Shown one piece after another: positions 1 through 64,000 of a stretch of 64,000 nucleotides of DNA. The translations under genes and the position numbers were made by a program. Position 1 is the first letter of the stretch, and each line of letters opens with the position of its first letter. The stretch comes from Candidatus Latescibacterota bacterium (GTDB lineage: Bacteria; Latescibacterota; UBA2968). The stretch spans positions 6,144,001 through 6,208,000 of the forward strand of contig OZ244960.1 of the NCBI GenBank assembly GCA_965222605.1. Reading direction: 5' to 3'. Below the pieces are notes generated by a model that worked only from the letters and a program-made list of their open reading frames with translations, made no database searches and had not been told where the DNA came from.

Positions 1-603
1 TATAAATGGCAAGTTTCCCAAATAAAAGATGGGGTTTTCTGCAAGTGGAGGAAAAGCGATGCACAACACGGCCATGGCTGCGATATTGCCAAGTGGCAGA
101 TTTTGACCTGGAAATGGAGCTGAGATAGGGCGGTTAGGCCACTGAAAAAAAGGTGTGGGAAAGCGTACAGTAAGTGCAAAACTGGTGAGCAGGACGATGG
201 CGAGGGGTAAATTTTGGAGCAAACCGAGGTAGCGATAGAGTATCAAACCACTGGCGAAGGCCGCAAGAACAGTGAATCCACCCGTGGCGAGTACAACGGC
301 TGTTTGTGAATAAATCACCGAGATGCCGTGGTCTCGCAGATTCTGAAGGTCTGTTGACAGACCTGTTTGCAGGCCAATCCACAGCAAGATAGCGCCGATG
401 CAATTGTACCGCAGCATTTCAAATAGGTGAAACACCTCATCGGTTTCGGGAAAAAAAATCCCTATGAGAACACCGAGGAACAGATAATGTGCTTTGCCTA
501 TTCGCAGACTATCTATCAGCGGGTATGGCGGCATCCACCGGAAAATTTTTTGGCCGAGAAAAAAAGCACCAAAACCGGCAATTAAGCTAAAAATGAAGGC
601 CAT
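1..603 (-). CDS. Polytopic membrane protein, possibly cation:proton antiporter-like (partial, runs off the left edge)
   Basis: Hand-translated from ATG at 603 with no stop to position 1: MAFIFSLIAGFGAFFLGQ...YLFLGVLIGIFF...ILLWIGLQTGLSTDL... Several hydrophobic segments. Not in the ORF track because it has no stop in the window. Confidence 0.6.
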   Translation of the reverse strand, partial: MAFIFSLIAGFGAFFLGQKIFRWMPPYPLIDSLRIGKAHYLFLGVLIGIFFPETDEVFHLFEMLRYNCIGAILLWIGLQTGLSTDLQNLRDHGISVIYSQTAVVLATGGFTVLAAFASGLILYRYLGLLQNLPLAIVLLTSFALTVRFPTPFFQWPNRPISAPFPGQNLPLGNIAAMAVLCIAFPPLAENPIFYLGNLPFI

Positions 604-702
604 AAAATGCCTGTACTTTGGGGATGACTGGTGTCGTCTTTACCGCGGTGGATTATACTTTTTTCTAAAGTTCGGGTCAAGGACGAAGTTGACGACCCAC
701 GC

Positions 703-731
703 TTGACAGCCAATTAAATATAGTGTATAGT
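703..731 (+). promoter_or_regulatory. sigma70-type promoter for the rsbW-hpf-hprK operon
   Basis: TTGACA (703-708), 17 nt spacer, TATAGT (726-731). Confidence 0.7.
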
Positions 732-871
732 CAAGATTGAGCTGTAACAGGTGGAATGTGAGAGAGCCTGCCTTAAGGGTCAATCCGCCCTTCTGCCCAT
801 AGTTTTGCTAATCTTGTGCTGCGCGTGGGGGCGGATGACCGGGTATTGATAGCACAAGTTCTGGAGACCCC

Positions 872-1318
872 ATGCCGGATTCATTACCTCAGGTGTTGAT
901 GCACAGTGCCCCAAGTTTATATGAGCATCTCGACGCATTTGCCCAAGTTGTTGAGTCGGCTATTCGTATAGCCGGTGCTTCAGAAGATGAGCAAGTTGAC
1001 CTGATGGTTGCAGTCATGGAAGCACTCAATAATGCGATCGACCATGGCAATGGTGAAGATGCTTCTAAGAAAGTGCATCTCAAGATCGATATCCACCCCG
1101 CTTTCATCACGGTTTGGGTGCAAGACGAGGGGCGAGGTTTTGATCCCAGTGCAGCACCTGACCCGCGTGTGCCAGAAAATCTGATGAATAATTCTGGGCG
1201 CGGGCTTTTGATGATGCGTGCGTTTATGGATGAGGTGGATTTTATGCCATCTCAAAAGGGCACGCTGGTTAAGATGATCAAGTATTTTTCTTCTAAATCG
1301 TCACCATCTCACTGTTGA
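872..1318 (+). CDS. RsbW-like anti-sigma factor / Ser-Thr kinase (HATPase_c_2)
   Basis: N-box EALNNAIDHGN, G1 DEGRGFDP, G2 SGRGLLMM, FMDEV motif. Confidence 0.85.
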   Translation: MPDSLPQVLMHSAPSLYEHLDAFAQVVESAIRIAGASEDEQVDLMVAVMEALNNAIDHGNGEDASKKVHLKIDIHPAFITVWVQDEGRGFDPSAAPDPRVPENLMNNSGRGLLMMRAFMDEVDFMPSQKGTLVKMIKYFSSKSSPSHC

Positions 1319-1329
1319 GGAGGATGCCC

Positions 1330-1644
1330 ATGCAAATTGTCATCTCTGGACATCACTACCATGTCTCGGACAGCACGCGCACCCATATAAAAGCTGCTGT
1401 CTCCCGGTTTGAGCGATTTTACACGCCAGTGCTGGGTTGTCATGTCACCATTAAAAAAGAGGATCCCGCATTTCGCGTTGATATTATTGTCAATGTGCAT
1501 GGACAAACCCTCAAAGCTTCCAACACTGGCAGTAAGCTCTTTCCCGTTATTGATGGTTCGGCAAAGAAGATGATTCGACAATTAAAGAAACTCCGCGACC
1601 GGCGTAGAAAACCGCGCGTTATTTCTGGTCTAAGTGAGGTATAA
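1330..1644 (+). CDS. hpf: Ribosome hibernation promoting factor (short HPF/RaiA)
   Basis: MQIVISGHH...ID...K..RQLKKLRD pattern; GAGGAGG RBS; lies upstream of hprK. Confidence 0.8.
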   Translation: MQIVISGHHYHVSDSTRTHIKAAVSRFERFYTPVLGCHVTIKKEDPAFRVDIIVNVHGQTLKASNTGSKLFPVIDGSAKKMIRQLKKLRDRRRKPRVISGLSEV

Positions 1645-1647
1645 GCC

Positions 1648-2616
1648 GTGCCTCAGATTTCTATTGGCAAGATGTTAGAGGATTATGGCGACCAACTCTC
1701 GCTCTCGTCCGTTGCTGGACAGGGGGGGATTGGCAACACCCTATCTACCAGCGATGTCCATCGACCCGGTCTCGCACTTGCGGGTTTCCTCGGTCTTTTT
1801 ACTTTTGACCGCGTTCAAGTTATGGGCAATACGGAGATGCTCTATCTGTCGAGCCTTGATCCCGATGTTTGTCGCCAAGCCCTTAAAACCATTTTTCAGT
1901 TTGACATTCCCTGTGTGGTTATCACAGATGGCAATGAAGTACTGCCCATGATGGTCGAATTGTCCAATGCGCGGCAAATTCCCCTGCTAACCACGCCGTT
2001 TGCAACCACCAAGTTCGCCCACCTTTTTTCTTATTATCTCGACGATGTGTTTGCACCGCGCACGGCCATTCACGGTTCGCTGGTCGATGTGTATGGCATT
2101 GGGCTGTTATTTGTCGGCGCGAGTGGGATTGGGAAAAGTGAAATTGCCGTTGATCTCGTTGAACGCGGGCATCGATTGGTCGCGGATGACGTCGTGCTCG
2201 TGTCGCGCAAGGTACAGGGCATGATTGTGGGCAGCAGTGGGGAAACACTGCGCGATCATATAGAAATACGCGGTCTTGGCATTTTGAATGTTCGCAATAT
2301 GTTTGGCGTGCGTGCCGTTCGAATGCAGAAGCGCGTCGAGGTTGTTGTCAAGCTCATTAAATGGGATGAGACCTCAGCGTATGATCGCATTGGACTCGAT
2401 GAGGATTGGGTCTCGATTCTCGACCTCGAGGTGCCACAGGTTACAGTACCGATCTATCCTGGGAAAAATATTACGGTGATTGCAGAGACGATAGCCCTGA
2501 ACTATCAACTCAAAATACAGGGCTATCACACGGCACAAGAATTCAATCGCCGCCTGGTTGAGCTCATGAAAAACAAAATCCGGGACGATATGTCTATCCG
2601 GGCAGATATCGAGTAA
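1648..2616 (+). CDS. hprK: HPr(Ser) kinase/phosphorylase
   Basis: HRPGLALAG, Walker A GASGIGKSE, GHRLVADD, EIRGLGI signature. Confidence 0.95.
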   Translation: MPQISIGKMLEDYGDQLSLSSVAGQGGIGNTLSTSDVHRPGLALAGFLGLFTFDRVQVMGNTEMLYLSSLDPDVCRQALKTIFQFDIPCVVITDGNEVLPMMVELSNARQIPLLTTPFATTKFAHLFSYYLDDVFAPRTAIHGSLVDVYGIGLLFVGASGIGKSEIAVDLVERGHRLVADDVVLVSRKVQGMIVGSSGETLRDHIEIRGLGILNVRNMFGVRAVRMQKRVEVVVKLIKWDETSAYDRIGLDEDWVSILDLEVPQVTVPIYPGKNITVIAETIALNYQLKIQGYHTAQEFNRRLVELMKNKIRDDMSIRADIE

Positions 2617-2630
2617 CTATGGAGGCATAA

Positions 2631-3557
2631 ATGAAATTTAAATGCGTTGTCTTATTGTTGTTTGGACTTATTGGGTGTGGGGGACAGAGTACTTTGGAAA
2701 ACGATGCCCAGCGCATGCTGGCTTCTGTATGGGATTTGGAAGAAGAATTGGCCGATTTACCGCAGGCGATTGCGCGGTATGGAGAAATCTCAGCGCAATT
2801 TCCACATACTGAGGCAGAAAAAACCGCGCGTGCGCGACGGGCAATGCTCGAGCGGGTACAAACGCGCCTGGCAGAACGAGAAGCTGTTCCGGAAGATAGT
2901 ATAGAGGCATTTTACGAGGCTGTGGTCGAGATCGCGCCCGATTATTTTGCCACGTTGAAGAAGCTCGGCACAAATTACAGCAATCAGATACACTTTTCCA
3001 CTCGTTTTGCCGCCAATACAGGAGCAGTGCAAATAAAAGAACAGGTCATAAGAATATGGGAAAAGCAGGATCGCATGTGGTCGCGCTACACCTTTCGCCC
3101 CATTCCATCAAATCGTTTCTGGCAGGACCAGTTGTGCAAGGACGCGCTAAATATTACAGAGATGTTAATTGACAAGTCATTTCGGGAGTACAATCACGCG
3201 CTGAGTATCATCAATAAGGGATTGGATTATGCTTCGGGCGAAGATGTGATTTCACGGGCCAAAGTCTATGCCGCCTATTGCACGTTTTGGCAGGGCAAAG
3301 CAGAGGACTTCCATCAGGGCGTCGCACTGGCAAAAGAAGCTCTGAGCTATGAATTTTTGTCGGATAATAACCGCGCGCGCGCCTATCATGTTATTGGTCT
3401 GTGTTATGCGTATATCTATCAGGATTCAGAGGACATGGCGCACCTTGATGAGGCGATAAAAGCACTCAATGAAGCCGTGAATATCGATGGGAATATGGGC
3501 GACGCCAAGGAATTGCTCAAAGCGTTGCGACAACAGCGAGGAAGGGTAGCTTCTTAG
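2631..3557 (+). CDS. TPR-like lipoprotein
   Basis: Signal peptide with lipobox LIGC; helical TPR-like repeats (ARAYHVIGLCY, EAIKALNEAVNID). Confidence 0.65.
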   Translation: MKFKCVVLLLFGLIGCGGQSTLENDAQRMLASVWDLEEELADLPQAIARYGEISAQFPHTEAEKTARARRAMLERVQTRLAEREAVPEDSIEAFYEAVVEIAPDYFATLKKLGTNYSNQIHFSTRFAANTGAVQIKEQVIRIWEKQDRMWSRYTFRPIPSNRFWQDQLCKDALNITEMLIDKSFREYNHALSIINKGLDYASGEDVISRAKVYAAYCTFWQGKAEDFHQGVALAKEALSYEFLSDNNRARAYHVIGLCYAYIYQDSEDMAHLDEAIKALNEAVNIDGNMGDAKELLKALRQQRGRVAS

Positions 3558-3560
3558 AAT

Positions 3561-4868
3561 ATGAAAAAAGTTGTTTGTAAATTTGGTGGTTCGTCAGTCG
3601 CCGATGCCGCGCAGGTCGAGAAGGTAGTGTCTATTGTGCGAAGTGATGAACGCCGTTGTTTTGTCGTGCCTTCTGCGCCGGGTAAGCGGTCGGATGACGA
3701 TACAAAAATTACCGATTTGCTCTATTTGTGCCACGAACTCGCGCGGCAAAATATCGATTTCTCAGAGCCTTTTAACAAAATTAGTACGCGTTTTTTAGAT
3801 CTCTCAAAGGCTCTTGCTGTGTCTATTGATATGGGTGGATTGCTTGCTGAAGTCGAGAGCAGGATTGCAGGGGGCGCGGGGCGAGATTATGTGGCGTCTC
3901 GCGGCGAGTATTTGTGTGCGCGCATTTTAGCTGATGTTTTGGACGCCGCGTTTGTCGATCCCGCCGAAGCGATTCTCTTTCGGGCTGATGGGCGTCTCGA
4001 CAGCGATTCATATCGGCGATTGCGGGCGTGTCTTTCAGATGAGCGGCTCTATGTTATTCCGGGATTTTACGGTGCAGATGCAGAGGGTGAGATCGTGACA
4101 TTTTCTCGCGGTGGTTCGGATATTACCGGCGCGATTGTCGCCCGCGCGGTGGGGGCAGAAGTTTACGAAAATTGGACGGATGTATCCGGGTTGCTCATGG
4201 CCGATCCTCGCCTGGTGCCCGATCCATTGCCTGTAGAGGAAATTACGTACCGAGAGATGCGCGAGTTGGCCTATATGGGGGCCGGTGTTTTTCACGACGA
4301 GGCGATGTTTCCCGTGCGTGCGGCTGAAATTCCCATTCACATACGCAATACCAATCGGCCAGAGGATGAGGGCACGCTGATTTTGCCGAGCCGGGGGCTA
4401 ACAGAGCGCATGATCATCGGGGTTGCGGGACGGCCCAATTTTAGCATGCTATTTATTGAAAAAGCCCTGATGAATCAGACGATGGGATTTGGGCAGCGGG
4501 TCTTAGAGGTGGTTGCGCGACACGGGATTAGTTATGATCACACGCCGTCTGGTATCGATACAATGTCGGTGATCATACAGGATGAGCAATTGGACGACAA
4601 GGGCGAACTTCTCGTTGAAGATATTCAACGCATTATCGAGCCTGATCGCGTCGAACTGATCCACGGACTCGCGCTGATTGCGACGGTTGGCGAGGGAATG
4701 TCGCACAGGGTTGGTATTGCTGCGCGCCTGTTTACTGCGCTGGCAGATGCAGGTGTGAATGTACGGGTGATCGATCAGGGGGCTTCGGAGATCAATATTA
4801 TTGTGGGCGTCGAAGAAGCCGATCTCGAGACAGCGCTGGTCGCTATTTATCGAGCTTTTGTTAATTAG
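3561..4868 (+). CDS. lysC: Aspartate kinase
   Basis: KFGGSSV, TFSRGGSDITG, NWTDVSG, C-terminal ACT domains. Confidence 0.9.
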   Translation: MKKVVCKFGGSSVADAAQVEKVVSIVRSDERRCFVVPSAPGKRSDDDTKITDLLYLCHELARQNIDFSEPFNKISTRFLDLSKALAVSIDMGGLLAEVESRIAGGAGRDYVASRGEYLCARILADVLDAAFVDPAEAILFRADGRLDSDSYRRLRACLSDERLYVIPGFYGADAEGEIVTFSRGGSDITGAIVARAVGAEVYENWTDVSGLLMADPRLVPDPLPVEEITYREMRELAYMGAGVFHDEAMFPVRAAEIPIHIRNTNRPEDEGTLILPSRGLTERMIIGVAGRPNFSMLFIEKALMNQTMGFGQRVLEVVARHGISYDHTPSGIDTMSVIIQDEQLDDKGELLVEDIQRIIEPDRVELIHGLALIATVGEGMSHRVGIAARLFTALADAGVNVRVIDQGASEINIIVGVEEADLETALVAIYRAFVN

Positions 4869-4891
4869 GGAGAGAAACTGGGGAGGGATTT

Positions 4892-5941
4892 ATGAAAATT
4901 CTCGTGACGGGATCACACGGTAGGGTAGGAGGCAATCTGGTCAAACGCTTGCTCTACAAAGGCCACGACATACGCGGCTTTGTCTATCCCGGCGATGCCA
5001 GCCGGGCGAGCAAATGGGAAGGCATCGATGCCGTCGAGGTCGTAGAAGGCGACTTGCGCGATTACGAGGCCGTGTCTCGCGCGGTTGAGGGTGTGGATGC
5101 TATATATCACCTGGCTGCGGCTTTTGCAAGCCCGCATAGCCATATCGAATATTTGCAGATCAATGGGCTGGGCACGCTTCATTTACTCGAAGCAGTGCGC
5201 GAGAAAGTCCCCAATTTGCAGCGTTTTGTCTATGCGTGTACCGAAGCAATATACTGGAAGGTTGAGGAAGCTGGGCGTCTGTTCGAGAAGCCAATTTCCG
5301 AAGATATGGTCAGTGCGACCCATGCGATGCCATATTTTTTGACCAAGTGGATCGGCGAAGAACTGGTGATGAATTATCACGTTCAATACGAAATTCCGAG
5401 CGTTGTGTGTCGGTTTGCAACCATTTTTGAACCGAGTGAATTTTTGACCGAAGATGGCGTTCCCAGGTTTTGTACCCTCAGACCTGTGGTCGAACGACTT
5501 CGACACATGAAAAATCCCATAGATGAACAGAGGGCACAACTCGCATCTCTGGAAAAAGCGTGGGAAGATGGCGCGCGGGTTTTGATTAGCAGGTGTCCCG
5601 ATGGCAGGAGTTTTAAGCAGGAGTGGGCAGATGTGCGGGATATCGCCCTCGGTCTTTCTCTGAGTTTGGAGCGCGATGAAGCCGTGGGCGAGGCATTTAC
5701 TCTGGGTGGAATGCTCATAGTGTGGGAAGACGATGTTCCAAGAGTTGCCGACTATCTCGGCGTAGGCTATACAGAAACGACCATGCCTGCGCCGAATTTT
5801 TTTGAATTTGATCGAACAAAAACCCAAAACTTGCTCGGGTACCACGCCGAACACGACCTGTGGAGTACGCTGAATACGGCTCTGGCAATGCGAGAGGGTA
5901 AAGATACAGATGTTGTTCCCACAGGTGTGCGATACGGATGA
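4892..5941 (+). CDS. NAD-dependent epimerase/dehydratase (extended SDR)
   Basis: TGSHGRVG Rossmann motif, HLAA, YxxxK (YFLTK). Confidence 0.85.
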   Translation: MKILVTGSHGRVGGNLVKRLLYKGHDIRGFVYPGDASRASKWEGIDAVEVVEGDLRDYEAVSRAVEGVDAIYHLAAAFASPHSHIEYLQINGLGTLHLLEAVREKVPNLQRFVYACTEAIYWKVEEAGRLFEKPISEDMVSATHAMPYFLTKWIGEELVMNYHVQYEIPSVVCRFATIFEPSEFLTEDGVPRFCTLRPVVERLRHMKNPIDEQRAQLASLEKAWEDGARVLISRCPDGRSFKQEWADVRDIALGLSLSLERDEAVGEAFTLGGMLIVWEDDVPRVADYLGVGYTETTMPAPNFFEFDRTKTQNLLGYHAEHDLWSTLNTALAMREGKDTDVVPTGVRYG

Positions 5942-5971
5942 AATCCCACATAATGTTGACGGAAGGAAACA

Positions 5972-7522
5972 ATGGAAACGCGTGTAGAAGGACCACCTGA
6001 TCGGGAGTATCGCAGGCTATTCGGTTTAGATATCTACCTGACGCCAGTATTTGTGATCTCCAGTATTACCATTGTCGCATTTGTCACTGGCGCGCTTGTC
6101 TTCCAGGAAGCCACGACAGTAGGGTTCAAAAATATCCGCGAGTGGCTCACTGCGAACCTCGATTGGTTTTTTATAATTTCGGCCAATCTCGTCGTGCTTT
6201 TTTGTGTGTATGTGGCGCTATCGCCCCTTGGAAAGGTGCGTCTGGGTGGTGCGGATGCAAAACCCGAATACACCAATTTAACCTGGCTTGCCATGCTCTT
6301 TGCGGCTGGCGTGGGCATAGGTCTGCTATTTTTTGGGGTGGCGGAGCCGGTGTACTACTTTCATAAGCCACCGCTCGGCATTACTCCAAGAACAGAGGAG
6401 GCCATTGCTGTCGGCATAGCGGCGACGGTTTTCCACTGGGGGCTGCACGGTTGGGCAATCTATGGTGTCGTTGGACTCGCTCTGGGGTACTTCGCGTACA
6501 ATCGGGGATTGCCTCTCACCATTCGCTCGGCATTCTATCCCTTGTTTGGCGACCGCATCTGGGGCTGGCCCGGACACATTATTGATACGTTCGCCATATT
6601 CGCGGGATTGTTTGGGCTTGCGACCTCCCTCGGTCTGGGGGTTCAACAGGTGACATCCGGGTTAAACTATCTGTTTGATATTCCCGCGAATAACACTACT
6701 ATGGTGGTGCTGATTGTGGTGATTACGTCCATTGCGCTGACATCGGTGCTGACGGGTATTAACGTCGGTATCAAGCGTCTTAGCCAGTTCAACATCATTC
6801 TCGCGCTTTTGCTGCTGTTGGCTGTTATATCGCTCGGCCCAACGCTCTACATTTTTCGCAGTATCTTCGCTGGATTCGGCAGTTATCTCGCGCATATTGT
6901 CCCTCTCAGCAACTGGATAGGGCGCGAGGATGTCGCCTTTGTGCGGGACTGGACGACTTTCTATTGGGCGTGGTGGTTTGCCTGGGCACCGTTTGTCGGC
7001 ACATTTATCGCCCGCATTTCAAAGGGGCGCACAGTGCGCGAATTTGTCTTCTTTGTGCTCTTGCTGCCAACGTTTTTATGCCTGTTGTGGTTTGGCACCT
7101 TTAGCGGCACGGCGTTCTACCAGCATATCGTTGAGGGCTATACCGGTGTAACCGAGAATGTCGAGGCGTGGAAGCTCGAGATAGCATTGTTCAAAATGTT
7201 TGACAAGTTGCCGATGGCGACGTTGCTTTCATCTGTGGCGATACTGCTGACTGTTGTGTTTTTTGTTACTTCGTCGGACTCCGGATCGTTGATTATTGAC
7301 ACCATAGCAGCCGGCGGCAAGGTTGACGCGCCAGTCGCACAACGCATTTTCTGGTGTACTATTGAGGGGTTAGTCGCCATAGCACTTCTGCTCGGCGGAG
7401 GCCTAAATGCGTTGCAAGCTGCCTCGCTCGCAACCGGCTTGCCGTTCGCTATTGTGCTATTGGGAATGGCTGTCTGCGTGTGGATGGGGCTTCGCAGTGA
7501 AGTGCGCGAATCGCGCGGATAA
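5972..7522 (+). CDS. BCCT family (betaine/carnitine/choline) transporter
   Basis: WLAMLFAAGVGIGL, FHWGLHGW, WTTFYWAWWFAWAPFVGTFIARISKGRT, TSSDS signatures. Confidence 0.95.
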   Translation: METRVEGPPDREYRRLFGLDIYLTPVFVISSITIVAFVTGALVFQEATTVGFKNIREWLTANLDWFFIISANLVVLFCVYVALSPLGKVRLGGADAKPEYTNLTWLAMLFAAGVGIGLLFFGVAEPVYYFHKPPLGITPRTEEAIAVGIAATVFHWGLHGWAIYGVVGLALGYFAYNRGLPLTIRSAFYPLFGDRIWGWPGHIIDTFAIFAGLFGLATSLGLGVQQVTSGLNYLFDIPANNTTMVVLIVVITSIALTSVLTGINVGIKRLSQFNIILALLLLLAVISLGPTLYIFRSIFAGFGSYLAHIVPLSNWIGREDVAFVRDWTTFYWAWWFAWAPFVGTFIARISKGRTVREFVFFVLLLPTFLCLLWFGTFSGTAFYQHIVEGYTGVTENVEAWKLEIALFKMFDKLPMATLLSSVAILLTVVFFVTSSDSGSLIIDTIAAGGKVDAPVAQRIFWCTIEGLVAIALLLGGGLNALQAASLATGLPFAIVLLGMAVCVWMGLRSEVRESRG

Positions 7523-7703
7523 GAGTATCAATTCTCTCAACATTTTCAAGCAAGAATTTGACATTGAGAGAATTCCAACATATTTTTTTGTGAATGTGAA
7601 CGTTATATATCAGCATCTAACCTGGTAATTTCAAAGAGTCTCTAATCAAAAAAACAGTCCCGAATTGTTGTGAAACGGATGAAATAACAAAGGGGGAAGT
7701 CCT

Positions 7704-10700
7704 ATGGTGCTCTTGAGCAGGTTTATTCCGATTCTGGTATGCGCGGCATTGTTTTCTAACGTGGTCCAGGCGCAATCTGTTGGAACTGTAACGGGCACTG
7801 TGGCTGATGCTGCAAGCGGTGAGAAATTAGAAGTGGTGCAGGTCCATATTCCGACTCTGAAACTGGGTGTAGTGTCGGACGCGCAAGGCCGCTTTACCAT
7901 CCCAAATGTGCCAGTTGGCGTACACGAACTGAGGGCTGATTTGATCGGTTATGCGAGCGCGACAGTAGCGATTACTGTGACGGCAGGAGAGACAGTGACG
8001 GTTGCGTTGCAGATGAATCACTCTGCGCTTTATCTCGATGAAGTGGTAGTGACAGGTACGGCGTTTAAGGAATCGCCGATCAGTTTGACTTATGCGGTTG
8101 CGGTGGTTGGGCGAGAGAAGATGGCGGAGCAGGGTTCTCCTCAGGCGGTTGATTTCTTCAAGAATCTGGGTGCGAGCCACGGCGTGATCGGAGAGCGCAG
8201 CAGTTGGTACAATGCGAGCCAGGCTGGTACTCTTACGGAGAGTATTGCCAATGTGAACCTGCGCGGGCTTGGTGCATCGCGGACGCTGGTTTTGATCAAT
8301 AGCCGCCGACAGACTTATGTACCGGCGCGCTTGATCGGTGGACGCTTTGTCGATGTAAATGTTATTCCCTCTATCGCCATTGACCGGATCGAGGTACTCA
8401 AGGAGGGAGCCTCGGCCATCTATGGATCGGATGCAGTAGCCGGCGTCGCCAACTTTTTGACCCGATCCGATTTTGAGGGTTTTGAAGTCTCAGGCGCTCA
8501 CGAGTATTTCGCCGGTGCAGGCGATACGAATATAGGCGCGATATGGGGTGGAAAACTCGGCGATGCCCATGCGGTTATTTCTGCGGAATGGATGGGGCGC
8601 CAGGAGCTACCGTCCACAGAGAGAGATTACCTGTTGCAGCCGTGGCACGGTGGCGGGCAGCGTTTGGGATGGTCGAGTTTGGGGAACCCCGGCACCTTTG
8701 CCATTGGTGCGCCAGCGCCATGGACAGCTGCTATCCACGCCCCCCGTTGTGAAGAATTTGGCGGGTACCGGGAATCCTGGACATGCCGCTTCCGCTATCA
8801 GCAGTATGAGAATCTGGTCGAGAAAATGAGTCATATCCGTGCTTTTGCTGAGATCAATGGTTCTCTGGACAATGGTACAGATTATCACGTCGAGGGCCTG
8901 TGGGCAGAGGCCGAGATTCCCAATTGGTACACGACACCTTCGTATCCTCCGTTCCCACTGACAGACACCAGTATTATGGAGGTCGCGTCCGACCACCCGG
9001 GGCGGCAGGCATTTTGCGAGGATTACGGTGCAAATCCCGGCGATCTGTATTACGACGCATGTCAGGGCGGTGAGAACTGGTATTTCAATGGGCGGCCATT
9101 TGGGAACTCGGGACCAGGGCGCAGGCTGGGCCGCCAATCCAGCACTTTGCGCCTGGCGGCTTCGGCAAATGGCGATTTTAAGGCGTTCGGCGGGCGAGAT
9201 GCCCATTTTGACATGGGTCTCACTTATTCGCGTACGTCGGGCAATTACAATTTGCCGGGGGTGTACATTGAGCGGTTGTTCCTCGGTTTTCGCGGTTTTG
9301 GGGGACCAGATTGCGGTGTTGGCGTGGAGGCAGACCCAACGTCTCTGGCAGGAATGCGGCTCGGCCCGCTCAATGGCAAGGTGGCCGGTCAGGGCAACTG
9401 CGAGTACTACAACCCCTTCGGCAATGCCATCGAATTCACGGATCAACATGGCTCGTCTTTTGCGAACTCGCCGAATCCCGGTTACCGCTCCAATCTTGCG
9501 AATAGTCCCGAACTGAGGGAATGGCTCGCCAATCAAGAAGTCGATCTACAAAGTACCGCGGATATACTGGTTGCCGAGGCGACGTTGACGGGAACATGGA
9601 CGGAGAACGTCTGGCTCAATGCGAGTTATGCCGCCGGGTATCAGTTCCGCAAGCTCAGTGCTACTGGCGATCCGAACGACCCGGGCGATGTGACCATCAA
9701 CCCATGCCCGGTTCCGGGAGATAAGGGTTGTTCAGAGGAAGATAAGTTCGGTCCCTATGCGTTCACGAATGTGAATCGACCATACTCCGAAGACCAGACG
9801 GTACACCGCTTTTTTGGCGAAATCCCTCTGAGCCTGGGAGAGCGCGTTGATGTGCAACTCGCCGCGAATTACGAGTTCCACGATGTGGCGAGCAGTTTCG
9901 ATCCCAAGGTCGGCTGGCGCGTGCAGCTTGCGGAATCCCCGACCCATTCCCTGTTTATGCGAGGCTCGGTGCAGACGACATTTCGCACGCCATCGCTGGA
10001 CGATGTAAATGAAAGCCCGTTATCGACGCTCGAGTGGATCAATCAGACGGGTGCGTACCAGACGGTCGATAGAATCGGGAGCAAGGACCTCAAACCCGAA
10101 CAGGCTTTTACCTATAATGCTGGTCTCGCGCTGGTCACAGAGGCAGGCTTTGAAGCGACTTTTGACTATTGGAGCTACGATTTCAGCGATGTCATCGGCG
10201 CTATGCCCCACGGGAGAATTACCGACTTATATGACGCCAATAAGAATGCTCTGAGGCCATTCATTGTCTGCCCGGATGGGGTAGGCACTGGCACATGCGC
10301 GGCCTCAGAACTTGAGCGGGTGCGAGTTGATATCGTCAACTGGCCGGGAGTCAAGACTTCGGGAGTCGATGTGCATCTGGGCACGCGGATGCCGGCGGGT
10401 ACAGGGCAATTCGCGGCCAGTCTGGATGGTACTTATACGCTGTCGTATGAGACAAAGGCTCTGATGCTGGGCAATTTGGTGCTTCAAGATGCGGCAGACG
10501 CTGCTGGCTACCTGAATTTTGGCAATCCCATTGCGACTTCGCTTCCCAAGTTGAAGGGGCGAGTATCGGCGGGCTATCACTGGAAAACCTACAGTCTGGT
10601 GAGCTATCTGAACTATATTTCGTCTTATGAGGACCGGGGATCAATGGGTTCCGATAACACGACTATTAAAAATTTATTCGGTACTATTGACTCGTTTGTC

Positions 10701-10883
10701 ACATGGGATGTGAGTTTTCTGTGGAACGTGTCCAGAGGGGTGAACATCGCGTTCTCCGGGATGAATCTGCTCGGCACCAGGCCACCTCTGGTGAATATCG
10801 AGCAAGCCTACGATGGCTTTACGCACGATCCCAAAGAGCGAAGGGTGAAACTGGGCCTTACATATCAATTCGAGGGTTTCTAA
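7704..10883 (+). CDS. TonB-dependent outer-membrane receptor with an N-terminal carboxypeptidase-regulatory-like domain
   Basis: Signal peptide; DEVVVTG; plug NLRGLGASRTLVLIN...RIEVLKEGASAIYGSDAVAGVAN; aromatic C-terminal beta strand. Confidence 0.92.
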   Translation: MVLLSRFIPILVCAALFSNVVQAQSVGTVTGTVADAASGEKLEVVQVHIPTLKLGVVSDAQGRFTIPNVPVGVHELRADLIGYASATVAITVTAGETVTVALQMNHSALYLDEVVVTGTAFKESPISLTYAVAVVGREKMAEQGSPQAVDFFKNLGASHGVIGERSSWYNASQAGTLTESIANVNLRGLGASRTLVLINSRRQTYVPARLIGGRFVDVNVIPSIAIDRIEVLKEGASAIYGSDAVAGVANFLTRSDFEGFEVSGAHEYFAGAGDTNIGAIWGGKLGDAHAVISAEWMGRQELPSTERDYLLQPWHGGGQRLGWSSLGNPGTFAIGAPAPWTAAIHAPRCEEFGGYRESWTCRFRYQQYENLVEKMSHIRAFAEINGSLDNGTDYHVEGLWAEAEIPNWYTTPSYPPFPLTDTSIMEVASDHPGRQAFCEDYGANPGDLYYDACQGGENWYFNGRPFGNSGPGRRLGRQSSTLRLAASANGDFKAFGGRDAHFDMGLTYSRTSGNYNLPGVYIERLFLGFRGFGGPDCGVGVEADPTSLAGMRLGPLNGKVAGQGNCEYYNPFGNAIEFTDQHGSSFANSPNPGYRSNLANSPELREWLANQEVDLQSTADILVAEATLTGTWTENVWLNASYAAGYQFRKLSATGDPNDPGDVTINPCPVPGDKGCSEEDKFGPYAFTNVNRPYSEDQTVHRFFGEIPLSLGERVDVQLAANYEFHDVASSFDPKVGWRVQLAESPTHSLFMRGSVQTTFRTPSLDDVNESPLSTLEWINQTGAYQTVDRIGSKDLKPEQAFTYNAGLALVTEAGFEATFDYWSYDFSDVIGAMPHGRITDLYDANKNALRPFIVCPDGVGTGTCAASELERVRVDIVNWPGVKTSGVDVHLGTRMPAGTGQFAASLDGTYTLSYETKALMLGNLVLQDAADAAGYLNFGNPIATSLPKLKGRVSAGYHWKTYSLVSYLNYISSYEDRGSMGSDNTTIKNLFGTIDSFVTWDVSFLWNVSRGVNIAFSGMNLLGTRPPLVNIEQAYDGFTHDPKERRVKLGLTYQFEGF

Positions 10884-10894
10884 TACAGAAAAAA

Positions 10895-11635
10895 ATGTCT
10901 GAGCACGATCCTTTTGAGCTGAGAAAATACTACCGTTATTTGCGGGTTGTCGATGTGGTAGATGCCATGGATGGGATTGGGTATTTCAATACGGGACTGA
11001 TAGATCCCGCTATTCGCCCCTTATGGCAGGGAATGAAGTTCTGGGGCGTGGCATTTACCGTGCGTTGCGTGCCTGCTAATCACCCGATGTGGAAACTGGA
11101 GACAACCGAAGAGATTGTGAAGGCTCATGGCGCGTGGTTTAGCGAGGTGGGCAATCTGAGTTATCGCGATGAGATTCGAGTAGGACACGTCGTGGTTACA
11201 GATACGGGTGGAAGCGGTGAGGTTGGCATGTGGGGATCTGCAAATAGTCTTGGCCTGATAGCCAAAGGCGCTGTTGGGATTGTGACGGATGGCTATTGCC
11301 GGGATACTGGTGAGTTGATTTTGCAGAAAACACCAATTTGTTCGCGAGCGAGAGGTCGAACAATTATTCCAGGGCGGATTATGGCGGTTGAAGCGCAGGT
11401 TCCAGTGGGGTGCGGCGGTGTGCAGGTGCGGCCCGGCGATATGGTGGGGTGCGATGACGACGGCGTTGTTGTGGTGCCTTGTGAAATTGCACATGAAGTC
11501 GCTATTCACGCCCGCGCGATTTTGATTGCCGATATGAAATCGCGCAAAAGGCATTATGAAACTCTGGGCATGCCTATGGATGAGACGGTCGATTGGGAAT
11601 CTGTGGAAGCGTATTACGAGCGTCTCGATGTCTGA
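10895..11635 (+). CDS. RraA family / HMG-CHA aldolase-like protein
   Basis: GVAFTVR, GAVGIVTDGYCRD, GGVQVRPGDMVGCDDDGVVVVP; start moved to ATG 10895 after the TBDR stop. Confidence 0.85.
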   Translation: MSEHDPFELRKYYRYLRVVDVVDAMDGIGYFNTGLIDPAIRPLWQGMKFWGVAFTVRCVPANHPMWKLETTEEIVKAHGAWFSEVGNLSYRDEIRVGHVVVTDTGGSGEVGMWGSANSLGLIAKGAVGIVTDGYCRDTGELILQKTPICSRARGRTIIPGRIMAVEAQVPVGCGGVQVRPGDMVGCDDDGVVVVPCEIAHEVAIHARAILIADMKSRKRHYETLGMPMDETVDWESVEAYYERLDV

Positions 11636-11684
11636 AGATTTGGAGGCTACTCGATTTTAAGTCAGGCTCAGATCGCGTATTTTC

Positions 11685-11768
11685 AACACGTGAGGTGGTT
11701 TATTACACCTCACGTGTTTTTTTTCGCACGTGAGGTGGTTTATTACACCTCACGTGTTTTTTTTCGCA
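11685..11768 (+). terminator. Intrinsic terminator hairpin present as a 40-bp tandem duplication
   Basis: (CACGTGAGGTG GTTTATTA CACCTCACGTG TTTTTTTT CG) x2 between convergent genes. Confidence 0.8.
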
Positions 11769-12997
11769 TGCTTTTGCGATTCGCTGTACAATTTATCAAA
11801 TGCTTCAGTTTCAATGTCGTCTTCAATGACGTCGAGTGATGAGCCGGGTTCTGATATGGGCTGGACATCGCTGGGATAGACGTGGTGCATGTCCTGTTTT
11901 GTGCAGGCATAATAGGTGACTTCACCGCTTTTGCGGCGGTACGCATACAGGTGGCGAGGGGGATCAACCCAGGTATAGTCTGCGGCGTATTGTTCTATCG
12001 CGGCGGGATCAATTTCTACGCCGAGGCCTGGAGTTTCTGGGACGCGGTAAAAGCCACCCCGCACTTCAATTGCGGGTTTTACAAGCTGGTGTTCCCAGAT
12101 GTTCATGCACGTAATGGCCGGCCATTTGGCTTGCGGAAGGACCGCGCCCAAATGCGCTGCCCAGGTCGTTGTTATGCCAGAGCCGACGAGTTGCAGCCAG
12201 AAGGGCTTGTTCCATTGCTCGCATACGGATGCTTGTTTGAGGAGGCGTGAGGCACCTGCACAGATGACAAATCCATCGGTGACATCTTCTTTCATGGTCG
12301 TTTCAATGGGGGGGTTGTTGTAGTGCATGGCAATGGGCCGCGCGATCAGATTTCTGATTTGCTTGTTGCCCGCCACGTCGTTTTGCGGAATCGGCGTTTC
12401 GATCATCGCTATTTCGGGATAGGCTTCCAATTCTCGGAGGTGCGGAATTGCATTGGCGGAATTGGCGAGGGTGCTATTGTAGTCGAGATCGAGGTGAAAG
12501 CCGGGTGGAACTACTTGTTGAACGGCCTGAATTGCCGCGTGCAGGTCAAACCAGGGGCGGGCTTTGAGTTTCGCGCTGGTATATCCCGCTTCAACAGCTT
12601 GCCGGCACTCTTCTGCCCATCCTTCGGGTGGCATATCCATATTCCACCACGATATGGGGCACCAGTCGCGCACTTTTGTGCCCAGCAGACGGTATATGGG
12701 AACGCCTTGCGCTTTTGCTATGGCATCAAATAGAGCCATTTGAACACCGGCTCCCAGACTGTCATCCCACATCAATTCAGCGGCGGGTCTGCCGACGACT
12801 CTGTCTTCGATATCGCCCGGTACTTTGGCCCAGGTGTAATTGGGTATGGTTTCGCCCCATCCCTCTATGCCATTTTCGAGCGTGATATGACAAATCTGGT
12901 GTATCCGCCAGTGGGGAAGCCAGTAGCCGAGGTGTTTCTGGCTGTGTGGCGTGAAGGGTACGTCGAGATTGATGAGTTCAATGGTTTTGATTTTCAT
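11750..12997 (-). CDS. Mandelate racemase/muconate-lactonizing enzyme (enolase superfamily) protein
   Basis: GWGE, MALFDAIAK..GVPIYRLLG, KLK, LDYN, IETP, PGLGVEID. Confidence 0.85.
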   Translation of the reverse strand: MKIKTIELINLDVPFTPHSQKHLGYWLPHWRIHQICHITLENGIEGWGETIPNYTWAKVPGDIEDRVVGRPAAELMWDDSLGAGVQMALFDAIAKAQGVPIYRLLGTKVRDWCPISWWNMDMPPEGWAEECRQAVEAGYTSAKLKARPWFDLHAAIQAVQQVVPPGFHLDLDYNSTLANSANAIPHLRELEAYPEIAMIETPIPQNDVAGNKQIRNLIARPIAMHYNNPPIETTMKEDVTDGFVICAGASRLLKQASVCEQWNKPFWLQLVGSGITTTWAAHLGAVLPQAKWPAITCMNIWEHQLVKPAIEVRGGFYRVPETPGLGVEIDPAAIEQYAADYTWVDPPRHLYAYRRKSGEVTYYACTKQDMHHVYPSDVQPISEPGSSLDVIEDDIETEAFDKLYSESQKHAKKNT

Positions 12998-13208
12998 GGC
13001 TTACCTCCGGGAAAAATTGATGTGCATATCGCACGATATGACACAGGGTTCCCGATGTCAAGCACAACGGCGAGAAAGAAAACGTGCATGGGCAAAAATT
13101 TGGTTTATATTGGGTGCAATATTATCAAACATTGCTGCAAATAAAGAGTTGGCACCATCACGAATAGAGGGCAAAGAGCAGCGCGCGTTAGCCCCTCGGG
13201 TGCAGGGG

Positions 13209-13297
13209 GCGTAGCAGTTCATTGGGGTGATTCACATTTTTAATTCTTAATGAACTGCTACGCAGTTGTACACCGTTCCACAATTTTTAATTCTTAA
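13209..13297. repeat. 15-bp perfect inverted repeat plus an overlapping 15-bp direct repeat in a divergent intergenic region
   Basis: GCGTAGCAGTTCATT (13209-13223) / AATGAACTGCTACGC (13249-13263); ATTTTTAATTCTTAA at 13236-13250 and 13283-13297. Confidence 0.75.
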
Positions 13298-13310
13298 AAG
13301 GAGGCGATAT

Positions 13311-14300
13311 ATGGCAGTGCAGTGCATTCACCTGGGTGTTGGCGGCAGAGGAAAGTGGCCGGTTGCTATGTTTAGTGAGCGGGATGATGTGGAGAGTGTG
13401 GCATTTGTCGATGTTCACGAAGGCAATATGAATGCCGCTATGGAAGTGTCGGGATTGCCCGAGTCGCGGTGTTTTAGAACGCTTGAGCAAGCCCTGAATA
13501 ATGTGGAATCGGATTGTGTGATCGTTATCACTCCTCCAGATGCTCACGTGGAGATGATTCTGGAAGCGGTGAGAGCGGGGAAGCACGTTCTGGTTGAAAA
13601 GCCATTTACGAAAACTCTGGCGTCGGCAAAGTATGTTGTAGAGGAAGCAGATCGCATGGGGGTCAAAGTGGGGGTGAGCCAAAATGCCAAATACAATGCG
13701 GCGACGATGACACTATCGCGCCACCTGCGTGAAGAGACGTATGGCAAGGCGAGTTTCGGGCTTTTCACCAAGATCGGCTGGCGCAGCAAGGGGGTACACC
13801 ATTCGGGTCACGACGACCATTCTTATTTGTGGGAGCGCGGGATTCACGATCTGGATACCATGCGATATATTTTTGGCGAGTTGCCCGTGCGGATGTGGGC
13901 GCACAGCTTTAATCCGCCATGGAGTCCGTATAAGGGCGGGGCGGGTGTTTCGGGATGGGTGGAATTTGACGGGGGGGCGACTGCGACCTATTTTGCGACT
14001 TTTGAGCCGCATAAATCGGGTGGCGAAACCCGGGTGGATGTGGATGAGGGCACGCTTTCTCTTGAGGGTGGGAAGCTCGTTTTGACGCGCCGCAATGCCG
14101 ATCCCGAAATATTGCCTCTGGACGGGGGACCTGCTTCGACAGAATTGATTGTCAATCAATTTGTCGCGTGGATAAATGGTGGCGAAGAACCCGAGTTTTC
14201 AGGGCGCAATAATCTGGTGACTATGGCGATGATAGAAGGGATGGGCATTTCATCGGAGTCCGGGCGGATTGTGTCGCTCAAGGAGTTTGTAAATGTTTGA
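13311..14300 (+). CDS. Gfo/Idh/MocA family oxidoreductase
   Basis: GVGGRG, AGKHVLVEKP, GIHDLD; GGAGG RBS before ATG 13311. Confidence 0.9.
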   Translation: MAVQCIHLGVGGRGKWPVAMFSERDDVESVAFVDVHEGNMNAAMEVSGLPESRCFRTLEQALNNVESDCVIVITPPDAHVEMILEAVRAGKHVLVEKPFTKTLASAKYVVEEADRMGVKVGVSQNAKYNAATMTLSRHLREETYGKASFGLFTKIGWRSKGVHHSGHDDHSYLWERGIHDLDTMRYIFGELPVRMWAHSFNPPWSPYKGGAGVSGWVEFDGGATATYFATFEPHKSGGETRVDVDEGTLSLEGGKLVLTRRNADPEILPLDGGPASTELIVNQFVAWINGGEEPEFSGRNNLVTMAMIEGMGISSESGRIVSLKEFVNV

Positions 14301-14328
14301 GTGGGTTGTTGCCGTACAGCGCGAAGGG

Positions 14329-14376
14329 CAGCGGCAAGACATAAAACGCGCTCAACAGATGGCGAGCAAGATCTAA
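14329..14376 (+). pseudogene. C-terminal remnant of an addiction-module killer (HI1419/RelE-like) toxin
   Basis: Reads QRQDIKRAQQMASKI*, ending just before the antitoxin RBS, like the Q.RDI..A..LA C-terminus of HI1419-type toxins; the rest of the gene is missing. Confidence 0.5.
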
Positions 14377-14385
14377 GGAGGTATC

Positions 14386-14661
14386 ATGAAGCTCAAAAAA
14401 TTCGACGTAATTGATTTTCTCGACAGCGATGAGGTTTTGATTGAATACCTCAACGTAGCACTAGAAGAAAACGATCCGAAGTACTTCGCCAAGGCTCTCG
14501 GCAACGTCGTACGGGCCAAGAAAGTATCCTCCATCGCTGAAGCCAGCGGTCCGAGGCGGCAGGTACTATACCGCGTGCTGTCCAGTGAGGACAACCCGCG
14601 GATCGACACGCTCTTTAGAGTGCTAGATACACTGAACCTTCGCCTTGCTATTACCCGATAG
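14386..14661 (+). CDS. Addiction module antidote protein (HI1420-like HTH antitoxin)
   Basis: FD..DFLDSDE....YL..ALEENDP....KALG.VVRAK....IA...G..R..LYR.LS...NP..DTL pattern. Confidence 0.85.
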   Translation: MKLKKFDVIDFLDSDEVLIEYLNVALEENDPKYFAKALGNVVRAKKVSSIAEASGPRRQVLYRVLSSEDNPRIDTLFRVLDTLNLRLAITR

Positions 14662-14673
14662 ATAGCTACTTAC

Positions 14674-15744
14674 ATGAACTATATCGGCAGCAAGTATTCT
14701 CTGCTTCATTTTCTCGAAGAGGGTATTTTTAAAAATGTAAATTCGGATTGTAAGGTGTTCTGCGATGTGTTTGCTGGTACTGGTGTTGTAGGAGCGCATT
14801 TTAAGCAGAAGAGTTTTAAGATTATCTCTAATGACATTCAGTACTATGCCTATTGCCTCAATCGCGCACTCGTAGGCATTAATCGCAATCCTTTATTCTC
14901 TGGCGTTCTGGATGATTTGAAATTAGTGCCGACAACACTACTTTGCGATGCAATCGATGTTGTATTGGAATATCTCAATACTCTGAATGGAAAACCCGGA
15001 TTTATCTATTGCAATTATTGTCCGGGTGGGACAGATGAGACAGAGTTCAAAAGACAGTATTTCTCCGATGAGAATGGCATGAGGTGTGATGCGATCCGGA
15101 TGCAGATTGAGGAGTGGTGGCAAGCGAGCAAACTGACTGAGGATGAGTACTTTTACCTTCTGGCGAGTTTGATCGATGCGGCAGATCGGGTTGCAAATAC
15201 AGCGTCAGTCTATGGTGCATTTTTGAAGCATATCAAGAAGAGTGCGATGAAGCCTCTGCAATTGAAGCGGCTTGCAATTGTCGAGAGCGATGAGGAGCAC
15301 GAAGTACACAATGTGAATGGGCAGGAGTTGATCGAGCGTCTGTCTTGCGATATGCTCTATATGGACCCGCCCTATAATCATCGCCAGTACTGTGCGAATT
15401 ACCATGTGCTGGAGACACTGGCGCGGTACGATGATCCGCACTTGAAAGGCGTGACAGGGCTGCGTCTGTATGACGATCAAAAGTCGGATTTCTGTATGAA
15501 GAGACGGGCGTTACCCGCATTTGAGAATATGGTTCAAAAGACTTCAGCGCGGTATGTGTTCCTCAGCTATAATAGCGAGGGAATTATGAGCAAAGATGAG
15601 ATTTTTCAGACAATGGAGCAATGCGGGAAGGTGGATCTGATGACGCGAGATTATCAGCGTTTTCGGGCGGATGTAGATCGGGAGAACCGGGTTTATAAAG
15701 CAGATCATGTGGAGGAGTATCTGTTCTGTTTGAAAAAGCAGTGA
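14674..15744 (+). CDS. N6-adenine DNA methyltransferase (D12 class), M.NlaIII/M.HpyI-like
   Basis: MNYIGSK, DVFAGTGVVG (motif I), DPPY (motif IV), RQYFSDENG, VANTASVYGAFLK, LSYNSEG. Confidence 0.9.
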   Translation: MNYIGSKYSLLHFLEEGIFKNVNSDCKVFCDVFAGTGVVGAHFKQKSFKIISNDIQYYAYCLNRALVGINRNPLFSGVLDDLKLVPTTLLCDAIDVVLEYLNTLNGKPGFIYCNYCPGGTDETEFKRQYFSDENGMRCDAIRMQIEEWWQASKLTEDEYFYLLASLIDAADRVANTASVYGAFLKHIKKSAMKPLQLKRLAIVESDEEHEVHNVNGQELIERLSCDMLYMDPPYNHRQYCANYHVLETLARYDDPHLKGVTGLRLYDDQKSDFCMKRRALPAFENMVQKTSARYVFLSYNSEGIMSKDEIFQTMEQCGKVDLMTRDYQRFRADVDRENRVYKADHVEEYLFCLKKQ

Positions 15745-15759
15745 GGCGCGGGACTTTTT

Positions 15760-16893
15760 ATGGAGCGGTTTACATATATAGCGTTGTTTTTGATGCTGGT
15801 TTTTGTAGTTCATCAACCATCTCAAATACAGGGTAAAACGATGATTGTTGCAACGCAGAGTTCTTCGGAAAAGTCAAAGGCTGCAGCGGATTTTGTGGGC
15901 GATGGGGTGGGCGATCAGGAGGAGATTTACGCGGCGATTCACGCGCTTCCACCATCTGGCGGGACGGTGACGCTGATGGAGGGTACGTATGATATCCGCA
16001 AGGTGGCGGGTAAGCTCGGTGGATTGATTATTGACCGCAGCAATGTGACACTAACGGGGCAGGGAGCAGCCACGCGATTGATTTTGGCACCGGATCAGAA
16101 TACCAATGTGATCCGCATTATAGGAAATGGTGTGGGAAATATTGTGATTCGGGATCTATGGGTGGATCAGAACCGGGACCAGAATCCTTATAACGGGGCG
16201 GAGTTTGTGAATATTTCGCACGGGCGGTTCGAGTATAATGGCATTAAAGCGTTTTGTGCAGAGCCGGGTGGGTCCTGTCCCGAGCCGACGCACAATATTA
16301 CCATTGAGAATTGTACGGTGCTGAATGTGCAGAGGCTGGGTATTATGCTCGATGGTCCCAATATGCGGGTGGTGAATAACCGCCTGGGCAATGCCCATTC
16401 CGATGCAGTGGAGCTTCTGACGGGTCCGGGTTTTGTGATGGGCAATTATGTGGAGATTGCCGGGCGCACGCATGTTGCGGTGGGTTCTGATCGCGGAAAT
16501 TCGATTATTATGGCGAATAATGTCGTACATGTGCGTGAGGGGGGCGATCTGGATATTGCTTTTCGGTTTTGGACAGATTCAGAGCGGCATGTGATTTCTA
16601 ACAATATTGTTATGGTGGATCAGGGCGGGAAGCTGGGTCTGGCGATGGATGTGCGTGGATTTGATACGTCTATTACGGGAAATGTGATTCGGGGAAGAAG
16701 CGAGGGAGAGCGCTTGCCGCTGTGGCTTACAGGCGCGGGTATGGCGGTTACTGGCAATCATTTTCAGAATGTGGAACTGATTGTGAATGACCAGACCGGT
16801 ACGAATCGCCCGATTCTGATTCAGGGCAATGTGATGGAAAATTCCGGAGTTTCGCATGAGGCGGGGAATCTGATTCGTCCGGAGGGAGATTGA
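15760..16893 (+). CDS. Secreted right-handed parallel beta-helix (pectin-lyase fold) protein
   Basis: Signal peptide; ADFVGDGVGDQEEI..AI..L...GGTV.L.EGTY; repeated N/I/V beta-helix rungs. Confidence 0.75.
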   Translation: MERFTYIALFLMLVFVVHQPSQIQGKTMIVATQSSSEKSKAAADFVGDGVGDQEEIYAAIHALPPSGGTVTLMEGTYDIRKVAGKLGGLIIDRSNVTLTGQGAATRLILAPDQNTNVIRIIGNGVGNIVIRDLWVDQNRDQNPYNGAEFVNISHGRFEYNGIKAFCAEPGGSCPEPTHNITIENCTVLNVQRLGIMLDGPNMRVVNNRLGNAHSDAVELLTGPGFVMGNYVEIAGRTHVAVGSDRGNSIIMANNVVHVREGGDLDIAFRFWTDSERHVISNNIVMVDQGGKLGLAMDVRGFDTSITGNVIRGRSEGERLPLWLTGAGMAVTGNHFQNVELIVNDQTGTNRPILIQGNVMENSGVSHEAGNLIRPEGD

Positions 16894-17075
16894 GTGTGAA
16901 TGCAAGGTTGTGAAGGAGAGAGTTAATAGTTGATAGGAGATTGCTATTGATGAATGGCCTTGTTTAAAGACAATTTAAAATAGGCCAAGAGTCTCCTTCT
17001 ATCTATATTTTCTATATTTGAAGTCACACACACATAGCAATTGAGGGACTTTTCGTTTTAAACAAGAGGCATAAT

Positions 17076-18491
17076 ATGAAGATCGGAAAAATGGTGGAAA
17101 AATATATACCTAAAATTTTTGCCTATTGCGAAAAAAATCCCAATGAACTAAATAACTTGTTGAACAAGGAATACTCCAAGCAAAACTTTGGGATTAATTT
17201 TCCATTCTGCATGGAAGCTGAGCTTATCACACCGGAGCAGTCAAGAAGATACTGGACAACCTTTTATCAGGTGTGTAGAAAGACTATCAGGGTAACAAGC
17301 CAATGGTGGGACGACAGCCGATACCACTTTGCGAGATACCTTCTTGAAAAGGGCCTTGTAAACGAGGAAGAGTTTGAAAAAAATACGAGTAATGATGAAG
17401 ATGAAAGCGGTCTCGAAATAGAGCAGGAGGACCCGCAGGAAAAGATTACAGAACCGTTCGACCCCGAGCAAATAAAAATCCGGACTAGTCCTCTCCTCGT
17501 CGAACAACTCATCTCACGCATCAAGCATAAGGAGATTGATCTTGCTCCCGACTTTCAACGTCAGCGCGGTATTTGGAACGATGAGCGCAGAAGTCGCCTT
17601 ATTGAATCGCTTCTACTGCGTATCCCAATACCAGTTTTCTACGTCGCTGCCGATGAGGCTGATACCTGGTCCGTTGTTGATGGCGTTCAGCGTATGTCAA
17701 CTATCTATGACTTTGTGACTGGTAAGTTTCCTCTGAAGCGACTCGAATATTTGACCTGGTTAGATGGACAGCAGCACGATGAACTTCCACGGCCAATGCA
17801 GAGGCGCATTAGTGAGACCTCACTCATCGTCAACGTCATTGAACCGGGGACACCACCGGAAGTGATGTTCAACGTTTTCCTTCGCATCAACACCGGAGGC
17901 ATGACGTTGAATGGACAAGAGATTCGCCATGCACTTCACCCAGGTCCCATCCGAAAATATTTGAAAGAACTTGCTCAATCCTCTGAGTTTAAAAAAGCTA
18001 CACGCTACTCAATCAAGGAAAGCCGAATGGCTGACCGTGAGTGTGTCCTCCGCTTCTTGGCCTTTCATATCGCCCCCCCCGAGCAATATACTACCAGCGA
18101 TCTTGATGGCTATCTCGGAAAGGTCATGGAGAAAATCAATAGGATGAGTTCGAAAGAGCGAGATAGTCTAAGCGCGGATTTCAAAAAAGCAATGTGTGCG
18201 GCGTCAGACATCTTTGGTGAATACGCCTTCCGAAAGCGTACTAATATAGACGACCGGCGACGGCCCGTCAGCAAGGCTTTGTTTGAGTCGTGGAGCGTCC
18301 AATTGGCACATTGTTCACCAGAACAGATTCGCGTCCTTGTCGAAAAGCGCGAGGATGTCCAACGTAGATTCATCCAGTTAATGTCAGTGGACGAAGAATT
18401 TAACAATGCTATCTCTTTTGCGACTGGCACGCCACGGCGCGTGCAGAAACGTTTCCAAGCGATAAAACAACTTGTCGAGGAGTTGCTCTGA
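17076..18491 (+). CDS. DUF262 (GmrS/ParB-like) protein, Menshen NsnA-like, with an extra ~95-aa N-terminal domain
   Basis: PDFQR, LIESLLLRIPIP, VVDGVQR, F.RINTGG DUF262 motifs. Confidence 0.85.
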   Translation: MKIGKMVEKYIPKIFAYCEKNPNELNNLLNKEYSKQNFGINFPFCMEAELITPEQSRRYWTTFYQVCRKTIRVTSQWWDDSRYHFARYLLEKGLVNEEEFEKNTSNDEDESGLEIEQEDPQEKITEPFDPEQIKIRTSPLLVEQLISRIKHKEIDLAPDFQRQRGIWNDERRSRLIESLLLRIPIPVFYVAADEADTWSVVDGVQRMSTIYDFVTGKFPLKRLEYLTWLDGQQHDELPRPMQRRISETSLIVNVIEPGTPPEVMFNVFLRINTGGMTLNGQEIRHALHPGPIRKYLKELAQSSEFKKATRYSIKESRMADRECVLRFLAFHIAPPEQYTTSDLDGYLGKVMEKINRMSSKERDSLSADFKKAMCAASDIFGEYAFRKRTNIDDRRRPVSKALFESWSVQLAHCSPEQIRVLVEKREDVQRRFIQLMSVDEEFNNAISFATGTPRRVQKRFQAIKQLVEELL

Positions 18492-19615
18492 TGCTTCGAA
18501 ATATCAATTTGCTGCACTTCAAATGCTTCGAGCACTTGGACCTGGATTGCACGTCTCTCAATCTGCTGTGTGGCTTAAACGGAATGGGTAAAAGTAGCGT
18601 TATCCAGGCATTGCTAGTGCTCCGACAGTCTTTTGAAACCGGAGAATTACTCAATGGCAGACTGGTCCTTGGCGGCGAGCGGATTGACCTCGGCGCGGGG
18701 TCGGATGTACTATTTGAGGGTGCCGAGAGCAATGTAGTGGGCTTTACGCTTAAGGATGACAGAATAGCGGATAGGTGGGGAATAGTCTTCAGCTATTCGC
18801 GGACGGCCGATCAATTGAGTACCCCCAATAGAACTAACGAGAATATTGACTACTTGCCCTTGGAGTGGCAGTGTGTGCCACCGTTTGGAGGACACCTCGT
18901 TTATGTAAATGCGGAACGGGTCGGTCCCCGGAAGTTGTACCAGCTATCCGATGTGATGGCTAGACGCGGTGAATTCGGTGCAAGTGGTGAGTACGCGTGG
19001 AATTACTTGAACCACCATCAGGACGATCTTCTAGGGAAAGACGATCCTCGTTGCGTTGAAGGCGTGAGTCGGCGACTGATCGACACCGTAGATCAGTGGC
19101 TACAAGATGTGTGCCCTGGTGCCCATCTGCGACTTGCGGAGGTGAGGGACGCCGATGCGGTTATTGCAGGGTTTTCGTTCGACCAGCCAGGGGATGTCGC
19201 CACACGCCCGTATCGTGCGACTAACGTCGGATTTGGCCTATCGTACGTGCTGCCGGTTATCCTCGCTCTGTTGTCGCCACCAGGGACGCTTTGCCTGATT
19301 GAGAACCCGGAGGCTCACCTGCATCCCCGCGGACAGACGAAACTGGGAGAATTGTCAGCCCGTGCGGCGAGTATTGGTGTACAGGTGTTCGCCGAGACCC
19401 ATAGTGACCATTTTATTGATGGCGTTCGCATTGCTGTGCGCGATGGACTCATTGCGCCGGAGGATACTGCTTTTCACTATTTTGAGCGTGATGGTAACAA
19501 GACAGTCATATCTTCGCCTCAAGTAGATGCAGACGGGCGGCTGTCGCATTGGCCAGCAGGCTTTTTCGATCAGCACGAAGAAAACCTGGCCAGACTGCTT
19601 GCCCCGAGGGCCTGA
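18491..19615 (+). CDS. ABC-type ATPase (AAA_21) with C-terminal DUF3696, Menshen NsnB-like
   Basis: Walker A GLNGMGKSS, signature VGFGLSY, Walker B LIENPEAHLHP, ETHSDH, C-terminal WPAGFFDQ; TGATG coupling to the upstream gene. Confidence 0.88.
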   Translation: MLRNINLLHFKCFEHLDLDCTSLNLLCGLNGMGKSSVIQALLVLRQSFETGELLNGRLVLGGERIDLGAGSDVLFEGAESNVVGFTLKDDRIADRWGIVFSYSRTADQLSTPNRTNENIDYLPLEWQCVPPFGGHLVYVNAERVGPRKLYQLSDVMARRGEFGASGEYAWNYLNHHQDDLLGKDDPRCVEGVSRRLIDTVDQWLQDVCPGAHLRLAEVRDADAVIAGFSFDQPGDVATRPYRATNVGFGLSYVLPVILALLSPPGTLCLIENPEAHLHPRGQTKLGELSARAASIGVQVFAETHSDHFIDGVRIAVRDGLIAPEDTAFHYFERDGNKTVISSPQVDADGRLSHWPAGFFDQHEENLARLLAPRA

Positions 19616-19616
19616 T

Positions 19617-20555
19617 ATGCGCGAGATGGTGCTGAATCACGCAAGCCTTGATTCCCCTGACCAACACACTGTTATAGATTGGTTGGAAGACTTGGCTATC
19701 GGTATGGCTCAGTTGGTTAGTGAAAATATTTCGGAACGTTCTCTGCGAAGTAGTCAATCTTTGTACGAGACTTTTTGTTTCTCTGATTGGTCGCTGTGGG
19801 ATGCTATTCAGGAACTGCGGGCAGGAGGCGCACGCGACGAGCATCTATTCCTCGTTCGTTTGAGCACGAAAGTCCCGCTATTGAGCGACGTTGGGCAGGA
19901 TGTAGCAGATCGATTTCGCGCATGCGAGGCGAAGACATTGCCACCGAAAGACGGAGAGCCTCTCGTCTTATGCGCTATCACCGATGGAATTGCGGTTGGA
20001 TTTCCATCGGATCCAATCTGGGACCGCGACAATGTCACGGTAAGCTTCAATGAGCTATTACCCGATGAAAATATAGGGGAAGCATCTGAAACGATTGACA
20101 ATCTCACGCGGTCTGTTCATGCTCTGCCAATTTGTGAACGGCATCGTGCTGATCTTCGCCAATTCGCAAACTCCGCGGCGTTGTGGGCGGGTAGAGAAGA
20201 AGCATTTCCGAACCTCGTGTTTGGGCCAGATGTGGAACACAACCTAACGACATTAAATAGTAGCGCATTGCAGATTGTCATCAAGCGATTAGCAAGCCTC
20301 AATGAATCTGCTAGCGAATGGCCTAATAAAGGCGACGCAATGCCCTCCTGGAAGTGCCGAGTGACTCCCGAAAGCCAGCGAGTAAAGAATAACCCGAATT
20401 TACTCAATGCTCGGCGATTCAAGTCTCATCTGGGTACGCAGGAATTGTTTGAGTGGCATGCCCGTTTTGGGAGCAGTGGGCGTATTCATCTTCGGTTTGA
20501 TCCAGGTTCTTATAAAGTCGAAATCGGCTATATTGGACCACATTTGCCTCTTTGA
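19617..20555 (+). CDS. Putative defence effector (Menshen NsnC-like) with a RelE-like C-terminal domain
   Basis: Starts 1 nt after the ATPase stop; C-terminus FEWHARFG..GRIHLRFD....VEIGYIGPHL resembles RelE-type ribonuclease folds. Confidence 0.65.
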   Translation: MREMVLNHASLDSPDQHTVIDWLEDLAIGMAQLVSENISERSLRSSQSLYETFCFSDWSLWDAIQELRAGGARDEHLFLVRLSTKVPLLSDVGQDVADRFRACEAKTLPPKDGEPLVLCAITDGIAVGFPSDPIWDRDNVTVSFNELLPDENIGEASETIDNLTRSVHALPICERHRADLRQFANSAALWAGREEAFPNLVFGPDVEHNLTTLNSSALQIVIKRLASLNESASEWPNKGDAMPSWKCRVTPESQRVKNNPNLLNARRFKSHLGTQELFEWHARFGSSGRIHLRFDPGSYKVEIGYIGPHLPL

Positions 20556-20577
20556 GGCCTGCAAAGGATATTGGTCC

Positions 20578-21012
20578 ATGAGCGAGAACAAGCTGTCTTT
20601 TGATCATATCCATATCATCAGCGAGGACCCGCGAACTGCGGCAGCGTGGTACGTCGATAAACTGGATGCGACGATCAATGGCGAGTACGAGCTTCGTGGC
20701 GCGCCGCAGATCAACGTGAGTCTGGGAGGGGCGACGCTTCTGATCCGAGGAAGACGACCTGGTGAAGATCCGTCTATGCCCGCGCCGATGCGCGATTTCG
20801 AGGATTATTCGAGCCATAATGAATACGGCACAGATCACTTTGGTTTTACATATCGTGGTGATTTGCGGGCGTATTGCGAGGTATTGCGTGCTAAAGGGGT
20901 AAAGTTTGTGGTTGAGCCGTGGGAATTTATACCCGGTAGCGGTGGTGTGATATGCTATATTGCCGCACCCGATGGGGTCAGTATCGAGCTTGTTCAGGCG
21001 AGGCCGCGTTGA
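20578..21012 (+). CDS. VOC/glyoxalase family protein
   Basis: FDHIHI, GTDHFGF, APDGVSIELVQ. Confidence 0.85.
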   Translation: MSENKLSFDHIHIISEDPRTAAAWYVDKLDATINGEYELRGAPQINVSLGGATLLIRGRRPGEDPSMPAPMRDFEDYSSHNEYGTDHFGFTYRGDLRAYCEVLRAKGVKFVVEPWEFIPGSGGVICYIAAPDGVSIELVQARPR

Positions 21013-21138
21013 CTGGTGGCGTGAGATCACCGTAGATAAGAATAGCATCTTGTCTCATGAAGCTATCTGCATTATGTTTAAGATAGGTTTGAAAACTCAA
21101 TATTAATTATCTGTGTCAAATAAAAAAGGAGATTTGGC

Positions 21139-22035
21139 ATGTCAGAACAGAATTATCGCGTTGCGCCGCCGGGGTTTACGCGCGATCAGTGGGAAGAATT
21201 TCAAGAGAATGGTATGCTCGTTGTAGAAGATGCGTTGACAGACGAGGAATGCGATCGCTATATAGAGATGATCGATGCTGCGGCTGCTCGCAGTGAAAAA
21301 TACGATCCTGCGAAGTTTTTTGGTCCAAACAATATTGTGGAGCGGTATCCGGAATTTGCCGAGTTGATCGATCACCCCCGACATATCGGCTTTATGCACG
21401 ATGTGTATAGCGAATTGTTAAAGCTCCATATTTCCCAATTTTTCTTGCGTCCTCGTGATACGAGCCGCAACAAGTGGCATCCCGATGGTGCGCGCGCTTT
21501 GCCCTATAGCGTTTTTTCACCTGTTTTGCCCATGCATATCAAAGTGGCGTATTGGTTAACCGATCTACCCGAGCCCGATATGGGAAATTTTGTCTATATG
21601 CCCGGTAGCCACAAGGGACAGTATTTTGATTTTTACGATACCCATGAAGAAGTCCCCGGCGAAAAGGTAATTTGCCCGAAGCGCGGTACTATGACATTGA
21701 TGCATTGCAGCACCTGGCATCGCGTAGCGCCCAATAATACGGATGCTGTGAGAAAGAATATCTTTTTGGCCTATTGCCCATCGTGGGTTTGCGAAGCAGA
21801 TCGGCACCAATGCGATCCCGATTGGCTCGCCACGCTCAACCGCGAACAGCGCATTATTATGCGAAGTTACAATGGCGGATATGCGAGGACCAAGCCCGCA
21901 GCGAGTGAATTTCCACTTTTTTTGGATAGGGAAACGGGTTCTGATCGAGACTATGGCGTTTGGCCCGAACACGTTGAGTTGCATCGGCGCAAACGCACGA
22001 CCACGGTTGAAAAATTTGAGTTGGCATCCCTTTAA
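21139..22035 (+). CDS. Phytanoyl-CoA dioxygenase (PhyH) family Fe/2OG oxygenase
   Basis: F.ENG.LVVEDAL, WHPD (HxD), PGSH, distal WH..APN, RK. Confidence 0.85.
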   Translation: MSEQNYRVAPPGFTRDQWEEFQENGMLVVEDALTDEECDRYIEMIDAAAARSEKYDPAKFFGPNNIVERYPEFAELIDHPRHIGFMHDVYSELLKLHISQFFLRPRDTSRNKWHPDGARALPYSVFSPVLPMHIKVAYWLTDLPEPDMGNFVYMPGSHKGQYFDFYDTHEEVPGEKVICPKRGTMTLMHCSTWHRVAPNNTDAVRKNIFLAYCPSWVCEADRHQCDPDWLATLNREQRIIMRSYNGGYARTKPAASEFPLFLDRETGSDRDYGVWPEHVELHRRKRTTTVEKFELASL

Positions 22036-22994
22036 TGCAGGAGGCTGCTGTGAAGGTATTGATTAACGATCATTTAGATGATCATCACCTGACGCAGATT
22101 CAATCGACCTCTGAAGATGTCGATCTGGTCATCCCCGATTCAAGTGGCGATGCGCTGGATGTTATGCCCGAAATCGATATCATTTTTGGGGGTATGAGCC
22201 GCGATATGTTCAAACGCGCCGAAAGCCTGAAATGGGTGCAGACCTGGGGCGCGGGCGTCGATGGGATGATGTATGCCGAGTTTGTCCATAGCGAGGTAAT
22301 TCTGACGAGTGCGAAGGGTACTGTGGGTGTTCACCTGTCAGAACATGCGATGGCTCTTTTGCTCGGGTTGACCCGGGGGATTGCGCGCGCGATCAGAACG
22401 ACTGATTGGAATGAGCGCATGCCCATCCGCCACGCATCGTGGGAATTGATCGATAAAACAATGGGTATTGTGGGATTGGGCGGCACGGGATGCGATGTGG
22501 CTATTCGGGCGCATGCGTTTGGCATGAAAATTATAGCTGTTGATCCAGAGGATGTCGATGTGCCAGACTGTGTAGAGACGTGTTGGAAGATGGATCGTTT
22601 TTACGATCTTTTATCCGCGTCTGATATTGTGGTGGTCTGCTGCCCTTTGACAGAGGAAACGCGCGGGCTTTTCGACCGCATGGCATTTGAGAAGATGCAG
22701 AATCACGCGCTTTTGATCAATGTCACGCGGGGTAAAATTATGGATGACGCATCTTTGGTCGAGGCATTGAAAACCGGGCAGATTGCTGGGGCGGGGTTGG
22801 ATGTGACGCCGCAAGAGCCATTGCCAGGCGATCATCCGCTGTGGAATATGCCCAATGTCATTATCACACCGCATACCGCGGGAGGGTCTCCCAATAGGCA
22901 GGACCGCATTGTGAATTTGTTTTGTGAAAACTTGCGGCGTTTTCTGAAGGGAGAAGATATGCTGAGTGTAATCGAGAAAAAGAAGGGGTATTAA
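22035..22994 (+). CDS. D-2-hydroxyacid dehydrogenase
   Basis: GAGVD, GLGGTG, INVTRG, LDVT..EPL, TPHTAG. Confidence 0.9.
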   Translation: MQEAAVKVLINDHLDDHHLTQIQSTSEDVDLVIPDSSGDALDVMPEIDIIFGGMSRDMFKRAESLKWVQTWGAGVDGMMYAEFVHSEVILTSAKGTVGVHLSEHAMALLLGLTRGIARAIRTTDWNERMPIRHASWELIDKTMGIVGLGGTGCDVAIRAHAFGMKIIAVDPEDVDVPDCVETCWKMDRFYDLLSASDIVVVCCPLTEETRGLFDRMAFEKMQNHALLINVTRGKIMDDASLVEALKTGQIAGAGLDVTPQEPLPGDHPLWNMPNVIITPHTAGGSPNRQDRIVNLFCENLRRFLKGEDMLSVIEKKKGY

Positions 22995-23236
22995 ATACGT
23001 TTTCTCTTGACACAATGTTACAAATATATTGATATTTGCAATGAAGCATGTACTGAGGTGTATTACTCAGTATAATTCTAAACATTATTTATATGGTCTC
23101 GGGCAAGGGTGACCCGAGGTCATGTGCCCTTCTCCTAAGTAGGAATCCCTGTGTTGGGGTCACCGAATCGGGGGAAGGGCGTTTTTTTGTGTGGCAGTGC
23201 CCTTGTCAGGCGTTTATATTAGGCGGTAAAAAGCAG

Positions 23237-23317
23237 GTAAGAGGTAAGACGTAAGACGTAAAAGGTGAGAGGGGGTTGCCTTTAACGTCTCACGTTTTTC
23301 GTCTCACGTTTCACGTA
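23237..23317. repeat. Heptamer tandem repeats (GTAAGAC-like x5, then complementary GTCTCAC-like x4)
   Basis: GTAAGAG GTAAGAC GTAAGAC GTAAAAG GTGAGAG ... GTCTCAC GTTTTTC GTCTCAC GTTTCAC. Confidence 0.7.
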
Positions 23318-23329
23318 TAGAGGTTTTTA

Positions 23330-25276
23330 GTGGCTTTAGCAAGAGAGGCTATTGTTCCTGAATCTGCCAGACCCGCCGTGACGTTTCGGGCACTTATTTT
23401 GGGCACTTTTCTCACGGTGATGGCGACGATTGCCGGGTCTTACGCGAGATTTATTCTTCACACCACCAGATTGGACCAAAATCACCTCTCAGTCGCCGCT
23501 GTTTTTCCCATTGTTGTGATCGCGCTTGTGCTTTTGCGCCCGCTCAAGCTGAGTCGGGGCGAGCTTATTGTCATGTTTACTATGGCATTGATTGGCGCGA
23601 CTATGCCCACGTATTTTGTCGGGAAATTGATCGCCAATTTTACGGTGCCGTATTATCTGGCAACGCCCGAGAATCAGTGGGCAACCTATTACGAACCCTA
23701 TTTGCCAGAGTGGTCTATTCTGCCCGCGGGTGAACCCCTGCGGTGGTTTTTTGAAGGGTTGCCGCGCGGGGTTTCCGTGCCGTGGAATGCGTGGATTGTG
23801 CCCGTATTCTGGTGGATGACTGTGATTGCAGCTTTTTATGGCTGCTGCCTTTTTTTAATGGTTATTCTGCGAAAGCAGTGGATAGAGCACGAGCGCATTG
23901 ACTATCCGCTGATGGAAATGCCTTTGGCTGTGATGGAGGAGGACAACAGACAGGGGTTTTTCCCAATTCCCATGATGAATAGCCCGTTGTTCTGGGCCGG
24001 CTTCAGTCTCACGTTGTGTATTATCCTCTGGAATGTCATTTCCTATTTTAGTCCGACCTTTCCGGCGATTCCATGGAGCTTTGCGAGTATTCAGTTTGGG
24101 CGCGAATTTCCTCCTATTCTCGTGCGTCTTTACCTGATGGTTGTGGGTTTTGGATATTTTATCAATCTGGATATTTCACTGAGCCTGTGGGTGTTCAATG
24201 TGCTGACTAATCTGGAAAATGGCTTTTTTAACCGCTTTGGTCTAAATGCCGGTGCTGATGAAGAGTATTCCACCGCGCCGCTGGCGATGGGCGCGCAATC
24301 CATGGGGGCATTTATCGCTGTGGTACTCGTGGGGTTCTGGATGGCGCGCGGGCACTTGCGCGGGGTTTTTCGCAAGGCATTTTACCGCGATGATTCGGTT
24401 GACGATTCCGATGAGATCGTTTCGTATCGCACGGCGGTTTTTGGCCTTATAGCCTGCTCTGCCTACCTGGTCGTCTGGCATTTGGCAACGGGTATGGCGT
24501 TTAAGTATATCCCGATTTTTCTCTTTGGTGCCCTGGTTATGTATCTGGGGATTACGCGGGTTATTGCAGAGACCGGGCTGATTTCTATTCGCGCACCGTT
24601 GATGCCACAACCTTTTGCCATGTTTGTGATGGGGTCAGATGTGCTTTCACAGCAAACGCAGGTTTCTATCGCGCTTTCGTATTCATGGTGCAGCGATACC
24701 AAAACCACGATCATGCCCGCGCTTGCACATTCCGTCAAACTTTACGATACTGTTCGAGTCAACCAGCGGCGATTGATCGTTCCCATTGTTTTGGCGATGG
24801 CCGCAGGGGTGGCCGCTACATTTGTCTATACGATTTATATGGGCTATTTAAATGGCGCCGCAAATTACGGCGGTATTTTTCACGGGGGTCTCGCGCGGTT
24901 TCCCTGGGATAATCTGGTCAAGAAGTCGAAAGATCCCTTTGCGGTGCAGTGGTTGCCCATTATGTATATGGGGATTGGCGCTGCGGTGACGCTGCTTTTT
25001 ATGATGTTGCGCTATCGGGTTTCGTGGTGGCCGCTGCATCCAATTGGATTTGCTGCCGGACCGGTTTATCCGGTTAATAATGTCATTTTTGCAATTTTTC
25101 TCGCCTGGGCGATCAAGTCTATTGTTTTGCGGATTGGGGGCATTCGCGCCTATCGTGCGGGTCGGCCGTTTTTTATAGGGCTTATTATGGGGCATTTTAT
25201 GGGGGCTGGTATTTCGTTTGTCGTCGATATGATCTGGTTCCCGGGGCAGGGGCATAGCATTCCTTTTTCGGATTAG
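23330..25276 (+). CDS. DUF6785/DUF6784 polytopic membrane protein (putative OPT-like transporter)
   Basis: LRKQWIEHERIDYPL, R..AETG, WWPLHPIGF, GG...YR..RPFFIGLI.G; many TM segments. Confidence 0.8.
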   Translation: MALAREAIVPESARPAVTFRALILGTFLTVMATIAGSYARFILHTTRLDQNHLSVAAVFPIVVIALVLLRPLKLSRGELIVMFTMALIGATMPTYFVGKLIANFTVPYYLATPENQWATYYEPYLPEWSILPAGEPLRWFFEGLPRGVSVPWNAWIVPVFWWMTVIAAFYGCCLFLMVILRKQWIEHERIDYPLMEMPLAVMEEDNRQGFFPIPMMNSPLFWAGFSLTLCIILWNVISYFSPTFPAIPWSFASIQFGREFPPILVRLYLMVVGFGYFINLDISLSLWVFNVLTNLENGFFNRFGLNAGADEEYSTAPLAMGAQSMGAFIAVVLVGFWMARGHLRGVFRKAFYRDDSVDDSDEIVSYRTAVFGLIACSAYLVVWHLATGMAFKYIPIFLFGALVMYLGITRVIAETGLISIRAPLMPQPFAMFVMGSDVLSQQTQVSIALSYSWCSDTKTTIMPALAHSVKLYDTVRVNQRRLIVPIVLAMAAGVAATFVYTIYMGYLNGAANYGGIFHGGLARFPWDNLVKKSKDPFAVQWLPIMYMGIGAAVTLLFMMLRYRVSWWPLHPIGFAAGPVYPVNNVIFAIFLAWAIKSIVLRIGGIRAYRAGRPFFIGLIMGHFMGAGISFVVDMIWFPGQGHSIPFSD

Positions 25277-25305
25277 AATTATCCATTTTTTTCAGGAGCT
25301 TTAAA

Positions 25306-26397
25306 ATGAAAATTACGGGTATCGAACTCGACGCCGTGCATGTCAATCACCGCGGGGATTGGGTGTTTGTACATGTACTTACGGATGAGGGCATCCAGGG
25401 AGTAGGGGAGATGCGCTCAGGCAACAATTATGCGGCACAATTAGCGGCTTTGCGCGATCTGAGTGAATCGGTCAAAGGGTGCGATCCGAGAAAAATTGAG
25501 GCTCTTGTGTCGCGCTATACAAGCACAGAACGCACAAAGGTGGAATTGTTCGCGTTGAGTGCGTTTGAACAGGCGCTGTGGGATATTTTGGGCAAATCGC
25601 TCAATGCCCCTGTTCACGCGCTTTTGGGAGGCGCGTGTCGAGATGAGATCCGGTTGTATGCGAATATTAATCGAGCGACCACAGACCGATCGCCCGAGGG
25701 GTTTGCCAAAAATGCCGCTGCTGCGGTAGCCGAGGGATTTGATGCGGTCAAGCTGGACCCTTTTGATGGCGTGCGCGCTGCCGACAATGCCAAAGAGGCT
25801 GCAAGGGGGATTGCGTGTATGCAGGCGGTTCGTGAAGCCATCGGGCCAGAGGCCGATTTGCTCGTGGATTGTCACAGCAAGTTCACGGTTCGCGGCGCGA
25901 TCGAGGTCGCGGGTGAGTTGCGCGATCTCAATCTTTTCTGGTTTGAGCAACCGACGTCCGAAAATAGCCTCGATAATTGTCTTGCGGTTAAAGAAGGGTG
26001 TGGGTTGACGATTGCGGGAGGCGAGCAGCGGGGATTGCGGCGGGATTGGGTCGAGGTGGTGGAAAATCTCAGTATGGATATTCCCATGCCCGATGTGACG
26101 GTTGTGGGTGGGATCGGTGAGTTAAAAAAAATAGGGGATATGCTCCACGCCTGGGGGCTGCCCACGGCGCCACACGGTCCTTTTGGCCCGGTGGTGATCG
26201 CGGCTGGCGTGCATGCGATGGCGTCCTTGCCGGGGTTTGTCATTTTGGAATACGGATGGGGAGAGATTCCCTGGCGCAAGGATTTGACCATTCCCGGCGA
26301 GGAGATTGTAAATGGACGCATTCGCATTAATGATCGGCCTGGCCTCGGCGTTGAATTGAATCCCGATATGGTTGAGAAGCACAGAGTCCATGTGTAA
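25306..26397 (+). CDS. Mandelate racemase family dehydratase (galactonate dehydratase-like)
   Basis: EQALWDILGK, KLDPF, VDCH, WFEQP, GGE, APH, RPGLGVEL. Confidence 0.85.
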   Translation: MKITGIELDAVHVNHRGDWVFVHVLTDEGIQGVGEMRSGNNYAAQLAALRDLSESVKGCDPRKIEALVSRYTSTERTKVELFALSAFEQALWDILGKSLNAPVHALLGGACRDEIRLYANINRATTDRSPEGFAKNAAAAVAEGFDAVKLDPFDGVRAADNAKEAARGIACMQAVREAIGPEADLLVDCHSKFTVRGAIEVAGELRDLNLFWFEQPTSENSLDNCLAVKEGCGLTIAGGEQRGLRRDWVEVVENLSMDIPMPDVTVVGGIGELKKIGDMLHAWGLPTAPHGPFGPVVIAAGVHAMASLPGFVILEYGWGEIPWRKDLTIPGEEIVNGRIRINDRPGLGVELNPDMVEKHRVHV

Positions 26398-26428
26398 GTA
26401 CAATGGTGATAACAAAAAGGAGCAGTCG

Positions 26429-27286
26429 ATGTTCAAAAGTCTCAATGCCGGTGCGCTTGGCGTAAGAGGACGTGTTGATGAGTTGATTGGATATGCAAAA
26501 CGCGCTGGATTTCAGGGAGTTGATATCAATATTCAGGAGATCACTTCTCTGGTCAATGCGCGTGGTGCAGAACATGTGAAGGGGCTGTTTGCCGATGCTG
26601 GTTTGAGAATGGGCGCGTGGGGTTTGTCGGTGAATTGGCAGGGAGATGATGCCGAATACAAGGCTGGACTGTCAAAGCTGGATGATTTTGCCGCTGCCGC
26701 TGTTGCCGTGGGAGCTACGCGGGCTGCTCAATGGGTACCTGCGGCTTCTGAAGACCGCAAATTTGGCGATAATTTCAGGTGGCATATTGATCGTTTTAAG
26801 CCAATTGCCGAAATTTTGGGCGAGCATGGATGCAGTCTGGGGCTGGAGTTTATCGGGCCGCGCACCCTGCGAGTGGATAAATCTTATGGGTTTATTCATT
26901 CGATGGATGGCATGCTCGCACTTGCCCATGCGGTTGGTACGGGTAATGTTGGGTTGCTTCTCGATTGCTGGCACTGGTACACGGGTTTGGGGACAATATC
27001 GGATCTGATGGCATTGACTGCTGAAGATGTGGTGCATGTTCACGTCAATGACGCGCCCGATGGTGTCGATGTGAGCGATCAGATTGACAATAAACGCGCC
27101 TTGCCGGGTGAGACGGGTGTGATCGATCTGGTTGGTTTTTTGAGCGCGCTGCAAAAAATTGGCTATGACGGCCCGGTGTCGTCCGAGCCTTTTAGTCAGT
27201 CGGTGCGAGAAATGGCAGCGCAAGATGCCGTGCAAACAACACACGACGCGCTGGACAAAGGATGGCAAGCCGCTCAGTTACCGTGA
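26429..27286 (+). CDS. Sugar phosphate isomerase/epimerase (xylose-isomerase-like TIM barrel)
   Basis: GLEFIGP, LLDCWHW, HVHVND, PGETG, GYDGPVSSE. Confidence 0.85.
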   Translation: MFKSLNAGALGVRGRVDELIGYAKRAGFQGVDINIQEITSLVNARGAEHVKGLFADAGLRMGAWGLSVNWQGDDAEYKAGLSKLDDFAAAAVAVGATRAAQWVPAASEDRKFGDNFRWHIDRFKPIAEILGEHGCSLGLEFIGPRTLRVDKSYGFIHSMDGMLALAHAVGTGNVGLLLDCWHWYTGLGTISDLMALTAEDVVHVHVNDAPDGVDVSDQIDNKRALPGETGVIDLVGFLSALQKIGYDGPVSSEPFSQSVREMAAQDAVQTTHDALDKGWQAAQLP

Positions 27287-27297
27287 GGAGGATTGCG

Positions 27298-27852
27298 ATG
27301 GAGACTTTTGTAGAGAATTACATCGCGCAAAATTTGACCTTGCTCAAGGCGCTGGATGCCGGGGCAATAGCCCGCATTATTGCCGAGTTTGGCAAGGCGA
27401 GAGATGCGCATAAGAGAATTTATGCCATCGGCAATGGGGGCAGCGCGAGTACGGCATCGCATTTTGTCAACGATATGGGCAAGGGCGCTTCAATTGGGCG
27501 CGAAACGCGCTTTAAGACAATTTCGCTGACGGATAATGTGGAATGGATGACGGCGTTGAGCAATGATTTGTGTTACGAAGATGTGTATGTTGAACAATTG
27601 AAAAATTTTGCTGAACCCGGCGATGTTTTATTGGCGATAAGCGGCAGTGGAAATTCCGAAAATGTGTTGCGGGCAGTGCGGTATGCCAACGAGGTTGGCT
27701 GTGTCACCATTGGGTTTACGGGATTTGAGGGGGGAAGGCTGAGAGAACTCGTTCAACAATGTGTGGTGATTCCTTCTGACCACATGGGACGCATCGAAGA
27801 TATGCATCTTATTTTGCAGCACATGATCTGTTATTATTTTATGGAACAGTGA
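27298..27852 (+). CDS. SIS-domain phosphoheptose isomerase (GmhA-like)
   Basis: GNGGSA, TALSND, ISGSGNSENV, GFEGG, IEDMH. Confidence 0.85.
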   Translation: METFVENYIAQNLTLLKALDAGAIARIIAEFGKARDAHKRIYAIGNGGSASTASHFVNDMGKGASIGRETRFKTISLTDNVEWMTALSNDLCYEDVYVEQLKNFAEPGDVLLAISGSGNSENVLRAVRYANEVGCVTIGFTGFEGGRLRELVQQCVVIPSDHMGRIEDMHLILQHMICYYFMEQ

Positions 27853-27861
27853 GCGTCATGC

Positions 27862-28899
27862 ATGGTTCGACTGTCTGGGTGTCTGCTAATTCTCGTGTTC
27901 GGTTTTGGATCCGAGATCGGGTATCTCTATCAGTTGGTCAAAGGTCAGGCCGCGCTTCTGTGGAAAGCAGAACCTATTGACAAGGTGCTGAAAACGGGGA
28001 CGCTCTCGCCCGATCAGCGTGCAAAATTGGAACTCGTGCAGGTTATCCGAGCGTTTGCCCAACGCGAAATCGGTCTGATTACCTCGAAAAATTACACCAC
28101 GTATGTCGATATCGGGCGCGGGCCGGTGTCGTGGAATCTCGTCGTTTGCCCCAAAGATCGCCTGGAACCGATCGAGTGGTCTTATCCGATTGTGGGCGCG
28201 GTTCCTTATAGGGGTTATTTTGATCGCGCGAAAGCCGAAGAAGCACGCGATCACTATGTGGCCGAGGGATATGATACCTATTTGCGACCGGTGGGTGCGT
28301 ACAGTACGCTGGGGTGGTTTTCCGATCCGGTGTTGAGCGCGATGTTGCGCTATTCCGAAGGCGATCTGGCGGATCTTATTATTCACGAGTTGACGCATGC
28401 AACCGTGTGGATCGAAGGGGATGTCACCTTTAACGAGAGTCTGGCGAGTTTTGTCGGTGAGGCCGGGGCGTTGATGTGGTTGCAGCGCAAATACGGTGCC
28501 GATTCCGAAGCGGTGCGTCAGGTGATCAACAAGCGTGCAGATGGTGTTGTTTTTCAAAAATTTATGCGCGATATTGCTTCCCGTCTCGATTCACTTTACC
28601 AGTCCAATTCTCCCCATAAAATAACGCTGCGCCAGCAGATTTTCGATTCCGCACGCGCAGAATTTCATACGCTTTCCCTCAAGACCAATCTATATGTCCA
28701 CTTTCCTTCGTGGGAACTCAACAATGCGCGGATGGCTCTTTATCGGGTTTATCGGGAGCGTACGGATGTGTTTTCGCGCGTGTATCTGGCGTGTGATAAC
28801 AATTTGAAAGCGACTGTTGAGGTCTTGCGCCAGTGTGCAAATGCAGAGGATCCAGCAGCGTGGCTGGAGGAATGGTTGGCGCAAGGTGCTGTCCCTTGA
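27862..28899 (+). CDS. Putative zinc aminopeptidase (Aminopep/DUF2265 family)
   Basis: W.YPIVGAVPYRGYF, AYSTLGWFSDP, HELTH, FNESLA. Confidence 0.85.
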   Translation: MVRLSGCLLILVFGFGSEIGYLYQLVKGQAALLWKAEPIDKVLKTGTLSPDQRAKLELVQVIRAFAQREIGLITSKNYTTYVDIGRGPVSWNLVVCPKDRLEPIEWSYPIVGAVPYRGYFDRAKAEEARDHYVAEGYDTYLRPVGAYSTLGWFSDPVLSAMLRYSEGDLADLIIHELTHATVWIEGDVTFNESLASFVGEAGALMWLQRKYGADSEAVRQVINKRADGVVFQKFMRDIASRLDSLYQSNSPHKITLRQQIFDSARAEFHTLSLKTNLYVHFPSWELNNARMALYRVYRERTDVFSRVYLACDNNLKATVEVLRQCANAEDPAAWLEEWLAQGAVP

Positions 28900-28933
28900 C
28901 CCGGAGACGGGAGTTCGCCACAGGAGTCTCACT

Positions 28934-30082
28934 ATGACTTACAGAGTCGGTATTATTGGGTGTGGTTCAATTGCACGTAGTCACGCCGATGGATATTTGC
29001 GCGTTGCCAATGCAGAGATGGTGGCGGTTGCCGATCCTCATCCGGTTGCACGCGAGCAATTTTGCGAGGAGTTTGGCATTCCCAATGCCTATGCTTCGGT
29101 GGAGGAGATGGTGGCAAAGGAAGATCTCGATATCGCCAGCGTTTGCACCTGGCATCTGCTCCATCCCGATTGTACGATTGACGCGGCAAATGGCGGTGTG
29201 CCGGGTATTATTTGCGAAAAGCCTATGGCGATTGGCATTGGTGAGGCAGATCGCATGCTGGACGCGTGTGAAAAAAATGGAACGAAGTTGGTAGTTAGCC
29301 ATCAGCGGCGTTTTACACCCGGTTGGGAGAAAGCGCGGGCGTTGATGCGCGAAAAGGTTATCGGCGATGCTGTGATGGTGCAAGGACAGGTCGCTCAGGG
29401 GTTGATTAACTGGGCGACGCATACCATTGATGGCATGCGTTTTGTACTGGATGATCCAGAAACCGAGTGGGTGATGGGTGCTGTCGAACGGCAGACTGAT
29501 CGCTTTGAGCGCGATACACCGATTGAGGATGCGTGTATGGGTTTGATCGCGTTTGCCAATGGCGCTCAGGCTTTGGTCCAGGCGGATTTGAACCGTCCAG
29601 GTGAACAGGCTGGGCATTTTCAGATTCGCGGCACAGAGGGATTGATGGAGGTAACCGAGCGCACTGTTCGCGTGTTCAATACAGGTGGATGGGGAGATGT
29701 GGAAATTGCCGCCGATGAGGCGTATCGCGCAATTGGCGGCGAGACCAATGCCGATTCTGTGCGCGAATTAATCGCGTGGTTAGAAGGAGGCAATGAACAC
29801 CGCTCTTCGGGGCGCAAGGCTCGTGCAACGGTCGAGATTATGATGGCGCTTTTTGAATCCGCACGGCAACATCGGGTTGTGCATCTGCCGCTCGAGGAAA
29901 TGGGCTATCCGCTACAATTGATGATTGAAGAAGGCAAGTTGCCCGTTGCTGTTCCCGGGAGATACGATATTCGCGCATTTCTCAATCCCGAGGGGATGGA
30001 TGAAGCGGCTTATAGGCGGCTAAGAGCCGAAGGTGTGAGCCATGCTGCGGCGATGCGACAGCTTGCAGATGAAGAGCAATAA
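28934..30082 (+). CDS. Gfo/Idh/MocA family oxidoreductase
   Basis: GIIGCGSIA, ICEKPMA, HQRRF, THTID. Confidence 0.9.
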   Translation: MTYRVGIIGCGSIARSHADGYLRVANAEMVAVADPHPVAREQFCEEFGIPNAYASVEEMVAKEDLDIASVCTWHLLHPDCTIDAANGGVPGIICEKPMAIGIGEADRMLDACEKNGTKLVVSHQRRFTPGWEKARALMREKVIGDAVMVQGQVAQGLINWATHTIDGMRFVLDDPETEWVMGAVERQTDRFERDTPIEDACMGLIAFANGAQALVQADLNRPGEQAGHFQIRGTEGLMEVTERTVRVFNTGGWGDVEIAADEAYRAIGGETNADSVRELIAWLEGGNEHRSSGRKARATVEIMMALFESARQHRVVHLPLEEMGYPLQLMIEEGKLPVAVPGRYDIRAFLNPEGMDEAAYRRLRAEGVSHAAAMRQLADEEQ

Positions 30083-30085
30083 GCG

Positions 30086-32494
30086 ATGACTATGGATACA
30101 AACCGAAAATTTTTGCCTTTTCTGGTTATTCTCTTTGCGGGGAGTGGGTGCGCCGCGCTCATTTACGAAATTGTCTGGTTTCAGATGTTGCAACTGATTA
30201 TCGGGTCTTCGGCAATTTCTCTCGGCATATTGCTGGGTACGTTTATGGGCGGGATGTGCGTTGGTAGTGTGATGCTTTCACGCATTATTTCAACGCGCTA
30301 TCATCCGTTAAAGGTGTATGCGCTTTTGGAATTGGGCATTGGTATCGTGGGCCTGATTTTGCTCTTTGTGCTGCCTCTGATTGGCGCATTTTATATCGGT
30401 GTGGCAACTTATGGCTTTTGGGGACATTTCCTGCGGGGGATTGTCTGTGCGATCTGTCTTTTTTTTCCTACAGTGTTGATGGGGGCGACCCTGCCTGCGA
30501 TAGCGCGGTGGACAGAGTCAACGCCTCGCGGCATTTCGTGGCTTGGCTTTTTTTACGGGGGCAATATTGCCGGTGCTGTTTGCGGGTGTTTGTTCGCGGG
30601 TTTTTATCTGTTGCGCCTGTACGATGTTGTTACGGCAACTTATGTGGCGGTCGCGCTTAATTTTGCCGTGGCACTTATCGGATATGGGTTGGCAAAATGG
30701 GCTGAGTACGATGCGTCAATGGCAAAAACGACCGCGCGCAGTCTGTGGATAAAAGAAGCCTGGCGAGTTTATGTGACCATTGCGATTTCCGGCGCGTGTG
30801 CGCTGGGTGCCCAGGTAATTTGGACGCGGTTGCTGGCGCTTATGATGGGGGCGACTGTTTATGCTTTTTCGATTATTCTGGGGGTTTTTCTAATTGGGTT
30901 GGGTGTGGGTAGCAGTGTGGGGGCGTATTTTACTCGTACAAAAGTAAATCCCAAAATCGCGCTCGGGTGGTGCCAACTTCTTCTTGTTGGCGCGATTGCC
31001 TGGGCGGCTTATGCGCTTGCTCATTTGCTTCCGTATTGGACATCGGGAGGAACAACCGCGGTGCGATTTCAATTGGATTTACTGCGTTGTTTTGTGGCTA
31101 TTTTTCCCGCGACCGTGCTGTGGGGAGGTAGTTTTCCGCTGGCACTTGCTGCTGCGCGTTTACAGGGACGCGATCCCGGCACGCTGGCCGGGAGTGTGTA
31201 TGCGGCCAATACGGCAGGTGCAATTGTGGGCGCGCTCGGTTTTAGTGTGGTTTTGATCGCGCTTTTAGGTACGCAGATAACGCAACAGGTGTTACTCATC
31301 CTTTCTGCGTGCGGGGCTATTCTGATGTTTGGGCGAGGGTTGTGGCAGGTGCGGTATGCGGGCAAAACTGTCAGGTCAGATCGATGGGTCGGCGTTGCGG
31401 TGGGTGTTGTCTTGCTGGTCTGGAGTATGCCGGGGCCGCCGCTGGCGCTGATTGCTTATGGACGTTCGCTTCTCGATTGGGGAGATGACGCGACGTATAT
31501 TTACGCGGGTGAAGGGATGAATGCATCGGTTGTGGTGTCGGAGCTGGATAATGGCGTGCGGAATTTTCATGTTAGTGGAAAAGTCGTGGCTTCCAACGAA
31601 CCACAGGATATGCGTTTGCAGCGCCTGTTGGGGCATCTCTCTGCATTGATGCACAGGGAGCCGCGTTCTGTGCTCGTGGTCGGATGTGGTGCGGGGGTGA
31701 CGGCGGGAACTTATGTTTTATATCCGAGTGTTGAACGCATTGTGATCTGCGAGATTGAGCCGTTGATTCCGCCAGCAGCCGAGGGATATTTTGGCCCTGA
31801 GAACTACGATGTATTAAAAGATCCCCGTGTGGAAATCATTATTGACGATGCGCGACATTATCTGCTGGCAACAGATGAGAAATTCGATATTATTACATCT
31901 GATCCGATCCATCCCTGGGTCAAGGGTGCCGGCGCGCTGTATTCGAAAGAGTATTTTGCGTTGTGCAAAAAGCGTTTGAATCCCGGAGGTGTTGTGACGC
32001 AGTGGGTGCCGCTTTACGAGTCGCGGTTAGATGCGGTGAAGAGTGAGATAGCGACATTTTTTCAGGTGTTTCCACAAGGGACAATTTGGGGCAATCAGAA
32101 TGATGGCGAGGGGTATGATGTCGTCCTGTTGGGGCAAAAGGATATTCTGTCCGTTGATGTCGATGCTTTGCAGGCGCGTTTGGATCGCGAGGATTATACG
32201 GAGGTGTGGTACTCGCTGAATGATGTGTCTTTGGGATCAGCTGTCGCGCTGCTTTCGACGTATGCCGGGCACGCGCGTGATCTGGGCGAGTGGCTCGCAG
32301 ATGCGGAGATCAACCTGGATCGCAATATGCGGCTCCAGTATTTGGCGGGATTGGGTTTGGATAACTATGAGGCGGATGCGATTTATACGGTGCTTTTAGA
32401 GTACGCGCATTATCCCGATAATTTTTTTGTTGCGACTGAAGCGACTGAAACCGCATTGAAGGCGCAACTTGCCCGGCAGCACGAGGGGAGATGA
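30086..32494 (+). CDS. Fused MFS-like membrane domain / spermidine synthase-like SAM-binding protein
   Basis: SG.AALIYEIVW and ANTAGAIVG membrane repeats; VLVVGCGAGVT, CEIEP, DDAR, FDIITSDP. Confidence 0.88.
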   Translation: MTMDTNRKFLPFLVILFAGSGCAALIYEIVWFQMLQLIIGSSAISLGILLGTFMGGMCVGSVMLSRIISTRYHPLKVYALLELGIGIVGLILLFVLPLIGAFYIGVATYGFWGHFLRGIVCAICLFFPTVLMGATLPAIARWTESTPRGISWLGFFYGGNIAGAVCGCLFAGFYLLRLYDVVTATYVAVALNFAVALIGYGLAKWAEYDASMAKTTARSLWIKEAWRVYVTIAISGACALGAQVIWTRLLALMMGATVYAFSIILGVFLIGLGVGSSVGAYFTRTKVNPKIALGWCQLLLVGAIAWAAYALAHLLPYWTSGGTTAVRFQLDLLRCFVAIFPATVLWGGSFPLALAAARLQGRDPGTLAGSVYAANTAGAIVGALGFSVVLIALLGTQITQQVLLILSACGAILMFGRGLWQVRYAGKTVRSDRWVGVAVGVVLLVWSMPGPPLALIAYGRSLLDWGDDATYIYAGEGMNASVVVSELDNGVRNFHVSGKVVASNEPQDMRLQRLLGHLSALMHREPRSVLVVGCGAGVTAGTYVLYPSVERIVICEIEPLIPPAAEGYFGPENYDVLKDPRVEIIIDDARHYLLATDEKFDIITSDPIHPWVKGAGALYSKEYFALCKKRLNPGGVVTQWVPLYESRLDAVKSEIATFFQVFPQGTIWGNQNDGEGYDVVLLGQKDILSVDVDALQARLDREDYTEVWYSLNDVSLGSAVALLSTYAGHARDLGEWLADAEINLDRNMRLQYLAGLGLDNYEADAIYTVLLEYAHYPDNFFVATEATETALKAQLARQHEGR

Positions 32495-32525
32495 TGACAG
32501 GTTTAACTGAGGAGGTTTTTACAGT

Positions 32526-33632
32526 ATGGAAAAGGTGAGAGTTGGCATTATTGGCATTGGCGGCAGAGGAAGCGGTCACGCAAAGTATTTTGCGGCGGGC
32601 GATATTCCGCAGGGGGAATTGACAGCGGTGTGCGATATCGATCCGGATAGGATTCAGTGGGCGCGCGAAAACCTCGGGGAAAACGTGCGGACATTTGACA
32701 ATGGCGATGATTTGATCACATCGGGCGCTGTTGATGCGGTTATTGTGGCGACGCCGCATTACGATCATCCGACATTTGCGGTAAAGGGATTTGAGAACAA
32801 TTTGCATGTATTGGTCGAGAAACCCGCAGGCGTATATACCAGGCAAGTTTATGAGATGAACGAGGCTGCCCAAAAAAGTGGCAAAGTATTTGCCTTGATG
32901 TTCAATCAGCGAACCCGTCCACACCATCAAAAATTGCGAGAATTGGTGGCTTCTGGCGAGTTGGGAGATATTCAGCGCACGAATTATATCGTCACAAACT
33001 GGTTTCGAGCGCAAAGTTATTACGATAAAGGCGAATGGCGCGCGACCTGGTCGGGTGAGGGGGGCGGTGTGTTGATGAATCAGTGCCCTCATAACCTGGA
33101 TCTGTGGCAGTGGATCTGCGGGATGCCCTCGCGCGTGCGCGCGTTTATCAGCTATGGCAAATATCACGATATTGAAGTGGATGACGATGTCACTGCCTAT
33201 GTGGAATACGATAGCGGTGCGACGGGTGTGTTTATCACCACAACTGGAGAGTATCCAGGAAGCAACCGCCTGGAGATAGCGACGGATCGCGGCAAAGTGA
33301 TTATGGAAGACAATAAAATTGTGTGGTGGCGTTCGAATGTTTCCCTGAGCGAATTTTCCCGGGGATATACGGGCGGCTTTGGCAAACCCAGGGCGGAAAA
33401 ACTCGATATTTCTCTCGGCGAAGATGGCGGGGCACACCGCGGTATAATAAACAACTGGTGTGACGCCATATTGAATGACAGCCCACTACTCGCGCCCGGG
33501 GTTGAGGGCATTCGTGGGGTTGAATTGGCGAATGCGATGCTTTTGTCTTCATGGCTGGACGATTGGGTCGATATTCCCGTTGATCGAGATCTGTATTTTG
33601 AAAAATTGCAAGAGAAAATTCAAAATTCATAG
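32526..33632 (+). CDS. Gfo/Idh/MocA family oxidoreductase
   Basis: GIGGRG, HVLVEKP, WRATWSGEGGGVLMNQCPHNLD. Confidence 0.9.
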   Translation: MEKVRVGIIGIGGRGSGHAKYFAAGDIPQGELTAVCDIDPDRIQWARENLGENVRTFDNGDDLITSGAVDAVIVATPHYDHPTFAVKGFENNLHVLVEKPAGVYTRQVYEMNEAAQKSGKVFALMFNQRTRPHHQKLRELVASGELGDIQRTNYIVTNWFRAQSYYDKGEWRATWSGEGGGVLMNQCPHNLDLWQWICGMPSRVRAFISYGKYHDIEVDDDVTAYVEYDSGATGVFITTTGEYPGSNRLEIATDRGKVIMEDNKIVWWRSNVSLSEFSRGYTGGFGKPRAEKLDISLGEDGGAHRGIINNWCDAILNDSPLLAPGVEGIRGVELANAMLLSSWLDDWVDIPVDRDLYFEKLQEKIQNS

Positions 33633-33645
33633 CAGAGGACTTAAA

Positions 33646-34803
33646 ATGGCTCTGACACCGAGTATTGCGGCATTGGATGAGGTAGCTGAAAAACCCGTTC
33701 TGGTCTTAGATGGACTGGATGAGCCGGTTGTGATCGAATCCATCAAGTTGCTCAAAGATGAGCGGGAGTATTATGTTCATGTGCGTTCGAGAGATGGTGC
33801 GGAAGGCCTGGCTTTTACGAATGGACGGGCGCAATATGTGTATCCGATTCTCAATGAGTTGGTAATTCCCTATTTTATCGGGAAAGATGCCCGCGATCTC
33901 GAAGACCATCTGTGGGGTGTGTACCGACACAGCAGCAATTACAAATTGCAGGGGTTGGCTTTCTGGTGTTGTGTGGCGTGGGTTGAGATGGCACTGTTGG
34001 ATTTACTCGGTCGGATTGCACAAAAATCCATTTCCGAACTCCTGGGCGGTGCCGTGCGTGAGTGGGTTCCCTTTTACGTTGCGAGTGGGCGGCGGGATAG
34101 CACACCGGAAGAAGAAGTGGTTTATCTGCAGGGGCTGATCGACGAGACGGGCGCGCCGGCTGTGAAGTTTAGAATTGGCGGGCGCATGAGCAAAAACGCT
34201 GATGCCCTGCCCGGGCGAACGCCAAATTTGATCGCGTTGTCTCGCAAGGTACTCGGTGATGCGATTGATATTCACGCGGATTCCAATAGTTCTTACGATC
34301 CGCCGCAAGCGATTGAAGTGGGGCGTATGCTCGAAGATATTGGGGCTGTTTATTTTGAAGAGCCTTGTCCATTTGATCACCTCGAAGATACGAAGGTCGT
34401 TGCCGATACGCTGGATATTTCCGTTTCTGGGGGCGAACAGGAGTTCAGCGACCGGCGGTTTCGATGGATGATTGCCAATCGCGGTGTGGATATTGTTCAG
34501 CCCGATCTGCATTATTACGGGGGGCTTATTCGCTCGACGCGCGTTGCGCGAATGGCCGCTCTGGCCGGGATGCCGACAACAGTACACATTTCTGGTGGCT
34601 TTGGTTTTATTTATATGCTCCACTTTGCCGCATGTACGCCAGATATTGGTCGGTATCAGGAATACAAACGAGGGATTGAAAAATACCGCGAGTGGTTTGA
34701 TCCCGCGCTCGAGATTCGAGATGGAAAAATGAGCATTCCCGGGGGACCGGGGTGTGGGATTGTGGATATTCAGCCAATTATTGAAGGTGCAGATCGCTTA
34801 TAA
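33646..34803 (+). CDS. Mandelate racemase/MLE enolase-superfamily protein
   Basis: EMALLDLLG, KFRIGG, ADSN, FEEP, GGEQE, VQPD. Confidence 0.85.
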   Translation: MALTPSIAALDEVAEKPVLVLDGLDEPVVIESIKLLKDEREYYVHVRSRDGAEGLAFTNGRAQYVYPILNELVIPYFIGKDARDLEDHLWGVYRHSSNYKLQGLAFWCCVAWVEMALLDLLGRIAQKSISELLGGAVREWVPFYVASGRRDSTPEEEVVYLQGLIDETGAPAVKFRIGGRMSKNADALPGRTPNLIALSRKVLGDAIDIHADSNSSYDPPQAIEVGRMLEDIGAVYFEEPCPFDHLEDTKVVADTLDISVSGGEQEFSDRRFRWMIANRGVDIVQPDLHYYGGLIRSTRVARMAALAGMPTTVHISGGFGFIYMLHFAACTPDIGRYQEYKRGIEKYREWFDPALEIRDGKMSIPGGPGCGIVDIQPIIEGADRL

Positions 34804-34815
34804 GGCGAATTAACT

Positions 34816-36156
34816 ATGGAAATGGCACAGCATGGAGGACCGCCGCTACGCGATGTGGTGGCGGCGAGGCACGCACAGAAAGAGACGCGCCGAAATAGCT
34901 GGTTGTTGGTGATCAATGGCGGCATGGTCATGATGTCCTACACGTTTATTAGCTCGGATCTGGTGATGCCGGCTTTTGTACAAACGCTGACCACGTCCAG
35001 CATTTTGGTCGGGATGGCCGGTGCGCTCATGAGGATGGGGTGGGCGTGGCCGCAGGTCTTTATTTCTCGGATTATCGAACCCAAACCTCGAAAGATGCCC
35101 TTACTGATCTGGGCGGGTATGGCTCGAAGTGTGATGTGGATCTTTGTGGGCGTGATGACAATTTTTTTCGGCGGGTTGAAGCCCGCAATTTTTTTGTCTT
35201 TGTTTATGGTGTTTTACGCTTTGGGAACATCGCTGATGGGTGTGATGAGTGTGCCGTGGATGGATTTGATGGGCAAGGCAATTCCCGCGTCGGATCGGGC
35301 AAAAGTTTTTGCTCTGCGCCGATTTTCGGGCGGTGTGATGTCGATGGTTGCGGGCGTTCTGATTTCCTATGTCCTGAGCGCGCAAAGCGGCCTCTCGTTT
35401 CCGAATAATTACGCGGTATTGTTTATGCTCTCTGGTATGGGTACTACGATGGCCGTGCTGACATTTGGCATGATCCGCGAACCCATTGAAAAGCGTACGC
35501 GCGCACAGCTTTCGCTGAAAAATTATTTGCTCAGTGGCCTGAGTCTGATGAAAGATGATGTGAATTTCAGGCGTTTGTGTATGGTACAATTTTTGTGGGG
35601 CTTTAGCATGATGGGCGGGCCGTTTTACATGCCTTATGCGATTTCTGGCTTAGGCATTGGGGCGGTTTATATTGGATTTTATGTGACCGCTATGCAGTTT
35701 AGCGCGGTTTTTTCAAATGTTGCGTGGGCCTGGGTGGGGCGTTACAAGGGCAATCAGGCGTTGTTTTTGTACGGCACCTGCTTGCTCGCACTGTCTATTC
35801 TGGTTCCGATATGTATCGTGTATGTGCCCGATCGCACCATCTGGTTCTGGGGCACAGAAGTGAATTTGAGGGTTGTGGTGTATGCGTTTACGTTCATTTT
35901 TTCAGGCGCGGCGCAAAGCGGCATGTATTCGGGACGCATGACATACGTCCTCGACATCGCGCCCGCTGACCGACGGCCGACCTATACCAGCTTTATGAAT
36001 ATGTTTATGTTTCCACAGGGTTTGTTGCCCATGCTGGCCGGGTTGCTGGTCGCCTGGATTTCCTATCAGAATTTGTTTCGCATTTCTCTGTTATTTATCC
36101 CATTTGCCGCGATGCTCGCCTATCAGTTAAAACCCGTTATTCACAGTGAGGAATGA
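34816..36156 (+). CDS. MFS transporter
   Basis: About 12 hydrophobic segments; W.DLMGK.IP..R, D.AP..RRPTY. Confidence 0.85.
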   Translation: MEMAQHGGPPLRDVVAARHAQKETRRNSWLLVINGGMVMMSYTFISSDLVMPAFVQTLTTSSILVGMAGALMRMGWAWPQVFISRIIEPKPRKMPLLIWAGMARSVMWIFVGVMTIFFGGLKPAIFLSLFMVFYALGTSLMGVMSVPWMDLMGKAIPASDRAKVFALRRFSGGVMSMVAGVLISYVLSAQSGLSFPNNYAVLFMLSGMGTTMAVLTFGMIREPIEKRTRAQLSLKNYLLSGLSLMKDDVNFRRLCMVQFLWGFSMMGGPFYMPYAISGLGIGAVYIGFYVTAMQFSAVFSNVAWAWVGRYKGNQALFLYGTCLLALSILVPICIVYVPDRTIWFWGTEVNLRVVVYAFTFIFSGAAQSGMYSGRMTYVLDIAPADRRPTYTSFMNMFMFPQGLLPMLAGLLVAWISYQNLFRISLLFIPFAAMLAYQLKPVIHSEE

Positions 36157-37520
36157 ATTTCTTCAACGAGGTCTTCTGCAGGATAGGTGAGAATTTCCGC
36201 TAATGTGGGGTGGTAATGCGGGATGTCCATGAGGTCATGTACTGTGCCGCGAAAGTGCATGATGGCGATGAGTTCGTGAAAGAGTTCGCCGGCTTCTGGA
36301 CCGACGATATGCCCACCGATGATTTCGCCTGTTTCGGGATGGCAGAGGATTTTGACAAATCCATGGGTTTCCCCCAGGACCATGGATTTGCCGTGGTCGT
36401 CAAAGGGATAGGATGCAACGCGATAGGAGATGTTTTGTTCGCGGCATTCTTTTTCTGTGAGGCCCACAGACGCGAGTTGCGGATCGGTGAAGACCACTTC
36501 GGCTTTGAGCCTGTAGTCGATGTGCTGCTTTTGGGTTCCATCAACGGCGTTGTGACCGGCTATCTCGCCTTGCTGAACGGCGATGTGTACGATTTCATAC
36601 AGTCCCGTACAATCGCCCGCTGCATAAATATTGGGCGCGTTGGTACGCATGTGATGATCCACGAGAATGCGTCCGCGCTCGACGCGTACGCCGGCATTTT
36701 TAAGCGCGAGCGATTGGATGGCGGGTACGCGTCCCAAAGCATGGAGGATCACGTCTGCTGAAGCGCGGCGGGATTTTCCCTTATGGTGGAAGTGGGCGAT
36801 TTTGGCGTTGTTTTTGGTCGTAAATTTTTGCAATTGCGTGTCGGTAAAGACTTTCATGCCTTCTTCTCTGAAGCGGGCTTCCACCGGACGTGCGAGGTCT
36901 TCATCTGTGCTGCTGAAGATGTGATGGCTGCGTTGAATGAGTGTGGTGCACGTTCCCAGACGGCAGAAAAATTGTGCAAATTCCGTTGCGACAGGACCGC
37001 CGCCTAAGACGATCATCGATTTTGGCAATTCCCGCAGTTCAAGTGCTTCATCACTGGCGATAAAGCCCACTTCTTCCAGGCCGGGAATGGCGATGTCAGC
37101 AACGGTTGATCCCGTGCTGATGATGAAACTTCGCGCGGTGATATTTTGTTTTCCCACAGTGATGGTGTTGCGATTGACAAACTGCGCCGTGCCGTTGATG
37201 AGAGTGAATCGCGGATTGCGAAGTTGCCCGATGCGATAATCTGCAAATTCACCGACGAGCGCGCGTTTGCGGTCATTGATTTCATCGAGATTTGCGCGCA
37301 AATTAGAAGCGCGCAGACCAAATTCTCTGGCGCGGCGCATCAAGGACATGATCTCGGATGAGCGCAGGATGGTTTTGGTTGGCATGCAGCCGCGCAAGAT
37401 GCACAGGCCACCAAGAGGCCCTTTGTCTATAATGGCAACTTTTGCGCCGAGTTCTTGTGCCGTGCGTGCAGCGGCGTATCCTGCACTCCCGCCGCCGATG
37501 ACGATGACATCGTAATCCAT
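36141..37520 (-). CDS. Pyridine nucleotide-disulfide oxidoreductase (dihydrolipoamide dehydrogenase/mercuric reductase family)
   Basis: GGGSAG, GGLCILRGCMPTK redox disulfide, GGGP, AGD, HPTLAE. Confidence 0.9.
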   Translation of the reverse strand: MDYDVIVIGGGSAGYAAARTAQELGAKVAIIDKGPLGGLCILRGCMPTKTILRSSEIMSLMRRAREFGLRASNLRANLDEINDRKRALVGEFADYRIGQLRNPRFTLINGTAQFVNRNTITVGKQNITARSFIISTGSTVADIAIPGLEEVGFIASDEALELRELPKSMIVLGGGPVATEFAQFFCRLGTCTTLIQRSHHIFSSTDEDLARPVEARFREEGMKVFTDTQLQKFTTKNNAKIAHFHHKGKSRRASADVILHALGRVPAIQSLALKNAGVRVERGRILVDHHMRTNAPNIYAAGDCTGLYEIVHIAVQQGEIAGHNAVDGTQKQHIDYRLKAEVVFTDPQLASVGLTEKECREQNISYRVASYPFDDHGKSMVLGETHGFVKILCHPETGEIIGGHIVGPEAGELFHELIAIMHFRGTVHDLMDIPHYHPTLAEILTYPAEDLVEEIHSSL

Positions 37521-37536
37521 GGTGATTTCCTTAGAG

Positions 37537-37607
37537 GTAAAATGTAAGATGAGGTAAAACTAAGACGACCCAATCCCTCTCGTGTTTCACCTTTCATGTC
37601 TTATCTC
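37537..37607. repeat. Second, more degenerate heptamer repeat/inverted element
   Basis: GTAAAAT GTAAGAT ... GTAAAAC TAAGAC ... GTTTCAC CTTTCAT GTCTTAT. Confidence 0.5.
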
Positions 37608-37676
37608 GGAGAGCGGTTGGGCGAACTGACAACTTAAAATGTCTCTTTGATTTGAGCAAGGAGTTTGGAGGTTTTT

Positions 37677-38753
37677 ATGCATGAACTCGTGAATGGTATT
37701 GTGCCGACAGAGGCGGGGGAGCAGGAGCGGTTGATTCAGGTTGGCGATTTGAAAGAGACGACACAGCGGCTTTATGAAGCAGTTGGTGTGCCGAGGGCAG
37801 ATGCGCAGTTGATGGCCGATTTGCAAGTTGAGACAGATGTACGCGGGGTTCACTCACACGGTACGCGGGCTGTGCCGGGTTACTTAAAGCGCATTCAAAC
37901 TGGTCACACAAATGCAAAACCCGAAATTCGCGTTGTCCGCGAAGGGCCTGCCTGGGCAACGGTAGATGGCGATGGGTGTTTGGGACATCTGGCGTCTTAT
38001 CGGGCGATGCAACTGGCAATTGCAAAAGCGAATGATCTGGGGATTGCCGCGACAACAGTTATAAACAGCCGGCACTACGGCGCAGCGGCATGTTATGCGA
38101 CGATGGCATTGGACTGGGATATGATCGGTTTTTGCGTGTCGAGCAGCAGTCGAGGTGTGGCACCTTACGGAGGGATTGATCGGCTGTTGGGCAATCACGC
38201 GCTGGCTTATGCGATTCCAGCGGGTCGAGAACATCCCATTGTTCTGGATATGGCAACGGGGCGGTCCGCCTGGGGGCGGGTGGGCACTATGCGTTTGTAT
38301 GGACGGAAATTAGACGGCGAGTGGGTGTTAGATGAGGATGGGCAGGTGACAGACGATCCGGGTCGCGCGCATGCGCTGGTAGCGCCCGGTGGCACAAAAG
38401 GATCGGGATTAAATGTGGTGATGGATGTTTTGAGCGGTATTCTGCCTTTTGGCCTGGCAACTGTGAATCGGGAGGATGAATATCAAGGGCAGCGACGGGC
38501 CAGTCACTTTTTTCAGGCGATCAAGATCGAGACATTTTGCGATGTGTCGGATTTTAAACGGGAAGTTGATCGGATGATTCAGACGATTCGGGCTTCTCGC
38601 CCCAAAGAAGGCGTGGATCGCATTTACGTGCCCGGTGAGATCGAGTGGTTAAAAAAGGCGGCCTGGGAAAAGACGGGAATTCCACTGCATAAAACCCATG
38701 TGGAAAGTCTGGAAAAAGCGGCTGAGGAATTGGGGGTGGAGGTGGCGTTTTAA
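37677..38753 (+). CDS. Ldh_2 family oxidoreductase (malate/L-lactate/ureidoglycolate dehydrogenase-like)
   Basis: RGVHSHG, VDGDGCLG, NSRHYG, LDMAT, KGSGL, YVPGE. Confidence 0.88.
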   Translation: MHELVNGIVPTEAGEQERLIQVGDLKETTQRLYEAVGVPRADAQLMADLQVETDVRGVHSHGTRAVPGYLKRIQTGHTNAKPEIRVVREGPAWATVDGDGCLGHLASYRAMQLAIAKANDLGIAATTVINSRHYGAAACYATMALDWDMIGFCVSSSSRGVAPYGGIDRLLGNHALAYAIPAGREHPIVLDMATGRSAWGRVGTMRLYGRKLDGEWVLDEDGQVTDDPGRAHALVAPGGTKGSGLNVVMDVLSGILPFGLATVNREDEYQGQRRASHFFQAIKIETFCDVSDFKREVDRMIQTIRASRPKEGVDRIYVPGEIEWLKKAAWEKTGIPLHKTHVESLEKAAEELGVEVAF

Positions 38754-39835
38754 TGGAGGAAGGCCGAGATTCCAAAATGGATGACAATAATAAACCATTG
38801 GTCTCAATTATTATTCCCCATTATTTGGGAGATATTCTTTCCGAGTGTCTGGCATTTGTCTATGCGCGGACATCGGATGTTCCCTTTGAAGTTATTGTGG
38901 CAGATGACCAGCCTTATCCCGACGGTAGTCTGGATCGGGCATTGGAGAAGTTTCCGGATATTCGCATTGTGAAGACGGGTGGGGGAAATGGAAAACCGAG
39001 CAAAGGAATGGGCGCCGGGTGCAACCGGGGGTTGGAGGTTGCAAAAGGGACGTATGCGATGTTGTTGAATTCGGATGTGGAGGTGGGCGAAGGATGGTTG
39101 CCCCCGCTGATTGATGCGCTGAAATTCGATCCCGCAATTGGGGCGTGTCAGTCCAGAGTGCGGTCGTTGCAGAATCGCAAAATGTTTGATTATGGCGGGG
39201 CTGCGGGCGGGCTGATGGACAGATGGGGATTTACGTTTTGTCAGGGCAGGATATTTGAGTTTGTCGAAGAAGATGTGGGGCAATACAATCACCCCCGCGA
39301 TATTTTTTGGGCTATTGGGGGGGCTATGTTCTTGCGTATGGATTGCCTCGATAAAACGGGGCTGATCGATGAGGACTTTGTAATGCATATGGAAGAGATC
39401 GATTTGTCCTGGCGGTTTCACCTTGCGGGGTATCGCATCTTATATGTGCCCGATTCTCTCGTATATCACTACGGCGGATTTACGCTGGGTGCAGAGAGTT
39501 ATAAGAAAGCGTATTTGAATCACCGCAATCAACTCGTGATGTTGTTGAAAAATTTTTCTATTGCGCGGCTGTTGTATAAATTCCCGATTCGCGTTGCTAT
39601 GGAATTGGCGAATTTGGGTTTGTTGCTAAAGGGCAATTGGAAACATCCCGTTGCGGCGATAGCTGGGCTTTGGTGGGTGTTGCTGCATCCGTTCAATATC
39701 TTGCGGCGGCGGCGAGAAGCCCAGCGGTTCAGAAGCGTGGGAGATGGCGAGATTGAACGGCGTCTTTTCAAGGGATCAGTGGTTTATCACTATTTTATTC
39801 GCGGTATCAAAACGGTTCGTGAGATAGGAGCGTGA
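38753..39835 (+). CDS. Glycosyltransferase family 2 (WbbL-like)
   Basis: VSIIIP, LLNSD, FDYGGAAGG, HMEEIDLSWR. Confidence 0.88.
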   Translation: MEEGRDSKMDDNNKPLVSIIIPHYLGDILSECLAFVYARTSDVPFEVIVADDQPYPDGSLDRALEKFPDIRIVKTGGGNGKPSKGMGAGCNRGLEVAKGTYAMLLNSDVEVGEGWLPPLIDALKFDPAIGACQSRVRSLQNRKMFDYGGAAGGLMDRWGFTFCQGRIFEFVEEDVGQYNHPRDIFWAIGGAMFLRMDCLDKTGLIDEDFVMHMEEIDLSWRFHLAGYRILYVPDSLVYHYGGFTLGAESYKKAYLNHRNQLVMLLKNFSIARLLYKFPIRVAMELANLGLLLKGNWKHPVAAIAGLWWVLLHPFNILRRRREAQRFRSVGDGEIERRLFKGSVVYHYFIRGIKTVREIGA

Positions 39836-39836
39836 G

Positions 39837-41000
39837 GTGAAAGCGATTGGTCTCATGTCTGGAACTTCTGCCGATGGGGTGGATGCCGCGCTTGTGGAGA
39901 TCGGAGAATCTGGTCTGTCTCTACTCGGATATGTCGAGGTACCTTTTCCCAAAGATGTCAGAAGGGAGATTTTGTCGCTTTGTGAAGGTGGACGGGTCGA
40001 TGCAATATGCCGCATGGATGCCGCGCTTGGGGAATGGTTTGCAGAAGCTGCACTCCGCGTGTGTGAGGAAGCTAATATCAGCACGGGAGAAGTCGAGGTG
40101 ATTGGATCGCACGGGCAGACGATTCAACATTTGCCCGCACTTGCCGTGGTTGCTGATAAAAAGGTGCGGTCAACGCTGCAAATTGGCAATCCCGCGGTGA
40201 TTGCAGAGCACACGGGAATCACTACGGTATCGGATTTTCGGTCGCGGGATATGGCTGTGGGCGGACAGGGGGCACCACTCGTCCCGCTGGTGGATTATCT
40301 GTTGTTTCGGTCTGAATACGCGGGACGCGCAATGCTCAATATCGGTGGTATTGCCAATGTCAATATATTGCCCGCAAACTGTGGGGTACCAGACATTTTC
40401 GCATTTGATACTGGACCTGGCAATATGGTTATTGATGGGGTTGTGCAGGCGATCACACGCGACAAACTGAGTTTCGATAGGGATGGGGATCTTGCGGGCA
40501 AAGGCCAGGTGTGTGAGGATCTGCTGGATGTGCTTATGGCGCATCCTTTTTTGGATATGGCGCCGCCCAAATCAACGGGGCGCGAAGATTTTGGGACCGA
40601 TATGGTTCAGAAAATTCTCGATTGGGAGGGTAAAGGGGAAGACCTCGTGCGTACGGCAACACAGTTCACGGTGGAGAGCATTGTACATGGGCTAAAACGA
40701 TTTGTTTTGCCCAGGTGTGAAATCCACGAGGTGATTGCAAGTGGGGGCGGCACTAAAAATCCGATTATGATGGATCTTTTGGACCGGGCACTGGGAAATA
40801 TTGCATTCAAGCGATTGGATGACCTGGGAATGGCGTCAGAAGCAAAAGAAGCTATTGCATTTGCGATTCTTGCCTATCGAACTGTGAATGGGCATCCGGG
40901 CAATGTGCCGAGTGTAACCGGTGCCGATAAACAGGTGGTGTTAGGCTCTATTACGCCGGGGAAAAGGGGTGCCCAACCATCCACCCCAAAATCTTTGTGA
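39837..41000 (+). CDS. anmK: Anhydro-N-acetylmuramic acid kinase
   Basis: IGLMSGTSADGVD, GSHGQT, DFRSRD..VGGQGAPLVP, NIGGIAN, FDTGPGN, PKSTGRE. Confidence 0.95.
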   Translation: MKAIGLMSGTSADGVDAALVEIGESGLSLLGYVEVPFPKDVRREILSLCEGGRVDAICRMDAALGEWFAEAALRVCEEANISTGEVEVIGSHGQTIQHLPALAVVADKKVRSTLQIGNPAVIAEHTGITTVSDFRSRDMAVGGQGAPLVPLVDYLLFRSEYAGRAMLNIGGIANVNILPANCGVPDIFAFDTGPGNMVIDGVVQAITRDKLSFDRDGDLAGKGQVCEDLLDVLMAHPFLDMAPPKSTGREDFGTDMVQKILDWEGKGEDLVRTATQFTVESIVHGLKRFVLPRCEIHEVIASGGGTKNPIMMDLLDRALGNIAFKRLDDLGMASEAKEAIAFAILAYRTVNGHPGNVPSVTGADKQVVLGSITPGKRGAQPSTPKSL

Positions 41001-41098
41001 GCGTCGTTGAGTTGATGATACTGGCGCAGTTATATTCCGTTTCGTATATTTCTTTGCTACGCTACCAGTATGTGAGCGGATGATTCGAGGAAAAGGCT

Positions 41099-41923
41099 AT
41101 GGTTTTTGACATCTTACTCATTGCAACAGGAGTGGCATACATCGTCAGTGCTCTGGGTTATGCATTGGACTTTCACGGGCCTAAAGCGTACTGGCGTGAC
41201 CTGTGTACCTGGGGAATATGGGGGGCCTGGTGTATGCACACTGTGCTCCTGGCCCTTATTACAATTTCTGCTGGCGAGGTGCCTTTGACCAGTCAGGTTT
41301 TGCCATCGCTGTGCGCGTGGCTGGTCGCGGTTGTTTATATTTATCTCGAAGTGAGTACGCGAGATCGGTCTTTGGGTGTGCTCATCGTGCCTATTGTGGT
41401 AATTCTGCACATGTTGACGCTCACAAAATTGCTGGGTATTGAGAATATTCAGGTTACGGGATATAGCGGCGGGTGGTTTGAACTGCATGTACTGGCTTAT
41501 GGCCTTGCGTACACGGCTTTTGCGATTTCCTGTGTTGGAGGTGTGATGTATCTGATGCTTTTGAGCGAAATTCAGGCCAAGCATTTTGGTTTTTTTTATT
41601 CCCGTCTGCCTTCACTCGAGGTATTGAATCAGATCACTAACCGCGCTGCCACTTTTGGATTTGTCTTTTTGACGGGCGGTACTATTGCCAGTTCAGTGTG
41701 GGCATTTCAACATCTTTCGCAGTTTTCTATATGGCGCGAGCCGGTATTTTTGCCCGTTTTGATTGCCTGGTTTATTTATGCGGGCAATCTCGCCGCGCGG
41801 TGGTGGGGCGGCTGGCAAGGCAAGCGGGCGGTTTTTTTGTCTATCATGGGTTTTGTGCTCGTCATTCTGGCATTTCCCGTGGTGGGTGTTCTTTTTTCTG
41901 GTCCCCACAATTTAGGACCTTAG
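41099..41923 (+). CDS. Cytochrome c assembly (CcsA)/HemX-like membrane protein
   Basis: LHV, RLPSLE, GWQGKR; about 8 TM segments; leads the hem operon. Confidence 0.8.
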   Translation: MVFDILLIATGVAYIVSALGYALDFHGPKAYWRDLCTWGIWGAWCMHTVLLALITISAGEVPLTSQVLPSLCAWLVAVVYIYLEVSTRDRSLGVLIVPIVVILHMLTLTKLLGIENIQVTGYSGGWFELHVLAYGLAYTAFAISCVGGVMYLMLLSEIQAKHFGFFYSRLPSLEVLNQITNRAATFGFVFLTGGTIASSVWAFQHLSQFSIWREPVFLPVLIAWFIYAGNLAARWWGGWQGKRAVFLSIMGFVLVILAFPVVGVLFSGPHNLGP

Positions 41924-41926
41924 GCC

Positions 41927-42556
41927 ATGCGCTATCCCGTGTTTTTGAATTTGGAAAATAAATTGTGTGTTGTGGTTGGGGCGGGGCGCGTTGCCGAACG
42001 CAGAGTGCGCGGGCTGTGCAATGCGAGCGCGCGGGTTCGTGTTGTGGGTATAACCGCGACTGAGGGCATTCTGAAATTGGCCGATGAAGGCGCGATACAT
42101 TTGTGGCTAAGGGCATTTGAGCCAAGCGATTTGGACGGCAGCGCGCTCGTGATTGCCGCGACTGATCATGCAGGTGTCAATCGGGCGGTGCAGGCGGCGG
42201 CGAAATGCCGAGGGATTTTGTTCTGCGGTGCAGATCCGCATACGGATAGCGATTTTATTGTGCCCGCGGTTGTGCGGCGCGGCGACTTACAGGTGGCGAT
42301 TTCTACAGGGGGCAACAGTCCTGCGTACGCCGTGCTGTTGCGCCGGGAAATTGAGGCATTTTTGGAAGATGGACACGCTGGTTTGCTGGATATGATGGCG
42401 GGTTTAAGGCACAGAGTTTATGCGCGATTCCCCGATGCACCAGACCGTCGGCAAGCGTTTTGGCAACAGTTGGTGACAGATGATACGCTTGCCCTCGCGC
42501 GTCAGGGCAAGTGGGCTGAAATTGAGGAGAGGATTGAAGTATGTCTCTCGTCGTAA
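41927..42556 (+). CDS. Precorrin-2 dehydrogenase/sirohydrochlorin ferrochelatase (SirC/CysG N-terminal-like)
   Basis: YPVFL, VVGAGRVAER, DFIVPA, AISTGGNSP. Confidence 0.88.
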   Translation: MRYPVFLNLENKLCVVVGAGRVAERRVRGLCNASARVRVVGITATEGILKLADEGAIHLWLRAFEPSDLDGSALVIAATDHAGVNRAVQAAAKCRGILFCGADPHTDSDFIVPAVVRRGDLQVAISTGGNSPAYAVLLRREIEAFLEDGHAGLLDMMAGLRHRVYARFPDAPDRRQAFWQQLVTDDTLALARQGKWAEIEERIEVCLSS

Positions 42557-43842
42557 TTGGACTGAGTTATCGCACGGCACCTGTTGAAATCCGAGATGGA
42601 GTCGCGGTTTTGCCCCAGGCTTTGGATGCGATTCTCCAATACTTTTCCAGCGTGCCGGAGATTGCCGAATGCGCGGTTTTATCGACGTGCAATCGCTCGG
42701 AAGTCTATTGTGTTGCCGCGGATATTCACGCTGCCCGCGCGGCAGTGATCTCGGGGTGGGGCAAGCAAAGTGGGCTGGATGCCGACGCGTTGGGGCGGCA
42801 CATGTTTGTCTATCGCGGTGCAGAAGCCGTGCGCCATCTTTTCAGGGTCGCCTGTGGGTTGGATTCCATGGTAATGGGCGAGCCACAAATTGCCGGTCAG
42901 GTAAAAGAGGCCGGGGCTGCCGCACTGTCTATGGGAACGAGCAAGACTGTGTTGAATCGCTTATTTCGCTCTGCGACCGAGGTTTCAAAGCGGGCGCGTA
43001 CAGAAACGGAGATTGCAACAGGTGCTGTTTCCGTCAGTTTTGCAGCGGTGGAACTCGCAAAGAAAATTTTCGGCAATCTCGAAGGACATACGGCTCTGGT
43101 GCTTGGTGCTGGCGAGATGAGTGAATTGACGGCGCGGCACCTCGCCGACAACGGGGTGAAGTCTTTGCTGGTGACGAGTCGCACGTTCGAGCGAGCACAA
43201 AATCTGGCGGTGCGCGTGGGCGGTCGCGCCATTTCATGGGACGATGGGATAGGTAATTTGCACGGCGCAGATGTTGTTATCAGTTCCACGAGCGCGGAAA
43301 CTTATGTTCTGGAACGTCACCATGTGACAGCGGCGATGCAAAAGCGTAATAACCGCTCAATGTTTTTGATCGATATTGCCATGCCGCGCGATATCGATCC
43401 TGCAGTTGGCGATCTGTACAATGTGTTTTTATACGATCTCGACGATCTGGAATCTGTTGTTGGCGCGAATTTGGAGAAGCGAAAAATTGAAGCGGATAAA
43501 GTCAGTGTAATCATAGAAGAAGAGATTGGGAATTTTTCTGCGTGGATAAATTCTCTGGCGGTTGTGCCCGCGATTGTGGCATTGCGTGGGCATTTTCAAT
43601 CTTTTATGGATTCGGAACTCGCACAGGCCAAGTTCAGTGAATTTTCAGATGATCAACGCGCTCAAGTTGCCAATTTGATGCGCCGATTTATGAATAAGGT
43701 ACTGCACAAGCCAGTGACGCGCCTTAGAGAGGCTGGCGAGGAAGAAGATGGTGGGGCTTATGTGGCGGCACTTTCCTATTTGTTTGATCTGGTGGTTGAG
43801 GGACATCCAAAAAAAGAAATTGAAGAGGTGCGAGGCTCATGA
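42541..43842 (+). CDS. hemA: Glutamyl-tRNA reductase
   Basis: STCNRSE, GLDSMVMGEPQI, GAGEM, DIAMPRD. Confidence 0.95.
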   Translation: MSLVVIGLSYRTAPVEIRDGVAVLPQALDAILQYFSSVPEIAECAVLSTCNRSEVYCVAADIHAARAAVISGWGKQSGLDADALGRHMFVYRGAEAVRHLFRVACGLDSMVMGEPQIAGQVKEAGAAALSMGTSKTVLNRLFRSATEVSKRARTETEIATGAVSVSFAAVELAKKIFGNLEGHTALVLGAGEMSELTARHLADNGVKSLLVTSRTFERAQNLAVRVGGRAISWDDGIGNLHGADVVISSTSAETYVLERHHVTAAMQKRNNRSMFLIDIAMPRDIDPAVGDLYNVFLYDLDDLESVVGANLEKRKIEADKVSVIIEEEIGNFSAWINSLAVVPAIVALRGHFQSFMDSELAQAKFSEFSDDQRAQVANLMRRFMNKVLHKPVTRLREAGEEEDGGAYVAALSYLFDLVVEGHPKKEIEEVRGS

Positions 43843-44762
43843 GGATAGTTATTGGCAGTCGAGGCAGTGCATTGGCTTTGTGGCAGGCCAATTGGGCAAA
43901 AAGAAAACTGGCGAGCACATATCCCGATCTCAGCGTCGAGATTGAGGTGATTAAAACAAAAGGAGATCGCCTGTCGGAAATGTCTCTGTCCCAGATTGGT
44001 GGCAAAGAGGTGTGGACAAAGGAGATAGAACACGCGCTGCTGTCGGGCAACATTGATATAGCGGTTCACAGTTTGAAAGATTTGCCGACTAAGTTGCCAG
44101 AGGGATTGGTTTTGGGCGCGGTGAGCGAGCGCGAAGATGTGCGAGATGTACTGGTCAGTAAAAATAATCGGGTGTTTTGGGAGTTGCCAGAAGGCGCGAC
44201 GGTTGCAACGAGCAGTTTGCGTCGGCAAGCACAGTTGAAACACGCGCGGCCGGATTTAAATTTTGTGTCAATTCGGGGGAATGTGGATACGCGCGTGAAA
44301 AAACTCGAAACGGAAAATTTAGATGGTATTATTCTGGCCGCAGCGGGTTTGAAGCGGTTGGGATTGGGAGATCGCATCGCGGAGTTTATCGATCCTGAAA
44401 TCTGTTTGCCCGCGCCAGGGCAGGCCGCACTGGGGATAGAAATACGAGAAGGGGATCAGAGGATTACAGAACTCGTTGGCGTTTTGAATTGTGTTGAAAC
44501 GCAGCAGGCCGTTACGGCAGAACGCGCGATGCTGGCGGCATTGGGAGGAGGCTGCCTCGTTCCAATTGGGGGATACGCGGCTGTTGACAGGGTTTCTGTG
44601 GTTGTTCTGCTGCTATCGGGCGTTGTTGCAACACCCGATGGGCGCCAGGTGATATCGAAAAAGATGGAAGGGCAGGCATCATCTGCTGAGCAGTTGGGTG
44701 TGCGCGTTGCAAAGGGATTGCTCGAACAGGGGGCAGGGGAGATATTGGACGCAAGAGCTTAG
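43839..44762 (+). CDS. hemC: Porphobilinogen deaminase (hydroxymethylbilane synthase)
   Basis: GSRGSALALWQ, AVHSLKD, TSSLRR, RGNVDTR, GGGC. Confidence 0.96.
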   Translation: MRIVIGSRGSALALWQANWAKRKLASTYPDLSVEIEVIKTKGDRLSEMSLSQIGGKEVWTKEIEHALLSGNIDIAVHSLKDLPTKLPEGLVLGAVSEREDVRDVLVSKNNRVFWELPEGATVATSSLRRQAQLKHARPDLNFVSIRGNVDTRVKKLETENLDGIILAAAGLKRLGLGDRIAEFIDPEICLPAPGQAALGIEIREGDQRITELVGVLNCVETQQAVTAERAMLAALGGGCLVPIGGYAAVDRVSVVVLLLSGVVATPDGRQVISKKMEGQASSAEQLGVRVAKGLLEQGAGEILDARA

Positions 44763-44774
44763 CAGAGAATTGTT

Positions 44775-46277
44775 ATGCAAACTGGATGTGTATATCTTAT
44801 AGGTGCTGGACCGGGCGATCTGGAATTGATAACGGTGAAGGGTCTGCGCCTGATTCGGGAAGCCGATGTGATCTTGTATGACGGGCTGGCGAATCCCGAG
44901 TTTTTGAAGGAAGCGCGGCGGGGATGTGAGTGTATCAATGTGGAAAAGCGCCCGGGTTTTCAGCGCGTGCAGCAAGATGAGATCAATCATCTGATGGTTG
45001 ATCGCGCCCAAAAAGGGTTGATGGTGGTGCGGTTAAAGGGGGGGGATCCCATTGTTTTTGGGCGCGGTGGAGAGGAAGCTGAGGTACTTAGAAACCACGA
45101 GATTCCGTTTGAGATTGTGCCGGGTATTACCAGTGCAATAGCAGCACCTGCTTATGCTGGTATTCCGGTGACGCATCGCGGTATATCCCCCCATGTGACG
45201 ATTGTAACGGGGACAACGGCTTCGCTTGAAGGCGAGGGAAAAGTCGATTGGGAAGGGTTGGCAAAAGTGGGCGGTACGCTCTTGATTTTGATGGGCACGC
45301 GAAAGCGCCGTGAAATTGCCCAACGCCTCATTGCGGGGGGGTGCCCACCCGAAACCCCCGTTGCAGCCATACAGTGGGGATCTTTGCCATTGCAGCGGAC
45401 AGTGAGGACCTCTTTGGGGGAGATGGGCGCGGTCGAAATGACCAATCCCACAGTCATTGTCGTTGGGAAGGTTGCGGCGATGGACCTGGACTGGTTTGCG
45501 TCTAAGCCCCTGTTTGGACGAACAATTGCTGTGACGCGGGCGCGCACGCAGGCAAGTGAATTGGTACGCATGCTGCGGGCGTTAGGCGCACAAGTGCTGG
45601 AAGTGCCAACTATTGTATTTGCCGAACCCCAAAATTGGCTCGATGTGGATTGTGCTATTGCAGATATTCATACATGTGATTGGCTTGTTCTGACGAGTAC
45701 AAACGGAACCGATCGCTTTTTTGAGCGTCTGTTTAAGCAGGGATGCGATGTGCGCGCATTGGGTGGAATAAAAATTGCGACTATTGGCGCAGCGACATCG
45801 GCAAGGGTGCGCGAGTGGCATTTCAATGTAGATCTCGAAGCGGCGCATCGTGCGTCAGAAGGATTGCTCGCGGCTTTTGGCGAGGATCTTTCTGGGCAGC
45901 GTTTTTTGTTGCCTCGCCCTGAAAAATCTCGGGATGTGCTTGCCAATGGGCTTCGAGAACGCGGCGGTGAAGTACGAGAACTTATTGTTTACAAAACGGT
46001 TATGCCCGAATGTTTACCAGAAAACTTTTTACAGTTGCTAAAACAAGATGCCATTGACCTAATCGCATTTACGAGTTCCTCTACGGTCTTAAATCTGGTG
46101 AATCTACTAAAAAAGACGCGGCAAAATTGGAAATCCTTGCCAGCAGCGTGTATCGGTCCCATCACAGCCCAAACCGCAGTTGTCCAGGGACTTGATGTGG
46201 TTGTCGAACTTGACGAAACATCGGTATCTATTGCTGGTCTTGTACGAGCGATTGCTGCGTATTTTAGATCTGGGTAA
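44775..46277 (+). CDS. cobA: Fused uroporphyrinogen-III C-methyltransferase / uroporphyrinogen-III synthase (CobA-HemD)
   Basis: GAGPGD, RLKGGDP..FGRGGEE, then HemD part VTRA, TSTNG, FTSSSTV, CIGPIT. Confidence 0.93.
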   Translation: MQTGCVYLIGAGPGDLELITVKGLRLIREADVILYDGLANPEFLKEARRGCECINVEKRPGFQRVQQDEINHLMVDRAQKGLMVVRLKGGDPIVFGRGGEEAEVLRNHEIPFEIVPGITSAIAAPAYAGIPVTHRGISPHVTIVTGTTASLEGEGKVDWEGLAKVGGTLLILMGTRKRREIAQRLIAGGCPPETPVAAIQWGSLPLQRTVRTSLGEMGAVEMTNPTVIVVGKVAAMDLDWFASKPLFGRTIAVTRARTQASELVRMLRALGAQVLEVPTIVFAEPQNWLDVDCAIADIHTCDWLVLTSTNGTDRFFERLFKQGCDVRALGGIKIATIGAATSARVREWHFNVDLEAAHRASEGLLAAFGEDLSGQRFLLPRPEKSRDVLANGLRERGGEVRELIVYKTVMPECLPENFLQLLKQDAIDLIAFTSSSTVLNLVNLLKKTRQNWKSLPAACIGPITAQTAVVQGLDVVVELDETSVSIAGLVRAIAAYFRSG

Positions 46278-46285
46278 AAATGCGG

Positions 46286-46314
46286 TTGACATATAGGCGG
46301 GTAAGCAGTAAATT
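46286..46314 (+). promoter_or_regulatory. sigma70-type promoter of the cohesin/sorting-domain gene
   Basis: TTGACA, 17 nt, TAAATT. Confidence 0.55.
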
Positions 46315-46359
46315 TTCAGAAATGGAGTGTGAACACTTTCATACACAGGAGGAAGCGTT

Positions 46360-47166
46360 ATGAAACGTTTGATTATTGCGACATGTTTGGGGCTGGGATT
46401 GGTTGGATCGGCCATTGCTGGACCTTTGACACAGGGTATAGAATTTACGGGCGGTGAAAATAGCCTGGCAGGTCTGGTGCTGCAACGCACGCAAAATATT
46501 GTCGCCGAAGATGGCGTTTTGAAGTTACAGGTTGCTATCAATCATGCGCAGAAATTGAAGGGTTATGGCTTTGTGCTACAGTACGATCAATCCAAGTATG
46601 AGTTTGTCGAAGCACGCCAGGTCGATCAAAATCTGCTCGATGCGAGCAGTGCCCAACCCGCGCTATTTCTCGCGTCTAACAAGACGCCTGGGCAAGTGGC
46701 TGTTGGCGCGATGAAGGTCGATGGTCAGGCGGTCAGCGGCGACGGTGGTCTGGTTGAGTTTACGTTTAAGACCACACACACACCGCTTGCCTCTGATTTT
46801 CAAATTCTCGACGGTGTGATGGTTGATTTGTCAGGCGGGATTGATGCGATTACCAATATTGAAATTGGTGCCCTCAAGCCCATGCCCAGAGATTACGCCC
46901 TTGGACAAAATGTCCCGAATCCCTTTAACCCCTCCACGACGATTGAATATCGGTTGCCCGAAGCCGGTGACGTCCAACTGGTGATCTACAATCTGCTCGG
47001 GCAGGAAGTTCGCACCTTAGTTCAAGAGTCGATGGATGCAGGTTTTCACTCGGTCGTTTGGGATGGCACGGATGGATTTGGCAAGCAAGTAGCCAGTGGG
47101 ATTTATATTTATCGCATGTCAGTGGCTGATTTTACCCAGGTTCAACGCATGATGTTGCTGAAGTAA
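46360..47166 (+). CDS. Secreted cohesin-like domain + FlgD-Ig/T9SS-type C-terminal sorting domain protein
   Basis: Signal peptide; LKGYGFVLQYD....EFV and GDG.LVEFTFK cohesin-like strands; LGQNVPNPFNP.T.I.Y.LP...IYNLLGQEVRTL...WDG...G..VASGIYIY. Confidence 0.8.
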   Translation: MKRLIIATCLGLGLVGSAIAGPLTQGIEFTGGENSLAGLVLQRTQNIVAEDGVLKLQVAINHAQKLKGYGFVLQYDQSKYEFVEARQVDQNLLDASSAQPALFLASNKTPGQVAVGAMKVDGQAVSGDGGLVEFTFKTTHTPLASDFQILDGVMVDLSGGIDAITNIEIGALKPMPRDYALGQNVPNPFNPSTTIEYRLPEAGDVQLVIYNLLGQEVRTLVQESMDAGFHSVVWDGTDGFGKQVASGIYIYRMSVADFTQVQRMMLLK

Positions 47167-47222
47167 TGGCGCATTCGAAAAGGGTACAACTGGCCGGGGA
47201 ACACTCAAGCCAGTTCAGTTTC

Positions 47223-47255
47223 GAGGCCGCTTCTTTTGAGGCGGCCTTTCTTTTT
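47223..47255 (+). terminator. Intrinsic terminator
   Basis: GGCCGC TTCTTTTGAG GCGGCC followed by TTTCTTTTT. Confidence 0.6.
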
Positions 47256-47268
47256 GGGGGGGAGTATC

Positions 47269-48315
47269 ATGATTCGCGTTGGCCTGGTTGGTTATGGTTT
47301 GGGTGGCAAAGTCTTTCACGCACAATTGATTCAGATGGCGCCCGATCTCGAACTCTACGCGGTTTGTTCGCGTTCATTAGAGAAACGCCAGGACGCAGAG
47401 GCCGATTTCCCGCAGATCGTGACGTATGACACCTTTGACGCGCTATTGGACGATGGCAACGTAGATCTCGTTGTGTTGGCGACACCTCACGACACGCACG
47501 CGCCCATGGCGATTCAGGCAATGGACGCGGGCAAACATCTCGTAACAGATAAAATTATGTGTTTGAATGAATCTGAAGCGCGGTCTATGATTGAAGCGTC
47601 TGAGCGCAATCAGGTGCTTTTGAGTGTGTATCAGAATCGGCGATGGGACGGCGATTTTTTGACGTTGCAACACATACTTGCAGAAGGGATACTGGGCGAT
47701 ATTTATACTATTGAGTCCAATATCACAACTTATGGTGGACCGCATGTCGGGTGGCGTGCGTGGAAAAAATACGGCGGAGGACGCGTCCTCGATTGGGGAG
47801 CGCATCTGGTGGACCAGGCTCTCAGACTGTACGGCCCGACAGTTGAAACTGTTTTTGCCGATTTGCAATATCGCTATCCCAAAGATAAGGCCGATGTTGA
47901 AGCTCTGGCTCTGATTCATCTGAGATTTGCAAACGGGGTGCGCTATTTTATTGAATTGGGCACCGCGTGGATGTATGCCAAACCGCGCTATCATGTGCGC
48001 GGCGCGCTCGGAAGTTTCAGAAAATACGGCATAGACCCTCAAGAGGCAGCGATGAAGTCAGGGGTTTTTGGCGTGCTCGTTCCGGAAGATCCTGCGCGTT
48101 ATCAATTGCGCGTTATCAATGATCGCGGACAAACTGTAGAGTATCCTGTGTCGCCTCTGTTTGGCAGCTATCGCACGTATTACGATAATGTGGGCGCGGC
48201 ACTTGCACATGGGGAAGAATTGCTGGTCAAACCCAGGGAATGTTTGGAGGCCATTCGCGTGATTGACGCAATCAGGCTATCGGCAGAACGAGAAGAGGTT
48301 GTCAAGCTGATATAG
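47269..48315 (+). CDS. Gfo/Idh/MocA family oxidoreductase (YdgJ/IolW-like)
   Basis: GYGLGG, AGKH, YQNRRWDGDF, DWGAHLVDQ, KYGIDPQE. Confidence 0.9.
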   Translation: MIRVGLVGYGLGGKVFHAQLIQMAPDLELYAVCSRSLEKRQDAEADFPQIVTYDTFDALLDDGNVDLVVLATPHDTHAPMAIQAMDAGKHLVTDKIMCLNESEARSMIEASERNQVLLSVYQNRRWDGDFLTLQHILAEGILGDIYTIESNITTYGGPHVGWRAWKKYGGGRVLDWGAHLVDQALRLYGPTVETVFADLQYRYPKDKADVEALALIHLRFANGVRYFIELGTAWMYAKPRYHVRGALGSFRKYGIDPQEAAMKSGVFGVLVPEDPARYQLRVINDRGQTVEYPVSPLFGSYRTYYDNVGAALAHGEELLVKPRECLEAIRVIDAIRLSAEREEVVKLI

Positions 48316-48328
48316 GAAAGGGTATTTT

Positions 48329-48484
48329 ATGGTGTGGGGCATTGTATTATTTGTCATTTTTACGGGTTGTTATCTCGGGCAGTGTATTTCTTCTGGCATG
48401 GGCAAAAAGCATGGCTGGTCATTGCAGTGGCTCTGTTGGCTGGTCACGAGTTTGACAATCCTGATCTGCTATTTCATTGTTTAG
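48329..48484 (+). CDS. Small 51-aa two-TM membrane protein
   Basis: Hand-translated MVWGIVLFVIFTGCYLGQCISSGMGKKHGWSLQWLCWLVTSLTILICYFIV*; AGGAAAGG RBS; fills the gap between two + genes. Confidence 0.45.
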   Translation: MVWGIVLFVIFTGCYLGQCISSGMGKKHGWSLQWLCWLVTSLTILICYFIV

Positions 48485-48494
48485 GACTACCATC

Positions 48495-48974
48495 GTGTTG
48501 TTTTGCGAATTTAAGCGCCATCTCGACAAGCCTGATGAAACATATATGTGCGATTTAGTCGCCCATGGCACAGATTGGGTGATTTTGTCTTATGTGTCAA
48601 ATCGCGCCTGGGAAGTCGCTGGTACCTACCTGCCTGCTGGTTCTCAAACGCTGGCGTTTTACCAGACGGACGGCGCGCATGTCCTGTGGCGAATGTGTGC
48701 CCCTTCAGGTGATCTGAAAGGGCACTTGTTCCATATATGTCGAGATCTGCAGGTGGAAAAGCGCAGGGTCAGTTACCTGGATTTACTTTTGGATATATGG
48801 ATAGATTCCGATGGCGTTGCCGAGGTGTTAGACCGAGAAGATGTAGAAATGTGTTATAGGGAAGGCAAGCTGTGTGAGGCCGATCTGAAAACCATATCGG
48901 CAGAGGAGAAGCGGATTGTGACACACTGGCCCGGGCTGGTGCGGGAGATGGACGCGCTTTTGAGGGGGCTATAA
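48495..48974 (+). CDS. DUF402 domain protein
   Basis: YLDLLLDIWI...G...VLD.ED motif. Confidence 0.75.
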   Translation: MLFCEFKRHLDKPDETYMCDLVAHGTDWVILSYVSNRAWEVAGTYLPAGSQTLAFYQTDGAHVLWRMCAPSGDLKGHLFHICRDLQVEKRRVSYLDLLLDIWIDSDGVAEVLDREDVEMCYREGKLCEADLKTISAEEKRIVTHWPGLVREMDALLRGL

Positions 48975-48983
48975 TGGTTTCTT

Positions 48984-49856
48984 TTACTGTTCGAGTTGCG
49001 GGACGAGTTCTTTGAGGTATTTGCGAAAATCTTTGGCAATGGCCGGATGGTTGAGGGAAAATGCCACCGATGTTTTGAGATATGAGAGGAGATCGCCTAC
49101 CGTATGCCACTCTCCTTCGATAGCGCATGCGTACACCGCTCGGGATTGGCTCATCAATTCGATAGCGTCGGTGAGTTGATATTCTCCATTTTCAGCAGGT
49201 TCGATCTGTTCGAGGAAGTCAAAAATTTCGGGTCCAAATATGTAGCGCCCAAGGGTTGCGAGATTTGATGGTGCTCTTGCCGGATCGGGTTTTTCAACGA
49301 GTCCTTCAACGAGATAGACATCGTTTATGCGTTTGGCTTTAATAACGCCATAACTACTGATGCGATCTTGCGGTACTTCTTTGACTGCGAGAATGGAACT
49401 GCCGTACCTGTTGTAGTGATCGATCATTTGCCCAATGCAAGGGCGCTCCGAAACGACGAGGTCATCGCCATAAAGAACGGCAAAGGGTTCGTCGCCAATA
49501 TGTTTTCGGGCTTTGAGAACGGCGTGTCCTGTACCTAACTGGTCTTTTTGCCGCACGTAATGGATATCGGCCAGTTGTTCGATTCGGTCCAGAGTTTCAA
49601 GCATTTTCCGATCTGCGCGTTCATGCAATGCATGGGCGATTTCGATGTTGCGATCAAAGTGGTCTTCAATTGCGCGTTTTCCCCGGCCCGTGATGATCAG
49701 GATATCTTCAATACCCGAGTTGACGAGTTCCTCAATGATGTATTGAATCGCCGGTTTGTCAACAATGGGCATCATTTCTTTGGGCAGAGCCTTGGTGGCG
49801 GGCAGCATGCGACTGCCGTGCCCCGCTGCTGGAATTACTGCTTTTCTAATTTTCAA
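48984..49856 (-). CDS. galU: UTP--glucose-1-phosphate uridylyltransferase
   Basis: KAVIPAAGHGSRMLPATKALPKEM, TGRGKRAIEDHFD, GLVEKP, GEYQLTDA; TTG start after GGAGG. Confidence 0.94.
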   Translation of the reverse strand: MKIRKAVIPAAGHGSRMLPATKALPKEMMPIVDKPAIQYIIEELVNSGIEDILIITGRGKRAIEDHFDRNIEIAHALHERADRKMLETLDRIEQLADIHYVRQKDQLGTGHAVLKARKHIGDEPFAVLYGDDLVVSERPCIGQMIDHYNRYGSSILAVKEVPQDRISSYGVIKAKRINDVYLVEGLVEKPDPARAPSNLATLGRYIFGPEIFDFLEQIEPAENGEYQLTDAIELMSQSRAVYACAIEGEWHTVGDLLSYLKTSVAFSLNHPAIAKDFRKYLKELVPQLEQ

Positions 49857-49964
49857 CAAGACCTCCAGAATGCTGAGATTTGTCAAACGATCTGAATGAC
49901 AAATTTCAGATTGCCAGAAAGAAATGTCAAGGATATTTTTCCACAATACGTTGTTTCTCATTAC

Positions 49965-49993
49965 TTGACTTTATTTTTTTAAAGAGTTATTAT
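49965..49993 (+). promoter_or_regulatory. sigma70-type promoter of mreBC
   Basis: TTGACT, 17 nt, TATTAT; followed by the hairpin CCACCCGC-TCT-GCGGGTGG. Confidence 0.5.
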
Positions 49994-50219
49994 TGTTCGC
50001 GAAAAGCCACCCGCTCTGCGGGTGGTCGTTTACTCAGCCGATTTTCTGCACCATTTCTCCTCCTTTCGTGTATTTTTCCCCATTCAAAAAGATTGTGTTC
50101 TCACTGCCATTCAGCAATGTTTTGTTAGGCAGTTGAGAATGCCAAACTCGGAAATACTATTAACCAATTTTGCGGGATTGTTGTTCGCCTTATCGATTCC
50201 GGTGGGAGATACTTTAGCT

Positions 50220-51239
50220 ATGGCTTTATGGTTTTCGAACTTGTTTTCTAACGATATTGGTATTGATCTGGGAACTGCCAATACACTGATTTATGTCAAA
50301 GGGCAGGGCATTGCGATCAACGAGCCTTCAATTGTTGCCCTTGATCGTCATACACGCAAACCGCTGGCCATTGGTTCCCAGGCCAAAGAAATGCTTGGGC
50401 GCGAAAAACCAGATATAGAAGTGGTTCGTCCGCTCCGCGATGGCGTTATCGCCGATTTTGATGTGACTGAGGAAATGTTGCGTTTTTTTATTTCTAAAGT
50501 ACAAAAAAATAAACTCCTGGTCAGGCCACGCGTTGTGATTTGTGTGCCTTCTGGTGTTACCCCTGTTGAGATGCGCGCTGTCAGTGAAGCTGCCGATCGC
50601 GCAGGTGCCCGCGAAGTTTTTTTGATGAAAGAACCCATGGCGGCTGCGATTGGCGTTGGGTTGCCCATAGGGGATGCGGTGGGCACTATGGTCGTTGATA
50701 TTGGCGGCGGAACAACGGAAATCGCGGTGATTGCACTATCTGGCATTGTGACGTCCAGATCAATTAAAACAGCGGGCGATGAATTGACAGAAGTCATTGT
50801 GCAATTTCTCAAACGCAAACACAATCTGCTGGTGGGAAGCCGCAGTGCAGAGCAAATCAAGTGCGCTATTGGTACTGCTGTGGGGCTCGAGGAAGAACTA
50901 CAACATACGTGCCGCGGCCTGGAGATGGTGCAAGCGATACCCAGAGTCATTAATGTCCATTCAAAAGAAATCAGGGAGGCAATAGCCGGTTCGGTAAATG
51001 CGATCGTTAACGCTGTGCGCCGAACACTCGAGCAGACACCACCCGAATTGGCCGCCGATCTTCTCGACAATGGCATTATTTTGACGGGGGGAGGGGCACT
51101 ACTACGCGGGCTGGATCGGCGATTGGTCAATGAGACCGGTTTGCCCGTTATGGTAGCCGATGATCCATTGACCTGTGTGGTGCGAGGTACGGGGAAAGTA
51201 CTTGCAGATATCCATGGCTACAGGAACGTTTTGGAATAG
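50220..51239 (+). CDS. mreB: Rod shape-determining protein MreB
   Basis: GIDLGTAN, RPLRDGVIADF, EPMAAAIG, DIGGGTTE, LTGGGALL. Confidence 0.97.
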   Translation: MALWFSNLFSNDIGIDLGTANTLIYVKGQGIAINEPSIVALDRHTRKPLAIGSQAKEMLGREKPDIEVVRPLRDGVIADFDVTEEMLRFFISKVQKNKLLVRPRVVICVPSGVTPVEMRAVSEAADRAGAREVFLMKEPMAAAIGVGLPIGDAVGTMVVDIGGGTTEIAVIALSGIVTSRSIKTAGDELTEVIVQFLKRKHNLLVGSRSAEQIKCAIGTAVGLEEELQHTCRGLEMVQAIPRVINVHSKEIREAIAGSVNAIVNAVRRTLEQTPPELAADLLDNGIILTGGGALLRGLDRRLVNETGLPVMVADDPLTCVVRGTGKVLADIHGYRNVLE

Positions 51240-51241
51240 CG

Positions 51242-52048
51242 ATGCAACGAATTCGTGTTTTTTTGCGTGTTCGCCGTAAGGGGGTTGTACTGGGCGTTGC
51301 GATTTTGACGTCTTTGATATTGATGTTGTTCGATTCCTCAATACAGGCGCGATTTGCACACAATGTTGTTTTTGGGTTGATGTCTATTGGGCACCGTATC
51401 TTTGCCTGGCCGATGGGACTTTCATCGCTGCGATACGAAAATGAGGCTTTGCGCGATCAGAATTTGCGCCTTTCTCTCGAATTGCTCAAACTCAGAGAGG
51501 CCCAGCTTGAAAATGCGCGCCTCCATGCCTTGTTACATTTTAAGTCGCAGCAGGCAGCTAAAAAATCTTATATTCTTGCACGGGTGATTGCACGTAATCC
51601 CGCGCGAATTGCAAATACGATATTGATCGATGCCGGTGCAGATGAAGGCATACAGGCCCGCATGCCTGTTGTGACTGCGGATGGGTTGGTGGGGCGTATC
51701 TTGGAAGTATACGGTTATACTGCTATTGTGCAGTTGCTCATAGATCACAATTGTCGGGTCAGTGCAGTGGTGCAGCGACACAGTCGTGTAAGTGGCATTG
51801 TGTCTTTTGAAGATGGCACATTCTATTTAAAAAATGTGTCGCTTCGTGGGAATATTGAAGTTGGAGATCTGATCGTATCGTCCGGTTTGGGGGAAATGTT
51901 TCCCAAAGGGCTTTACGTGGGGCAGGTCGTCAAAGTACGGGATGAAGCACAGGGTTTGTTTAGAGAGGTCATTTTGGCACCGGGCGTAAATTTCCACAAT
52001 TTAGAGGAAGTTTTTGTGCTAAAGACCAATTCACAGATTAATAATTAA
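51242..52048 (+). CDS. mreC: Rod shape-determining protein MreC
   Basis: N-terminal TM, coiled coil ENARL..LL, PVVTADGLVGRI, SSGLGEMFPKG, LEEVFV. Confidence 0.92.
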   Translation: MQRIRVFLRVRRKGVVLGVAILTSLILMLFDSSIQARFAHNVVFGLMSIGHRIFAWPMGLSSLRYENEALRDQNLRLSLELLKLREAQLENARLHALLHFKSQQAAKKSYILARVIARNPARIANTILIDAGADEGIQARMPVVTADGLVGRILEVYGYTAIVQLLIDHNCRVSAVVQRHSRVSGIVSFEDGTFYLKNVSLRGNIEVGDLIVSSGLGEMFPKGLYVGQVVKVRDEAQGLFREVILAPGVNFHNLEEVFVLKTNSQINN

Positions 52049-52052
52049 AGTG

Positions 52053-53525
52053 TTACAATTGAATCGATTTTTTGAGCTCCCTGAGGGCAGTGCCTTCAGG
52101 GGATTTTTTGTAGTAGGTATCCAGCGGGAAGCAGCCCGATATCATGCCATTTCGGGGGGCTGTGGTGCAGTCACTGAAGGTTCGACAGAGTTTGCGTTTG
52201 GACGCTTCTCCTTTTTGGAGTACATCAACGGGTAAGTCGGGATAAGACAGCACCATGCGTCCCAGGCCAATAAAATCTACCTTGCCATCGCGCACGAGTG
52301 CCTGTGTAACGTGGGGCAAAAATTCCTGGAGGTAGGAATAGGCCGTGCCGACGATGAGCAAATCGGAAAATTGTTCTTTGATTTGCGCCGTAATGTCAAC
52401 TTGACGAGCAACACCCACGAGTGGGTCTTCGGGGGGTTGATAGCCGTCGGAGGGGGGAAAATAAGCGGGCCGCTGAATGTGGGGGTTGTAGTAAGGGCTG
52501 CCTGCTGAGAGATTGACGAGCAAAATATCGAGTTCGCGCAGCAATTCGAGGAAGCGACAGGTTTCGGCAATATTTGCGACTATAGGATTGTTTTCATCGA
52601 TGCCAAAACCGTATTTATAGGGCAAGCATTCGGAAAAATCCTCGGGAATGCCCGGTCCGAGTTTTTTGCCTTCGGATAGTTCGGGATCGGGATAAAAAGG
52701 CACAAAGTCGAATGCACTGAGGCGCACACCTATTTTGAGATCGGGACAATCGGCGCGAATGCCCGCGACGATTTCCCGAAGAAATCGGGTTCGATTTTCA
52801 AATGAGCCACCATAAGGTCCCGGTCGGGTAAAAGCACTCAAAAATTCGTGACCGAGATAACCGTGACAGTGTTTGACATCGACAAACTGATATCCGAGGT
52901 TATACGCCATGCGTGCGGCACAGTGGTAGTCGTCAATCAGGCTTTTGATTTCGCTATCGGACAGCACGAGGGCGTCTGAGTCAATGCCAAATTTGCGGTC
53001 GAGGATCGGATGGCGATACACAATGCGGGGTTCGAGTTTGATTTTGTCATTGGGTCTGCAAAAGCGCCCCGAGTGAGTCAGTTGAAGGCCAACGAGCAGG
53101 TCATCGATGTTGCCGATGTGTGCGCGGTGTGCCGATAGGAGTTCTTCTCGGAGTTTGCCCAGGCCGGCTTTGGTATGTCCGGCTGCAAAGAGTTGATTTG
53201 GATTTGCGCGTCCTTCCTGGCACACGGCAACGGCTTCACCACCCCATATCAATTTTGCTCCGCTCAGGCCAAAGTTGTGCCATCTTCGGAGGGTATATTC
53301 CGAGGGATTGCCATCAATTTCGCCATCCCAGCCCTCCATGGGTTGGATGCAGAAGCGATTGCCAATGCGAAAGCCTTGACAATCGCTCGTTTGGGCAAGT
53401 GGTGATTCTGGTGCTTTGAGAATTTCGTCATCGCAGGGAAGATCAATCCCCAGGCTGTTGACATGCGCTTTGAATGATTCGACAGTTTTGTGATGTCCGA
53501 TGCGCTGGTATTTTGCCAGAGGCAT
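52053..53525 (-). CDS. NADH:flavin oxidoreductase (Old Yellow Enzyme family)
   Basis: [40 protein letters not shown]. Confidence 0.9.
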
Positions 53526-53624
53526 TGGCACTCCTTGGGCGAAATGGTTTGCATTATATGCCTTAGAAAGCTATGAATATACCAAAGGATGTTTTGGGAA
53601 GCAATGTTTCTGAAAGGAGTTAGT

Positions 53625-54593
53625 ATGGCAGTGGAGGATTATGTGCAGATTGTGGTGCCTGGCGATGAGCCGGTACAGATTGCGGGAGCCCCCCATCTCG
53701 ACCGATTGACGAGTTATGGCGATGTGACGCTTTACGATACGCGCCCCGAGTCATCAAAAGAGAAGGTCGAACGAGTAAAGAACGCCGATGTGATTATGAA
53801 CACGCGCGGTGCTGTGACGTGGGGCGAGCAAGAGTTTAGCCAATTGCCAAAGTTGAAGATGATTACGACGTGTTCTATTGGCACAGATATGTTCGATCTG
53901 GAGGCCGCAAAAAAGCGCGGAATTGTGATATGCAACCAACCGGGCAGAACAGCACCGGTTGTGGCAGAACACATGTTTGGGCTGATGTTTGCCGTTGCAA
54001 AACGCGCTGCATATTTGACCGCAGAGATGAAGAAGGGGGGCTGGCCCCGGCGGGATAATGTGATGCTTCAGGGCAAAACCCTGGGGATTATTGGTGCGGG
54101 CAATATCGGTGCTGAGATGGCGCGGCTCGCTCGAGCGATTGGGATGGAGGTGATTGCGTGGACATTTCATCCGTCAACTGAGCGAGCAAAAAAACTCGGC
54201 GTGCGATTTGTCGCATTAGATACACTACTCGACAAATCTGATGTGGTCAGTTTGCACGTGGCGTTGACAGATGATACCAGGGGGATGATTGGCGAGGCCG
54301 AGTTAGAAAAGATGAAAGCGGGCGCGCTATTGCTGAATGGGGCGCGTGGCGCAATAGTCGATACGGATGCGCTTGTCGATGCCTTAAACAGTGGGCACCT
54401 TGGTGGGGCGGGTATCGATGTGTACGAAGAAGAACCGACACCGCCCGATCATCCTCTTTTTGCGTGTGAACAGGTGGTGCTTACGCCGCATTGTGCCGAT
54501 ATGACGCCGGAAGGTGTCGATCTACTCAATAGCGGCGCAGTGGAGAATGTTATCGCATTTTTGGAGGGGCGGACGCAAAATGCGGTGACTTAG
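53625..54593 (+). CDS. D-isomer specific 2-hydroxyacid dehydrogenase
   Basis: VAEH, GAGNIG, NGARG, DVYEEEP, LTPH. Confidence 0.9.
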   Translation: MAVEDYVQIVVPGDEPVQIAGAPHLDRLTSYGDVTLYDTRPESSKEKVERVKNADVIMNTRGAVTWGEQEFSQLPKLKMITTCSIGTDMFDLEAAKKRGIVICNQPGRTAPVVAEHMFGLMFAVAKRAAYLTAEMKKGGWPRRDNVMLQGKTLGIIGAGNIGAEMARLARAIGMEVIAWTFHPSTERAKKLGVRFVALDTLLDKSDVVSLHVALTDDTRGMIGEAELEKMKAGALLLNGARGAIVDTDALVDALNSGHLGGAGIDVYEEEPTPPDHPLFACEQVVLTPHCADMTPEGVDLLNSGAVENVIAFLEGRTQNAVT

Positions 54594-55672
54594 TTTTTGA
54601 TATACCCCTCTCGAGTCAAGAGTTCGGCCATCAGGACAGCACCGCCTGCTGCACCGCGCACGGTGTTGTGACTGAGGGCGATGAATTTGTAATCGAAAAT
54701 ATTATCTTCGCGCAAGCGGCCGAGTGTGATGCCCATACCATTTTCTGCATCGCGGTCTAAGCGCGTCTGCGGGCGGTCATCGCCTTCGATGTAAGCGAGA
54801 AATGTTTTGGGCGAGGAAGGCAAGCCCGCAGCTTTGTGGTCGCCCTCGAAATCTTGCCAGCGCGAGAGGATGTCTTCTGCTGTGGGTTTTTTGTCGAAGG
54901 ATACAGATACAGCTGCCATGTGTCCATCTGTGACGGGAACCCGAACACATTGGGCTGAAATAATCGGACTGCGCCTGGGCACTATTTCATCTTTGACGAT
55001 TTTGCCCCAAATTTTGTGAGGTTCGCTTTCGCTTTTGTCTTCTTCGCCGCCGATATATGGGATGACATTGTCTATCATTTCTGGCCATGTCTCAAAGGTT
55101 TTACCAGCACCGGAAATAGCCTGATATGTGCATATGGAGGCTCTGGAAGGCCCAAATTCTGATAATGCGTGAAAAGCCGGTACATAAGGCTGAATGGAGC
55201 AATTGGGTTTGACGGCGATAAAACCGCGTTGGGCACCCAGACGTTTGCGTTGCGCCGGGATGATTTCGGCATGTTGTGGGTTGATTTCTGGCAATAGTAT
55301 GGGAACATCGGGCGTCCAGCGATGCGCTGAATTATTGGAGATGACCGGAGTTTCCGCTTTTGCATAAGCTTCTTCGAGTCTGTAAATCTCCTCTTTTTCC
55401 ATGTCGAGCGCGCAACAGACGAAATCGACTTGTGATGAGATAGCATCAATTTCGCCCGCGTCCTGCACGACGAGATCGGATACTTTTGTGGGAATGTCAA
55501 TATCGCGTTGCGTCCATCGGCCTTTTACGGCTTCTCGATAGGTTTTACCGGCAGAGCGCGGGCTGGCGGCAACGGCGGCGACTTCAAAATAGGGATGATC
55601 GGCGAGCAATGTGACAAAGCGCTGTCCGACCATGCCGGTTGCGCCGAGAACCCCAACTTTAAGCTTGGACAT
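54590..55672 (-). CDS. asd: Aspartate-semialdehyde dehydrogenase
   Basis: GATGMVGQRF, PNCS, YQAISGAG, RVPVTDGH, HNTVRGAAGG. Confidence 0.95.
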   Translation of the reverse strand: MSKLKVGVLGATGMVGQRFVTLLADHPYFEVAAVAASPRSAGKTYREAVKGRWTQRDIDIPTKVSDLVVQDAGEIDAISSQVDFVCCALDMEKEEIYRLEEAYAKAETPVISNNSAHRWTPDVPILLPEINPQHAEIIPAQRKRLGAQRGFIAVKPNCSIQPYVPAFHALSEFGPSRASICTYQAISGAGKTFETWPEMIDNVIPYIGGEEDKSESEPHKIWGKIVKDEIVPRRSPIISAQCVRVPVTDGHMAAVSVSFDKKPTAEDILSRWQDFEGDHKAAGLPSSPKTFLAYIEGDDRPQTRLDRDAENGMGITLGRLREDNIFDYKFIALSHNTVRGAAGGAVLMAELLTREGYIKN

Positions 55673-55699
55673 CGGTTTTTCCTTTCTGCGGATCTGAAT

Positions 55700-55740
55700 A
55701 AAAAAAACAGTCGGTTGCCAGAGTAGAAGCACGCCGACTG
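55700..55740 (-). terminator. Riboswitch expression-platform terminator
   Basis: Minus strand CAGTCGG...CCGACTG followed by T8, between the aptamer and asd. Confidence 0.75.
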
Positions 55741-55760
55741 CATATAGCAGAGACTGCCCA

Positions 55761-55935
55761 CAAGAGAGTGCTCCACGGGATTATTTCTCGTGACAGTTCA
55801 GCAGATATTATCTGCTGACCCAGCCAAATGCCCTGCGGTGGAATATTTGGCTTCGGCATCCCGACCCTTTCATCTGGCCTACAGATCCGCTTTCTTGTGC
55901 CAGATTACTGATGACGGGACGCGCCTCTACTCTTG
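55761..55935 (-). ncRNA. Lysine riboswitch (L-box) upstream of asd
   Basis: Minus strand AGAGGCGC...AGTA...TGAAAGGG...GCCGAAG...CTGGG...AATA...ACTGTCAC...GTGGAGCACT; P1 CAAGAG/CTCTTG; canonical gene context. Confidence 0.9.
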
Positions 55936-55999
55936 GTGGAGAGAAATTTCACATATTCTACATTTTTTGTCAACCTGAAAATGGAATATGCCGCTGATA

Positions 56000-56028
56000 T
56001 TGACATGTGGGGCATTGCAGATTATCAT
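56000..56028 (+). promoter_or_regulatory. sigma70-type promoter of the sulfatase-like gene
   Basis: TTGACA, 17 nt, TATCAT. Confidence 0.6.
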
Positions 56029-56081
56029 GGAATAAGGATAGTTTAGACCAATCCATGTTTGAATTACACAAGGAGATTTTT

Positions 56082-57488
56082 ATGAATATAGTAGTAATTT
56101 GCTGCGATACGTTTCGCGCAGACATTGTTGGAGCAGGTAAAAAGTTGAGCCATGTGAAAACTCCTCATTTAGATCAGTTGGCTTCTGAGGGCTTGACTTT
56201 TGATCGCTGTTTTGCAGAGGGCTTGCCGACGATTCCGTTTCGGCGGTGTGTTTTTACGGGTATCCCATCTTTTCCCTGGCGGTTTGACACGCCGAATGAA
56301 GGACTACAGCCGGCAGGCTCTGGCTGGCATCCGATTCCGCCAGAGCAGGATACACTCGCGGAACGCTTGCACGATGCGGGTTTTGTCACGGGCCTGGTCG
56401 CGGATACCTATCACATGTTTAAGCCGACGCAGAATTTCACGCGGGGTTTTTTGTCGTGGCGCTTTATTCGCGGGCAGGAACAAGATGGATATCGCTCGGG
56501 GCCGCTATCGCGTATTGATCTGGCAGCACATGTGAGGGACGGAGATGCAGATCCCAGAAAACATGCGGTGATTGTTCAGTATTTGCTCAATATGCTGGAT
56601 CGGCAGGAAGGCGAAGAGAATTATCTCGCCGCTCAAGTGTTCCGCGAGGCATCGCAATGGGTAGAGGACAATAGGGGCAACAAGCCGTTTTTTCTATGGA
56701 TTGACAGCTTTAGCCCACACGAGTTATGGGATCCGCCCAGGCAGTATGCCGATGCCTATTTTTCAGATCCCTCGGTGAAGGATTATATCCACCACCGTGC
56801 CTTGTCCTTTGGCGATGCGACAGATGCGGAAATCGAGCGCACAAAAGCGTTGTATATGGGCTATGTCACGTTTGTGGATCGCTGGATTGGGCATTTATTG
56901 GAAACGATTGACCGATTGAATTTGCGGGACGATACGGTGGTGATGTTCATATCCGATCACGGCACGCAATTGATGGATAGGGGGCGGTTTGGCAAGGGCG
57001 GTAACGCGCTTTTTCCATTTAATACGCAGATCAATTGGGTCGTGCGCCACCCGGATGGACCGCGCGGACAGCAAACGGATATCTGGACGCAGAATCAGGA
57101 TATTACTCCGACGATTCTCAATATGCTGGACGTTGAGTACGAAGAGATGGATGGGGCAGATGCATGGGCAGGTGCAATGGGTGGAGCTGAACCTGCTCGG
57201 GATTATATCACAACGGGATGGGGAACGAGTTTTAATGTGCGGGATGATCGCTATAGCGTACACATGGATGTGGGAACAAGATCGCCACAGGCGACGGTTT
57301 ACGATTTGAGTGTGGATGCCGATGAGGAAAATCCCTTGAGCGATCCGCCCCGCGAAGTCGTCGCGCAGGCATTGGAACGGGCGCGTACTGTGATTGGCGA
57401 TTTTCCCGATGTGTTTAGTGCGTACAAACAAAGACACGCGGCACGGGCGATGCGGACGTTCATGAACAAGTATAATATTGGAACGTGA
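56082..57488 (+). CDS. Sulfatase-like hydrolase (alkaline phosphatase superfamily) with Thr at the nucleophile position
   Basis: NIVVICCDTFRAD, TPHLD, T-I-P-F-R..FTG, PHE.WDPP, SDHG. Confidence 0.85.
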   Translation: MNIVVICCDTFRADIVGAGKKLSHVKTPHLDQLASEGLTFDRCFAEGLPTIPFRRCVFTGIPSFPWRFDTPNEGLQPAGSGWHPIPPEQDTLAERLHDAGFVTGLVADTYHMFKPTQNFTRGFLSWRFIRGQEQDGYRSGPLSRIDLAAHVRDGDADPRKHAVIVQYLLNMLDRQEGEENYLAAQVFREASQWVEDNRGNKPFFLWIDSFSPHELWDPPRQYADAYFSDPSVKDYIHHRALSFGDATDAEIERTKALYMGYVTFVDRWIGHLLETIDRLNLRDDTVVMFISDHGTQLMDRGRFGKGGNALFPFNTQINWVVRHPDGPRGQQTDIWTQNQDITPTILNMLDVEYEEMDGADAWAGAMGGAEPARDYITTGWGTSFNVRDDRYSVHMDVGTRSPQATVYDLSVDADEENPLSDPPREVVAQALERARTVIGDFPDVFSAYKQRHAARAMRTFMNKYNIGT

Positions 57489-57640
57489 TTACTCCCAACG
57501 ATAGAGCAGTTGGGCTTCTTGGCGGTCAAGCCACCTGACTTTGTAATCCCAAAGTCAATATGTTTATCGCAGCATTGAGGTCTCTGTCCGTCATATAGCC
57601 ACACGCCTTACAATGATGCACACGCTGAGAAAGTGCTTTC
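57465..57640 (-). ncRNA. Predicted TnpB omega (re)RNA: scaffold over the tnpB 3' end and right end, guide from the flank
   Basis: Established IS200/IS605 architecture; scaffold ends at TCAC (57485); guide GTTCCAATATTATACTTGTT; the 5' boundary is a guess. Confidence 0.55.
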
Positions 57641-58650
57641 TTCTCTCTATGTCCGCATGCCGAGCAATCTTGTGAGGTGTATTCAGGATTTACGGCCTTG
57701 AATCCAATACCAGCTTCTTCCGCTTTGTATTCGAGACAATGCCGAAACAGTGACCATGCTACGTCTGCTATTGATTTAGACAATCGCCTATTCTTTTGCA
57801 TCGTTTTAACTTTCAACTTCTCGACGGCTATGAAGCCGTGACGATTGACAATTTTTCTTGATTCTTGATGGGCAAAGTTATGTCGCTTATTACGGATACG
57901 CTCATGCACTCTGGCAATTACTTTACGACGCTTTTCTCTTACGGCGTCGGTCTTAGGTCTTTTTTTTACCGCGTCCCATTTGCGCTGTGCTTTTGTAAGT
58001 GATTTTTGCTCTTTTCTAAAGAATCGCTGGTTGGCTATCGTCTCGCCATCACTGGTTACAGCAAAGGAATTGAGACCCACGTCAATGCCTGTTGGCGGAC
58101 GTTGCTCGTCGCAAGATTTTGGCTCGCCCATATCACAAGAAATAGTAGCGAACCACTTGCCCGTTGCCGTACGCGTGACTGTGCAAGATTTAGGAACGCC
58201 GTCAAGTGGCCTGTGCTGGACAATCCGAATACAGCCTATTTTGCCCAATCGCAAGCCCTTATCGTCCAATCGGCATCCATTGGAAAACTGAGGGTAGGTG
58301 ATAGAATCATAGCGATTCTGACCCTTGTATCTGGGAAAGCCAGCTTTCTCGCCCGTCTTTGCTTTTTCTTTGAGGCGACGAAAGAATGCTTTGAATGCCA
58401 GATCAACTCTTGTTGATACTTGTTGCAATACTTGACTATAGACTTGCTGGAATGCAAGACGCTGTTGCTTTATCAATGGTATTGTTTTGGTCTGGTCGTG
58501 ACGAGACAGAGACTTATTTTCACTTTCCCATGCTTGCACTCTATCACAGACAAGCTGGTTATATAGCAAGCGACATTCTTCAATATGTGCCAACAAGACT
58601 TTCTCTTGCTTTTTCGTTGGGCGCAATCTGTATTTGAAGGACTTAAGCAT
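57526..58650 (-). CDS. tnpB: RNA-guided endonuclease TnpB
   Basis: KSFKYRLRPT HTH, GFPRYK, RuvC D (GIDVG), E (AVEKL), zinc ribbon CSACG/CKACG, D (DRDLNAAINI). Confidence 0.95.
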   Translation of the reverse strand: MLKSFKYRLRPTKKQEKVLLAHIEECRLLYNQLVCDRVQAWESENKSLSRHDQTKTIPLIKQQRLAFQQVYSQVLQQVSTRVDLAFKAFFRRLKEKAKTGEKAGFPRYKGQNRYDSITYPQFSNGCRLDDKGLRLGKIGCIRIVQHRPLDGVPKSCTVTRTATGKWFATISCDMGEPKSCDEQRPPTGIDVGLNSFAVTSDGETIANQRFFRKEQKSLTKAQRKWDAVKKRPKTDAVREKRRKVIARVHERIRNKRHNFAHQESRKIVNRHGFIAVEKLKVKTMQKNRRLSKSIADVAWSLFRHCLEYKAEEAGIGFKAVNPEYTSQDCSACGHREKKALSQRVHHCKACGYMTDRDLNAAINILTLGLQSQVA

Positions 58651-58656
58651 AATAAA

Positions 58657-58685
58657 AATATATACTTATGTGCAATTTTTGTCAA
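58657..58685 (-). promoter_or_regulatory. tnpB promoter, probably leaderless
   Basis: Minus strand TTGACA, 17 nt, TATATT, then only 6 nt to the ATG; no SD sequence. Confidence 0.65.
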
Positions 58686-58842
58686 GCGAAATAGAATAAA
58701 AATATGGTCAGCGTACCAAAAACGCATAGTTCGTCTTTAACGATATGGCAATGTTCATATACGCTAAAGCTAAAAAAGGAAGCCCTCATATCCCACGCCT
58801 AAAGGACGTGGGTTTTACGGGCTATTTGATAAGGGGCTGAAT

Positions 58843-59739
58843 TTGAACTATACTGTTGAACAACATCCCGACCATAACCGGCTGTACCACATCACAATTG
58901 ATGCCGATGTCGCGGCGAGATTTGTGCGCGAGGTCGAAGATTTTTCGGAACAGCGATTGATTTATGTGCCGTATCTGAGACTGATCGCTGCGGATCACTT
59001 GCAAAACATCGTCGGTGGTGATTTCTCCGAGCATATCAATGCAATCGTTAGAGACCGCGCAACCGGCGGATTTACCCTTGCTGTTGCGGGTGGGTTTGAG
59101 ACGATGGATCAGCGCGTTGCTTTTGGCACGGCTGTTTCACATGCGATCGGGGTGCCCAATTTTGACGATATGACGGGGAATTATTACGCCTGTTTTGAGG
59201 TAAAGGATACGGATAGTAGCGATTCGTATTTGCGTCAGGCATATCGACTGTTCACGCTCCATACCGATGGCACATACATCCGCGAGCGCACAGACTGGAT
59301 TTTGATGATGAAGATGGCAGAGCACGATGCGGTGGGGGGGGAGTCGCGGCTGTTGCATTTGGATGATTGGGAGGCGTTAGAGCGATTTGCCAGTCATCCG
59401 TTGGCTTCTTTGCCTCTGGTCTATCACTCGCCGCCGAGTAAGAATTATCCCGTTAGGGTTGAAAAAACGACGTTTTACGAACAAGACGGCAAAGCATGCG
59501 TGTGTTTTATCGATCAGTTTGTTTATCCCGAGACCATTGAACAGGGCCGATATCTGCGCGATCTGTCCGATTCGATGGAAGCGTCGCAGGGAGTGGTCTC
59601 TGTGCCCTTGCCACCCGATCATCTCGTGGTGCTCAACAACCATTTCTGGCTGCACGGACGCGAAGCGTTTGAGAAACATCCCAATCTCTATCGCTTGTTG
59701 ATGCGACAGAGGGGATATTTCAGGAAGGTAAACGATTAA
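58843..59739 (+). CDS. glaH: Glutarate 2-hydroxylase (CsiD/GlaH, Fe/2OG dioxygenase)
   Basis: RATGGF, SDSYLRQ, LHTDGTY, GGESRLLHLDDWE, PPSKN, FIDQF, FWLHGR, LMRQRG. Confidence 0.9.
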   Translation: MNYTVEQHPDHNRLYHITIDADVAARFVREVEDFSEQRLIYVPYLRLIAADHLQNIVGGDFSEHINAIVRDRATGGFTLAVAGGFETMDQRVAFGTAVSHAIGVPNFDDMTGNYYACFEVKDTDSSDSYLRQAYRLFTLHTDGTYIRERTDWILMMKMAEHDAVGGESRLLHLDDWEALERFASHPLASLPLVYHSPPSKNYPVRVEKTTFYEQDGKACVCFIDQFVYPETIEQGRYLRDLSDSMEASQGVVSVPLPPDHLVVLNNHFWLHGREAFEKHPNLYRLLMRQRGYFRKVND

Positions 59740-62270
59740 AATTTCGGTGATAGAAAATCTGGTAGCGGCGTATTTCGAATTGTATCCCATTCTGTGTGGA
59801 GGTCGTTGAGCCAGGAGGGGAGGGTTTGGAGGCGCGATTCGAGTTGGGCTTCGAAAAGCGATTCTGGTTCAACAGGGCTGCCGTTGGATTCGATTACCTG
59901 GAGGGTACCTTCATTAAAGGTGGCGGGGTCGCCGTGCAAGCCAACGATAATGGGCTGTACAAATCGGTCGCGCGCATCGCCCGGTCGCCAGAAATCGTAG
60001 TATCTCAGAATGCCTCGATGTTTGAAATTCCAGAGCACGTAATGCTTGAGGTGATTGGGATAATTGGCGAGGGATGCGCCGCTACCATACAGGATACCGC
60101 CATTGACGCGGTCGAGCAGGTTGGCATAAGGTTGGGCGCCATGGGAATCAATGCGTTGATTTGGACGCATGTCATAACGCCAATATACCATTCCAGTAGA
60201 GCGGCTACTCGTGCCCGGTCCATGCCAGTGGCCTGCGAGGTCTTCTGAAAGCCCGACCCATACGCCATAACCGCCATGGCTGGCAATGGATGAATGGCCC
60301 AGGTTTCCCGCCTGTGTGACGTGGTACACGGATATGGCAGAACCCAAATCGGTGTGAAGGGCGCGATTGCAATTGATAAATGATGTGCGCCGAATCCAGG
60401 AATTGACACATCGACTGAGTCGGAGCAAACTCCAGCCACCATCGTGAATGGCGTCTTTGTGGTGGACAAATTCATCCAACCATGTGCCGTGAAAACTGAT
60501 GTCTTCGACGCCGATTTCCTCGAGGTGCTGATATTCGCGCACGGTCCAGTTATACGTGTGGTTGACATCGGTGTGCAGGGGTTCATTGAGGCGAATCCGA
60601 TTGCCCTGTATTTCGGCAATGCTGTGCTTTTCGCGCACCTGGATACCATTGGTCAGCAGGGCCGTCCAGATGGATTCTGCCGAGTACGGCGCGAGAAATT
60701 CTGTGACTGCTGCGGTGCTGTTCATATAGAGCGTTATCCATTGACCAGGAACGAGTCTGGAGGCATCGGCCACTGTGATATAGAAAGTTTCTCGGGCGGC
60801 ACTTTCCGTGATGGACGTCAGGGATCTATCGCTTGTATTACGGGGGTAAAAAATGAACATATAGGGCGATGTCCACAGTTGTTCGGGATTGCGCGGCGGC
60901 ATGTAATTCACCTGGCGGATGATTGTGCCTCCGCTTCGGCTACCGCTTCCTCTGAGGATGATATTGCTGTTGCGGATGTAGATGGGCTGGTTGTTGTCGG
61001 CGTTGGTGTTCACCAGAAATTCGCCCGGAGGGAAGAAGACAATGCCGCCGTTGTTTTGCTCGGCTGCAGTAATAGCACGTACGATAGCTGCCTGGTCGGA
61101 GAGGCCATCGTTGGGGATGGCGCCATAAGCGGTGACGTCGAATACGTCGCCCTGGATATCGGGAACGGGTTTGTCAAAGTAGTGATAGCCCGAGTATGAA
61201 AAATCGGGTAAAATGGGTTCTGTGCCATTCTCTTTGGCCGCTACAAACTGTGTCCAGGTGCGTGCGGGGCCAATCTGGGGGACGTAAGATATCCAATTGC
61301 TCCGCGTCTGGATAAAATCTGCAACTTGCGCCCAAATTGGGATGGGATGTGTATCGGAGGGGTTGCGTGAGGTGAGGAGGGATTTGGGGATTGGTACGCG
61401 AATCCGGGTTGTTCCCGCCTCAATGGTCTGTGTCAACAGGGTCTGCGTTTCGGTTCCCACCGCAATGCTCAACTGTTGTGTGGTGTGGTTTTCAAATGCG
61501 ATGGGTATGTACCACTGCGTGCCGCCAGATCCGAATCCAGCGGCGAAAGTGAGAAAATCTCCAAAACCGATTTGTCCGTCAGAATCGAGATCGTACACAG
61601 GATCGTATCCCGAATCGGTCTGCGTTGTACCGAATTTCTGAGCAAAGAGAATAAAATCAGTGAAGCCAACGGCTCCGTTGCCATCAAAATCGAGATGGGT
61701 AATGGAGCTTGTTTCCTTTACTGGCGCGTCAACTTGCCATGAAAAGGTCTGATCGACGGTTGCAATATGGTCGATGAACAGGCGCGCATTTGAATTTGGA
61801 CTGGTTTCTGTTCTAAATGTGATGTATCGTTGGTTGTAATCGGGTTCTCTTCCCCAGTTATCGTATTGGGGTTTTGCCAGTTCTACAACAGTAAGTTGCC
61901 ACCCCTGGGGCGGTGTTTGTCCCCCCCAGATCGTATATACGGCTTCCATGCCGCCGACCAGGGGATAGTTGCGAACTTTGATTTTGAGGTCCCTCAGACC
62001 ATTGCCTTCTACTTTCCACCAGAAGCTCAGGCTGTGTTTTTTTGAGATGTCTTGACCAGTGCTAAAAAAATTGTAGGTAAAGAATCCCGCCTGACCTGCT
62101 GGCAGGGAAGCAGCGATGGCAAAGCGACCCTCTGGCGCGTCTTTAGATAATTGTAAGCCACTGGACCATCCGGAAAGATTGTCGCAATAGGTTAGCGTTT
62201 GCACCGGATCGCTGGCAAAGCAAGCACAGGCCCACAACAATACCATTGTGCAGGTGATGATTGATCGCAT
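59736..62270 (-). CDS. Secreted modular enzyme: CBM-like N-terminus, EF-hand/dockerin-like pair, pectate-lyase-3-like beta-helix/DUF4955 domain
   Basis: Signal peptide from ATG 62270; DFDGNGAVGFTDF..FA..FG / DLDSDGQIGFGDF..FA..FG; LPDFSYSGY, DVTAYGAIPND, FFPPGEF, YPNHL, VEPESLFEAQL. Confidence 0.8.
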   Translation of the reverse strand: MRSIITCTMVLLWACACFASDPVQTLTYCDNLSGWSSGLQLSKDAPEGRFAIAASLPAGQAGFFTYNFFSTGQDISKKHSLSFWWKVEGNGLRDLKIKVRNYPLVGGMEAVYTIWGGQTPPQGWQLTVVELAKPQYDNWGREPDYNQRYITFRTETSPNSNARLFIDHIATVDQTFSWQVDAPVKETSSITHLDFDGNGAVGFTDFILFAQKFGTTQTDSGYDPVYDLDSDGQIGFGDFLTFAAGFGSGGTQWYIPIAFENHTTQQLSIAVGTETQTLLTQTIEAGTTRIRVPIPKSLLTSRNPSDTHPIPIWAQVADFIQTRSNWISYVPQIGPARTWTQFVAAKENGTEPILPDFSYSGYHYFDKPVPDIQGDVFDVTAYGAIPNDGLSDQAAIVRAITAAEQNNGGIVFFPPGEFLVNTNADNNQPIYIRNSNIILRGSGSRSGGTIIRQVNYMPPRNPEQLWTSPYMFIFYPRNTSDRSLTSITESAARETFYITVADASRLVPGQWITLYMNSTAAVTEFLAPYSAESIWTALLTNGIQVREKHSIAEIQGNRIRLNEPLHTDVNHTYNWTVREYQHLEEIGVEDISFHGTWLDEFVHHKDAIHDGGWSLLRLSRCVNSWIRRTSFINCNRALHTDLGSAISVYHVTQAGNLGHSSIASHGGYGVWVGLSEDLAGHWHGPGTSSRSTGMVYWRYDMRPNQRIDSHGAQPYANLLDRVNGGILYGSGASLANYPNHLKHYVLWNFKHRGILRYYDFWRPGDARDRFVQPIIVGLHGDPATFNEGTLQVIESNGSPVEPESLFEAQLESRLQTLPSWLNDLHTEWDTIRNTPLPDFLSPKF

Positions 62271-62538
62271 TGTGTTTTCTCCTGAGCGGTCAATATAGGG
62301 TTGGGTAGTTCGCCTAATATACCCATTCAGCGCGTAGGGGAACAAGGTTTTTATGCCATATTGTCTGTTTGTACGGACACGCAGACAGATCGGTTGATGT
62401 CAAAATGAGGCGTTTGTGGCGATCTGACAGGTTTGGAGATGGGGTGGTACGCTGATAAAAATGGAAGGGAAAAATTTAAAAATTTTAAAGCACTTATTTA
62501 CAATAGGTTATTAAAATTTTTGAGAAAATTAAATATTG

Positions 62539-62554
62539 TGGCACGGGGGTTGCA
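62539..62554 (+). promoter_or_regulatory. sigma54 (-24/-12) promoter of hsp20
   Basis: TGGCAC-GGGGG-TTGCA, an exact consensus match, with an AT-rich tract upstream (62460-62535). Confidence 0.8.
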
Positions 62555-62610
62555 ACAGAAATAGAGCGAGACGAACAAGCAACCAACAACCAATAACAGG
62601 AGGTATTAAG

Positions 62611-63045
62611 ATGGCACTTATTCGTTGGCAACCCCGTGAGTCTTTCGCGATTCAGCGCGAAATTGACGACCTGGTGAGTAAGTTCTGGGGCGATGTAAAC
62701 ACCTGGCACGGCACGGGCTGGTACCCCCGCGTGGATGTAGTGGAATCAGATCTCGAATTTACCGTTCACGCCGAATTGCCCGGGCTGAACAAGGATGATA
62801 TCAAGGTGACGCTCGAAGACAATGTGCTCACAATTGAAGGCGAGCGGAAGCACGAAGACGAGCAGAAGGATAAACATTTCTTCCGTCGTGAACGTTCCTA
62901 CGGGACATTCAAACGCGCTTTCAAGCTCGGCACAGAAGTACAGGCCGATAAAATTGCTGCGAATTACAAGGATGGGATTTTGAGTCTGACGGTGCCCAAG
63001 TCCGAAGCAGCAAAACCGCGGCAGATCGAAGTTGCTGTGTCGTGA
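62611..63045 (+). CDS. Small heat shock protein (Hsp20/alpha-crystallin)
   Basis: AELPG, LTIEGER, ERSYG.F.R.F, A.YKDGIL...VPK, C-terminal IEV; AGGAGG RBS. Confidence 0.95.
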   Translation: MALIRWQPRESFAIQREIDDLVSKFWGDVNTWHGTGWYPRVDVVESDLEFTVHAELPGLNKDDIKVTLEDNVLTIEGERKHEDEQKDKHFFRRERSYGTFKRAFKLGTEVQADKIAANYKDGILSLTVPKSEAAKPRQIEVAVS

Positions 63046-63099
63046 GAAGTATGAAGGGAGAACACATGTAGGTCACGCATGTCGAAAGTCCGATGGACT

Positions 63100-63145
63100 A
63101 AAAAGTCCGGATAAACTTCTTCAGAAGTTCATTCGGGCTTTTTTT
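63100..63145 (+). terminator. Intrinsic (probably bidirectional) terminator after hsp20
   Basis: AAAAGTCCGGAT-AAACTTCT-TC-AGAAGTT-CATTCGGGC-TTTTTTT. Confidence 0.7.
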
Positions 63146-63364
63146 CGTATTGGCGCATCTGACTTCAGTCTCTCGCCTTTTTCCTCTTTACTCATTTTAT
63201 CCTGTGCTGTATCATTTGGAATCACAAATGAAAGCCATTTAAAGATGAATGTAGCACGCGGAATTTTTCTGCGTTCGTTGAGAGATCACTCCATGCTGCA
63301 ACAAGCATGCATTGGCTAACACTTCTTAATGTTAAGAGTTGTTAGAAAGAAAGGATCGGTATTC

Positions 63365-64000
63365 ATGGCAGAAAGAGTAAAAGTGGCTGCGTTGGGGCTG
63401 GCGCACGATCATGTGTGGTCAAATTTACGTACGCTCAAAGCGCAGGATAATGCCGTGCTGGTGGCTGGCGCAGATGGCAATGCAGAGTTGCGAGAACAAT
63501 TTGTCGAGGCAACGGGTTGTGAGTTGGTATATGATGATTTTGAAGCGTTGCTGGACAATGAGGAGCCGGAGGCGGTATTTGTGTTTACCCCGACAGCGCA
63601 TCACGCCGATGTGGTGGCGTTGTGTGCGCCGCGCGGGATTCATGTGATGGTTGAAAAACCGATGGCAGCGACCTTAGAGCAAGCAGATCGCATGTTGACG
63701 GCTGCGCGAAAGGCAGGGACGGTGTTGATGGTCAATTGGCCAACGGCGTGGAATCGCGGCATCCGCACGGCTTATCGGCTGGTGCAAGAAGGCGCAATCG
63801 GCCAGGTGTGGCAACTGCTGTGGCGCGGTGGGCATTGTGGGCCGGATGAGTTGGGATGTTCCGAACATTTTTGCGATTTCCTGTTTGATAGTCATCTCAA
63901 TGGCGCGGGTGCTTTTAACGATTACGGGGGATATGGCGCGAGTTTGTGTGTGTTGTTTTTGGGGCGGCCAAATCGCGTGGTGGGAATGGCGGGCCGGCTG
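63365..64000 (+). CDS. Gfo/Idh/MocA family oxidoreductase (partial, runs off the right edge)
   Basis: Hand-translated MAERVKVAALGLAHDHVW...GIHVMVEKPMA...NWPTAW; open to the window end. Confidence 0.85.
   Translation, partial: MAERVKVAALGLAHDHVWSNLRTLKAQDNAVLVAGADGNAELREQFVEATGCELVYDDFEALLDNEEPEAVFVFTPTAHHADVVALCAPRGIHVMVEKPMAATLEQADRMLTAARKAGTVLMVNWPTAWNRGIRTAYRLVQEGAIGQVWQLLWRGGHCGPDELGCSEHFCDFLFDSHLNGAGAFNDYGGYGASLCVLFLGRPNRVVGMAGRL

What the first reader, a model, noticed from the sequence alone, without database searches (positions are those of the whole stretch)
57465..58845. TnpB element with readable TAM and guide, inserted so that it swaps TAA for TGA and leaves the host protein unchanged
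Seen (minus strand): TTAT | CAAATAGCCCGT-AAAA-hairpin ... GAAG-hairpin-AGTAA-TCAC | GTTCCAATATT. Established IS608-type guide rules predict TCxC from GAAG and TTxT from AAAA, matching TCAC and TTAT. Removing 57485-58828 gives ...ATT GGA ACA TAA GGGG CTGAAT TTG, that is I-G-T-stop followed by the glaH RBS. With the element present it reads ATT GGA ACG TGA, the same I-G-T-stop. The TAM therefore is the stop codon and the right end rebuilds one. All three RuvC acidic residues are intact, so this is a candidate compact nuclease with TAM 5'-TTAT and guide GTTCCAATATTATACTTGTT targeting the empty site. The omega RNA would be antisense to the host gene's 3' end, and the element separates glaH from its upstream promoter.
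Basis: partly seen in the sequence, partly recalled or inferred. Interest (0 to 1): 0.72.

Follow-up and report, generated by a model that had tools for sequence, protein, structure and literature searches.

The report
TnpB transposon sitting on a stop codon
An ordinary TnpB-carrying jumping gene has landed exactly on the stop codon of a sulfatase gene, and its own end supplies a replacement stop, so the host protein is unchanged; this is a neat consequence of how the transposon family picks its sites, not a new kind of system.

Summary
Window 57485-58828 (minus strand, 1344 bp) is an IS200/IS605-family, tnpB-only element. It is one of 20 full-length copies in this 6.3-Mb Latescibacterota genome, and all 20 have intact tnpB.

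- **Ends:** 19 of 20 copies end in TCAC. The left flank is TTAT here, and TTAA or TTAC in copies whose left-end guide tetranucleotide changes to match.
- **Empty site:** the predicted junction (57484 joined to 58829, no duplication) is present in 11 of 11 congener genomes fetched and in contigs of 2 of 4 public runs laid.
- **Stop swap:** ACA-TAA became ACG-TGA, so the sulfatase still ends I-G-T-stop.
- **TnpB:** it keeps residues matching the ISDra2 RuvC triad (D190/E277/D357).
- **Mobilisation:** a single IS200-type tnpA with near-identical hairpins lies elsewhere in the genome.
- **Recurrence:** 15 of 92 unique right-end junctions sit on a gene's stop codon, against about 8% expected. That is roughly twofold (nominal P about 0.01) and is not significant in the congeners alone.

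The geometry follows from TTAN/TCAN cleavage sites, which IS608 shares. A TTAT-TAM TnpB (ISDge10) is already characterised. Verdict: a new member of a known kind with a tidy, possibly under-noticed by-product.

The parts
57485..58828 (-). Whole IS200/IS605-family tnpB-only element (1344 bp)
   Evidence: Similarity among 20 genomic copies stops at exactly these two bases. The contig joint 57484->58829 skips exactly this stretch.
58829..58832 (-). TTAT: left cleavage/target site and TnpB TAM. Its complement ATAA holds the sulfatase's former TAA stop.
   Evidence: Relatives read AC|ATAA, AC|ATAG or AC|ATGA at this place.
58813..58816 (-). Left guide tetranucleotide AAAA, 4 nt 5' of the hairpin foot
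   Evidence: Its 4th base covaries with the 4th base of the flank: AAAA/AAGA with TTAT, AAGT with TTAA, AAAG with TTAC.
58792..58812 (-). Left subterminal hairpin (CCCACGTCC...GGCGTGGG)
   Evidence: DNA fold z -2.5. By eye, 19 of 21 bases match the hairpins flanking the genome's IS200-type tnpA.
58657..58685 (-). Promoter-like site TTGACA-17-TATATT. It ends 6 nt before the tnpB ATG, so the mRNA would be nearly leaderless.
   Evidence: Matches 11 of 12 consensus positions. The stretch is conserved in most copies listed. Function is inferred.
57526..58650 (-). tnpB, 374 aa
   Evidence: Three Pfam TnpB domains. ISDra2 TnpB 8bf8 matches at E 1.1e-50. D190/E277/D357 align to D191/E278/D361, and two CxxC pairs are present.
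57485..57664 (-). Presumed omega-RNA scaffold (3' end of tnpB plus right end), with stems at 57536-57557 and 57521-57535
   Evidence: In an alignment of 27 copies the two stems keep pairing through changes on both sides (12 and 9 sequences). Insertions fall only in the second loop. Extent and expression are inferred by analogy with ISDra2.
57515..57518 (-). Right guide tetranucleotide GAAG
   Evidence: Invariant in 27 of 27 aligned copies. Under the IS608 rule it predicts TCxC.
57494..57514 (-). Right subterminal hairpin (CCCAAC...GTTGGG)
57485..57488 (-). TCAC: right cleavage site and last four element bases. Its complement GTGA gives the last wobble base and the new TGA stop of the sulfatase.
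57465..57484 (-). Flank that would be read as the 20-nt omega-RNA guide. It is antisense to the last codons of the sulfatase.
   Evidence: Geometry. The role is inferred from ISDra2.
56007..57488 (+). Host sulfatase gene. Its stop codon 57486-57488 is element DNA.
   Evidence: Pfam Sulfatase E 1.3e-37. Longest ORF; the true start may lie downstream.
58843..59739 (+). Host csiD/glaH (glutarate hydroxylase family), now 1354 nt from the sulfatase stop instead of about 10
   Evidence: Pfam CsiD E 1.3e-114. Spacing in relatives.

Best explanation
This is a non-autonomous IS200/IS605-family insertion sequence that carries only tnpB (IS1341 type). It inserted, antisense to the host genes, 3' of a TTAT that lay on the TAA stop codon of a sulfatase gene.

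**Transposition (family mechanism, inferred here).** A Y1 HUH transposase supplied in trans cuts the top (minus) strand 3' of TTAT and 3' of TCAC. Each cut site is recognised by base pairing with the tetranucleotide just 5' of a subterminal hairpin: AAAA on the left and GAAG on the right. The single strand moves as a circle into a new TTAN site without duplicating the target.

**TnpB (inferred).** TnpB binds an omega RNA made from its own 3' end and the right end, which runs on into the flank. It would cut the vacated site (TTAT followed by GTTCC...), so the element is copied back in by recombination.

**Stop swap (shown).** The complement of the left site is NTAA and the complement of the right end is GTGA, in the same register. 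Any insertion antisense over a TAA stop therefore replaces NNx-TAA with NNG-TGA. The host protein keeps its length and, for TTAT sites, nearly always its last residue (here ACA to ACG, both Thr).

I read this as a built-in by-product of the end sequences. It makes stop-codon landings harmless, so they tend to be kept. I do not read it as a dedicated targeting device.
For: **Identity and boundaries**
- Three Pfam TnpB domains.
- 20 full-length copies with sharp common ends; 19 of 20 end in TCAC.
- All 20 copies have tnpB ORFs of 372-380 aa.

**Guide rule**
- The left guide and the flanking tetranucleotide agree in 16 of 20 elements of this genome.
- They agree in 29 of 31 parsed elements of other Latescibacterota genomes.
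- Three classes covary: AAAA/AAGA with TTAT, AAGT with TTAA, AAAG with TTAC.
- GAAG and TCAC are invariant in 27 of 27 aligned right ends.
- The rule is as published for IS608 (passages).

**Empty site**
- 11 of 11 congener loci are uninterrupted exactly at 57484|58829.
- A contig joint skipping exactly 1344 bases, with no shared letters, is present in runs X3 and X4. The same two runs also hold contigs across the left-end junction, 58641-58940.

**TnpB**
- ISDra2 TnpB matches at E 1.1e-50. D190/E277/D357 align to D191/E278/D361.
- D191 and E278 are shown to be catalytic in PMC8612924 (passages).

**Omega RNA**
- Two stems keep pairing through compensatory changes.

**tnpA in trans**
- One intact Y1_Tnp gene (141 bits, 160-aa open frame) lies at contig position 354399-354758.
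- Its flanking hairpins match this left hairpin at 19 of 21 bases, by eye.

**Stop swap recurs**
- An antisense gene ends at the right-end TGA in 6 of 23 unique right-end junctions of this genome and in 9 of 69 in congeners.
- 12 of these 15 have Pfam support.
- Three have a complete C-terminal domain ending 2-5 residues before the junction: SpoU methylase, QRPTase and peptidase M3.
Against: **Nothing functional was measured.** There is no RNA evidence for the omega RNA and no cleavage or transposition data.

**Doubts about trans-mobilisation**
- The right hairpin of this copy differs in sequence from the hairpins around the only strong tnpA, so mobilisation by that enzyme is not assured.
- Four of 20 elements here, and 2 of 31 elsewhere, break the guide rule (guide AAAC or AAAG with TTAT, ACAA with TTAT, AAGT with TTAG).
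- My parser required TTA, so only position 4 is truly tested. 10 of 41 foreign loci gave no parse.
- Copy orientation shows no bias toward the lagging-strand template (11 of 21). I recall such a bias being reported for IS608 and ISDra2.

**Limits of the excess over chance**
- It is modest. The null is 8.2% of non-disruptive TTAT sites, from my own crude ORF set.
- Observed: 15 of 92, P 0.0078. Without the index case: 14 of 91, P 0.016. Congeners alone: 9 of 69, P 0.11.
- With a null of 10%, the count of 14 of 92 (before L111 was added by hand) gave P 0.07.

**The swap is not always silent.** The last residue changed in 3 of the 6 cases in this genome (S to R, and I to M twice).
Confidence: 0.85

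Rival explanations
1. The stop-for-stop geometry is an evolved safe-harbour strategy. On this reading, the TTAN and TCAC end sequences are kept by selection because they give the element several hundred harmless landing sites per genome, namely the TAA stops of convergent genes.
For: - Landings on stop codons run about twice the neutral-site expectation: 15 of 92 against 8.2%, P 0.0078.
- The excess is strongest in this genome: 6 of 23, P 0.009.
- The TTAT/TCAC pair gives an A-to-G wobble change. By the standard code this is silent for all sense NNA codons except ATA.
- The TTAC/TCAC pair changes nothing in the last codon.
- The right end TCAC is invariant in 27 of 27 aligned copies.
- Two other TnpB families in the same genome end in TTGAC or GTCGA, which hold no stop in the complement. 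The property is therefore not universal and could be a trait.
Against: - Congeners alone show no significant excess: 9 of 69, P 0.11.
- TCAC is already fixed by its pairing with GAAG and by TnpA chemistry, so its invariance needs no extra selection.
- Purifying selection on random TTAN insertions would give the same pattern.
- The null model rests on a crude ORF set.
- The index case was chosen because of the feature.
- Most copies (77 of 92 junctions) are not on stop codons.
Confidence: 0.2
2. This copy is a stranded fossil. No enzyme in the cell can move it now, and its TnpB merely persists.
For: - Only one strong Y1 transposase gene is in the genome, plus two hits near the family cut-off.
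- The right hairpin of this copy differs from the hairpins around that tnpA.
- No orientation bias of the kind expected from replication-coupled insertion.
Against: - Filled and empty alleles both occur in the contigs of runs X3 and X4.
- A 96%-identical sister copy exists.
- All 20 tnpB ORFs are intact.
- The left hairpin matches the tnpA-flanking hairpins at 19 of 21 bases.
- The site is empty in all 11 congeners fetched, so the insertion is recent on the scale of the genus.
Confidence: 0.25
3. The TnpB here is domesticated, acting as a guide-RNA-directed regulator of the sulfatase/csiD operon (TldR-like) rather than as a transposon nuclease.
For: - The guide would be antisense to the 3' end of the sulfatase.
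- The element sits between two genes that are adjacent in all 11 relatives fetched.
Against: - The residues aligning to the RuvC triad are all present.
- The gene lies inside complete transposon ends.
- It is one of 20 similar copies at unrelated sites.
- The insertion is absent from all 11 congeners fetched and polymorphic in contigs.
- None of the 79 congener right-end junctions read shares this flank.
Confidence: 0.02

Closest known systems
IS608 of Helicobacter pylori (IS200/IS605 family archetype)
   Same: - Subterminal hairpins and no target duplication.
- Insertion 3' of a TTAN tetranucleotide.
- Cleavage sites read by a 4-nt guide 5' of each hairpin under the same pairing rule. IS608 has TTAC with AAAG and TCAA with GAAT; this element has TTAT with AAAA and TCAC with GAAG.
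- IS608's sites also have complements (GTAA, TTGA) with a stop in the same register, so the stop-for-stop geometry is shared. This last point is my inference from the published letters.
   Different: - No tnpA in the element.
- The left cleavage site lies 16 nt from the hairpin foot, against 19 in IS608. The right site ends 9 nt from the foot, against 10.
- The target is TTAT, not TTAC.
- In IS608 the wobble change would be G to T, which is silent less often.
ISDra2 TnpB of Deinococcus radiodurans (solved: 8bf8, 8exa, 8h1j)
   Same: - Full-length alignment, residues 3-366, at E 1.1e-50, with the acidic triad and zinc-finger cysteines aligned.
- The guide RNA comes from the right end, and the TAM equals the transposase target (passages of PMC8612924).
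   Different: - The TAM is TTGAT in ISDra2, whose complement has no stop codon.
- ISDra2 carries its own tnpA.
- Activity of the protein here is untested.
ISDge10 TnpB
   Same: Recognises a 4-nt TTAT TAM (passages of PMC13507860).
   Different: Sequence relationship to this protein was not tested here. That paper concerns genome editing, and the passages I read do not address insertion sites.
IS1341-type (tnpB-only) elements and their miniature derivatives
   Same: - tnpB alone sits between IS605-type ends and depends on tnpA in trans.
- A 299-bp derivative with both ends but no gene is also present in this genome.
- Mobility of tnpB-only elements despite scarce tnpA was noted in Haloquadratum (passages of PMC3119063).
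   Different: None in kind.
IStrons (IS605-type element fused to a group I intron)
   Same: Another way an IS605-type element makes its insertions harmless to the host gene (abstracts of PMC4227781 and 10.1101/2023.11.20.567912, search listing).
   Different: IStrons splice out of the transcript. Here no RNA processing is involved: the DNA end itself rebuilds the stop codon.

Membership tests
IS200/IS605 insertion sequences | No terminal inverted repeats and no target-site duplication | tested here: met
   The joint 57484->58829 has 0 letters shared by both sides. Relatives are colinear base for base across the site.
IS200/IS605 insertion sequences | Subterminal imperfect hairpins at both ends | tested here: met
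   Left 58812-58792, right 57514-57494. DNA folds z -2.5 and -1.8.
IS200/IS605 insertion sequences | Insertion 3' of a fixed tetra- or pentanucleotide that stays on the left flank | tested here: met
   TTAN lies to the left of 20 of 21 elements in this genome (one lacks a left end) and of 31 of 41 foreign loci. The other 10 were not parsed.
IS200/IS605 insertion sequences | Cleavage sites specified by pairing with a 4-nt guide 5' of each hairpin | tested here: met
   Position-4 covariation holds in 16 of 20 and 29 of 31 elements. The right pair GAAG/TCAC is invariant and fits the rule. Only position 4 varies, so positions 1-2 are consistent but not tested by covariation.
IS200/IS605 insertion sequences | Y1 HUH transposase TnpA | tested here: not met
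   None is inside the element (ORFs). One intact copy lies elsewhere in the genome. The element is therefore the non-autonomous, tnpB-only form of the family.
IS200/IS605 insertion sequences | Orientation bias toward the lagging-strand template (a reported tendency, recalled, not a definition) | tested here: not met
   11 of 21 copies are in the expected orientation relative to the GC-skew extremes at 3.05 and 0.04 Mb.
TnpB RNA-guided nucleases | HTH/WED-REC, RuvC and zinc-finger (TNB) domains with the D-E-D triad | tested here: met
   Pfam PF12323, PF01385 and PF07282. D190, E277 and D357 align to ISDra2 D191, E278 and D361. That D361 is catalytic is recalled, not read.
TnpB RNA-guided nucleases | Omega RNA encoded at the 3' end of tnpB and the right end, with the guide taken from the flank | tested here: inconclusive
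   Two stems have compensatory changes. The single-sequence fold is not better than shuffles (z -0.43). No Rfam family matched. No RNA reads were laid.
TnpB RNA-guided nucleases | TAM- and guide-dependent DNA cleavage | not testable with these tools
   Needs a biochemical or interference assay.

The most novel reading that the evidence does not exclude
IS608-like elements, with TTAN on the left and TCAN at the right end, may be built so that the complement of the target is a TAA stop and the complement of their own end is a TGA stop in the same register.

This would give them a genome-wide class of landing sites, the TAA stops of convergent genes, where insertion is silent at the protein level. 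On this reading the geometry is maintained by selection. It is a DNA-level counterpart of the intron trick used by IStrons.

A side effect is that every such copy makes a guide RNA antisense to the last codons of a host gene.
Probability: 0.2. Interest if true: 0.6.

Novelty: new member of a known kind. Interest (0 to 1): 0.4.

Why it matters
**As a locus.** This is a textbook-clean natural example of an IS605-type insertion.
- Both ends are defined.
- The guide rule is confirmed by natural covariation across three target classes.
- The empty allele was caught both in sister species and in the same population.

That makes the family, with 20 intact tnpB genes in one genome and TAM variants TTAT, TTAA and TTAC, a convenient natural series for asking how TnpB's TAM reading follows changes in the TnpA target.

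**As an idea.** The stop-for-stop swap shows how a transposon's end sequences can neutralise insertion damage without any RNA processing. If a large survey showed it is selected, it would add a simple principle to how these very abundant elements coexist with compact genomes.

**As a tool.** It offers little that is new, because a TTAT-TAM TnpB is already in use.

Tried and rejected
- **Rfam.** A scan of 57300-59000 at E up to 1 gave only a chance snoRNA hit on the wrong strand (23.2 bits against a cut-off of 39). There is no curated family for this RNA.
- **Single-sequence RNA fold.** The 3' region folds no better than shuffles (z -0.43), so I relied on the alignment instead.
- **Runs X1 and X7.** They showed no empty joint. 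These are contigs, so this says nothing about absence.
- **RNA runs X15-X20.** No statement on expression is made.
- **First count of stop-codon landings by open codons alone.**
  - It included L090 (the same site as L054), with 201 open codons. Its translation is Arg/His/Pro-rich with no start codon giving 90 aa, and looks like a shadow frame. I dropped it.
  - L088 and L122 (97 and 95 open codons) were dropped for the same reason.
  - L111 (86 aa, BrnA antitoxin family) fell below the 90-aa threshold. I added it by hand after Pfam supported it.
  - L019, L091 and L100 have no Pfam family but were kept as long ORFs.
- **Junction promoter-like site.** A site on the + strand spans the left junction (58826-58854, 10 of 12). 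Its second hexamer lies inside csiD, so it cannot drive csiD.
- **Lagging-strand orientation bias.** Not seen.
- **Other TnpB families in the genome as controls.** There are about 14 genes, with ends TTGAC and GTCGA. That is too few copies for a control count.
- **Literature.** Searches for a prior description of stop-codon rebuilding by IS200/IS605 ends (plus passages read) found none. The library lacks most subscription journals, and supplements were closed, so this is not proof that it is unpublished.

Full report
**What is in the sequence.**
- TTAT is at 58832-58829, and the element starts at 58828.
- A 12-nt spacer follows, then AAAA (58816-58813) and a hairpin (58812-58792).
- A promoter-like TTGACA-17-TATATT lies at 58685-58657, with the tnpB ATG at 58650.
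- A 374-codon ORF runs to 57526.
- Then come GAAG (57518-57515), a second hairpin (57514-57494), AGTAA and TCAC (57488-57485). The flank GTTCCAATATT... follows.
- The ORF carries the three Pfam domains of TnpB: HTH_OrfB_IS605 at 2.8e-10, OrfB_IS605 at 3.5e-21 and Cas12f1-like_TNB at 1.6e-24.
- The flanking + strand genes are a sulfatase (1.3e-37) and CsiD/GlaH (1.3e-114).

**The boundaries are real.**
- The window's own genome is a single 6,338,376-base contig. Record titles of related loci name its relatives as Candidatus Latescibacterota MAGs.
- It holds 20 full-length copies at 70-100% identity, plus fragments (30 BLAST segments).
- In all 20 copies, similarity stops at the same right-end base after ...GGGAGTARTCAC. 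19 end in TCAC and one in TCAT.
- On the left, similarity stops after a TTAN tetranucleotide.
- Both ends fold as single-stranded DNA hairpins better than shuffled sequence (z -2.5 and -1.8).
- All 20 copies keep a tnpB ORF of 372-380 aa.

**The guide rule.** For IS608 I read passages stating the following:
- The left cleavage site TTAC and the right site TCAA are recognised by pairing with guides AAAG and GAAT, which lie 5' of each hairpin (PMC3201880; PMC5934647).
- A+16 pairs with T-3, and A+17 pairs with T-4 (PMC5934647).

This gives: site position 1 pairs with guide position 2, site position 2 with guide position 1, and site position 4 with guide position 4. The last pairing is my inference from both published pairs.

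Natural variation tests the rule.
- In this genome 16 of 20 elements with a left end obey it. AAAA and AAGA go with TTAT, AAGT with TTAA, and AAAG with TTAC.
- Four do not: AAAC with TTAT twice, ACAA with TTAT, and AAGT with TTAG.
- In 41 loci from other Latescibacterota genomes, 31 could be parsed and 29 obey it. The tally is 12 AAAG/TTAC, 10 AAAA/TTAT, 5 AAGT/TTAA and 2 AAGA/TTAT. Two do not.
- My parser demanded TTA, so the real test is at position 4.
- GAAG and TCAC are invariant in 27 of 27 aligned right ends. That is consistent with the rule but not informative.

**The empty site.**
- A search with the CsiD protein in 40 relatives found the gene in all 20 congeners. The first 11 foreign loci were read.
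- In 11 of 11, the sequence matching the sulfatase 3' end up to 57484 is followed at once by the sequence matching 58829 onward.
- The junction reads ...AC then ATAA (3 loci), ATAG (4) or ATGA (4). The ribosome-binding site and the TTG start of csiD follow.
- The sulfatase there ends L/I-G-T-stop, with ACA as its last codon.
- Contigs of four public runs were laid on 56900-59400.
  - X4 has a 10,499-base contig, and X3 a 142-base contig, that go from 57484 straight to 58829. They skip 1344 bases with no letters shared by both sides.
  - The same two runs also hold a 300-base contig across the left junction (58641-58940).
  - X1 and X7 show no such joint.
- So the insertion is derived, and it is specific to this lineage among those examined. 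None of the 79 congener right-end junctions read has this flank. It also appears to be polymorphic in nature.

**The stop swap.** With the element present, the sulfatase reads ATT GGA ACG TGA. The G and the TGA are the complement of the element's last four bases. Without it, the relatives read ACA followed by a stop. The protein is unchanged. This follows from the sequences alone: the complement of TTAN is N'TAA and the complement of TCAC is GTGA, in the same register.

**How often it happens.**
- In this genome an antisense ORF of at least 180 aa ends at the right-end TGA in 5 of 20 full copies.
- It also does so at a 299-bp gene-less derivative with both ends (contig position 5359888-5360186).
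- The last codon changes are T to T, G to G, R to R, S to R, and I to M twice.
- I then took 80 right-end junctions from 16 congeners. 79 were read's pattern and all 80 by the looser pattern.
- After removing 11 orthologous duplicates, 92 unique junctions remain: 23 from this genome and 69 from congeners.
- Genes ending at the junction number 6 of 23 and 9 of 69. The 9 are 8 by the 90-aa rule plus an 86-aa BrnA-family gene added by hand. One 201-codon shadow frame and two roughly 96-codon frames were dropped.
- 12 of the 15 have Pfam support.
- Three carry a complete C-terminal domain that ends 2-5 residues before the junction: SpoU methylase, quinolinate phosphoribosyltransferase and peptidase M3.

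**Expectation.**
- The null comes from a greedy set of 5061 ORFs covering 90.5% of the genome.
- Stop-codon sites make up 8.1-11.4% of the TTAN sites that do not interrupt an ORF, and 8.1% for TTAT.
- Against 8.2%, the counts give:

| Set | Count | P |
|---|---|---|
| All junctions | 15 of 92 | 0.0078 |
| Without the index case | 14 of 91 | 0.016 |
| This genome | 6 of 23 | 0.009 |
| Congeners alone | 9 of 69 | 0.11 |

- With a 10% null, the count of 14 of 92 (before L111 was added by hand) gives P 0.07.
- The excess is about twofold and fragile. It fits retention of harmless insertions as well as any targeting.

**The nuclease and its RNA.**
- The protein aligns over residues 3-366 with ISDra2 TnpB (8bf8, 8exa) at E 1.1e-50.
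- D190, E277 and D357 fall on D191, E278 and D361, and two CxxC pairs are present.
- D191A and E278A abolish activity in ISDra2 (passages of PMC8612924). The role of D361 is recalled.
- In an alignment of 27 right ends, two stems keep pairing through changes on both sides. Window 57536-57557 shows U:A in 15 sequences and G:C in 12. Window 57521-57535 shows C:G in 11, U:A in 9 and U:G in 6.
- Insertions of 27-34 nt fall only in the second loop.
- No Rfam family matches.
- By analogy with ISDra2, the guide would be 57484-57465 and the TAM would be TTAT. These occur together only in the empty allele.
- A TnpB reading TTAT (ISDge10) is already characterised (passages of PMC13507860).

**Mobilisation.**
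- The element has no tnpA.
- The genome has one strong Y1_Tnp gene (141 bits, 160-aa open frame, contig position 354399-354758) and two hits near the cut-off.
- That gene is flanked by hairpins matching this element's left hairpin at 19 of 21 bases, by eye. The right hairpin here differs.
- Copy orientation shows no lagging-strand bias (11 of 21).

**Effect on the host.**
- In relatives csiD starts about 10 nt after the sulfatase stop. Here 1354 nt of antisense transposon intervene.
- A terminator-like hairpin on the + strand lies at 57536-57557, and only weak outward promoter-like sites were found.
- Polarity on csiD is plausible but untested.

**Comparison and verdict.**
- The locus meets every structural criterion of the IS200/IS605 family except carrying its own tnpA. 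That places it with the tnpB-only (IS1341-type) forms.
- The stop-for-stop geometry is shared on paper by IS608 (complements GTAA and TTGA). It is absent from two other TnpB families in this genome, whose ends are TTGAC and GTCGA.
- Three literature searches and two papers' passages gave no prior description of it. The library is partial and supplements were closed.
- I rate this a new member of a known kind.

Noticed in passing
own genome contig position 5359888-5360186 (inside locus L024); not in the window: A 299-bp derivative with a matching left end (TTAT, guide AAAA, hairpin) and right end (...GGGAGTCGTCAC) but no tnpB. It also sits on the stop codon of an antisense gene, which has an MrfA Zn-binding domain and 867 open codons.
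   Followed up: partly
own genome contig position 354399-354758 (locus L031): The only strong Y1 transposase gene in the genome. It is IS200-like, and the hairpins on both sides are nearly the same as the left hairpin of the element studied. An unrelated transposase-like ORF lies just upstream.
   Followed up: partly
window 58650-58685, minus strand: The promoter-like TTGACA-17-TATATT ends 6 nt before the tnpB ATG and no Shine-Dalgarno sequence precedes the ATG, so tnpB mRNA may be leaderless. The stretch is conserved in most copies.
   Followed up: no
own genome, all 21 elements: Element orientation shows no bias relative to the GC-skew replichores (11 of 21 as expected; skew extremes at 3.05 and 0.04 Mb). 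I recall a lagging-strand bias being reported for IS608 and ISDra2.
   Followed up: partly
own genome, e.g. contig positions 5557118, 5491658, 2320155, 500448, 2955978, 5764811: About 14 further tnpB genes belong to at least two other families, whose right ends are ...GTAGTTGAC and ...GGGAGCACGTCGA. One of them shares a similar left end with the family studied. Their end complements contain no stop codon.
   Followed up: partly
loci L059, L066, L068-L070, L074 (alignment A1 columns 136-169): Insertions of 27-34 nt, some themselves palindromic, sit in the loop of the second conserved stem of the presumed omega RNA.
   Followed up: no
own genome contig positions 2013147 and 233445; locus L071: A subfamily with guide AAAC but flank TTAT breaks the pairing rule at position 4. 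The copy at 233445 also has a truncated left hairpin. These copies may be immobile, or they may read the site in another register.
   Followed up: no
window 58826-58854, plus strand: The junction of the element end and the flank creates a promoter-like TTGATA-17-TATACT (10 of 12). Its second hexamer lies inside csiD, so it is probably meaningless.
   Followed up: no
runs X3 and X4 on window 56900-59400: Contigs of the empty allele and contigs across the left junction occur in the same runs, so both alleles seem to coexist in those samples.
   Followed up: partly
loci L157 and L111 (congener genomes): Two of the stop-codon landings are on small antitoxin-family genes (HTH_3/HigA-like, 104 aa; BrnA, 86 aa).
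   Followed up: no
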